A stretch of 63,422 nt of DNA, filler included, from Rhabdomonas costata (lineage: Eukaryota): the NCBI GenBank assembly GCA_019059605.1. It is 53 parts of 53 records of this genome, joined end to end, with 100 filler letters (N's around TTAATTAATTAA, not from the genome) between each part and the next. Parts side by side here need not be neighbours in the genome. Positions count along the whole stretch, not along the records: positions 1 to 1,099 come from JAHMHO010028694.1; 52 more parts are not named here. One strand, written 5' to 3'. Below the pieces are notes generated by a model. The model ran no database searches. It was not told the origin of the DNA and saw only the letters and a program-made list of their open reading frames with translations. Below are positions 1 through 63,422 of this stretch, in pieces (the first letter of the stretch is position 1; the number at the start of each line of letters is the position of its first letter). The translations under genes were made by a program, and so were the position numbers.

Positions 1-1
1 G

Positions 2-454
2 GTTGGTTGTGTAAAGATTGATGATGAACTTATAATATTATCAGAAAAATTACAATCAGATGAACCGTTTTTCTCTAAACATCCAAATACAACATTGAAT
101 GCAAGTATTGTATTAGATCAAATAAAACATACTGCACATTTGGTTGCAAATAAAGATATAAAAAAAGATGATGAAATTTTTGTTCATTATGGATTTTCTT
201 ATTGGTATGGTACACAAGTGGCAAAACAACTTGTAGGTGATCGATATCCTGATCTAACATATGATTATTTATGGAAATACCCATCTATTATAAATTATTT
301 TAAATTATTTTATGAGAACATAGATACGATAAAATGTAGTAAAAAACGAAATGAAGTTGTTTTATTATTCAAAGATAAAGCAGCACATTTGACTCATCCA
401 TTACCACAGTTAAATCATATGAGTTTTGATAAAAAAATCTATATAGACGAATAA
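2..454 (+). CDS. SET-domain protein, NCLDV-like (5'-truncated)
   Basis: Frame is open from base 2 to TAA at 454. It has the SET C-terminal signature NA...AHLVANKDIKKDDEIFVHYGFSYW. Intronless and very AT-rich. Confidence 0.75.
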   Translation, partial: VGCVKIDDELIILSEKLQSDEPFFSKHPNTTLNASIVLDQIKHTAHLVANKDIKKDDEIFVHYGFSYWYGTQVAKQLVGDRYPDLTYDYLWKYPSIINYFKLFYENIDTIKCSKKRNEVVLLFKDKAAHLTHPLPQLNHMSFDKKIYIDE

Positions 455-459
455 AATAA

Positions 460-491
460 AAAATATTGAAAATCATGATTTTCAATATTTT
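460..491. terminator. Perfect 32-bp palindrome between convergent genes (candidate bidirectional hairpin 3'-end signal)
   Basis: AAAATATTGAAAATCA|TGATTTTCAATATTTT lies between the + strand stop at 454 and the - strand stop at 490-492. Confidence 0.6.
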
Positions 492-867
492 AATTTGATA
501 TTGATTTATTTTGTTTATGTGTTTTTTTTATTATTCTACCAAATAATTTTACTAAATCACCATCACCGTCTGGATCATACCTTATCAATACATTTCCTCT
601 ATTTTCTAATATACGTTGACGTCTTTCTTCATATTCTTTATTTCTATCTTTATGATTCCATTCATCGATTTCTATGATTATTTTATGTTCTGGTAAATAA
701 ACATCAACTCTATATATGTCTATCACATGTTGAAATGTATATTTTATATCAATTTCATTAAAAAATATTTCAAGATGTTTTATTGTTTCTGCTTCTTTAC
801 AAAATATTTTTTGTTTTATATTTATATTTAACATGGATGATATTTCGTCTGTATATAGATGAAACAT
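490..867 (-). CDS. PD-(D/E)xK (DUF559/Vsr-like) endonuclease of the type common in NCLDVs and Polintons
   Basis: Motifs FQHVIDIYRVDVYLPEHKIIIEIDEWNH-KDR...YEERRQ...LIRYDPD. Complete, intronless ORF. Confidence 0.75.
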   Translation of the reverse strand: MFHLYTDEISSMLNINIKQKIFCKEAETIKHLEIFFNEIDIKYTFQHVIDIYRVDVYLPEHKIIIEIDEWNHKDRNKEYEERRQRILENRGNVLIRYDPDGDGDLVKLFGRIIKKTHKQNKSISN

Positions 868-1099
868 ATATATACAAATATAAATTATGTATCACATCCA
901 AACGCCGTAATAAAAAAATATAAGATGAAATATTTTATATAAATAAATTTGTTATATCTTTTAGATGTAGTATATCTTAATATCTATAAGATATTGAATA
1001 TATATTTGATCTTACATATAAGATTAAATTTAAAAAGTATATCTGACTAAATAAATACTTAAATACAAAGATATATATGATATTATGATCCCAAAACAA

Positions 1100-1199
1100 N
1101 NNNNNNNNNNNNNNNNNNNNNNNNNNNNNNNNNNNNNNNNNNNTTAATTAATTAANNNNNNNNNNNNNNNNNNNNNNNNNNNNNNNNNNNNNNNNNNNN
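1100..1199. other. Artificial contig-joining spacer (first of 52)
   Basis: 44 N + TTAATTAATTAA (stops in all six frames) + 44 N, recurring about every 1.2 kb to the end of the window. Confidence 0.99.
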
Positions 1200-4100
1200 C
1201 CCATCATTGGGGTTGGGTCACCCTGGCTTTGTTTTTTTGTTGCCACCAGTGCTGAGCGTGGGGTGAGAGTACCCCTACTTACACATCGAAAGGTAGGGGG
1301 AGCAGGAAACAGGGTGCAAGCCCGTAAAGCGCGAGCCTCATGTCAGATTGTTTCTGAGAAAGGAAGGCAATCTTCCGAAGACGGTCTCTTTGTCCGGACC
1401 CGCACAAAGTCAAGCGCAGTGACATGTTTGTGAGCGAGGGGGGGGTTCACGTCTCTCCAATGAAACGTTCAACGTTTAACAGAATAATACTCTTCATAGC
1501 TCATCGAAAAATGATCACACTGAGCAATATCCCTGGGCGATGCCGCTCTGGAAATCTATAGAATCATCACCAAACCAGGGTTGGTCCGCGGCACACCATC
1601 CCTATATTGTCGCTATGATGAAGCACCACGGACCCTTAAGCACTTGTCCACCGAGCCGCACCAGTATCGGTTCCGGTTTCGATTCCGGCTTCCGCTTTGG
1701 AAAAACGCTGGATTCAAATGCAGCGCACCACATGCTGCAACTAGCCCAGGGGAATTGCAAATTACGGCTTTTCCTTGTGGAGGTCCGCAACAGAAACCAC
1801 TTAGCAGCTGTTATACTTTGGCAGTACAATGCAAGTATAACGTTGTTGCATCCTATAAAGTTTTCACACATATGTCATGGTAACGTCAAGCACTTCTTGT
1901 TTTGGAGTTTTTCCTAACTTCTGCTGAACGTATTCTTTGGCCTCGCTTCCTCGTCTTTACGGCATGACAACTTTATATACGGTAAACTATACAAACGTCA
2001 GTGTATCGTCTAACGCGCCGTGCGGGTTTGCAACTTTCGCGTCATCAGGGATCGAAGCGGAGGGGGGGGGGCGGTTGGGCTCCCTTCCTCTTCGCCGTCT
2101 GCTCAGCCTAATCGTAGCCACGTAGCCCATCGTAGCCTCATCGCCCTGCTAGAAGCGGCAATGTTTTAAAGAAGAAGGAAGAAACCATCGACTTCACGCA
2201 GAACGTCCCAAAATGAAGAAAGAGGTACACCTGCCCCGATATTGTGAGGTGGATCAGGAAGCACGCACCGAACGGGGGAAGGGTGACCCCCACCACACNN
2301 NNNNNNNNNNNNNNNNNNNNNNNNNNNNNNNNNNNNNNNNNNTTAATTAATTAANNNNNNNNNNNNNNNNNNNNNNNNNNNNNNNNNNNNNNNNNNNNGG
2401 GTTTGACAGGAGATTTCGCAGCTATTTTTGGGTTCGTGAGCGTAAAGCTGAACCTCCGTTGATCTCCACACAGGGTATATCAATGACCACTGCTTTCACT
2501 ATGAATATTGGCTCTACGCTCCAGCTGTTCTCAGGAAAGCGTGCCGCCTTTTTCCCGTTTGCACTTAAATTCCTGTTGCCTTTCTCTTAAGGATCCCCAC
2601 GTATCCTTTTATGGATAGGAGCGGCACGAGCGACTGACCCGCTCGAAGGCCGTGGGGACACCTTGAAAAGTTGGAACCGCAGGCTTTGCTGGCCAGGAGC
2701 AATGGTGATGTTGAACCGGAGAAGGTAGGCCGCCCACTCCGTCTCATATATTCTGAACGGTCCCCCTGGAATAGAAGAAGGATAGGATCATAGCGCATGA
2801 CAGCCATCCTGAAAACCAACACGCCACCGCATGCTTCTCTTCTCTTCTCATCGGGGAGAGCTATCAAAAGGGACTCTCCTGGAAAACGGGGTGCAGCTAC
2901 TTGGAAATGTGCTAAAAGCCGGGCAAGACATAATCACATGCTCAGAAGGTTCACGTTGATACAGTATTCCTAACTGACGGAGAGCTGGAAATCCAGGCTA
3001 CACGACGTTGACGAACATATCCTCGGATTCGCATACCATAAAAAGTTCCCACAAAACTGAGTGTGGCCCCCTTCATCAAATGAGACCACAAACGCTGCAG
3101 CGCGGAGTTGAGGAGGGAGGGGGGAGAGCTTTGACAATCTCGGGGCAGATCGAGTATTGAGGCCACCCATATCACATGCACTCATCCACCATTGGATTTC
3201 ATCTCAGTTTCTTAATTTCATTTGAATGTTCGCCAGCGCAAAGAGAGAGCATAGCACCTCGGAAGGCAAACTGTAGAACGGGCCGAAGCTCTGCCGAGAG
3301 GTTCGCAATGAGTGGGCCCAGAGTGGTATTAAACCACAGCTGGAAAAGCTCGTTCTGTGCCGTGTCCTGACAGTAAAACACCTCACCTCACTACGGGAAG
3401 TCACCCCCACCCAAAACCAAAAAATGTTCCACCTGCTATCCACCGCATACTACGGCCAAGTCTGTAAGCATACATACAGCACGTTGCACAACCAACCNNN
3501 NNNNNNNNNNNNNNNNNNNNNNNNNNNNNNNNNNNNNNNNNTTAATTAATTAANNNNNNNNNNNNNNNNNNNNNNNNNNNNNNNNNNNNNNNNNNNNTTT
3601 GTGGTGCGGGGGGAGCATGGCGTCGCAGGGCAGCATCACGCCTGCAGGGGGGACACCGGCACGAGGAGTGCCTGTCGTCGCCATGGCGGCAACAGCGCCC
3701 CCAGTGAAGATGTTGCTCTGAGAGTGAGTGTCGGCCAGGGAGTGTGTGAGAGCCGATGGTGCATTTATCGCTGGGTGACCTTGCCGGTCTGTTAGCAGAC
3801 TTTTTTCACTGTGTGTGTGTGCGTGTGCGTGTGCATGCGTGCCAATGATGGATGTAGCTTCCAAATGACATTGGCAAAATAGAAAAAAGGATCAAGGGTA
3901 AGCGGCTGAGGCCCGGCAGGGTACCATGTAGCCAGAGCCCGAGGAGGAGTTCAGCGCGGGAAGCATTCGTGGAGAGGTAACCCCACCCGCCTCAGCCTGT
4001 GACCACAAGGAAAAAAGAGCTGCACATCCACCAACCACCCGCAATTCAACACGCCAAGGGTGCGTTTCCCCAAGAGGGAAAATCGAGGTCCCTTTCTGTC

Positions 4101-5201
4101 AGGGGAAGTCCTCCATCAGGCTGGTGCCAGCCTCAAGTCGTGTTGCCGAGTATCAAACACCGCTCTCCTTCCCCTTGGTGGTGGTGGTGTGTGTGCGTGT
4201 GTGTGGAACACGCCACAGCACACCGCGCCAAGGCGCCATGTGTGTGCACGTTCTGGAATGGAAAGGACCACCAACGCGTTCGACACTTCCAATGCCAAAC
4301 AACAAACAACCAGAGGACAGGGCATGGGCGCGAGGAGCGGGGTGTGAGGTCCATACACACCGCTAAGGTCGGCGAAGGGGAGGAGAAGTACCGCAGCGTT
4401 CGCGGAGACGCCGCGCTCCCGGCGACACCCGCTTCGGACTGAATCTAAGCAGGAGTAGGGTGTGCTGAGCGAGAAACATCGTGTGCGTCTTGAGAGGGTT
4501 GTGAGGGAGGTGACAGGGATGGTCAGAGCTTGAAATAATTGAGAGAACGCCAGAAAAGCTTGTGGCTGCCCTTGATGCCTCAATCGAGCCATTATCGGGG
4601 CTTTTTGAGACCGCTTCGCCCTTTGCCCGATGAAAGGTTTCCAGGGGACATACGTAGTAAATATTAGCGGCGAAGGGCGAAGCGGTCCCAAAAACCNNNN
4701 NNNNNNNNNNNNNNNNNNNNNNNNNNNNNNNNNNNNNNNNTTAATTAATTAANNNNNNNNNNNNNNNNNNNNNNNNNNNNNNNNNNNNNNNNNNNNGGTT
4801 GGTGGGTCAATGGTGGATTCGGATCCTTTCAAGTAAGCACGCCGTATGGAGTCGGGCTGCAGTCGAGATAGACGGAGGGTTTTAATGACAGGGCTCCAAT
4901 GACCAGGTGGTCACAGTGGAGCAGGTTGACATCGCCGTTTGTATAGGTGATGGTCCATGGTGTTCTCCACCGCCACTGCATGGAGTTGAGTGCGTAGAGG
5001 TCAAGACGGATTGACCAGCAGGAGGTTGGCAGCCACGGCGTTGAAGAAGGCTGATGGAGCGCTGATGCGGGCCGGATGTCGTGGTGTCTCTGAACCATGC
5101 GGGCCAGTGCGCAGAGGCGGTGATGGCCTGTGCGGGATCAGCGCAATAGCCACGGTGTAGTACGGCGAGGAAGATCTACCTGCACCGGTTCGTCATGGTT
5201 T

Positions 5202-5880
5202 CTACCCAGAGGGCAAAGAAGAGGGACCCCTCCAGCGTTTCATTTGGGCATGAGTCCAGTCCATTACCTCCTCCATGTATAGAATCGCGGCGCAGGGCTG
5301 GGACAAGGCCATCTCTGTCAGCTGTGCAAAGATCAGCGTTAGGTTCACGATTCGGATGATGGAATTCAGGGCCTTGGTGAAGCTCTCTAGCACGTGGGGG
5401 GCCTGATCTGTGGCCGCTGAGAGCGTGAAACTAGGCCACCAGGAAGCAACTAACACTGCCAATTGGCAGTATCTCCTCGTCGAACTGCAATGGGTTGTGT
5501 TGCCAAGCACTTCTTAGTGCAACTGGCAGTTGAGCACAAAGAAGAGGAGGTTCAGTTAGCCAGCTGCTTCAAACGCAGGGCGGTTGCAGAGGAGGGTGGC
5601 GTCGTCAGAGTGTGATGGGGCATCGACATTCATCTCCACAGCCACAAAGTATGGTGCAATGGCACCACAGGCCCGCGTCCCAGAGCTACTGCACCGCCGG
5701 TATGACAGGTGGGACTGCGCGGATGTGGATACAAGAACGGGCGGCGATGGCACATCCGCCAGCACGGCCGGACAAGATGGTTTGATTTGATCCCTGCGAT
5801 ATGGAGATAAGTGGCACGGGCTTCCCCCAAATGATGGCCAATTTTCAGTACTCCATAGACCGAGTCATAGGTCGATGCGT
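5202..5880 (-). pseudogene. Possible decayed non-LTR retrotransposon reverse transcriptase
   Basis: Fragments in different frames fall in RT order: YDSVYGVLKIGHHLGEARAT, a VLA/GCAIA segment at the QGCPLS position, HSDDATLL (YADD-like), then KALNSIIRIVNLTL...AAILY. Broken by frameshifts and stops. Confidence 0.3.
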
Positions 5881-5994
5881 GCCCCCCCCCACAANNNNNN
5901 NNNNNNNNNNNNNNNNNNNNNNNNNNNNNNNNNNNNNNTTAATTAATTAANNNNNNNNNNNNNNNNNNNNNNNNNNNNNNNNNNNNNNNNNNNN

Positions 5995-7092
5995 GTGCTG
6001 CTGTTGGCAGCCCAGCGGGGTCGCCGCCCTGCAGCAGCGACCTGGTGCAGCATGGGGCCTCGCGAAGTGTGAGTAGGTCGGGGTCAACGAGAAACGAGGA
6101 CCCGCTGAGGACTTGTACCACGCGGCCTCGAAACACTCCTTCCTAGATGGGAAGGATGCGCCAGTTTCAGAGCAAAGCTGAAGGGAGACATGATGGTTCA
6201 ATCCATTCAGTCAAAGTGCCGTTACCGGCATCGACGGAACACTTCTGTTTTCTTTCCGCGTGTATATGCGCACAAAATTTTCCATTCACTCCACAACAGA
6301 CTTCCTAACATGGGCAGGGGGGGCCCCCTGTCCAGGGTGCGCGGTGCTCATCAACTGGCCTTCATTCATTCAATGCATTCAGAGTGAGTGACATTCGAAG
6401 GGTGAGTACAATGGGGAAAGGGAGTAAAGAAGAAATCAACGGAAAATAACCAAGTCCGTCAAAATAGCGAGAAGATAGCACAACGGGGAAAGAAAAAGTG
6501 CATGGACAGTGAACATTTCATGGAGAAAAGAGAAGTACAAACCGAAATTTAAACGCAGCTCTTGTCTAAGGTCGAAAGGTCGATGCAGTTTTTGTGCAAA
6601 AGAGATGTTCAACCCCTTCATTTTCTGAGACACCAAACTTGCGCTCATAAAAAGCAATTCAGCGGCAAAAACCTCTTGCCTCCACGTAGCAACCAATTCT
6701 CAAAAAAAAGTCGGTGTGTGTATGGGTGTGTGCCGCGGACGTCGTTGTGCACCTTGGCGGCTTTCAGGAGGGACCAGAACCCCGCACCGCATGCAACGGC
6801 GGTCCTCTGCGCCTCCGCCAGCTCTGGCAGGTTGGGGTGCAGCCCCACAACCCTGGCCAGCCCACGACTGACCAAAGTGTGGGCCAAGCTCTCCGCCCTC
6901 TCACTGCCACCGCTGCTGCTCACCACACGGTACAAATCCCCACAGATATCAAAGCTCTGGTGGGCGTAGTGCAAGTCCAGCCACAGCTCGGCCACCTCCT
7001 TCGGGGGCTGTGCAGCACCCGCTGCTGCTACCGCTTCGGAAGCCACTGCTGCTGTCGGGCGAAGCCAGGAGTACAGCCCCTCACCCCAAAAC
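5995..7092 (-). CDS. Staphylococcal-nuclease-domain (Tudor-SN-like) protein, two exon fragments (~7092-6753 and 6142-5995)
   Basis: SLAHTLVSRGLARV...LAEAQRTA...GFWS resembles the end of an SN domain. After AAG|gtgcac...tag|, EGVFRGRVVQVLSGSSFLV resembles the start of the next SN domain. Confidence 0.5.
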
Positions 7093-7868
7093 NNNNNNNN
7101 NNNNNNNNNNNNNNNNNNNNNNNNNNNNNNNNNNNNTTAATTAATTAANNNNNNNNNNNNNNNNNNNNNNNNNNNNNNNNNNNNNNNNNNNNGGGGGGGT
7201 GGAGGGAGGTAGAGGGTGCGGACCAGGGATGTTCTTGAAAGTGCACAAAGAATGTTGTGGGGATGGCCCCGTATGGATATAGCTGAGACCACCGGTGCCT
7301 GGACCAAGCTTTGCTTCCCTAAGCGTTTGTCTGAGGGGGTTGAGCATGTCGACGGGACTGTCGGTTTCTGAGAGCTTTTCTACCTCAGGGGCGCTTCAGC
7401 TTCCCATGGGCTTCCTATAGAATAATTAGTGGGACGATGTTTCCAGGATGTCTTGGGCCGCGCAGCACGGCTGAGCTGCCCAAGATCCAAGGTCATTGGA
7501 TTTTTGGCTTTAAGCACCACGGTTACCGGGTAAATCGCCACAATGTTCGCAGTTCGGAAGGGAAGCAGAGCGTTCAGCAAAAGTTTATAGGGTGAGTCAT
7601 GATTTGTATTCAGTTTGGGTTGCATCCCTATTTTTAGGGCCACAGTTGTGGCTTTGGTTTTCGGTATCGCTTTTGATTTTGGGGTGTGTTTGACGTCGCT
7701 TTGTGTACACTTGTGAAGTGAGCATCGAAATAGAAAGCGGAACTATGCACAGAAGCGAGGGCGTCGGTTTCAATACATGTGCGCACCTGTGGGCAGGCAC
7801 ATAGAGCCACAGATGAACCCGATTCCTATCTCCCGGTGTGTGTGTGTGTGTATGTGTGTGTGCTGCAG

Positions 7869-8042
7869 AGATACCACTGCCGGCTGTGCTGGAGGGCGGT
7901 GTGCGCGGCCTGCGTGGGGCCCTCGCAGTGCACTGTGCTTCACTTCAGTCAGCCCACCTGCCGCTGCCGCCAGTGCCTCTCCGAGGCTGACGGCACCACC
8001 TCCACCGCTTTGCTGATATCCTGTGCGAGCTCCATTGCCCAA
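7869..8042 (+). CDS. Exon encoding a FYVE-like zinc finger
   Basis: cag|RYHCRLCWRAVCAAC...CRQCL...|gtgtgc; 174 nt. Confidence 0.6.
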
Positions 8043-9800
8043 GTGTGCACCCCCACTCACCCTCTCCTTCCAGAGAAAGAATTTTAAAAAACAAGGTAAA
8101 AAAGAAATCGCTTAAGAACTGCAAAAAGAAGATGAAGAAAGAAAATGGGAAAAGGGAGGTTGATTCTGTCACGGGACTGCTGCATACTGCATACTGCACA
8201 GGAGTTCTCGAAGCGGCTCGGTTCCAGCGGACGAAACAGAAGCAGTGGGAAACGAAGCGGGAAGGAGTAGCAGTAACGGTGGGTGACAACANNNNNNNNN
8301 NNNNNNNNNNNNNNNNNNNNNNNNNNNNNNNNNNNTTAATTAATTAANNNNNNNNNNNNNNNNNNNNNNNNNNNNNNNNNNNNNNNNNNNNGGGGTGTCA
8401 ATATCGATTCAAAGCACTCTAACTTTGATCGGCCGACCTCCTGCTCTCTAGATTGAGGTTAACTTGTTGTCTTCCGTTCCGTGCTAATGCAGCTGCCGCA
8501 CTGAGCACCTTATCTAGAGAGCAGGAGGTCGGCCGATCAAAGTTAGAGTGCTTTGAATCGATATTGACACCCCAGCAGTCATTGCGGCGTTTGAATTTCA
8601 AGCAGAAAGGAAAGTGTGTCTTGTGAGTGTATGAGTGTGTGAGGATCTCAGGAAGAAGATGTGCTGATTAGAGGCCACCGAGCAGTGAATAGTGAATGCA
8701 GTCTGGGCGAGCGCAGAGAGTTGGAGCTCCCGCGGTTTCAGTCGCCATTGAGGGTTTCCGAAAACCTCTGCCCACCAGCAAAGCGGTGATTCGCCCCTGA
8801 GAAGCGGCCAGAGAGCGGAAGAGAATTAGAAGGCTTGCTGGTGGCATCGAGGAAAAGACCTCCACCGACTTCATGTTTTGTGCACGGTGTGTGGGTGTGT
8901 GTGCATTCCTTTGTGCCTTCCTCGCCAAGCACCGGTCTCATGTGTATGTGCACCAGAAACCCAGCAGTATTCTAGCATACTAAACTGTGGCAAATCATAC
9001 GGTGAAAGGAAGCTGTTCTGGTATTCTTCACCCCCGATTATCTTGAATTGAATGCATTTGCCTTCCGTCGCGTTTGTTGCAGTAGTACTTATGAAAGAGT
9101 TTGACAAGAAACGGAAACCAACTCACAACTGTCCTGGACGCAAGTTTGATGTATTCGTTACATTGGGTATTTCAACCACAAACACACACACACCATCGGG
9201 ATTCGTCTCCCTCTTCACAGCTTGAGACCGTCTTGCCACGCTGCACCCGACTTCCATAACTCTCAAGCAAACAGGTATCCGCCACCCGCCGCCCAATGCA
9301 ATTGGACAGACAGGGCTTGGATGGGGACGTTCGCGAATTGAGCTAAAATGTGACAGTGCTGAAGGCAGAGGAAGGCAGTAACCGAATAGGGTACAACCAA
9401 ACCAGAGGAGCGGCAAAGCAAAGAACAAAAGTTAAAAGGACCCTGCGTGGCCTTGAGGTGTTGTTCTTACCATCTTGCAGGCAGTGGTCNNNNNNNNNNN
9501 NNNNNNNNNNNNNNNNNNNNNNNNNNNNNNNNNTTAATTAATTAANNNNNNNNNNNNNNNNNNNNNNNNNNNNNNNNNNNNNNNNNNNNTTACCACCTAA
9601 TGGGGTGAGTGGCTGTCCGTGGGGATGCATGGCAGTTACGGGTTCTGGAAGGCAAAGTTGCCTGAGATCAGAGGGTGATATACCTTTTCGTGGAATTGGG
9701 GCTTATGATCACAATGGTTAAGGGATTCTCCATCCGTCCATGAGAATGGGATATGGTAGTTTCAAGGACGAGGTAGGTGGGGTGCTTTCTGTTGTGGTAG

Positions 9801-10639
9801 GTCTACGAGCTTGCCGAAGCGCCGGAGGCAGTGGCGCTGGCAGAGACTGCGAAGCTGCTGGCGAATAACGGGGTGGCCTTGCTGGGGCACATCAAGCAGG
9901 GCGCCGTGGGGGAGGTGGCCATGCTCCTGGACAGTCCCGTGGACTTGAACATCTGCGACGGGCTGGATGGCAAGACCCCTTTGATCTGTGCTATTGAGAA
10001 GGGGCTGAGCGATATCGCCTTGAAGATTGTGGACCTGAAGGCCAGCCCGGACCTCGCTGATAGCGAGGGAAGGACGCCACTGATGCACGCCCTTCAGCAT
10101 GGCCAGGTCGAAGTCTCCCTGAAGCTGATCCTGTGCAGTGTCAACCTCAATGCTAGAGACAAAGACAACAAGACTCCCCTGATGTACGCAGCTGATAGGC
10201 TGGGCGAGGTTTGTGCTTTTCGCCTTTTCTCCCATCCTCATGAATCATGATCACCTCATGGAATTCCTTGCTGGAAACCCGCCCTTTTCCTATCTGCTTT
10301 CTCTGCGTACCGCAATTCCTTGAGCGCGGTTGGCTTTTCCCGGTCTGCTGGAAATTGCTAGGGCGGATCATCTCTCTGGCGCATAAACCAGCTCTGTGTG
10401 GGCTTGTTTCCGCATTCCTGAACGAATGAGTGCCTTAGCTTGCGACTGCCCCAATGGAGCTCCATATGTCACAACAAGTTGCAGCCGTTGAGCAGCAACC
10501 GTTCTGGTGTTGCCCGTCGATCCCAATCCTTCATGTCACTGTGTCCACACGTACACCCGCCCAGGGTGATGCCCAGTCCACGATCTGCGTCAAGGTCTTC
10601 AGCACTCTGCTTGCCGAGAAGGCTGACCCAAATGCCACG
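9801..10639 (+). CDS. Ankyrin-repeat protein, exons 9801-10208 and 10565-10639
   Basis: Repeats DGKTPLICA, EGRTPLMHA, DNKTPLMYA and LLAEKADPNA. AG/GT boundaries join in phase 0. Confidence 0.85.
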
Positions 10640-10947
10640 GTATGCCATTTTAGCTCATTCGGAGTTTCGGTGAGAGGCACCCAACACNNNNNNNNNNNNN
10701 NNNNNNNNNNNNNNNNNNNNNNNNNNNNNNNTTAATTAATTAANNNNNNNNNNNNNNNNNNNNNNNNNNNNNNNNNNNNNNNNNNNNTGTGTTTTTTTTT
10801 TGCCAAAGCTCGAGAATGTGCTGTGCATCTGTGTGAAGAAGCATGAAGCCGCAATCGGCTTGGAAGTAGTTGGGGAAGACATCTTCCCTGTTTAAAATGC
10901 TGTCAGGTCCTTTGCGATCGCTTGACCCAGGTTCACCACCAACTACA

Positions 10948-11001
10948 TACTTGTGCTCCTTTGGGGAACTGTCCATATGTCGCCACGTTTGTGCTGCGCT
11001 C
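10948..11001 (+). pseudogene. Degenerate SWIM zinc finger, possibly a MULE transposase remnant
   Basis: YLCSFGELSICRHVCAAL fits CxC...CxH with one TGT>TTT change. Flanking frames are broken. Confidence 0.3.
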
Positions 11002-12547
11002 AGGGTTGAAAAATGGGAAACCAAGCTGGAGGCTTTGATCGAGCAGGCCGAACTTTGAGGATTTGGACCTTTGGGTTGGCTTCTGCCATCATCCCTCCCC
11101 GCAGTGGAGGCTGCATTTGATGCCGGCCGTGGACGCATTGCTGTTTGATGTGGTGGGCACGTTTGGTTCCCAAAGAATGTGCAGACGGATGTAGAGGACC
11201 ATTGGCCACTGAGCTGCGCGCCACATGTTGCTTCTGCGGAGCGGTGATCCTTTCATGGCACGGAACTTGCTCTGGCCATGGGAGAAGTGCTCTGTTTTTC
11301 TTGTGCTGCTTGCTGCACTGGTCCGCTCCATTTATGGCGGAAAAAATTGGGCGAGTCGAGGTTTAATTCCGTGACCTCTTAAGTACTTAAGTGTGGTGCG
11401 ACTCATACTCTTGGTAAATCACACAACTATTGGCGGCAAAGGGTATTCATTGCTCAATCCCGTCTTTCGTTGCAGTATCGATTGGGCAGAAAGCAAATGT
11501 TGTCGACTTTACAGTATGAGACCGAACCGAAGTTCACGATTCAGGGGCTTTGATCGATGATGATGATTGATGATGATGGGGGCTGCAGCATCGAGGGTGA
11601 AAGCAGGGACGGAGCGGAAATGTTTTTACCTGCAGTAGACACGCTCACATTTTTTTCGGCTTGGCGGGTGCTACTAACCCTTGCAGTGGTCAGAAGTGGT
11701 TGCAGCACCAGTGTGTATCTAGTTTGAAAGCAACCTTTGTCACTTCCCCGCGTGGTGACTGTTCTGTTTCTTAGTTGTGCCCAATTTTGTATCAGCGGTT
11801 TCTGTTCGCTGCCCCAGCCTTCCAGTAATTATCTCAGTCTTTCAATCCCTATTTGAAAGTTCTGTGGATTTCTGCCCAACAAAAANNNNNNNNNNNNNNN
11901 NNNNNNNNNNNNNNNNNNNNNNNNNNNNNTTAATTAATTAANNNNNNNNNNNNNNNNNNNNNNNNNNNNNNNNNNNNNNNNNNNNTGTTTTTTTGGTAGG
12001 GGCACCGGTGGGTGCCTGAGGGTGAGTTCGGAGGGGCAGTGAATATACAGCAGACCTCGCCGTTCGCTCCATTCGTCCTCCTGGCTGAACGGCTCTCCCT
12101 GCTTCGTTGCAGCCCTTCATATGCACCGGGATACTGGTGGTACTGTGTCCTGCTATCGTCGGATAATTTTCGCGTGCATTCATTAGCGATCTTGCGTGTA
12201 TGGCATCAGAACAAGATTCGGTGCGGCGGAAGTTGGGAGGCGGGGGGAAACGGTTCCTGTGGTTACTGTTACCAGTGGTATCCGTTTACCACACCTCCTC
12301 ACTTTACATTGGGTCCAAGATTCCCATTCCCAAACCCCAACCCCATTGTAGGTCGGTACAGGTTCCGGCAAGCTTTAGGGGGGTCAACCTTCAGGGGTCG
12401 CTTTAAATTGTGTGCTTAATCCAGGCCATCAATCCACACGAAAGCTCACCGTGCGCCGGTTAGAGGCCTTACATGGGAAAGACCACACAGGATGGAAGTT
12501 GGTATGTTGACAACGCGCCATTGTGTCGGCAGCTGATTTGTGTGCAC

Positions 12548-12663
12548 GTGTGCGTGATCAGCACCCATTTTTAGCAGCAGTCTGGTGACTTCCAGATGGC
12601 CACGAACCGTCGCCTCGTGCAGAGGTTGTGAGCCGTCAGAGGCAGCTTGGCTGATATCAGCAC
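12548..12663 (-). CDS. Ankyrin-repeat exon
   Basis: tttcag|GADISQAASDGSQPLHEATVRGHLEVTRLLLKMGADH. Confidence 0.75.
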
Positions 12664-13850
12664 CTGAAACAGTAGAAAAAAACTCCGAACCTGCCCCCTG
12701 CGGCCCCGCAGTAGTATGGCGCAACGCCCCCCTCCCCTTTCCCCCAGATCGTGCAGGTTTCCTGGTTTACCGAGGGGGGACAACCAATAAAAGCAGCTTT
12801 AACCGCCAGGTTCTAACTCTCACCTACCACAATGCCACCACGATCAAGAACTCTCCCTAAGTCGAACCAATACGGTGACAGCGACATCCACAGCAGGTGA
12901 ACAGTGCCCTCCACACTGAGTTGATTCTTTATCATTGATGAAACAGTCACGGCAGCCGCGCACAGAGTGTTCAGGGTCCGCGAAAAGGCAATGCAGTAAT
13001 TTGCACTGGTTGTAAAGGACTTGATGGAGAATGCGTGGAGGTCGAATAATCATACAGGGAATTGTGAAGAAAAAAAACCGGAGNNNNNNNNNNNNNNNNN
13101 NNNNNNNNNNNNNNNNNNNNNNNNNNNTTAATTAATTAANNNNNNNNNNNNNNNNNNNNNNNNNNNNNNNNNNNNNNNNNNNNTGTGGGGGTGTGCCGCG
13201 AGTTGGGAGGGGAAGGGAGGGGAGGGGAGGAACTTGGATCTTGAGCCCCTCCGTTGCGCTCTGTGTTCCAAGACATCAAGACATCCTGGACTCCCTAAAA
13301 AAAATGTCTGTTTCGAGCCTTAAACTTAAGCCTTAAGCCGCGCCTGGATGCCGCGCCTGGATGAAGTGGGATCATTTTCTTAGGTATTGCTGTGGTGAAA
13401 GCAACCTGCACAAAAGAGAGGCAGCGGGACGTGTAAGGATTGCCTGTCCGACACACTTCGCTAGGTCACTGTTCCACTCCGGATGTCAAACACACATATC
13501 CCAGACAACGGTATTGCCTAATTCAGCGGACTTAATCACGTTGACGAGCGGGGACGAAAGAACGAAGAGGGCACATGTGGTGATCACAATTCAGCATTTT
13601 CTTCTCGATGCATTCTCCCGTCAGCCCTCACACACGTGTAAAATTGCATTGCCCATTACTCACTTGAACATTCCGATGCGCATATTGAGGGTTTTCGCAT
13701 GAGCAGAAACTAGTGGCTCGTCATGACTCTCCTTAATAAGCTGTTTCAAGCGAAGCGGAGTGTCCTTCCACAATTGTTGATTTGCAGTTCTGGATAGGCA
13801 AAGAGTGCATATTCCAAGTTTCGCTTGAAGAGTGGGGTGCCGGCTCACAG

Positions 13851-14001
13851 CTATGGGATGAGCCCTTCAGAGATGAAGGCCCTGGCGGACGAGCAGCGGC
13901 GGCGGCTGTACCTGAAGAAGACCCAGCTGCCGCCTGCGCTGAGCGTGTTCACCCCATTTGCTCGGATTGTGGAGTCTACCAAGGCCCGTCTGTCCTGCCA
14001 G
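13851..14001 (+). CDS. Exon of an unidentified protein
   Basis: GC-rich third positions and cacag|...|gtttcc boundaries; YGMSPSEMKALADEQRRRLYLKKTQLPP... Confidence 0.45.
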
Positions 14002-17000
14002 GTTTCCATGTGCGATCCCTCGATTTTCAGTTGCGGCGTTTCTTTGAAATTCCGCCAAATACACCAAAAAAGTGCATATAACATGGTTCAGAGTAAAAAA
14101 AGATATGGGCACTGCGGCACAAGCACAGGAGTTTTTGAAGCGGATGGGTAGCAGTACCAAAACACAAAAAACAATAAAGGAGAATCGCGCGCGAGAGAGA
14201 GAGAGAGAAGGGGGATGAGCAGTGTTCTGAGTGAGCACAAACGTCACAGAGGAAAACAGGCGGGACACAATGACACACACACCNNNNNNNNNNNNNNNNN
14301 NNNNNNNNNNNNNNNNNNNNNNNNNNNTTAATTAATTAANNNNNNNNNNNNNNNNNNNNNNNNNNNNNNNNNNNNNNNNNNNNTTGTTTGTTGTAATGTG
14401 CATGCCTCCGAGATGAGTCCTCCCGTTGGCTCCCTCGTTCCCCCACTGACTTGGGCTACAGGTTGTACGCAAAAACTCACTAGAAGCTACAGCTGATTGT
14501 TGTTTAGCTTCGCCTCGCAGACCTCGGAGGCTGGGCAGGAGGAGTGCGGAGATCCAGGCCCTCAGAATGACAAGGAACCAGCACAAGGGGGCGGGGTCGC
14601 CGCTCCAGAGTGACGGTCCCCCCAGACTCTGTCATTGGGCTCCATGCGCTAGAGTTTCGGGTAAACCCGGCGGAGGAAGGCCGCAGCATTTGAAAGGTTG
14701 AGGGGAGGAGGCAGCTACACACAGTTTTGCTTCCCTTTGCTTTAAATGAAAGGGTGCAAAAAAATGGGCGAGACGAAAAAAATAAACGGCGGAATGGAGC
14801 CTAAGTCAAAGCGCGCTGCGAAATATGACTGAGGCTAAAGACTAAAGGCTGGATTACCAAAAGAAGGGCAACCGAAGATGAGTTGGAAGTCAAAGCCTAT
14901 TGCAAACTCATTGGTCAGGCTTGCAGGTGACGCCAGCTTCCACACAGCCAGCGAGAAACCCTCGGCATGCTTTCGGGCTGCGTGGAAAATGGAGCGGTAG
15001 CCACGCGTCGGGGCAGCCAAGTATTTCTTTCATGCCCTTGCAAGCAAGCTGCCCGAGCCAAAGAAAAGCCGTTTCTTTTTGAGATGCCCCTTCATCCCCC
15101 GAATACAGACATTCTGTGGTGGAAGCGGAGGTGACCCTTCTTGAAGCTGATATCCGACATTCACTTCAACGGAAAGCTTCTTCCCGACCGGCCAATTACT
15201 GCGTCATGAACGGAAAGGTCCGGAAAGGTCGGCACTGCAGAAAAAACGCACTTCCCAGAAAGTTTCCAGGACTTCCCCAAAAGCGCATAAAAAACGCAGT
15301 AAAAGAGCTGCAGGCGACGTATTTGCACAGATCGACCGCTCCGGGTCCAACTTGCGGTAGAAAACCAAAAACATATACACCACCAAAATAATTCACAACA
15401 GGGGTCTCCTGTCTCTCTCTTAATCTCAGCTCACCCCATTCAAAAAAAACTCCATCAACTCCCCTACAACTCCAACAAAACNNNNNNNNNNNNNNNNNNN
15501 NNNNNNNNNNNNNNNNNNNNNNNNNTTAATTAATTAANNNNNNNNNNNNNNNNNNNNNNNNNNNNNNNNNNNNNNNNNNNNTGTTTGTTTTATTTTTGAT
15601 GTTGCTGTCTGTGCTTTTTTGCTCCTCAAATGGACACTGGCACCCCGTTTGTGCTGCATGCCCTTTGATTGAAAGTTTATCTTGCAAAATTAGATTAAAT
15701 AACCCACCCATACGAACGAACTGACGATCGCCCAAGTGCCCAACGTCAATGGCGTTATCAAAGGAACTGTTCTGTTCGGAGCCATTTTCCTAGGGTTGTG
15801 TTTTGAATTTGTCCGTAGGATTTTTGTGATATCCTCTCTATGGTGGAAGTTCTACGAGATCCGCTACGCCGCTCATTTTGGTATGAAGGATGACTCCGGC
15901 GCTACCATTGATACGGTGTGTGCGTGACTGTTTGAAACGCAAACCGCATAAGTGCCTATTTTTCATCTGGAAAACTTTCGTGGAATGTCGTAACACCTTA
16001 GTGAACCTGCGCGCTTAAGAGAGCCTGAAAGTCTGGGCTGCAGATCATTGCACCATTGGCCAACTGACGGTACGTGGGAGGGCAAATCAAAATAATCCCC
16101 CCACTGAGATGGGGGTGGGATAGCCAGTGGTATTTGGGAGAGGCAAATGCTGAGCTCTGGCGTGCAACTTCGTTGACTGGAACACAAGTACTGTCCGAGG
16201 CACGATTGTTTCATTGTTTCATATGTCGGCGCGGACTTGACGCAAACCCGCAAAATCTGAGTGATAGAAGCGAATGATCAAAAGAGTGAACTCCTGGAAT
16301 GGAATAGCGTTTCATTGTCACCTTCAGCTGTCATCTCGTTTATTCACAACTTTCGCAGAAGTGTACCAAATGCACTTTACCAATTCTTCCCATTCTGTAG
16401 CCGTCCCACGGATATCGGTAGTAAAGAAAAAATAGTGAAAAATTACCTCACACCACCACCATACAAGTTGGGGTGACGAAACGAGCGGCACCTGCCTATT
16501 GCCCTAGGTATACACCTACTCCGACCTACTCCGGGGTGGAAACCCGGACTCCTACCTCCGGTTTGCTTCCTTTGCGCCGGAAAGACCACTTTTTTACCCA
16601 AGGGATCGAAATTCCCTCATGCTGACCCTTTTCAAGCTCTATTCGAGGCCGAAACGGGCATTTTTCCATACACACCACCNNNNNNNNNNNNNNNNNNNNN
16701 NNNNNNNNNNNNNNNNNNNNNNNTTAATTAATTAANNNNNNNNNNNNNNNNNNNNNNNNNNNNNNNNNNNNNNNNNNNNTTTTGGGTGTGAGAGAGAGGG
16801 GAGGGGGTGGCGTTATGGGTCGACTTGGGCTTGGGTTGAATGCCTAGTCTGTGCGCCGAGCGTTTTCGCGGGACCCTCAATGGTCCCGCAAGCTGCAGCC
16901 TGTCCTGATCGCCATGGAACTGCTTGTGTGTCCTTGGGTTTGGACCTTTGTGGCTTCTGTTCCAATAGAGTGAGAGATAACTACCCAAGGGTGATCTCGA

Positions 17001-17367
17001 AGATCCTTGGAATATTACCACATATTGGAGAGTTTTCTTCCCCCACTATTATCTCTGCACGGAATGGTGTGATGGTTTTGGGCATTTGCGAGCCGTTCAC
17101 AATGGTTCGCGAGTGCCACGGTTTCCGGGCCCTATGCACTTAGGAAGGATCTGCGACCTCACCAGCCCTCGCGTGGATGTGGAGATGCTGTTCGACACCT
17201 TCAGGCACTTTACTTTTCACCCCCTTTCTTTCCTATTTTGGTGCCTGTGCCTGTCATTTTCCGTCGTGGTGCATAGTTGGCTGTAAACGCTGGTGGTCAC
17301 ACCAACGTGCGAAGAAGAAGCCTCGATCCACTCTCCGTCTTTTTCATGCTCGTCCGGTTGGCGACAG

Positions 17368-17643
17368 GCTGCAGCTGCGGCCTGGGCACTACGAGAAGCT
17401 GCTGCACACCCTGAGCTACTTCACGAACTTCCCCCGCCTGGACCGCTTCCGACAGTTCCGGCCCAGCCCCGGGGTGAGACCGCGGCGCGGTGGGGATGGC
17501 TCCGCTGCGCGGCAATGGTGGGCCTTCGCTCTGCGCAGCGTTACCCTGCTGCTCCGCGAGGACCGCCACCGCCTCAGGCTGGACTGGGACTGGCTGAGGC
17601 TGCGCAAGGGCTACCGCGAGAGCTACATCGCCCTGCACAAGAG
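17368..17643 (+). CDS. VPS13: VPS13-family lipid transfer protein, N-terminal region exon
   Basis: HYEKLLHTLSYF...RQFRP...ARQWWAFALRSV...DWDWL...YIALHK. Bounded by cag|...AG|gtacac, phase 2-2. Confidence 0.7.
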
Positions 17644-18004
17644 GTACACGTTGCCCTCCACCTCAGCCCCCGTCTCCCGCATACCTGACAGGGTAACCGT
17701 TACCCTTTCCCAAGCTGAGTCATTCTGATTCTCCCAATTGTACGTCGTCTGCTTTTCTTGAGTGTTGTGAAAGCCGTCTAAGAAAAGGAAACGTGCCTCT
17801 CAATCACCCCTAATCTCGTACAAGCAAGATGGAACCCTAACCCAACCCAACCCATGGTTTCCAACGAAGCCACAACCNNNNNNNNNNNNNNNNNNNNNNN
17901 NNNNNNNNNNNNNNNNNNNNNTTAATTAATTAANNNNNNNNNNNNNNNNNNNNNNNNNNNNNNNNNNNNNNNNNNNNACAGACAAAATAACATAATATCC
18001 TTAA

Positions 18005-18071
18005 GAGGGCTAAGCCGAAGCAGGCCTGGGGTCTTTTGTATATACAGCAGGCCTGCTTCGGCTTAGCCCTC
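18005..18071. repeat. 24-bp perfect inverted repeat whose arm recurs at 21986-22013
   Basis: GAGGGCTAAGCCGAAGCAGGCCTG, 19-nt loop, then the reverse complement. 26 of 28 nt match at 21986-22013. Confidence 0.8.
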
Positions 18072-20704
18072 AATACCCCTCACCTTTGTTACACTGTATA
18101 TTGTATAATAATGCCACACGTATAACAACGTCATACACCAGTGGTCGCGTTCCACAGACAAAGTACCATCGGCAAGCACCTGGGATCTTGGGCCGCGGAG
18201 AGCAACGGGGCATATAGCAATGCTATACGTACAATATTGTTATACGCATAACACTGCTACACGCGTATAACATTGTCGAATGTTTAACGTTATTATACAT
18301 GTGAGGGCTGCCCCCACCACCACCAAAAAAGTACAGCTGCCGCAACTCAGACGTTTTTTTTCCGAGATGTTAAATGTTCCACATTGCTGGCCTTCAAGCA
18401 AATCGGACCCGAAGCGGGTCACCAGCCTGTGGTTCAACCCAGGAACTCCAGGAGCTCCCTCCCAACAACATCCACATGTTGGTTAGCTCAGCTTCTTGCT
18501 TCTTGAGACCGCATGCCGCTATGTGGCTGTTCAGACAACCAACGCTTTTTGCTCCAGCGCATTCCACATCCCCTCGCCAACAGGAACAGAGCAATGGACA
18601 CAAATGTCTTGAAGAGGAGGCGCAGTGGCGTGCAGCACAAAACGTTGGAAAAGGGTGTTTCAAACAACAATGGCGAAAATCACAGGGGGGGGGCAGATTA
18701 AAATGGACGGAAAGCTTGTGGCACTGTATCCACCAACCAGATGCATGATGATGACCGGGGGATCAACATCACGCATCCCAAAGGAATTGCCCCAAGCAAA
18801 ACATCAACACACAGAGAAAGAGCGCTACCCGCTGAGGTGCCACGAACAAAACCTTTCGGCTCGGTGGGGAAAAGACCTACAGGACAAAAACCTGGTTCAG
18901 AGTCACACCCTTTCATTAAGAGAGCTCGCGGGTGGTGGTAACTACAAGGTACAAAAAAACCAATTTCTTTCTAGAGAAGGATGCTGCTGGTTGAAGGGGA
19001 AACTTCCGAAAAGACAAATGGATCCTGGGGCACGTAAGAAACAGCGCTGTATGAACCTCCCAATAATTGAGAAAANNNNNNNNNNNNNNNNNNNNNNNNN
19101 NNNNNNNNNNNNNNNNNNNTTAATTAATTAANNNNNNNNNNNNNNNNNNNNNNNNNNNNNNNNNNNNNNNNNNNNCCGTTTTTTCCCCCCAAAGAAAAAC
19201 AGAAACATATTTGCGTGCAAAAGAGAAGGGCCAAGCGCAGGTGGCACGTAAGGTACAGTATTACACAAAACGAAAGACAATCAGTGAAACAGGACGACGC
19301 AAGTCCCAAAGGTCCAACATTTGCCCCTTGAGGAATTGAGGAAGGGGCAACTCACTCAGGCGACCACGACAGCCCTGGGCGGCGGGACCGGCCTTCACTT
19401 CCGACGTGTGCCAGGGGCAGATACAGGCTCTGAAGACGCGACAGAAGCGATACGACAAACAAACAAGGAACAGAAACGCCTCTCTCCTCCTCCAGCAGAA
19501 ACAGTGTAAAAATGGCCAAAGGAAAAAGGAAAAGAGAGCACTGACACTGTACGTCGGGTACCTTTTGCGGGGCAGCGGCGTTGAGCACCGGCGGTTGCCA
19601 TGCTCGCGGGAGGAGCAGGCCCGGGGGCCACATGCTGCGGTGCTGCCGACCGAACAGCCGTGTTCCCCGTATAAAAAAAAAGAGACGAATAGTTCGCAGC
19701 CAAGGGGAACATCGATCACACCCACACCCACATCCACACCCACACCCACACCCACACACACTGTGGGCCCTCCTTCACTGTGTCTCGAAGTGCACGAACA
19801 CGCTCACCGTGAGGAAGGGGTCCACTGTGCGAGAACGAGCCGGCGTGCGCATCTAAGACAGGACCGCGTCTAGGACCTCTTTTCTCTTTTCCCTCATTAC
19901 TCTTCTCTTTCCTCGGTTTTTCCTCTTCTTTGAAGATGGTCCCTCTTCCGGTCCCAGTCAAAAATATCTTTCAGCAAGAGGCGGAGAGGAGGAGGGGGCA
20001 GGCCTGCCGACGCCGCCGTAGCCGCAGCAATCGCCGTGGAAGTGGGCGAGGAGGTGGGACCGTGGGGGTGAGCCACAGGGGAAGGGCGGCGGAACACGGC
20101 CTGATTGGTGGTGACCGCCTCGGGCCCCAGCCCGTAGCCCAGCAGAGGGCGCACGCCCGCCGCGGGCTTACTCTGCGGAAGGCACCGCAATGCGAAGAGT
20201 GTGGGAGTGGCTGGATGGGATATTTGCCACAAAACCACAACCTTTCAACCTATAAGTATAGAAACAACAAAACNNNNNNNNNNNNNNNNNNNNNNNNNNN
20301 NNNNNNNNNNNNNNNNNTTAATTAATTAANNNNNNNNNNNNNNNNNNNNNNNNNNNNNNNNNNNNNNNNNNNNTTTGTTGGGGATGACGTCGGTTTGTGG
20401 CTCCTGCCCTGCAGTGCTTTGCTTGCGCCCTCTGTGTATGGCGGGGGGGGGGGCGGTGTATTTTGCAGCTCAGGTAATGTATCCTTATGGATATTGGGGC
20501 GGCAGTCGTGAAGGCTGATATGGGTCACTTGATATGGGTCACTGGACGCTGAGCCATGGGATCTGCTCATGACATGAAGATGTGGTAGCTTCGGTAAGCT
20601 TCACGTTGCTCTCGTCATTGTACTGCCTCCAGAGTTAAATCTTGAGGTTGTGAGGCTTTAGATGGAGTGTTTACCCGTCCTTTTTTTGGTTGGTGGCATG
20701 GCAG

Positions 20705-21234
20705 AGGTCAACCAGCGGGTGGTGGCTCTGAAGCTGGAGCAGATGGGCGTGACCAATGTGCGGGCTGTGAGCAGCGGGGCGGAGGCACTGCGGGTGGCGC
20801 ACTCCGTGGTGGTTCCCTTCGACTTAGTGCTTATGGACGTGTGAGCCACCTCCCCCCTTCCCCTCCGCCATGGTACCCCCAATATGCTGTTGCATAGTCC
20901 TCGCATTTTGCCCGCACAGCGCTTTCCTCGGCAAATATTTTCACCATTGTGCATGTAGCCTGTAGAAGCAGACACCCTCTGTCGGCATACACGGGTGATG
21001 TCCAGGGAAGCGGTGCGTGTGTGAGGCGAACAGCACGAGGCGTTTGGAACGGGATGTCCGGAATGCCTCGCTCCGCTGACATGCCTCTCATGTCGCATGT
21101 CCCCCTCCAGATGGTGAGCACCGTGCTCATCTTTTTCCTCACAGGCCATGATGCCCGAGATGACGGGCTTCGAGGCCACCCGCCTGCTGAAGGCCGACCC
21201 CAGGTACGCCGCCGTGCCTGTGGTGGGGTGCAGC
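20705..21234 (+). CDS. Response-regulator receiver (REC) domain, exons 20705-20838 and 21145-~21234
   Basis: EVNQRVVALKLEQMG...SSGAEAL...FDLVLMD|AMMPEMTGFEATRLLK...VPVVGCS, split by a GT-AG intron. The 3' end of exon 2 is uncertain. Confidence 0.85.
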
Positions 21235-21707
21235 GTGGAACAAGGGGTTGTGGTACCCGGTGCTGTGGCCGAGCCCTCCTCTCAGCGGACATGGTTGCAG
21301 CTCGCGTTTGGGCTGCCCCGGACCTGCGCCGCGCTGGCGGAGGCCGGCGAGGACCCCACCCTTCCCGTGCGTCTACCCTTCTCCCAAACACGCATAGCAA
21401 CACTTCTCTTGGCAGACTGTCCTGTTGACAGACCAGATACCCGTCACGCGCAGGCACCCGCATGACCCCCCNNNNNNNNNNNNNNNNNNNNNNNNNNNNN
21501 NNNNNNNNNNNNNNNTTAATTAATTAANNNNNNNNNNNNNNNNNNNNNNNNNNNNNNNNNNNNNNNNNNNNTGTTGGGTGTGTTGGGGGTGGTGGTGGAA
21601 ATTGGAACAAATGCAGTACAAGCCAAACATGGCCCCGGTTCCTGTTTAATTACAGGCCGCAAAACAAACCCAAACGCAAGAGGCTAAACATCGTAAAGAG
21701 CGCACAC

Positions 21708-21801
21708 CAAACGTATAGCTGATCCACTCCACCAGCTCCATCGCCGCCAACTTCACCGAGGTGGCCGTAAAGTTGCAGATATCAGAGAAAAACACCGTCG
21801 C
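21708..21801 (-). CDS. Class III adenylyl/guanylyl cyclase catalytic-domain exon
   Basis: cag|ATVFFSDICNFTATSVKLAAMELVEWISYTF|gtgtgc. Confidence 0.85.
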
Positions 21802-22964
21802 CTGCAAACGATCAAACGGTTGCATGCCTTTGTCACGAAACCAGAATAAAATCAGAGAATCTACACCAAATGGGACGCTTAACGCCACACAAGGTTCAGA
21901 CATATGTTAGTACCCCTCTGTTTCGGTTGACTTGTTCGGATTTGCCTTTTAAATGCTTTTATAAAAAATACGAAGGTTTGAAAATGAGGGCTGAGCCGAA
22001 ACAGGCCTGGGGTTGAACCTCAATCAGGTCACTACTAAAGAGAAAGAGTGGGCAAAAAAGCAAATCACATACGACCACACAAAAGAAAGAAAATGTCCAT
22101 ATTCGCATGTCCTCAATCACTCCATTCGTAGGAGCATATGAATTGATCTTTTCACCCCAACCTACCACCACCTTACACCTCGGGTAGCTGAACTACGATA
22201 TGCTTCTCCCCGTTCAAGATTTGCTCAGTGGCAAACGGAGGGTAGAGCGCGGCCACAAGCTGCGAGATGAGAAAAGTACTCACACATCGAATGCTTAGAA
22301 ACACGCCCGCCATCCCTTTTCACCCTGCATACTACAGGACACACTGCTGCTGACACTGAAGACAAATTCGGGGAATCGCACGGGTTAAAAAAGCGTCCAG
22401 AAAGGGCTCTTTGCCTCGTCGTGGGACATCATGCACTCTCACGGGCAAGAATCTGCTGACACTCAAGGAATGATGAGGCCCGTATCCAGGGAAAACGTGA
22501 ATTGACGCAAAAATGGATCCCGAACCCCCATGTTGTAACTCGTGCAGGACGACAAGAGGTCGGCACATCGGCTGCACTTAGGGAGCATGGGAGCATGGGA
22601 GCATGAAGCCCGTATTACCATTTGGAAATCATTGGGTGGGAATCCAAGTACACAAAAAACAACAAAACCNNNNNNNNNNNNNNNNNNNNNNNNNNNNNNN
22701 NNNNNNNNNNNNNTTAATTAATTAANNNNNNNNNNNNNNNNNNNNNNNNNNNNNNNNNNNNNNNNNNNNGGTGTTTGTGGGGAAAGCTCCGTCTTCAGCA
22801 TCCACTCCGGCCAAAATAAAAACTCTGCGAAACTGCCAACAGAGAGCTGTATTCGAGTATTCAGATCTGGGAAATTGACTTCGGAGGAGAGGGGCGGGAT
22901 CGGGGCCCCCGGGATCAGTCATACAGGCTGACGTTGCTGCTTGAGTGGACAAAAACATGCACAC

Positions 22965-23322
22965 CTGTGCAGCAGTCTGCTTGGCTGCACGAAAGGGATG
23001 AGCACACCGTGCTCGCACCTTTGGCGGTGTGGCCGGAGGCACACCCAAAGCCCCCGCCACAAGTCGGGTTTGCTAAAGAAAATCAGTATTCCAAAAGCAT
23101 AAACCTGACAGCTCACAGGGTCTGATGAACCCAAGCAAAAGCCAAAAATAGACCCTTGGGTCGTGCAGGCGAGAACTTTTCTGTTGCTCCACTGAATGGT
23201 AAGTGAAGTATACACACCTGTGCAGCACTCCGCCTGGCTGCAAGGCAGAGAGGAGCACACAGTGCTTGCGCTATTCGCGGTGTGGCCCGAGGGGCAGGAG
23301 ACGGTGCTGCAAGTCGGGTTGG
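22965..23322 (-). CDS. Cys-rich repeat protein; two paralogous exons (23322-23218 and 23072-22965)
   Basis: NPTCSTVSCPSGHTANSASTVCSSLPCSQAECCT and NPTCGGGFGCASGHTAKGASTVCSSLSCSQADCCT, each bounded by ag|...G|gtgtg in phase 1-1. Confidence 0.8.
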
Positions 23323-23967
23323 CTGGGTGAAAAGAAAACAAAAAACAAAGTAGCCCGAAAAAGGAGGACAAGTGTGGAACCAAGAGGGACACAAACTTGG
23401 CAAATAACTCCAAACTTTAAACCCGGTTGTCGCTGGAGCACTGTCCGGAAGACAAGAAACAGTAGCCAGTTTGCCCAAAAATGCCTGGAAAAATGCTCAA
23501 AACACTAAAAAAAAAATCTGCGAAACTTACCCTTGAATTCGCTCCAATTCTCAAAATCACCCTCGTACCCTCGAAAAGTCAATTCCCTCCGCCGAATGAC
23601 CCTCCACGATGCCGGGAGGTGCCGGTGCAGGTAAGAATTACAGAAGGAAGACGTTCTTTGGGAGTGGAATGGGGACCCAGTCAACGAGAGTTTTACAAGA
23701 AGGAAAGGAATAAGAAGCATAGCAACAATGGTAACAATAGTAGTATGGCCCGAGTCATATCAAAAACAAGAGGTATGGAAGACACACAACAACAAAAGGT
23801 ACAAAAAAACCATCCATCAACACCAGCCTTTCTCCACCCCTTCTTAGCTTTTATGCCCCAAAATGCCNNNNNNNNNNNNNNNNNNNNNNNNNNNNNNNNN
23901 NNNNNNNNNNNTTAATTAATTAANNNNNNNNNNNNNNNNNNNNNNNNNNNNNNNNNNNNNNNNNNNN

Positions 23968-24005
<38 letters not shown>

Positions 24006-24078
24006 TTTGAGTGTTATATACAGTGTGATCTCAGGACTCACCAGTTCTCCGGAGGTCACACTGTATATAACACTCAAA

Positions 24079-24115
<37 letters not shown>

Positions 24116-24229
24116 TGTGCACTTGGCGAAAGACGACTTTTTTTGGGGAAGACTCGCGTTTCCAGATGCTGATTACTCTAATGCGGCAGCAGGCAGGAGC
24201 ACCATATCTCGCCAGAACGTCCTGTGTAC

Positions 24230-35975: not shown

Positions 35976-37073
35976 TGTTTGTTGTGGGGGATGCCCCTCG
36001 TACTTGGACAGCACGAACAGCGTCTCCACAAAGTTGTTGAAGAAGAGTCCCCGCTGCTTTGGAAGCAAAACCTTGACCAGTGCACCCTCAGCGAAGCGAG
36101 AAACAACTTTGTCCGGGTCCGCAAGGGTGACCAGAAAGGAAAAAAACAGCGTGCTTCTCCACTTTAAAAAATTCTCCGCCAGAGCCTGTGTCATCAGCAC
36201 CAGGGCAGTGTGGCGAACAAGCACAGAAGGGTCTCCAAAGCATCGCGCAATTACAGAGACATATTTGTCGATGCATCCCGCGTACTCCACTGCCAGGTCG
36301 ATCAGGGAGGCAAGAATGTTCACCTTAACGGTTTCACTGCCAGATTTTTGCAGCTGGTTCACAAAAACGCAAAGGAAGCGTTTCGCGGTGGCATCGCTCG
36401 CGAGGCAAAGCTTGCCCAAAGTAAGGTAAGCGGCGTTCTCCACGCACTGAGAGATAAGCCCCCGACTCTGGAAGATGTGGACCGTGGTGCCTGACGCTTG
36501 AGTCATCTCCTGAGTAAGCTCCATGGAGGTTTCTCTGGAAGGGCTCACATCAGTGCCAGTCTGTACGATTGCGTGCAAGTACGTCTCAACATCTCGAGGG
36601 ATTTTCACCATGTGATGGCCCTTATCTCGCAGTAGCGCGGCCTCTCCAATTACGAGGATGTGCTTGGTCACTGCGGCGTAGACCACAGCGGCATCCATGC
36701 CACGCAAAGTTCCGTGTTTGATAAACTCGTGCAGCTTTTCCTGGGCGTGCTGAAACACGCGCTCCACCTCCTCCTTGGCCTTCTTCTTCCCCAGGATAAC
36801 GACCGCCGACATAGCGTGCGAAATGAGGCTGTGGTGTAAGGTGACCCCCATAATAGCAGTCACCAGGTCACTAGAGAGTTTGCCAGCCTGGTCTGACGGA
36901 AGCTCGACGAGTGTTAGCAGCTTAAGAACCTGGGCCATTACTTCCACCCCGGAAAAGCTCTTTCCAGAGAGCAGTTCGCGGTGGTTCTCATAGCATCGCA
37001 GCAAAATCTCCCTGTCCAGCTTATCACGGTAGACACCACCCAAACTGGCGAGCAGCCCAAAACCCCCACCCCC
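35976..37073 (-). CDS. NCAPD3: Condensin II HEAT subunit CAP-D3 (Cnd1 domain), internal fragment
   Basis: AYLTLGKLCLA...AKR...KVNI...DLAVEY...IDKY...DPSVLVR...ENFLKWRSTLFFSFL...LFFNNFVETLFVL...YEGH. Confidence 0.85.
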
Positions 37074-37524
37074 NNNNNNNNNNNNNNNNNNNNNNNNNNN
37101 NNNNNNNNNNNNNNNNNTTAATTAATTAANNNNNNNNNNNNNNNNNNNNNNNNNNNNNNNNNNNNNNNNNNNNGTGTGTGGTTCTTAGCGGGGATACAAA
37201 AAAATTATAGCTCTGCAATGAAAATTTTCGGAGCATCTCTATAAAATTTTCATTGCAGAGCTATAATTTTTTTGTATCCCCGCTAAGAACCAAGCCCGGA
37301 AGGAACGGGTAAATCCGCGGAACACTAAGCGCTCGTTCCCTGTGAGGAAACGACTTTAATTGCCGAGAGAATGCTGAGCAAATGGTATAAAACACATTCC
37401 GCCGAAGCATCAGGGGCCGGGGATCGCTGATGAATTTCAGGCCAAATCGAGATGTCAGCTGAATGCATCACAGAAGTCCCCGGAATTTTTCAAAATAATC
37501 TCTTGCCGTTCCTCTTTTCCCAGA

Positions 37525-37680
37525 AAAGCCGTCCCAGGCACAGACATTCCGGGCCGTCCTCTGCTGCAATGGACGCAGTTACTGGCGGCGGATGCGGCCA
37601 CTCGCGGGCTGTCCTTGCAGGACCTGCGCCGCCTGGCCCCGGACCGTGAACAGTATCGCCAGCACGTAGTCAACGCCGCC
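37525..37680 (+). mobile_element. C-terminal remnant of an RTE-like non-LTR retrotransposon ORF
   Basis: PGRPLLQWTQLLAADAATRGLSLQDLRRLAPDREQYRQHV matches the GRP..W...D...LA.DR..W/YR..V end motif. Confidence 0.55.
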
Positions 37681-38485
37681 CGCATCGATGGCCAATCCGT
37701 CAGGTCATGCGGACGTCATACAACCACACCTGCTGACCTACACCTCATGGACGGGGTGGCAACACCCCAACTCGGGGCTCCGGACACCGCGCTGCTGGGA
37801 GCAGCTGATCGCGCTGAAGGCGGGGACGTTTGTCTGGCTGACAACCGGCTGGGTGCTCTCGCTGCTGGACGCGCGGAAGATGAAGGCGGAGACCTCGGAG
37901 GTGCAGTAGTACACGCCCAAGGAGGTGATGAACGCCGTCCTCCCTCAAGCACCCACCCATACCATCGCAGAACCGACGAGCCACCGCTCTTTAACCGTAA
38001 CTGACGCCGACGCATCCAGTGTTACCCCACAGCAGAGAGACCTGACACCAGCCCACCCCCTCTTCCACGTTACCAACCGGGCGGAGCTGCCAACCGCGTA
38101 AAAAAAACAAGCACCCGTGAGAGCTTCCCACCTCTAGGGGGTGTTGAGAATGCTCATTTACGGAGTATTCGTTCGTTCGTCGTTCGTCCGCAACAACTGT
38201 GCCCAAGATATGATCACAAATTACCGTCTGTCTTGAGCAGTTAACATACTTTCCTCCACCCCCAAATCNNNNNNNNNNNNNNNNNNNNNNNNNNNNNNNN
38301 NNNNNNNNNNNNTTAATTAATTAANNNNNNNNNNNNNNNNNNNNNNNNNNNNNNNNNNNNNNNNNNNNGGGGGGGTTGTGAGAGGGTGCGTGTGTTCATG
38401 TGTCTGTGTTTGTGAGCCAAACGGCATCTTTCCACCATGGCAATGATTTTTTTCTACTATTGGTTCAAACCTGTTGTGCGTGCAG

Positions 38486-39282
38486 GTATGCAGCTTCGTG
38501 GGTGTGGTGGGCGGTTCTTGACGGACGAGGGGGGCGACGATGCCTCGATGGTGGTCGACGAGCAGCTGGCAGATGCGGGTAGACGCAGCACCAGCTCAGA
38601 GAAGGCCTCGACGTTCTGGGAGTGGTTGCAGAGCGTCACCCAAACCGAGCACACCGAGGTGAACATTCAGATCGGGGAGGTGTCGCTGAAGCGCCGGTAT
38701 GCGACTCAATCCGCATATCAATGAAAACATGAACCTCATTAAGGTTCCATTTTAGGTTATGTGCAATGATTGTGATTGTGATGCGCAATATCCCGTTTTC
38801 GATCGGCAGCTATTTTTTTGAGGGGGTCCTTTCCCTTGAGTGAATCAGCGATTGGCCCACTTAAGTCCCATGTGGGGAGGGTGGGGTTTGCCAAAAGAAT
38901 CTCACGATGTCAGCCAGCCAATTCCTGGCCGCCGTCGCGGAAAAAGGAACCCAACGGAAACAAATCCGTCCGTCACGCAAAAAAACGCCATTGGGCGATT
39001 TAGGTATGGCTACCGTGTTCCTGACAGGTTCAGGTTTAGGCACGTGCAATGGAAGTCTGTGAGAGCTTTCCTTCGCTTTGGAAATGGTCTTTGCTTCTTT
39101 GTACAGGTACTTTCGGCTTCTTTCGGAGGAGGTTAACACCTTTCCTCACTTTGTGGAGCTGTTCAACAAGGTGTCGCCGCAGAACGCCTTCCGAATTGCC
39201 GAGGTCAAGAACACCACGCAGAGGCAGTGGGTCCGCATTGTGGGGCACAGACACGACCTTCACATCTGGAAGCCGGACGGAC
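38486..39282 (+). CDS. Conserved large protist protein (possibly DUF3638/DUF3645-type), exons 38486-38696 and 39107-~39282
   Basis: Phase-consistent GT-AG join gives TEVNIQIGEVSLKR|RYFRLL...AEVKNTTQRQWVRIVGHRHDLHIWKPD. The family assignment is from memory only. Confidence 0.5.
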
Positions 39283-41974
39283 GCACACCGCTCATCAATT
39301 TTCCTCATCAATTCTTGTCTTGCGTTCTCCCACCCCCACTTTTGTAGGTGCACGAGAAACCAGAAAAATGACGGAGTACTCATTCACGAGCAGAGCGACA
39401 AAGAACGACAAGAGATAAGAGAAAGATTGAAGAGGTTCCGAATTCGGATCTTCCTTTTCGAAAGANNNNNNNNNNNNNNNNNNNNNNNNNNNNNNNNNNN
39501 NNNNNNNNNTTAATTAATTAANNNNNNNNNNNNNNNNNNNNNNNNNNNNNNNNNNNNNNNNNNNNTTGTGTTGGTCCAAAAGATGTCCTCCTATGCTCTT
39601 TGGCTTTTTTGCCTTTGCTCGGGGTTTGGCCCCCATTTTTTCCCTTCGTTCCCCGTTTTTGGTTGGTTTAGTCCGCTTCATCCATCGAGCGCAGTGTGAG
39701 CACACCAACGTACATCATCAAGAGAAGGGGTTTGGGACAGAGACTCAGGTCCAGCCGCCATCCTTCCACTCGCACCCCCTGAATTGAGCAGTGCGCGCTC
39801 GTTGTGGGGGAAAGTGATGCGGCTGACCATCCCGGGCCACCTAGCTGGAACTCCATCTGTGGCGCGTAACGGTCCAGATCACCCATGTGTTCAACATCCA
39901 GAGATGGAGGACACAGACATTTTCCAGAGGTTCCATATTGTCCTTTTGTCGGGGGTCAGCTGAGACAGAAGTTACAGCTAACTCCCTCGTGAAAAATCTC
40001 CTTGCCAGGGCCATGGTTCAGGCTATATATCAACCAGATTGAGGATATCAGGGCTAGGGGTGAGAGGGAAGGCCAGCAGAGAGACAGTGGGGAAAACCCC
40101 GGGTGAGGCAGCGAGCCAGGCCAATGGATGGTAGTCACGTGAAAGGAGGTAGCCAGCACACGCATTAGAAATCCACAGGGTGTGCTCCAGGGTTCCTGAG
40201 AAAGAAAGTTGCATCCTCACCTTTCTCCCGAGTTTTCATGCTAGAGACTTGCAAGCCTGTGTAAAGGCAAAAAGGGCTCAAAAATACCCCCAAAATGGCC
40301 CTGAAATGGCCTCGAGCGCGGCTCTAAACCGAAGCATTCCGGCCCACTCCGCTGCCAGCATGAAGTGCTCCTGGGCTCTACCCTTAGGTATGCTAAGCAG
40401 GCTCGGCCGAAAGCTTAGGCTCAGCATGCAGGCTCGCAAAGGTCCGATAATTGCACGCGGGGTCCTGGAGAATTTTCCAAGTCGAAAATGCCCTTAAACC
40501 TTGATAGCCCCCCCATTTCCGATGAGGCCCCCGAGGATTGGTGAGGTTCCCGAGGTCGGCTGAAGAGGCGAGATAGGCCCACCTGGTAGAACTCCCAGAA
40601 CAGCAATAAGAGAAGGAACTGTAGGAAGGCGAATAGGACGTCTACTGCATCCGCACACACCCCNNNNNNNNNNNNNNNNNNNNNNNNNNNNNNNNNNNNN
40701 NNNNNNNTTAATTAATTAANNNNNNNNNNNNNNNNNNNNNNNNNNNNNNNNNNNNNNNNNNNNTCGGGTCTCGCAATCTTGAAATCGTTATTCAGGAATG
40801 CACTTTTCCAATTCCGCGATTAAATTCTTTTGTTACTTTGCAGCGCATTCCTTCACGTGTTTCTCTCGTGACTGCAACTTGTGGACCCAAGAGAATGGCT
40901 AACATACAACACAGTGTGTGGTTAACTGCTAAAGTCACAATGGCCAGCAAGCCAGGATGCAAGCAACTACATACCGGTGTGTATTTTGGTGAGCTGGTGC
41001 GCTTCCGTTTGCGGAATCCTCCTTTCTGAATTTCATCTGCGACATTCGGCATGCTTGCGTTTGTTTTAATTTGGTTTAATTTGTTCTTTATTTTCAGATT
41101 TTCAGATTATTATTTTTTTCCTGCAGATAATGTGTGATCTATGCCCGAAACTCTCACACAAAGATAAGGACTCGGCTTCCTTACTTTTATTTGGTGCATG
41201 CCTGTATAGGAGTGGTTGTGGTGGGGTATTGCAGAACCTTTTCAGCAGCAGGCTTCGGTCCGCCTTGGTTGCTCTGACATCGTATGTCCCCCATTTTTTG
41301 TGGATTGCCTCCTGTATGCTTTTGGCTGAATCCACGAGTTCGTTTTCCCAGTGCACAAATCCGATGCATACATTGAAAATTGCATAGGCCTGCTTCGCCT
41401 CAAAAGTTGTTAGGGTAGAGCAGCTCATCAGGACCTCCTTCTCAGTGCCCTCCCCCCTGAAGTTACCCTCTTGCTTTTTTGTATTTATGTACACCGTGTA
41501 CACAGTAAGCTCGCAGTGAGTTAGGGCCGTGCTTGCGACGACCCAAATGAGCTTGAAAAAAAGAAAGAAGATGCCCAGTTGTAAAATCCTTGTGTTTTCT
41601 TTCTCTAAGCAGAGTATTCATTGGCCGTGCACGCCCACTCTTCCAATTTAATTATGAAGGGCGAGTTGACCCCCAGGAGGCGCACCCGTTACCATTAAAA
41701 TTTATTCTTTGACTTAGGGAATACCGGGGTCCTTTTCCAGGGCTTGCAGCCCCAGCCCTGGCTGCTCCGATGGGGCTGGGTTTTTCACTTTAACATGCTT
41801 TTGTATGCTAAAGTATTCTGTATTCTGTATTCTGTAACTGTCTTGAGCTGCACAACACCCCNNNNNNNNNNNNNNNNNNNNNNNNNNNNNNNNNNNNNNN
41901 NNNNNTTAATTAATTAANNNNNNNNNNNNNNNNNNNNNNNNNNNNNNNNNNNNNNNNNNNNGTGTGGTTGGTGG

Positions 41975-42148
41975 GTGTGGGACCTTCGGAACAGCAGCGG
42001 CGGCGACGGCGGGGGAGCCGCCGCTCCTCTGGCTATGCTTCGTGGGCACAATGGGGAGGTCAGCTGCTGTGCAGTCGTTCGAGGCGGGGAGGTTGCCGCG
42101 AGCGGCAGTGAGGACGGCACGCTGCGGACATGGCTGCTGCCCCCTTGA
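41975..42148 (+). CDS. C-terminal WD40 repeat of a WD40 protein
   Basis: VWDLR...LAMLRGHNGEVSCCAVVRGGEVAASGSEDGTLRTWLLPP-stop. Confidence 0.8.
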   Translation: MWDLRNSSGGDGGGAAAPLAMLRGHNGEVSCCAVVRGGEVAASGSEDGTLRTWLLPP

Positions 42149-42765
42149 GGAAAGGAGTGCAACCCCCGTGCCCGTGCGGGAGCATTTTCATCTCGAGGCT
42201 TCTCAAGGCTGATACGCCTAGCCCCCCACCGTCCTCAGCTCAACAACCGTCGAGCTGAATCAAGCCTCACCCAGTCGAAAGCCGTGGCGCTTTCCGGTGA
42301 AAACCGGATTCGGAACCATACCCAAAAACTTGGCTGACTCTCCGTGGCCTTGCATTTCTATGGGTAGGAGCATGCACGCTGTTGCGGGCATTCTGCCTGT
42401 GCGCACCGTACAAGCGTACTGGAACCACGAATTGCTTTTTAAGCCCTCGATGTGCAGGCTGGCTGGAGTCAGCAGTAAGGTCCTGTTCATTCATCACTGC
42501 GTAGGTGGTTTTGTCATTAGCCGTTTTCTGAAGCAGGGAGTTTTTCTGGCGGGTCGGAAGCCTTTCCTGTTTCGTTACGGAAGCTTTGATTTGTGAAACC
42601 TTTCGAACAAAGAATTGTCCCCTCATGTTGCATTGTATATTCCAACCCCCACCAGCCACAACACAACCGACCGCACTGAGATTGACGTCTGCAAGGCACT
42701 TTGTTTGCCCATTTAACCACGATCCATTGAGATGTACGCTCGGGTTATTTCTTCTACTGCTTCAG

Positions 42766-43047
42766 ATGTTTTTTGGACTCCGGCGGCAATCTCGTCTTCT
42801 TGTGCGCCGCCCAGGCCCAACATTTCCTGCTGTTGTCCATTTTTCCCAAAGAAAGGGCCCCCTCTTCAGTCTCCACCCCACCTGCACTCTCGTAGGGGCC
42901 AGTTCAGCCCGGCTTTTCTGTGCTGCGGGAACCAGGGTTGCCCCGATTGGCGGTGCTCGATCCTTCACAACCACTCCTTCCGCTTCAGGAGAAATGACGG
43001 AGAAGTTTCGCAAGGACTACGCCACCCCTCCGTATTGGATCCGGGAG
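42766..43047 (+). CDS. pepN: Aminopeptidase N (PepN-type) 5' end with a putative mitochondrial presequence
   Basis: MTEKFRKDYATPPYWIRE|gtaaac matches the PepN N-terminus. It is preceded in frame by an Arg-rich, acid-poor leader starting MFFGLRRQSRLLVRR. Confidence 0.7.
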
Positions 43048-43204
43048 GTAAACCACACANNNNNNNNNNNNNNNNNNNNNNNNNNNNNNNNNNNNNNNNN
43101 NNNTTAATTAATTAANNNNNNNNNNNNNNNNNNNNNNNNNNNNNNNNNNNNNNNNNNNNGTGTGGTGGGGGTTGATAGTGATCCTGCGACCAAGCCCTTT
43201 TCAG

Positions 43205-43585
43205 CGGGCAGGAGGCTTCCTGGGTGGCGCATGCCTACACGTGGATATCCCTGGGGTCAAGGAGTACATTAAGGCCCTCGACTGCAGCGTCCCGACCAAT
43301 TCCTCGATCAACGCCTGTGTGCGGGCCTCGCTGGAGGGTCACTTCGGGGCCTACCTGCCGGCATACTTGGAGAAGCGGCTTCGCGGGATGCCTCTGTTGA
43401 TTAACCCGCTGATGTCGCTGGTGTACTTCTTCGACCTCCCCAAGACGGTGGAAGTGATGCCCTACCTCAAGCCGATCCTAGAGAAGAGCCCGAGATGCCT
43501 GGATGAGATCCGCAGCGTGGTCCGGAAGTGGAGGGAGGAGAAGGGCGTAACCCGAGAGGATCGCGACAACGACGGGTTTTGGTAA
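43205..43585 (+). CDS. DUF1152-like protein, last exon
   Basis: tttcag|RAGGFLG...SSINACVRASLEGHFG...LLINPLMSLVYFFDL...stop. Confidence 0.65.
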   Translation, partial: RAGGFLGGACLHVDIPGVKEYIKALDCSVPTNSSINACVRASLEGHFGAYLPAYLEKRLRGMPLLINPLMSLVYFFDLPKTVEVMPYLKPILEKSPRCLDEIRSVVRKWREEKGVTREDRDNDGFW

Positions 43586-46500
43586 AAAAAAAAAAGAAGA
43601 AATATTAAGCCCTTACTGTTGTTGGTCTCTTTCGACCACAGAAAACCACACCGCCGTGAGCTGCGCGTGTTCACAGTAGTATTAAATGTCTTTTTTTGGT
43701 AGCTTTGTCACCGCTGAATGTTTTGCCATCCCTGGGGTGAGGTTGCTGGCCTCATTGTGGCCACTTCCGTTTGTGGTAGTCTCTGGGGGCTATTCTCTGC
43801 TGCCCAGCTGGATAGGTTTTTCGAGCTCTGAAGGTATGACGAGGCAGTTCCGCCCGATTTCGCTGCATGTTTCTTCCTGTTCTTTAAACTGCCCTTTCTG
43901 CTCTCACTCTACTCACCTCTTGTGAGACTCACTGAGACTCACCGAGACTCCTGCGAGATTTGTCAGGCTCGTTCTTTGCTTGTAACTTGATCAAGACTTC
44001 TTCGTGGTTATGCCGTACAGCGTACACCTTGCACAGGACCTCCGGAAGATCATCTTGTTTTTGTGCCACTGCTCATCACTTCCTCCTCCTTGACCAAACC
44101 TCCACCAGCGAACTTGGAGCTTTGTTTTCATTGAATGGCCCGATAAACCCACCGACCAATTCAGCGTGCGCGTGGCGGTTGACGCTGTTAGTGACTCTGT
44201 TAAATCACCGGCACATCCGAGATCGCGGAGGTCGATCCTGTGGTTCTCACCCCCCCCNNNNNNNNNNNNNNNNNNNNNNNNNNNNNNNNNNNNNNNNNNN
44301 NTTAATTAATTAANNNNNNNNNNNNNNNNNNNNNNNNNNNNNNNNNNNNNNNNNNNNGTGTGGGGGGGGCTTTGTGGGGCCGATTGCGGGGCCTAGGCAC
44401 CCTCCAACCATACATCGAGCCTGGAGGACCCCTCCATTTCTTGTCCAGAACCCTCAACACATGGCTCCCATCTTTCCACTCACATTCCAATTTATCCGCG
44501 TTTCCTTGCCGGTGAGCGCTTTGTGGACCTCTGAAGTATTTGTTGCCGAAACTAGCGCATCCGTAGGACCTCCCACCGCCCATTCTTCCACTCTTGACCC
44601 ACACTACCAAAGCACTCACGGCCATCCTCGAGTTGCGCACGCTCCTTTCGGAACGCATAAACGACAACGCAGTCAACCATCTCCTGCAACTATTTCAAGA
44701 ACCACTCACCGACAACGATGACACGTTCAGTCAGACCCGCACAGCGCCCTCCAACAGAGCTGTCGCTCCAAAACGGGCTGGGGCCTGTGGGATGCGCGGT
44801 GCTGCCCACTGAACTGGAGCTCTTTTAGTCTGCCATTTCACATTCCCGTCCACCTCAAAAAGCACCCCTTTACTCTCCAACCAGATAATATTCATTCTTT
44901 TACTTGCTCTTCCAAGCTGCGCTGTTCACATCCCGTAGGATCCCCCTCTTTCCTTACGTATAAATTGCCCACCAAAGCCCCTCTCATTTGTGACATTCGT
45001 CTCTTCCACTTACTTTGGCAAGTCCCCGCCTTTCACCTCCTTAGCTTGAGTCTCTTCTCACCTTTCTTTCTGTCTCACCTCCATTATTTTACCAAACTGG
45101 ACATTGCAAACTATTTTTAGTTCATTTCCATCACTCACTCTGTCGCTTTTTCTTCACTCTTCAAACCCCTCAGGGCATCCTAGCTACCACGCGGCTGCTA
45201 TTCTTCTGGACCTGGTCTCCCACATTTGCCCATTCCTATATTCCTATGTGCACTTTATTCTTGCACCTCTCCGCTTTCTCATACCATCCATTTTTTGGTT
45301 CATCGACGATCTTCTTCTCTTTCACCACGATCATTGCTTCCTTTACTTTCTGTACTCACTCTGCCGCATTGCTGCTTGAAAAAGCGTGTTTCATGTTGAA
45401 TGAGAAGAGCATTTTTGCACCCACGCATACGCTATAATGGCCTTCACACCCCAACNNNNNNNNNNNNNNNNNNNNNNNNNNNNNNNNNNNNNNNNNNNNT
45501 TAATTAATTAANNNNNNNNNNNNNNNNNNNNNNNNNNNNNNNNNNNNNNNNNNNNCCTTCAGTCTACTCTGAACTTTGCTGTGCTTCGGTTTGGTGGGTC
45601 AACTGCAATGGTCCCCCGTCGCTAGCTTGTGGTTACGTGCAACAAGCATACAAATGTCTCCTTGTATTTCGTTGTAGGTTGCATGTCGGCATAGGCAGAG
45701 TTTGTGCGTACATTTCCATTACAGAGTATCGGGGGGAGTTGTTTGCAAATCGCCCTTCTGGGTTCATAGAATTCATGGAACGACCTTCTTTGGACAGTTT
45801 GCCACACTTGTCTCACTTTCCCCCCTCCCCCGTCTCGTTTGCTCTTGTTATTCTTTTTGCAGGGCTCAGAAGGCGAGTTTAATGAGTGCCCAAATGGCCA
45901 GGAATCGGGCAAGAGTGGACGAAGGTTTCTAACTCGTCTCTTTTCTCGATTCTTGGGCTCATTTGCCACCCAGCGTTGCCCTTCACCCTCGTTTTCTGTT
46001 TGGTATTGGCATCTTGTGCGTGATGCACATGAGTTCAAAGAGATTTTTCTGTTTTGAAACGACGGATGAAAATTCGCACATCAGTGGAAGTGGTGGCAGT
46101 CCTCCAGAAAGTTGAGGTTCCAAATTTTCCACCCAGTGTCACACCACTGCTTCTCATTCTCGCTCCCCCAGTGTGCGAGCCTCTAACAAAGTGTATGTGT
46201 GTATGTGTGTAAGTGTGTGTGTGTGTGTGTGTGATTGTGTGCAGAGCGCGGGAGCTGTGCGTCGGGATCAGTGAGGGGGCCCTCCCCCTCCCCCACCGCC
46301 AGCGACTCCAGCGCTTCCGAGGGAGAGCAGCAGCAGCCGCAGTTCCCATGGCTGCGCCCGCTACCCCCTCCCCGGCTGTCTGCTCGGGCCCAACGGTGTG
46401 CCTCCGGGAAATGTTGAGGGGAGGCTACGGGTGTGATAGTATGGTGTGCAAACACAAAGCAGAGACCTCAAATACTTTGGAGGCGCACACCGTTTTCTCG

Positions 46501-46755
46501 GGCTGGGCGACGCAGGGGAACCGCAGGAAACGGGTTAAGGATCGCGATGTCTTGTCCTTAGGTGTGTGTGTGTCCCAGTATCACTTTCTCCGCTCTTCCA
46601 TATCTCGTTCCTCGGTTCATTCCAGTCATACCCATCTACCTATCTGGCTCTGANNNNNNNNNNNNNNNNNNNNNNNNNNNNNNNNNNNNNNNNNNNNTTA
46701 ATTAATTAANNNNNNNNNNNNNNNNNNNNNNNNNNNNNNNNNNNNNNNNNNNNCA

Positions 46756-47690
46756 TTACTAAAGTGGTATCTAGAACAAGGTTTAGATGTAACCAAAGTA
46801 CACGGTATGATACATTGTAAACGATGTAAAATATTTAAATCATTTGGTGAACTTGTTTGTGATGAACGAAGAAAAGGAGATGTGGACATTAACTACAAAG
46901 TTATAGGTGAAGAGTGTAAAAACATTGGAAATTCTGCATATGGGAGAACATCGATGAACAAAGCAAAACATAACAAAACAACATACGAAGACCAAGCAAA
47001 GTATAAAAAATCTGTTGCTACACTATATTTTAGAGACGCTGAAAAATTCGGTGATCTTTATGAAGTTCAAAAAAGAAAAAGACAAACATATCAAAACATG
47101 CCAATTCATATTTCAACAGCTATTTTACAGTATGCAAAATTGAGAATGTTACAATTTGTGTATGAGTTCTTGTACAAGTATGTTGACCGTGAGAATTTTA
47201 CTTTAATGTACATGGACACTGACAGTATGTACATGGCTTAACAGCAGATAAATTCGAGTATCTAATCAAACCAGAAATGAAATATGAATATATTAAAGAT
47301 AGGAGCTGCTGGTTCCCAAGAAATGATACGAAAGAAAATGAAAAGTATGATAATAGAACTGCTGGTCTGTTTAAAACAGAATTTATCGGAGATGGAATGA
47401 TTTGTTTATCGAGTGAATTATATTATTGTCTTGGTGAACAGAACAAGAAAAATAGGTTTTCTAGTAAAGGAGTACAGAAAAACAAAAACAGCAAACTTTT
47501 AAATTACAAAAATCTTAAGCAAGTACTGTTTTCAAATGTTGACATGACATGTGAAAATACAGGGATGAGACAATTAATGGTTCTATCTATTGGTACAAAA
47601 CATCTAAAACAGGCCTTAGTGCTAAATATAACAAACGAAAAATATTAAGTGATGGTGTATCAACGGCACCGCTAGAAGAAACATATATAA
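46756..47690 (+). pseudogene. polB: Polinton/Maverick-type protein-primed DNA polymerase B, C-terminal half, frameshifted
   Basis: Motifs in three successive frames: LLKWYL, KNIGNSAYGRT, AILQYAKLRML, YMDTDSMY | RTAGLFKTEF, FSSKGV | KRKILSDGVSTAPL. Single-base losses near 47238 and 47573. Confidence 0.85.
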
Positions 47691-47728
47691 AAAAGAAAAA
47701 GTTATTTTTTAATATAGTTTCAATATAT

Positions 47729-47851
47729 ATGAACACTGAATCAAAGCATCTTTTACTTAAAAATCTTTATTATAGCCCAAGAACACAATACACATCTATA
47801 AAAAGTTTGTATGATAATGTTCGTAACAGGGGTATAACCTACGCTGAGGTT
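47729..47851 (+). CDS. Polinton-type rve integrase N-terminus (3'-truncated)
   Basis: MNTESKHLLLKNLYYSPRTQYTSIKSLYDNVRNRGITYAEV resembles the L..lYY.P......LY......IT...V leader of Polinton integrases. Too short for the ORF track. Confidence 0.65.
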
Positions 47852-47998
47852 NNNNNNNNNNNNNNNNNNNNNNNNNNNNNNNNNNNNNNNNNNNNTTAAT
47901 TAATTAANNNNNNNNNNNNNNNNNNNNNNNNNNNNNNNNNNNNNNNNNNNNGTTTGTGTAAAGAAGAGCGTTGCTTTCGCTTGTTTTCTTCTTCGTAG

Positions 47999-48660
47999 GG
48001 TTTTCGATGGTGGGCAGTGGACCTACTGGAACCCGGCCCTGGGCCCCAATGCGTACCTGGTGGTGGACAACCCCGCACAGACGGTGATAGGTGCCGTGCT
48101 CTTCTGCTCTTACTGTGTGTAGGCATTGTGTTTATGTCAACGAAAGGGCACAGAGCCAAGTGTGCAGGTCCTAAAACCTTACTGCCAAATGCACATCGAA
48201 CAGAAAAACAAACAGGCAAAGGAGATATTCACGCCAAATGATCTGTTTTGTTCCTTGCCGATTCCTTCGCAATCGCCCTCCCCTTCTTTGTCTCACTGCT
48301 GTGTCGGCCCAAGGCCCCGCGAGTTGTTGCTATTGCCCAATAATTGGGTGGGGGTGGAAGTAAGGGAGGGGCAATTATGCCGTTTGCGAAGGACTTATGC
48401 ATGTGTCGCTGTCATCCACCACCACCTCCTCCTCCATCTCCACCACACCATACTCCTTCACAGGGATCACCAACGACCTCCAGGTGCTGCCCGAAGTGAT
48501 TCCCCAGTCCATCCCCACGCTAAGCACGCAGCTGTTCGTGCTGACCGGGGTGACCGACAAGGCCGAGGTCAAGAGGGCGTGGGAGCTGCCTATCTACGCT
48601 GATAGTTACGGGTTCGGGGATGTCGCCACCTCCGTGTACGTCGGCGCGGCGGGGACCTCG
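47999..48660 (+). CDS. Unidentified protein, exons 47999-48090 and 48464-48660
   Basis: Phase-1 GT-AG join gives VFDGGQWTYWNPALGPNAYLVVDNPAQTVI-G-ITNDLQVLPEV...; GC-rich third positions. Confidence 0.55.
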
Positions 48661-51600
48661 GTGAGCGTCCCCCCGGCCAGCCATACGATTATCCAGATTG
48701 ATCTCTTGGTGTGTTGTGTTTGTTTGGGTTTGCCATGCCATTGCTCTCTCCTCCATCTTTTCCTTCTCGACTTATGACCAATTGATGTTATGCTGCTTTT
48801 TATTTTTTGCTTTCTGATTAGTTCTTCCTAGTTGACGTGCCCTGCGTTGGTATGCTACGATATGGGTTTGGTACCAAAGTCACTGAGTATTGTTTTTTGG
48901 GTCTCAGTCGTACTTTGAAAGCCACGAGCCAGTTGAACTCGCCGGAGAGCCTTTCATTGCTTTGATATCATGGAGGTTCTATACAAACCCCTTTAATTTT
49001 CGCGGAAAACTAGTGCATGGCGTACGTTGCATGTCGTAAACCCAAACAANNNNNNNNNNNNNNNNNNNNNNNNNNNNNNNNNNNNNNNNNNNNTTAATTA
49101 ATTAANNNNNNNNNNNNNNNNNNNNNNNNNNNNNNNNNNNNNNNNNNNNTGTTGTTGGTTGACTCATTCACATGGACCATGCTGCTTGTTTCCCATTCCC
49201 TCGGTTCCAAACACTATCGAGGGGGGATCCAACAGCGGATTTTACCGTGATGATATATCGGTTTAGGAACCTTGGCTGAGGCTTATTTCCTGATAAATTG
49301 CGTTAAGTGATGATAATGCGATGGATAGCCAAACCTCCTGGCTCATCCGTCATTTTTGCGCATCTCTTGCCTCCTACAATGTCGATGTTTGACGTTTGAC
49401 GTTTTTCTCGGCTTTGCAAAGTCATTCCGTTTTGTCTTCTGATCCAGACGATGTGCGATGTTTCGGACTATCGATATCATTGAATGTAAAAGGAAATAAT
49501 CAAAGATGGTTTGCTTTCTAGATTCTCAGTTGTGTCTGCTTTTTTGTCGCGTTTTGTCGGAATGTCTCATACATGCTTGCAGGTTTGGCTTCAACTCTTC
49601 TTGACAGGTGCGTTGTGTTTCATTGTGTCTGTCATGGCACCATATGAATCAAAAGTCGTTGTGAGGAACACGTAAATACCCATCACCACCACCTCTCTCT
49701 CTCTCTCTCTCGAACATTCCCGGATTTCTTTTACGAGTATCCAAGGCAAGTTATTGAACAAAAGGAAGGAATGCATCATCAATACGGCTTTTCTGAGCAT
49801 TTCTCGCTGTTTGAAACCCGTCTCACTGTTGACATAAATTGCGTTCTTTGTTTTACGATTCACCACATTTTTTTGGCGAGTCCTGCCATTGTGCCTTTGA
49901 TCGTTGGTACTGCAGGCATCGCGTTTTGTGCGTGCGAAGGCAAGAACTGCTGTGGTCGTTTTTTATCTATATCCACCCCAGATGACCTTTCAGCCACGTT
50001 CCTTTGCTTTTGCTCTTGCGGGCTCATGGTTCTTGGTGGTTTTAACTCGCGAGGGTTTGGAAGACAGGTTTGACCCCAAATCCCCTCTGTTCCCCACATC
50101 CAAAATTGTATGATCCGTCGCGTTTGCCTTTTATAGCGTGCGTTGCTTCGCCTGGTGTGGTTACCACTCCGACCCCAACTCCAACAACAACTGCCTCACC
50201 CACCCAAGGGGCGTGGATTCCGTACATTGTGAAGCCGTCATCTCCGCNNNNNNNNNNNNNNNNNNNNNNNNNNNNNNNNNNNNNNNNNNNNTTAATTAAT
50301 TAANNNNNNNNNNNNNNNNNNNNNNNNNNNNNNNNNNNNNNNNNNNNCCCTCCACTCCAAAAACGCAAGAAAAATTTTGGGTGGGCGAAGTTAAAACGCA
50401 AAAATCAACCCAATGTAGCCGCTCGTACACGACAGTTGCGGTTGGTCGGCAGTTCCAAGGATGCCTCAAAGGTTGTCCTTGCGGCAGCAAAAGGTTCTGC
50501 AAAACACGGCAGGTAGCACACAGTCCACGAAACGACGAAAAACAAAACAAAACGAAGAGAGAGAGAGAGAAAGAAAGAGCGGTTGTTTTTCGCTTTGGAC
50601 ATCTACCGCCCATCACCCACCGGCATCCCACTCTCCTTTCTCACCCCAACTCACTGAAGTGAGACACTGCTTTGCAGTGGGCAGGGAAGAGGCTTACAAG
50701 GAGTCAACAGCAGACGGCCTTCCCTAGGAAACAGAACCACCCACGCACGGGTATTTTGGAGTTGAGCGTACTAGCAGTTTCCGATTGTCTGGATTCACCT
50801 CAAATGCCAAGTTATGGGGACGATGAAGGATCCAATTTGTGCCTTTGAAGGCATATCAACGCCATTACCATTCAAAAAACAGAAACCATTTCCTTGGCGC
50901 AGCAGCGGCGGAGTGTACCGGAGTGTGCCAACAGCCAAGTTGTGTGTTTTGTGTGTGCTGAAGCCCTTGTAACCGTGAATTTTTGAGTTTGTGGGCGGAT
51001 GGGAGGGGGGGGGGGCAAAAGAACAAACCAGGTCAGCCGTGCAATTCGCAGTATCGCGATCCGCCCGCAGCCACGTGCGGGCACCCAGGATAGGCACAAG
51101 GCAGCCTTATCGACCTGCGGCATCACAACAGGAACAATTCGAATCTTCGCGCGGGGGGGGGGCAGTCGCCACCTTCCCAGCACCCGCACTTCGCCCATCG
51201 TTCCTCAGGGCTTCGCTGCCTAGCTACACTTTGCACTTACCGAGTTTCGGAAGGCAATTTTCATTTTCTACCTGAATATAACGAGGGTGTGGCTTTCTGT
51301 TTCCGAGTTTGTGCATGTGGACCTGGTGGCGCTTTTTGCCAGAAGGAAACATGTGCTTCAGAGCAGTTACCACCAGTTGCGGACAGCGCTGCTTAAAGGC
51401 TATTAAGTAAATTGTACGCATCGCATGACGTGCATGATTCAGCNNNNNNNNNNNNNNNNNNNNNNNNNNNNNNNNNNNNNNNNNNNNTTAATTAATTAAN
51501 NNNNNNNNNNNNNNNNNNNNNNNNNNNNNNNNNNNNNNNNNNNGGGTGGTTTGTCGTGGTGCGTGTGCTGGTGGACTCTGGTTTATTGAAGTTCCTTTGG

Positions 51601-52189
51601 CAATTCAATAAACCAGAGTCCACCAGCACACGCACCACGACAAACTAGCACCAAATTAAAAGTCAGATCGCTTTGAGCTCAACTTTCATGCAAACACGCA
51701 CACAGATTCGCTTCGTAGTTGCACGGAAGATTGGAAGTGGCAAGTGGCGCCCGTGGTACTTTCTTCACGCTGACCAACAAGGCACTCCTCTAGTGCTCAT
51801 CCCACGTCACATTACGGCAGCGTCAACTTCAGGGCAGGACCTACCAGCTTGTCGGGGACCTGTCAGGTTCAATGAAAAACCTGTGTACGAGTTCGATGTC
51901 GGGTTGTATCTCTTCTACAACGGCAAATTCGGCCACAGCGGGTGGGAAGGTTAATGCAGAGCGCTTTTACTGTTCGGTATATTTTATTTCAGCCGTGAGG
52001 GTAACCGCGGCTACGCGATTCATAACGAACAGCCCTCCCATCCCCTATCTCAATGCTTGGCCGAAACCAGACCTCCGCTTCCCCTTAGTCCACTCAACCG
52101 CCGTCCCCTTTTTCCTTAAAAAGGGAGGGGCGGGGGTGACAAGAGGTCATGCACAAGCAACACAGCAAACAACACACACTGGTGGAAAC

Positions 52190-52393
52190 GTTTGCGCTGA
52201 TGAAGACGTTTGAAGACACCGTCAACGGACCGACGTACACCGGGTAGGACGTGGGCAAGACATTCCAGAACATCATGAAACTGCCCGCGTTGACCTGCAC
52301 CGAGGCCAGCGCGTTATTGTACAGAACAGTGGAGGAGGCTTGCAGACCGTTGTAGGTGGTGACGCAGTTCCCGCCCAAGGACGCGGCGATCAA
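52190..52393 (-). CDS. Exon of an unidentified, probably extracellular beta-rich protein
   Basis: cacag|LIAASLGGNCVTTYNG...NVFISAN|gtttcc; 204 nt, phase 0-0. Confidence 0.5.
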
Positions 52394-54357
52394 CTGTGGA
52401 CAAAAATGTAAGGGTTTCCGATTTAGCGTTCGTGTACTTCTGTAACTGATATACTTGTTGTGCACGAACACAATCGTCGCACGCATCGTCACACGGAAAA
52501 GCGCGGTTGTGGGGGGTGGATGAACTCACTCACAGAAGCAGCTCAGTACTCAGCTGCCCTTCCCGTCCTTCCCGTGACCTCGTCCCGCCGCCTGCAGCTC
52601 CGCCTCAGCGCTGGTGCAGTGGAAAATATTTACCCAAAACCNNNNNNNNNNNNNNNNNNNNNNNNNNNNNNNNNNNNNNNNNNNNTTAATTAATTAANNN
52701 NNNNNNNNNNNNNNNNNNNNNNNNNNNNNNNNNNNNNNNNNGGGTTGTGTGCTGACGAAAATGAAGAGCTCAAAAGAGCTATCGAATTAATGATCTGATG
52801 ATTAACTATGAAACTCGCAGACCGTATACCTCTGTGATTACCTGGAACCTGGACAAAGACAAACTTCATACAATTGCAGAGGCCAGGAAAGGCGTCAGTG
52901 GCAGTGAGAAACATGCGCTGATAGTTTCGGATTCGGAGGTGGAGGGATGGGCGCGCAGGTACTCCTTGAAGAGCGCCAAATCCCAAAGGCATACGGTCTG
53001 CGAGTTTCATAGTTAATCATCAGATCATTAATTCGATAGCTCTTTTGAGCTCTTCATTTTCGTCAGCACGCAACATCCGGTAAGGATATACCTACTCGCG
53101 CTATGCTACGCTGCGCTGCGGGCGTGAATGGGCAGTCAGCCCGTGACGGGCTTTCTCCACCATGCCGTTTGCCGACTTCTGCATGTGCGTGGCGAGATCA
53201 ACCGAAGAAGCACCCTTCCACTTGTGCCAGTCGTTGATCCCATCCTCTGAGGTGGAATGTTCCCAGTGCCGTTGAGAAGCACAAAGTCACCGTAGCACCA
53301 CCGTGTCAGCACAGTAGTGAGGGCACTTCCTTGCTCAGCGCGATCTTCGCCGGAAGGTGAACATATTCGCCAACATTGGAATCTGAAGCTTAAAAACGTA
53401 AATTACTTACCCGCGGAGAATACCCATCCAGGGATAAGTTTGGCACAACAGCTTCATCACAGAATTCTCGTTTTGGCTCACTGGGTAGGATTCAGCTTTG
53501 TTTGTGTGACCCGCGGCAACCCTTTCATGGAATTCTGCACGTTTGGAGGAAGCAACGTGTCGGTACTTGCCAAATTCCGGTGGAAAGATGTGCTTTACGC
53601 TACGTCGTATTTTTTGAATTAATAACGAGCTTGCCCTCCCGATGCTAAGCAGCGCCGCTCTCTGGTTGCCTGAGAGACAAGATGGATCCGAGTTTCGCCT
53701 GCCCCGCTGTCCCTTAACTTTGTCTCCATCTATGTTTCATTGTGTGTGCTCTACGCAGGTACACTCTCTTCTTCTCTTCTTCCGATCTCCACAGAAGGAA
53801 ACGTGAAACATGGGACATGAGCGTCCCTTCACACACACANNNNNNNNNNNNNNNNNNNNNNNNNNNNNNNNNNNNNNNNNNNNTTAATTAATTAANNNNN
53901 NNNNNNNNNNNNNNNNNNNNNNNNNNNNNNNNNNNNNNNACCCCATGAGCTGGAAAGCGGGAAAGGTCATGAATAATAGTGGGTAGAGTGGGTGCTTAAT
54001 CTCCTTTGAGGCTCCAACCAGACGCTCATGCATGTGCAAGCTGGTGAAAGCGCGTTATGTCCTTCTGGTCCTGGCAGGAGTCCGCCTTATATGGGATGCA
54101 CAGTGGGTTTCATACTTGCCCAGAATTGCATGGAAATGCCTCGAGTTGCTGGCGAGGTTCCGATCTTGTCGGCAGGTTACGTTGGCGCGTGGCAACCATT
54201 TCATGATCCACTTCTTCTTCCATCACTTTGTCAAGCAAGTGCCGATGAACCCATCACCCGAAATGCCTTTCACTCACTCCCCAGGTGCGCAGCATGCTCT
54301 CAGGGATGTGCGAGAACATAGCAGGTGAGTGGAAAATGGGAGGAAAGGGAAACATGC

Positions 54358-54795
54358 TGATTTCATAGCGCTTGCACTCCACTCCCCACTCCTGGGCGTC
54401 CTTCTTGATCGCCTGGACAATGTTCGCGTTGAGCGCCGTGCGCTCCTCAAATAGGGTGTCCAGGGTGAGCTTGCCTGCGCCGCAGAGCGGAGGGCTGGGG
54501 GACCGCAAGCAAAGCGAAGGAAGGAGAACTCCACAGGGACCCTCCACGGGGCTCCCCTACGGGGGTGCACAGTGAATACCAAGACAACAAGGTACCAAGA
54601 TTTCACCGCAGCAGCTGCACGGCGGCCCACGCACTCGGGTCCACAGGGCGGTACACTTTATAACGTGAGTGAAGGAAATAAGCCCAAGGAAAACCAGTGG
54701 TAGCGCCAACTTGAAAAGATGCAGCGACGTACCGATTTCCGACCGCATTGTTGTCTGCGCCATCTGAATGAGGTTGTAAATCGCGTTGTCAATGT
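54358..54795 (-). CDS. STOML2: Stomatin-like protein 2 (SPFH), exons 54795-54733 and 54474-54358
   Basis: AIYNLIQMAQTTMRSEIG|KLTLDTLFEERTALNANIV...WGVECKRYEI. Confidence 0.9.
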
Positions 54796-57700
54796 CTGTG
54801 GGCGAAAATCGGTAACAGAGCAGGTCATCGGCGCATGCGTGTCCGCGCGCACTTTTGGGCCAAGTGCGTGATTGTGGCACATAACTCACCAAACGCGTAT
54901 AACGAAATAAATGGATACCCGACTAGTCTTGGGTTCTGCAGGACACAAGTAAGCAACGGGACTGCAAAAGGTGGGGCGAAGCTGAGCAGAGAAAAGTGTT
55001 CAGAAGTCACGTTGCTTACTTGTGTCCCCCAAAACNNNNNNNNNNNNNNNNNNNNNNNNNNNNNNNNNNNNNNNNNNNNTTAATTAATTAANNNNNNNNN
55101 NNNNNNNNNNNNNNNNNNNNNNNNNNNNNNNNNNNGTGGTTGTGTGCACTGTAATCGCTAGTGGGGTGCATTGTGGGGTGAACCATTGAAGTCCACAATG
55201 AATAGTGTGTAGATGTAGATGTACATCGAAGGCAATATGTTCCGCAGGAACTTGAAGGAGATCAAGTTAACATTAAATCAGACAGAGATATACAAGTGTG
55301 ATGATGGTACAGGTGCGTATGGCATTTATCCGAAGTGGCTAAACAACCAAAGATGGAACCAGAACTTCAAACGCCTCAACAAAGCATACCCTCCTACAAA
55401 GCCATATCACCGATATTAACCGTTAATTCATATGGGTGATATGTTAATCTCAATCGCAATCTGATAATTGGGCGCTAATTTGAACCACTTCCATCGTGTG
55501 AAAGACCAATTATAGGTAGCGGCGTTATTAAAGAGGTGCATGTACAAAGCACTTTGGAGGCTGATACATCTAACTTTTACTTACACAATTCATGGAAATA
55601 ACCGTACGCAGCATAGCAGAAGAAGCAGAAATGTCTACATAAAAAAGCTTGAAGCATCAATGAATATACATCCTCATAAAGCTTTGCATGGATGAAATGG
55701 CACCAATGATGAGGCCACTTGTTACATGTGGATTTATATACTTTAATCATAAGCGCACCATCGCACCCAACATTCATATCCAAACCAACCAAACTCAAAA
55801 ACGCACTTAAGCACGAAGTGTTGAACAAAGAGTTTTCCATGTTTTTTTGGGAAGCGGTTGTCACGTGTGTGTGGTGGCACCTCCGTCTCAAAACTGATAA
55901 AAACGCCAACCTACGCTTTAATTATGGTACCGCGATACGGCAATGTTGAAGTGTGAACATTGCGCCTATTTCAGGACCAAATAAACGTTTCCCATCCACA
56001 TACATTCTGGCGTTAGTTCTTTGGAGTTCAATTAACCTCTCCGAGAAAACACCATGTTAAACCTATATTTGGATGCGGACGAAAATTGGTCTGAGTTTAT
56101 CATCACCGAACGGATCGCTGGTGCTCCAGCCGGGTTGGTTTTCTTGTGTGCGCTTGTGTTTCCGCGTATTCCGTTTTGAAGGTACAGAGACCGATTTTAG
56201 AAGAGGAAAACCAGTAAAGAATACACACAAAAANNNNNNNNNNNNNNNNNNNNNNNNNNNNNNNNNNNNNNNNNNNNTTAATTAATTAANNNNNNNNNNN
56301 NNNNNNNNNNNNNNNNNNNNNNNNNNNNNNNNNGGTGTGTGTTGCGGTAAACAGCCATCGCTCTCGTGTGTTCTCATCGACCTCCTTCAAGTATGCTGAC
56401 ATTCTGTATTGCTACTGCTTGTCTTCAGATATACTCTTGGGACGCTCCACCCCGGGCTGTGAGAGGGGACCCCCCTGCATGGGCCTGCTGCCTCTTCCCT
56501 GGCAGCGTATGCCCCCCATGTCTCAGCCTCCTCACTTTTTCTATATTTGTTTTGGCATTTCCAGTGGAATACGGGAGAACGGAATTCACAAGCAAATCAA
56601 CATCGTGCGAAGGAATTCAATTTTTTTTGATTTGTGGGACAGAGGGCTGAAAGACATGGAATTTGGTAAGTTGGTGAGAGTTGTGCGTGGGTGAGAACGG
56701 AACGCATTGACTCATTGGCTGCTGGTGCACAGGGCTCGTTGGAGACCATTGCGGAGACCTTCCCGCCCTTCGCCCGTAGCTGCTCTACAGCCTCGGGACT
56801 TTCCGGTAGCTATCGTTTCCTCCCTTACCCTGTCCTCCCCTCCCCTGGTTGTCCTGCTTTGATCTCTGGGCCATTTTTTTGCGGGTGAACAGAGGAGGTC
56901 GGATCCCCACCACGTCCATTGAGGTTCCTGGTATCTTTCTGAGCCGTGCATCACCGATGCTATTGTATTGAGTTCAAAGTGCAGCCATTCGAAACATAGG
57001 TTGCAGCTGGACCGCACCAGCATATGTGTTAATTAAACCTGGGGACACGGGACAAGAAAGAAACATTTTGAATGTCTGGGTTAAATCGACGCCAGAATCG
57101 TCACTGAAGAATGATGTGTATAAGGTAGCTGACGCAAGAACGCGAATGCGCGGGTTTTGTAAGGTGTCCTTCCGTGTCTCTCCATGCGGTATTTTTGCAT
57201 CTCTGTCTTTGTGTCTCGGTCTGTGCTTTGCAAAAGCTTGAGATTCATGTGGGAATTGCCTGTGGGAACTGCGTGCTGAAATCCGTTGAAAACGCTTCAC
57301 ACAAAAGCAGCAACAGCTCACGCGATTACGCACACATACATATCAATCCGGCAGATCTCCTTGAGCCCACGGCCTGGGCGACTCCCTCAGGGCTTGCCCT
57401 GGCAACCAACAGCCCGATCTTCCCCCACACCNNNNNNNNNNNNNNNNNNNNNNNNNNNNNNNNNNNNNNNNNNNNTTAATTAATTAANNNNNNNNNNNNN
57501 NNNNNNNNNNNNNNNNNNNNNNNNNNNNNNNGGGTTGTTGTGGTGTTCTCCCAACTCTTAGAGCTGGGCGTCAGAGTATGCGGGTGAGGTCTTGTGTTGA
57601 AGGGTGTGCGTGGGCGCCGCGTCTTGATGGGTACCTGTGGTTGTGGTGCGCGAGGGTACCCACCCTTGGCGTGGCAAAGCATTGTGCTTTTCTCCAGATC

Positions 57701-60700
57701 TATGGGCGCAGGCACAGGTGGCCTGCGGTCTTCGTGCTTTCTGTTTGATTTTCTTTGCGTCTGGCTTCTGATCAGAGTAGGGTAGCGTGAAGGAATTCTT
57801 TTCTTTTTGACGATCCATGTAGTCACATCCGAGCTTGCTTTCAGTGTAGAGGTCTCGGTGCACTTCCGAACACACACGTCCACACACACACCCTCGCACA
57901 CTTTTAGGTATACGTATGAAAGATGTATATGGTTTTGGTTTGCAAGCGCCGAAGGCCTGCGGGCAGGCCTCTCCTGCTTATCTTGCATTCTCGAAAGCTC
58001 TGCGGTGAAGCTTCGGAAAACTCTCTCTTCCTCCCTCCATCTTTGTGGATACCTCTGAATGTGTTTGTGGCACTCCCCTTCCTCTGGCAGGCTCGGCTAC
58101 TGTGCGCGGTGCCGATGCTCAACCCTTACTCTGGGCTCCTGCCCCATTGCGGAAGCCCCGGGAGGGCGCCTTTGTGCCTCTTCTCCTTTGACCTGAACTG
58201 CTTTTGCTTTTCGTGCACGCGACACTTTGAACGATGGCAAGAGTCAAGAAGCACGACACACTGTCAAGTGTCTGCCTACTTCTTGAAATGGACGCATCAG
58301 TGACGCTTTTGCCGACAAACGAGAAACGCTGACACCTGTGGCTTCCGCTCCTCCTGTACTGTGTGTACGGACACGTGATCCGTTCTGCGGGAGGACCCTT
58401 TGCTTTTCCTGTGCCCTTTTGGATGGAAAATCACCAAACTGCCACCTTTGTGTCGTTTGGTCGCCTGATGACCGCTAGGTCCAGCCAGGTGTGCTCACCT
58501 CTTGTTTTGCGTGCCTCCTGCAAACATTGTCCGCTCCACTTGCCCTTTGCTTTGCTTTCTCTGTTCCCATTCCTAGAGCTTTGCCTGTCCCGTTTTAGGA
58601 GACAGACCATGCAGACAGCACAAAACCCCNNNNNNNNNNNNNNNNNNNNNNNNNNNNNNNNNNNNNNNNNNNNTTAATTAATTAANNNNNNNNNNNNNNN
58701 NNNNNNNNNNNNNNNNNNNNNNNNNNNNNGGTGGGGGGTGCAGGCAAGCTGTAGCACTTAGACAGGTGTGACCTGTTCCTCCTGTCTAAGTGCTACAGCT
58801 TGCCTGCGTCCCCCCTGCACTGCACTACTCACATCTAGCACATCCATCGAGATCAGAGAGAGAGAGAGACTGTATGCGCGTGCTGGCTGTTGCCTGGTTG
58901 TCTGGTTACTTGGTTGTTGGTGACCACTGTGGACTGACGGGAGCACGCGCTGTTGGCCACGGGTGCTCGCGAGAGGTGCCGTTGCAGCGTACGATGCCAT
59001 GGGGAACCGGAACCGGCTCACCGCCGAACGTTTCACATATGGTAACCTCCCTTCAGCCTTCAGCCCCAAGGGTCCCGGGCCATTGTCGCGCAGCTGCTCT
59101 TTTCCAGCGGCTACCTGCATTGCTCCATTGCTGCTCAGGTCTCTGCGACTTCGCACTCCTTCCTTGGTGGGCTGGGGCCTTTTCTCGTGGGAACGAACCC
59201 TGGGGAACATGTGTGTGTTCGGCTCATTGGAATGTTTGCTGTCCTCTCCCTTCCACCTCTCCCATTGGGGTCACCAGATTAAACCCGAGACCCTGAGTCA
59301 TTGAACAGAACTTTCTCTCTGTACCCTTAGGATCTATTCCTTTCCATATCTTCCTCCTTTTGTAATGATTTTCCCACCACCAACAGGTCCGATTGCAGCA
59401 ACGACTCAAGGGCCCTGCCCTGCTCAACGGTTCTTTTGAAGAGGTGTTGAGAATGAATGCTCACTGAATGCGTGCTTTTACTTTTCAACCTCTGCCCAAC
59501 CTGCGGAACCATCAGATCAGCTGCAGCCTTTGGCCCGATGAACCAATAAACGAATACACCACACTTTTCAGAAATTGATGAGAATAAAAAGGGGAAATGG
59601 TGGTGCAGTGCAGTTCTGGGGGACGTAGGGGTGTAGCACCTGGGCAGGAGGAGTACGGAGAGCAGATCACAGGTGTGAAGGTGAGCTCTCTCTTTCTCCT
59701 TCATATGCAGGATCTTGTGGAAGTGGTCGACGACATGGGCATTCTGATTTCGTCTCAAGAGCAAGAGGTGTTTATTGAGGTGTTTAGCCGAAGTGGGGTT
59801 GAGACTCGACCCCCACCCACCAACCCACANNNNNNNNNNNNNNNNNNNNNNNNNNNNNNNNNNNNNNNNNNNNTTAATTAATTAANNNNNNNNNNNNNNN
59901 NNNNNNNNNNNNNNNNNNNNNNNNNNNNNGGGTGGGGTTGATCATGGACATCGTAGAGGCGTGAAACAAATGATGGGGACCAATTTGCCTCCCTCGTTTT
60001 ATGTATGTACTCATGGCAGCAGTGATTGGCATGGTGCCCAGCCAGATCTCTCTCTCTCTTTCTTTCTCTCTATCTGTTGCGAAAACTGTTGTCGTGCTTC
60101 GTTTGAGTAGCTTTCGATTTGATTTCGTTGGCTTTGAGAGCAAAATGTTGGACTGAAACGGAAACGAAGCTTTCGCAAGCAGTCCTTGACAGCTGCTGGA
60201 GTACGCTTGCACGGGCGGACCACGGACTTCCAAGATACAGCCCATAAATAGATGCATCCCATTCTCGCCCCTTCAATTGACTTGCGCCGATGCACCGCAG
60301 AGCAAAGGAAAATCCGAGTTTGCTGTGTTGCCCTCCCTGGCTTCGTACGCCCTGCAACGGTTCAAGACCTACGACGGTGGACCTCGTGGTCAAAACCTTC
60401 AAAAACTACTCGTCACTGGTCTTCCGTCTACGGGAAACCTGGCGGATACATTCTCTGCGGCCGTTCTCGCTCAAAGACCTGCTTCCTCCATAGACCCTGG
60501 AACATTTAGAGCCCCCTTCCCTGTTCCAAAGGATGGCGGGCCATCACGTAACCCAGCGCCCGCCGTATCTACAACCCGGTCCGGCAATGAAGAGCCGTAT
60601 CCCGACTATGCTTTTTGAAAAATAGTGGCAGAATGGCCCCTGCGTAACCGGAGCGCCGTGCAGTATCGACCTTCTGCACCGGGTAGCGCGCGCAAGGCTT

Positions 60701-61305
60701 TCCGGAGGGTCAAAATCGCTCCTCTTAGCCTTTCCGTCCAAAGAAGAGCACGGGTTATGATATCGCCGTCAGCGGGCGCGCGACCTTTGAATTGGCGCCA
60801 TCGGGTTCAACGCGAAACGGTGCAATCTCACGCGGTGCCTTTTCCAGAATCCCAGGCTTCCAACCGTTTTGGGTCTTCCGCCATCCATTTTCAATTCCCC
60901 ACAGAATAACGCAAATCAAACCAAACCTTCTTCTAGTTATCTTCCAAAACTTAGCTAATATCATAAAAGGACATCTTCACCGAAAAAACCGCTGAAAAAT
61001 TTTGGAAAGAGCGGCCATTTGCCGCTANNNNNNNNNNNNNNNNNNNNNNNNNNNNNNNNNNNNNNNNNNNNTTAATTAATTAANNNNNNNNNNNNNNNNN
61101 NNNNNNNNNNNNNNNNNNNNNNNNNNNTGTGGTTTTGTTGGCCATCGTTTAACCGGAGAAAATGCAGCTCAATGACGCGCTTTTCTTCTAACGGGCACCG
61201 TCACTGTGGCAAGCACAGCCACCACCCAACGAGCAACTCCATTGGTCGGCGGCTTTGTCTTGTGACTGTCCATGCAACTCCAGCCCATGAAATTTGTGTC
61301 CCCAG

Positions 61306-62020
61306 GTGGAGTCTCTGGGGGTCTGAACTTCCATTCGTTCGTGGTGCAAGCGGACCGCGACGTTTCGCCAGGGGAAGAGGTGGTCCTTTGTTATGGACCC
61401 CTCAGCAACTCGACTCTATTTGTGGAGTACGGCTTTGTCGAGCCCCAGAACCCCCATGACATGGTGGGAATTTCGGGACGACTGGTTCGGCGAGTCTGCG
61501 AACGGTTTCTGGCTGCTTTTTCTGTTTTAAATTATGTGCGTTGGCAACTTCAACCAACATCCCAGAGATGAGGGCGTTCCATCGCACCAAGTAAATGCCA
61601 CTGAATAGAAGGGCCCAAGAACTCCCGGCTTGTCTCCAGCCCGGATTTTGGTGTTGAGATGCTCATGTCAAATGGACCTTTCTCGTTTTATTAACCATTC
61701 CACAGCTTCTGCTCTTTGACACAACGCTTTACTTCCGGCCAAACGGTGAACGTTACTGTAGCTTCATGATGGAAGATTGGTTCATGCCAAATCCGCCACC
61801 ACTTGTTCAGGTTAATTGACTGGGCAGCATGGGAATCACTGCACATCAACGTGGTCGTGGGAGGGGATTGCTTCTTCTGTCATTTCGTTTCATTTATTTC
61901 TCGCAAACGGCCTCACAAACCCAACTCTTTATTTCCCATGGTCCGCTGGCAGGTGGTGCCGCCTGCACGACCAGAGCCGGCGCTGCGTGCGGCAGAAGCG
62001 GGTCGCTCTGAGGAACGCCG
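61306..62020 (+). CDS. SET-domain lysine methyltransferase (Rubisco-LSMT/SETD3-SETD4 class), exons 61306-61504 and 61953-62020
   Basis: ADRDVSPGEEVVLCYGPLSNSTLFVEYGFVEPQNPHDMV, followed by a phase-consistent second exon. Confidence 0.85.
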
Positions 62021-62325
62021 GTGTGCTTCCCTCGGAGTCTCGGTGTCAAAAGGCTCCACCCAGATTCCTGCTTTCCAAACAGGAGCTGGTTCCGCCAGCC
62101 TTACTGCTTGCAGTTCAGGTGTCATCTTTTTTAGGTAAGGTTTCTCGGGATTTGGGGCTTGTTCTGGTGGTCACGCCATGTGTACTCCGCACTCTGGAGC
62201 AGAACGTGTCGGTACCCACCACACANNNNNNNNNNNNNNNNNNNNNNNNNNNNNNNNNNNNNNNNNNNNTTAATTAATTAANNNNNNNNNNNNNNNNNNN
62301 NNNNNNNNNNNNNNNNNNNNNNNNN

Positions 62326-63372
62326 CTGGGCCTGGCGAAGTCCGCGGAGGACCTGGCGGCGGGAGTCCAGGAGTGGGTTCTGGTGGTCCGGTGCTGCCTG
62401 GCCCAGGGCAACGCCAAGCGGGCGGAGACCGTGGTGCGGGACTTGCTGGCCAAGGAGCCCGAAAACCCCTCCCTGTGGGTGGCCTTGGGAGAGGCGACTG
62501 CCAGCAAGGAGTGCTTCCTGAAGGTTGTCTCAAAAGCAAAGAGCAAAATGGGGGATGTCATCAGTGAAAAGTTTGTTTCGGTCTACCAGCAAGAAGACGC
62601 AGGGCTGCGTGCGGAAAAAAAATGAAAGCGAAGGGATTCCGCACAGCGCACAGCGCTTGGATTATCGCTCCTGGAGCCACACACCAATTCTTTTCCTTAA
62701 TCATGGGAGCCGTTTAAAGGGCAGGACTGTGTAGATGACAGGACGTTTTCTGTCAGGCCTGGGACCTTTCCGGGCACAAGCTTGCCGGCGCGATGCGCAA
62801 GATGGCGCGGTTGTGCACAGAGAAGTCGCAATGGGAGGAAAGCATCGAGTACTACGACAAGGCGCTGGCACTAAACCCGCTCTACGGGGCAAACTGGTGT
62901 GCGCCACTTCACCTCTGTGCGACGTATAATTGACGCAGGCAAACCACTCATTGGGTGTACCTTTTTCGAAATGTAGAAAGAGCAATTCTTCCCCGACATT
63001 CGAAGTAAGGGGTTGTTAGCCCGAACCGAGCCTTTTGAGTTGTTGGGAGCGATGGGAGGTCTCACAAAGGTAGGAAGCTCGCCATTCTGCAGTCTGTGTT
63101 TGTTTTCGTGTATCCACACACACACACACGCACAGACATGAAAACAAAGGGGGACTTCTTCATTGAAACTGCACTTTCCATCAGTCTCCGGTCTTTCCGG
63201 TCTCCCAGCGATGGCTTGCCGTCATCTTTTTTCATGTGCTGTCACATGTGGCTTGGCTCGTCCGCACCGTAGACCCCTCGCCAACGCGTCCCCGGAACAA
63301 AAAAGGTTCACCTTGGGGCATGCCTGCATGAAGACGGAGCGGTGGGACCGCGCCCTGGAGTGCTTCACGAGG
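62326..63372 (+). CDS. TTC27: TPR protein TTC27/Emw1-like, exons 62326-62523, 62757-62896 and 63306-~63372
   Basis: PSLWVALGE...FLK|AWDLSG...YYDKALALNPLYGANW|FTLGHACMK...ALECFTR. Confidence 0.75.
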
Positions 63373-63422
63373 GTGGTCACATCATTCGTGATACCCTGGA
63401 GCGTAGTATGAAACCCCCCCCC

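What the first reader, a model, noticed from the sequence alone, without database searches (positions are those of the whole stretch)
1..1099. Giant-virus-like contig in a euglenozoan-like amplified library; possible host / giant virus / Polinton-like system
Seen: very AT-rich, intronless, densely coding DNA with no internal stops, unlike the roughly 50% GC intron-rich host contigs. It carries SET and PD-(D/E)xK nuclease genes. Known: both families are common in Nucleocytoviricota, and in Cafeteria the pPolB- and rve-integrase-encoding mavirus integrates into the host and depends on the giant virus CroV. Inference: this contig and the pPolB-integrase contig at 46754 may be two partners of an undescribed tripartite system, or two parts of one large element. 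Sharing this window is an assembly artefact and does not show linkage.
Basis: partly seen in the sequence, partly recalled or inferred. Interest (0 to 1): 0.7.

Follow-up and report, generated by a model that had tools for sequence, protein, structure and literature searches.

The report
Giant-virus-like DNA scrap beside eukaryote contigs
A 1.1-kb, extremely AT-rich contig carrying a small DNA-cutting enzyme gene and part of a probable SET methyltransferase gene most likely comes from an undescribed mimivirus-like giant virus caught with a eukaryotic cell, but it is too short to prove this or to link it to any virophage-like partner.

Summary
The window is 53 unlinked contigs of about 1.1 kb each. 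Contig 1 (1-1099) has 22.5% GC; 51 of the other 52 have 41-60%. It holds two convergent ORFs. One is the last 150 codons of a probable SET protein, on a sub-threshold Pfam hit with no detectable homologue. The other is an intact 125-aa DUF559/Vsr-like PD-(D/E)xK endonuclease with a confident model. A perfect 32-nt AT-only palindrome fills the 35-nt gap between the two stop codons. Then come 232 nt of 17% GC non-coding DNA.

The nuclease's nearest relatives are Bro-N-nuclease fusions on giant-virus contigs. The best is a 1,021,348-bp record, the published moumouvirus genome length. Prokaryote and phage relatives are few and weaker, but the tree is unresolved. The palindrome matches the Mimiviridae "hairpin rule". 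No bacterial terminator was found and the mimivirus early promoter is absent.

Verdict: a fragment of a divergent NCLDV, probably Imitervirales-like, or of its mobilome (confidence 0.65). Free or integrated cannot be told.

The "tripartite system" is untested speculation. The 46754 contig has family-B polymerase motifs spread over three frames, an unverifiable integrase and twice the GC3. The rest of the assembly could not be searched. This is a new member of a known kind, of low to moderate interest.

The parts
2..454 (+). 3' part (150 codons plus stop at 452-454) of a probable SET-domain protein gene. Residues 26-64 match the C-terminal end of the SET domain. Residues 65-150 are an extension with no recognisable family. 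The 5' part lies beyond the contig end.
   Evidence: ORF. Pfam SET E 9.3e-4, 20 bits against a cut-off of 22.4, profile positions 69-105 of 105. Atlas score 0.95, with 27 of 30 hits in the SET set. Motif alignment with 6 metagenomic SET ORFs. No homologue found. Structure model unusable, pLDDT 43.5.
460..491 (.). Perfect 32-nt palindrome (16-nt arms, no spacer, 12% GC) that fills the 35-nt gap between the two convergent stop codons and overlaps the nuclease stop codon by 2 nt. Proposed bidirectional 3'-end hairpin signal of the Mimiviridae 'hairpin rule' type.
   Evidence: Inverted repeat I9, 100% complementary. The RNA folds on both strands: -12.1 and -10.2 kcal/mol, z -2.5 and -2.4. The longest arm in 1000 shuffles was 13 and the expected count is 1.6e-4. 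The same kind of AT-only intergenic palindrome occurs in giant-virus loci: 20 in 11 loci. The hairpin rule itself is from passages of PMC4402537.
490..867 (-). Complete gene for a 125-aa stand-alone DUF559/Vsr-like PD-(D/E)xK endonuclease. It lacks the N-terminal Bro-N domain that most of its relatives carry.
   Evidence: ORF. DUF559 E 3.3e-9, 37 bits against a cut-off of 20.6. 888 HMMER relatives, best E 3.7e-18 at 48% identity. Columns E25, D55, D68, E69, H72, E80, R83, R96 and P99 are invariant in 20 sequences. AlphaFold pLDDT 89.3. Best PDB fold match is the homing endonuclease I-Bth0305I catalytic domain, E 1.3e-5, followed by AbaSI/PvuRts1I, NGO0050 and Vsr.
868..1099 (.). Non-coding stretch at 16.8% GC upstream of the nuclease gene. 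It presumably holds that gene's promoter and perhaps a divergent one for a gene beyond the contig end. No exact copy of the mimivirus early promoter octamer.
   Evidence: No ORF of 60 aa or more. GC and motif scan. Sigma-70-like sites on the whole contig number 4 against 14.9 +/- 3.6 in shuffles. No Rfam family.
46754..47851 (+). Separate contig, NOT shown to be linked. It is 30.5% GC and carries a family-B DNA polymerase C-terminal region readable only across three frames (46756-47238, 47223-47645, 47588-47851). In the third frame the reading runs on, with no stop, into a 41-residue N-terminus of an unidentified protein (Met at 47729).
   Evidence: ORFs and sequence. Motifs Kx3NSxYG and YxDTDS were read directly in the translation. 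No Pfam, PHROG, PDB or IMG/VR relative. GC3 is 0.22-0.26 against 0.10-0.12 in contig 1.

Best explanation
Contig 1 is a short fragment of the genome of an undescribed, divergent giant virus (Nucleocytoviricota, most likely Imitervirales/Mimiviridae-like), or of DNA recently derived from one. It was co-assembled with a roughly 52% GC eukaryote.

It carries two convergent genes. One encodes the C-terminal part of a probable SET-domain lysine methyltransferase. By analogy with viral SET proteins (recalled, not tested) it would methylate host chromatin or other proteins. The other encodes an intact stand-alone Vsr-like/DUF559 PD-(D/E)xK endonuclease. This domain is multiplied in giant-virus genomes as Bro-N-nuclease fusions and is structurally closest to a homing endonuclease, so it is probably a selfish or DNA-targeting nuclease.

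The two transcripts would end at one shared AT-only palindrome that forms a hairpin on either strand. This would be a bidirectional version of the Mimiviridae hairpin signal for 3'-end cleavage and polyadenylation.

Shown: composition, ORFs, nuclease family, conserved catalytic columns and fold, the palindrome and its non-random nature, and the taxonomic skew of the nuclease's relatives. Inferred: viral origin, hairpin function, enzyme targets. Whether the DNA was a replicating virus, an ingested or attached particle, or an integrated copy cannot be told.
For: (1) Composition. Contig 1 has 22.5% GC against 41-60% in 51 of the other 52 contigs, and GC3 of 0.10-0.12 against 0.47-0.64 in host ORFs. 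Mimiviridae are more than 70% AT (PMC4402537 passage).

(2) Nuclease relatives in viral contigs. An alignment-based scan of IMG/VR gave 146 confirmed relatives, of which 78 loci were kept. Twenty of the 78 carry GVMAG names. The best (44% identity, 73.9 bits) lies in a 1,021,348-bp record, which is the published moumouvirus genome length (PMC3542560 abstract).

(3) Neighbours of the best loci. All 5 of the best-scoring non-GVMAG loci that I annotated (L001, L004-L007) have giant-virus neighbours. These include Capsid_NCLDV, Pox_VLTF3, Poly_A_pol_cat, EsV_1_7_cys and an intein-bearing ribonucleotide reductase.

(4) Controls. One genome for each of 185,579 prokaryote species gave only 11 loci, and the best ranks 55th of 89 at 53.9 bits. 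Only 4 of 50,697 phage records match, at 48 bits or less and 58% coverage or less. The best PHROG hit is E 4.5e-5.

(5) Architecture of relatives. 33 of the 40 top HMMER hits scanned carry Bro-N (40 of the 150 listed, out of 888).

(6) Palindrome. A perfect 16+16 nt AT-only palindrome sits exactly between the convergent stops. It exceeds all 1000 shuffles, whose maximum arm was 13. Eleven giant-virus loci (147 kb) hold 20 such perfect hairpins of 12 bp or more. All 20 are intergenic and 8 of 20 lie within 40 nt of an ORF stop. Ten of the 11 prokaryote loci hold none.

(7) Bacterial signals. There is no bacterial-type terminator, and sigma-70-like sites are fewer than in shuffles. I saw no Shine-Dalgarno-like purine run before either candidate ATG (read).
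Against: No NCLDV hallmark gene is on the contig, and none could be looked for elsewhere because no whole assembly is held.

The SET fragment has no relative in IMG/VR or anywhere else searched. Its nearest Atlas clusters with recorded taxa are eukaryotic.

The nuclease sits on a very long branch (1.89) in an unresolved, long-branch-prone 10-row set. That set holds 3 giant-virus rows but also 6 Lachnospiraceae/Eubacterium rows. DUF559 is a widespread, mainly bacterial family, and the best structural match is a phage-encoded homing endonuclease.

There is no exact copy of the mimivirus early promoter octamer anywhere on the contig.

The two collection scans used slightly different patterns (8 against 9 positions), so the counts are not strictly comparable. 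IMG/VR contains only sequences already called viral.
Confidence: 0.65

Rival explanations
1. The contig is giant-virus-derived DNA integrated in the host's nuclear genome (an endogenous viral element), not a virus present as a particle or infection. This is a sub-case of a viral origin, but it changes the biology.
For: The contig comes from an assembly dominated by eukaryotic contigs. The other low-GC contig carries a polymerase readable only across three frames, as decaying insertions are. Nothing on contig 1 shows that it is free.
Against: Both contig-1 genes are intact in what is visible, and the nuclease keeps all 9 invariant columns. GC3 of 0.10-0.12 shows no drift towards the host's 0.47-0.64. 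Neither contig end shows a junction with roughly 50% GC DNA.
Confidence: 0.2
2. The contig comes from an AT-rich bacterium (symbiont, prey or contaminant) or from a phage or prophage. The nuclease would then be an ordinary DUF559/homing-type endonuclease.
For: DUF559 is common in bacteria (family description). Six Firmicutes rows fall in the same starred 10-row set as the window in the tree. There are weak PHROG hits, including one to 'homing endonuclease'. The best PDB fold match, I-Bth0305I, is phage-encoded (the phage origin is recalled). One source names a hit 'prophage antirepressor-like protein'.
Against: The best prokaryote locus ranks 55th of 89, and only 11 loci were found across 185,579 species genomes. 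Only 4 of 50,697 phage records match, and weakly. There is no phage match for the SET fragment. There is no G+C-stem terminator, and promoter-like sites are fewer than chance. I saw no Shine-Dalgarno-like run upstream of the nuclease ATG. 22.5% GC with GC3 of 0.10 is extreme for bacteria.
Confidence: 0.12
3. The contig belongs to a small satellite of a giant virus (virophage, polinton-like virus or transpoviron-like element), possibly the same element as the polymerase contig at 46754.
For: Both are the only low-GC contigs among 53. Elements that parasitise giant viruses are AT-rich and use their host virus's expression signals (recalled, not tested).
Against: GC is 22.5% against 30.5%, and GC3 is 0.10-0.12 against 0.22-0.26. 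No capsid, packaging ATPase or protease gene is visible on either contig. The nuclease's relatives lie on large contigs of up to 1 Mb with giant-virus core genes. The polymerase contig has no detectable relative at all. There is no physical link.
Confidence: 0.06
4. The contig is nuclear or nucleomorph DNA of a second, very AT-rich eukaryote (prey or contaminant).
For: The Atlas neighbours of the SET fragment that have recorded taxa are eukaryotic, commonly diatoms.
Against: A 35-nt gap between convergent intronless genes. A DUF559 nuclease whose relatives are viral or bacterial. An AT-only perfect palindrome at the 3' ends.
Confidence: 0.05

Closest known systems
Bro-N / DUF559-nuclease fusion proteins of Mimiviridae and giant-virus MAGs, such as the 313-aa ORF at L001:9413-10351 in the 1,021,348-bp record whose length equals moumouvirus
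   Same: The nuclease domain shares 44% identity over 96 residues, and all 9 invariant columns are kept. The genomes are AT-rich, and AT-only palindromes lie in the intergenic DNA.
   Different: The window's protein is stand-alone at 125 aa and has no Bro-N domain. There is no ORF upstream of it on the same strand that could supply one, whereas 33 of the 40 top relatives scanned have Bro-N. It is very divergent: best identity 48%, and a tree branch of 1.89.
Homing endonuclease I-Bth0305I catalytic domain (PDB 3r3p) and the Vsr-like PD-(D/E)xK nucleases (AbaSI/PvuRts1I N-domain, NGO0050, E. coli Vsr)
   Same: Same fold: Foldseek E 1.3e-5 to 1.6e-5, TM 0.52-0.75, for a model of pLDDT 89.
   Different: Only 22-24% identity. 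The gene is free-standing between other genes and is not visibly inside an intron or intein, so homing is not shown. Its target is unknown.
Mimiviridae 'hairpin rule' 3'-end signal (PMC4402537, passages read; the original paper, Byrne et al. 2009, is cited there and was not read)
   Same: A palindrome immediately after the stop codons that forms a hairpin, is defined by structure and not by sequence, and sits in an AT-rich genome.
   Different: Here one perfect 32-nt palindrome would serve two convergent genes. No transcript data exist for it. The linked early promoter octamer is absent.
Viral SET proteins of chloroviruses (vSET; recalled, not retrieved here) and small SET ORFs on AT-rich marine metagenome contigs such as L090
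   Same: The C-terminal SET signature, including the conserved Tyr, is present.
   Different: No significant similarity outside that motif. There is an 85-residue C-terminal extension that the small SET ORFs lack. The Asn-His dyad is not canonical in either possible register. The N-terminal half is missing.
CroV / mavirus / Cafeteria, and polinton-like elements
   Same: An AT-rich giant-virus-like contig and an AT-rich contig with a family-B polymerase occur in one eukaryotic assembly.
   Different: No linkage, no capsid genes and no verifiable integrase. The polymerase is broken across three frames. Composition differs between the two contigs.

Membership tests
Nucleocytoviricota (giant viruses) | Hallmark genes: major capsid protein, A32-type packaging ATPase, VLTF3, family-B DNA polymerase, RNA polymerase subunits | not testable with these tools
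   The 1.1-kb contig holds only the SET fragment and the nuclease. No whole assembly is held. The sequencing-run and earlier-findings tools were not open.
Nucleocytoviricota (giant viruses) | The genes' nearest relatives lie in NCLDV genomes | tested here: inconclusive
   Nuclease: the best hits are NCLDV contigs, and prokaryote and phage hits are few and weaker. The tree, however, is unresolved and has Firmicutes rows in the same set. SET fragment: no relative in IMG/VR.
Mimiviridae-type gene expression signals | AT-rich genome (more than 70% AT) | tested here: met
   77.5% AT. Criterion from a PMC4402537 passage.
Mimiviridae-type gene expression signals | Hairpin-forming palindrome at transcript 3' ends | tested here: inconclusive
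   Met at sequence level: a perfect 32-nt palindrome at both stop codons, beyond all 1000 shuffles, and the same kind of palindrome is found in giant-virus loci. No RNA data were available to show 3' ends or polyadenylation there.
Mimiviridae-type gene expression signals | Early promoter octamer AAAATTGA upstream of genes | tested here: not met
   No exact copy on either strand of the contig, only six sites with one mismatch. Only one complete upstream region is visible, and the passage read ties the motif to early-expressed genes only.
DUF559 / Vsr-like PD-(D/E)xK endonucleases | Profile match above the curated cut-off | tested here: met
   PF04480: 37 bits against 20.6, E 3.3e-9.
DUF559 / Vsr-like PD-(D/E)xK endonucleases | Conserved acidic and histidine catalytic columns | tested here: met
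   D55, D68, E69 and H72 (and E25, E80, R83, R96, P99) are invariant across 20 aligned sequences that include the window. Their catalytic role is assigned by analogy and was not assayed.
DUF559 / Vsr-like PD-(D/E)xK endonucleases | Vsr-like alpha/beta nuclease fold | tested here: met
   Model pLDDT 89.3. Foldseek hits: 3r3p E 1.3e-5, AbaSI 5e-4, PvuRts1I 6e-3, NGO0050 0.018, Vsr 0.049.
Homing endonucleases (I-Bth0305I type) | Gene lies within a self-splicing intron or intein, or next to its own cleavage target | tested here: not met
   The gene is free-standing between a convergent gene and non-coding DNA. There is no Rfam intron. The target site is unknown.
SET-domain lysine methyltransferases | Profile match above the curated cut-off over the whole domain | tested here: inconclusive
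   PF00856: 20 bits against 22.4, covering only profile positions 69-105 of 105, because the rest lies off the contig. Atlas score 0.95 to SET clusters. No PDB sequence hit. Model unusable.
SET-domain lysine methyltransferases | Cofactor and catalytic motifs (Asn-His dyad; C-terminal Tyr motif) | tested here: inconclusive
   The Tyr (Y63) is conserved in 7 of 7 aligned sequences. The dyad reads Lys-His or Asn-Thr depending on register.
Polinton / virophage-like element (contig 46754-47851) | Protein-primed family-B polymerase, rve integrase and jelly-roll capsid genes | tested here: inconclusive
   Family-B motifs B and C were read in the translation. There is no profile, PDB or IMG/VR hit. 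The reading needs three frames. The integrase catalytic core and any capsid genes would lie off the contig.

The most novel reading that the evidence does not exclude
The AT-rich contig is from a deeply divergent, undescribed Imitervirales-like giant virus that infects, or is integrated in, this uncultured eukaryote. In the same reading, the co-assembled 30% GC polymerase contig is a decaying virophage or polinton-like partner, making a three-way system like Cafeteria-CroV-mavirus.
Probability: 0.07. Interest if true: 0.6.

Novelty: new member of a known kind. Interest (0 to 1): 0.27.

Why it matters
If the viral origin holds, this scrap marks a giant-virus lineage whose two visible genes have no close relative in about 5.8 billion protein clusters. 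It is also physically associated with a particular uncultured eukaryote, which makes it a host-virus pointer worth following in the full assembly. On its own it adds only one more divergent copy of a nuclease domain that is already abundant in giant viruses, plus a tidy example of one palindrome apparently serving two convergent genes. It does not establish infection, integration or any virophage partnership.

Tried and rejected
Attempts that led nowhere:
- Word-indexed protein searches found nothing for either protein: near lengths; SET fragment, longer proteins.
- Single-protein scans of IMG/VR found nothing for the nuclease, the SET fragment or the polymerase fragment.
- The SET alignment A2 against IMG/VR matched 115 pattern sites, none confirmed.
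- The metagenome scan with the SET fragment gave 7 loci. They share only the motif used as the search pattern, so they show SET membership of the motif, not kinship.
- PDB sequence search found nothing real for the SET fragment or the polymerase fragment (chance-level rows with E about 1).
- The AlphaFold model of the SET fragment from a 7-row alignment had pLDDT 43.5 and was not searched.
- Rfam found nothing in the whole window.

- The whole genome, earlier findings, sequencing runs and search by locus handles.

Considered and rejected or left open:
- An exact mimivirus early promoter: absent.
- A bacterial intrinsic terminator reading of the palindrome: rejected, because no terminator-like site with the required G-C pairs and T tail was found.
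- The repeated AGATAT-like words in 868-1099: seen but not tested against chance, so nothing is claimed.
- Host phylum: the Atlas lookup of the Cnd1 ORF says only 'eukaryote'.
- The nuclease tree was hoped to separate viral from bacterial ancestry. It did not, because of a long branch, an open fork and only 97 columns. Eighteen of the 89 loci were dropped before the tree because their match was shorter than 75 residues or duplicated another row.
Full report
WHAT THE WINDOW IS

The 63,422-base window is not one molecule. It is 53 contigs of 1095-1118 bp joined by N44-TTAATTAATTAA-N44 spacers. The finding covers exactly the first contig, 1-1099. That contig has 22.5% GC. Fifty-one of the other 52 contigs have 41.4-59.7% GC, and one (46754-47851) has 30.5%.

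The mid-GC contigs are eukaryotic. Of 46 stop-to-stop ORFs of 140 aa or more taken from the other contigs, 3 hit Pfam at E <= 1e-3 and 43 hit nothing. The three hits are ankyrin repeats, VPS13_N and condensin Cnd1/Cnd3. The Atlas neighbours of the 366-aa Cnd1 ORF are all eukaryotic. I could not test 'euglenozoan', 'intron-rich' or 'amplified library'.

ANATOMY OF CONTIG 1

There are two convergent ORFs: 2..454 on + (150 aa, open at the contig's 5' end) and 490..867 on - (125 aa, complete). Both show the GC1 > GC2 > GC3 gradient of real coding sequence, at 0.42/0.25/0.12 and 0.38/0.20/0.10. Together they cover 831 of 1099 nt.

The 35-nt gap between the two stop codons is almost wholly occupied by a perfect palindrome at 460-491, with 16-nt arms, no spacer and 12% GC. 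It overlaps the nuclease stop codon by 2 nt. Positions 868-1099 are non-coding at 16.8% GC. Rfam finds nothing in the window.

THE NUCLEASE

- Family: Pfam DUF559 scores 37 bits against a cut-off of 20.6 (E 3.3e-9). There are weaker hits to the PvuRts1I-like N-domain and to MTES_1575.
- Relatives: an exhaustive HMMER search of 1.84 billion representatives gave 888 proteins at E <= 1e-3, 56 at E <= 1e-10 and none at E <= 1e-30. The best is E 3.7e-18 at 48% identity. The word-indexed search had found nothing.
- Architecture of relatives: of the 40 top hits I scanned (40 of the 150 listed), 33 carry an N-terminal or internal Bro-N domain next to the nuclease domain. The window's protein is the nuclease domain alone.
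- Conserved columns: in a 20-sequence alignment, E25, D55, D68, E69, H72, E80, R83, R96 and P99 are invariant, so the active-site columns are intact.
- Fold: AlphaFold2 with that alignment gives pLDDT 89.3 and pTM 0.75. Foldseek against the PDB puts the catalytic domain of the homing endonuclease I-Bth0305I first (3r3p, E 1.3e-5 to 1.6e-5, TM 0.52-0.75). Next come the Vsr-like domains of AbaSI and PvuRts1I, the DUF559 protein NGO0050, and E. coli Vsr.

More precisely, it is a Vsr-like/DUF559 endonuclease with a homing-endonuclease-like fold.

WHERE THE NUCLEASE'S RELATIVES LIVE

Viral contigs. Scanning IMG/VR with the alignment gave 146 confirmed relatives, of which 78 loci were kept.
- Twenty of the 78 loci carry GVMAG names. 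That label stands for giant-virus metagenome-assembled genomes (abstract of PMC13524828, search listing).
- The best locus, L001 (44% identity, 73.9 bits), lies at the end of a 1,021,348-bp record. That is the genome length published for Acanthamoeba polyphaga moumouvirus (abstract of PMC3542560). Its 313-aa ORF is identical to HMMER hit P0026.

Neighbours. I annotated the neighbours of the five best-scoring loci without a GVMAG name (L001, L004-L007; 71 ORFs). All five are giant-virus DNA:
- L004 has Capsid_N, Capsid_NCLDV and EsV_1_7_cys.
- L007 has Pox_VLTF3.
- L006 has the mimivirus-type poly(A) polymerase catalytic subunit.
- L005 has an intein-bearing ribonucleotide reductase.
- L001 has three Bro-N paralogues. 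It also has several DUF families that I recall as built from mimivirid proteins; that point is recalled, not tested.

Controls.
- The same alignment against one genome from each of 185,579 prokaryote species gave 11 loci, mostly Lachnospiraceae and Eubacterium MAGs. The best ranks 55th of 89 by tblastn bits, at 53.9.
- tblastn against 50,697 phage genomes matched 4 records, at 48 bits or less and 58% coverage or less.
- The best PHROG hit is E 4.5e-5.

Caveats.
- The two collection scans used patterns of 8 and 9 positions, so their counts are not strictly comparable.
- IMG/VR holds only sequences already called viral.
- A maximum-likelihood tree (71 rows, 97 columns; 18 of the 89 loci were dropped for short or duplicate matches) puts the window on a long branch of 1.89. 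It falls inside a starred but internally open 10-row set containing L001, two GVMAG rows (L002, L009) and six Firmicutes rows. The tool itself warns of long-branch joins.

The nearest rows by path and by identity are viral. The tree does not exclude a bacterial or phage affinity.

THE SET FRAGMENT

The evidence is thinner.
- Pfam SET is below its cut-off (20 bits against 22.4, E 9.3e-4). It covers only profile positions 69-105 of 105, matched by residues 26-64. The rest of the domain would lie off the contig.
- Atlas features score 0.95 to SET clusters, and 27 of 30 hits fall in the same family set.
- No homologue appeared in the word-indexed searches, IMG/VR, the PDB or phages.
- A metagenome scan returned 7 loci that share essentially the eight-residue pattern used to find them. 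Six of them align as small SET proteins. The window's conserved Tyr (Y63) is in register, but the Asn-His dyad is not canonical in either possible register.
- Residues 65-150 have no recognisable family.
- The structure model was unusable at pLDDT 43.5.

I accept 'probable SET C-terminal half'. It says nothing about origin.

THE PALINDROME

Its 16-nt arms exceed the longest arm in all 1000 shuffles of the contig (maximum 13). The expected number of such sites is 1.6e-4. As RNA it folds on both strands, at -12.1 and -10.2 kcal/mol for 71 nt, with z of -2.5 and -2.4.

In Mimiviridae, transcripts end and are polyadenylated at hairpin-forming palindromes that are not conserved in sequence. The AT-rich Pithovirus does the same (PMC4402537, abstract and passages read).

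As a check I counted perfect hairpins of 12 bp or more with loops of 8 nt or less:
- Eleven giant-virus loci (147 kb) hold 20.
- All 20 are intergenic with respect to ORFs of 80 aa or more.
- Seventeen of the 20 have 17% GC or less.
- Eight of the 20 lie within 40 nt of an ORF stop.
- Ten of the 11 prokaryote loci hold none. The eleventh, at 56% GC, holds 2.

The simple bacterial scan finds no intrinsic terminator on contig 1. It finds fewer sigma-70-like sites than in shuffles, 4 against 14.9 +/- 3.6.

Against a mimivirus-type expression system, the early promoter octamer quoted in PMC4402537 does not occur exactly anywhere on the contig. Only one complete upstream region is visible, however.

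BEST EXPLANATION AND ITS LIMITS

Taken together, the evidence consists of:
- extreme AT content;
- tight convergent intronless genes;
- a shared AT-only 3' palindrome;
- a nuclease domain whose detectable kin are concentrated in giant-virus genomes;
- weak bacterial and phage signals.

From this I read contig 1 as a fragment of an undescribed, divergent NCLDV, most likely Imitervirales-like, or of DNA recently derived from one (confidence 0.65).

The likely workings are inferred, not shown. The two genes would be transcribed towards each other, and their mRNAs would be cut and polyadenylated at the shared hairpin. The nuclease would act as a selfish or DNA-targeting endonuclease that has lost or never had the Bro-N domain. 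The SET protein would methylate lysines of host or viral proteins, by analogy with chlorovirus vSET (recalled).

I cannot tell whether the DNA was an infecting virus, an ingested or attached particle, or an integrated copy. No NCLDV hallmark gene could be looked for.

THE 'TRIPARTITE SYSTEM'

The contig at 46754-47851 does encode family-B polymerase motifs (Kx3NSxYG and YxDTDS, read in the translation). The reading needs three frames: 46756-47238, 47223-47645 and 47588-47851. It is therefore decayed or mis-assembled.

It has no hit in Pfam, PHROGs, the PDB or IMG/VR. 'Protein-primed' is therefore unverified. The 'integrase' is a 41-residue N-terminus that cannot be assigned.

Its GC3 (0.22-0.26) is about twice that of contig 1 (0.10-0.12). 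This argues weakly against one element. Nothing links the two contigs to each other or to the host. The model is not excluded, but it is unsupported.

For context, a 2021 review names Bodo saltans virus (Mimiviridae, about 1.39 Mb) as the only documented DNA virus of kinetoplastids. It says that viruses of diplonemids and euglenids have not been verified experimentally (PMC8061765, passage read). That would give the finding some value if the host label were confirmed.

VERDICT

This is a new member of a known kind: a divergent giant-virus-like fragment. Interest is low to moderate at 0.27. The decisive work is binning and marker search of the low-GC contigs, read-pair linkage and RNA 3'-end mapping. 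All of it needs the full assembly and reads, which were not available here.

Noticed in passing
window 46754-47851: The family-B polymerase reading is spread over three frames, with apparent frame breaks near 47235 and 47590. In the third frame it runs on, with no stop, into the next protein's N-terminus (Met at 47729). This is either a decaying element or assembly indels.
   Followed up: partly
L001:9413-12944 (last 13.5 kb of a 1,021,348-bp viral record): Three Bro-N-domain ORFs (313, 336 and 308 aa) lie in a row near the genome end. Pfam reports a nuclease family (PvuRts1I-like) only on the 313-aa ORF; the 308-aa ORF resembles the nuclease-bearing hit P0018 (81% identity). This is a locally amplified family.
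   Followed up: partly
L004:3037-7134: The giant-virus major capsid protein appears as two separate ORFs, Capsid_N at 3037-3744 and Capsid_NCLDV at 4535-5377, about 800 nt apart. An HNH-endonuclease ORF follows at 5461-7134. This suggests an intron or a mobile insertion in the capsid gene.
   Followed up: no
L004:2543-2569, 16111-16137, 16273-16298: Three intergenic copies of a G+C-richer palindrome share the core GGGAAACC...GGTTTCCC. The other giant-virus loci have AT-only palindromes, so this is a repeated hairpin element specific to that contig.
   Followed up: no
L005:1-2025: A ribonucleotide reductase large subunit interrupted by an intein on a giant-virus contig, next to a DUF7197 gene and the nuclease relative.
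   Followed up: no
window 868-1099: The words AGATAT/ATATCT (6 occurrences each over both strands) and TAAGAT/ATCTTA (5 each) recur in the non-coding stretch upstream of the nuclease gene. They were not tested against chance.
   Followed up: no
window 35976-37073: One host contig is a single open frame from end to end: 366 aa, condensin Cnd1/Cnd3-like, GC3 0.64. At least this stretch of the host gene has no intron.
   Followed up: no
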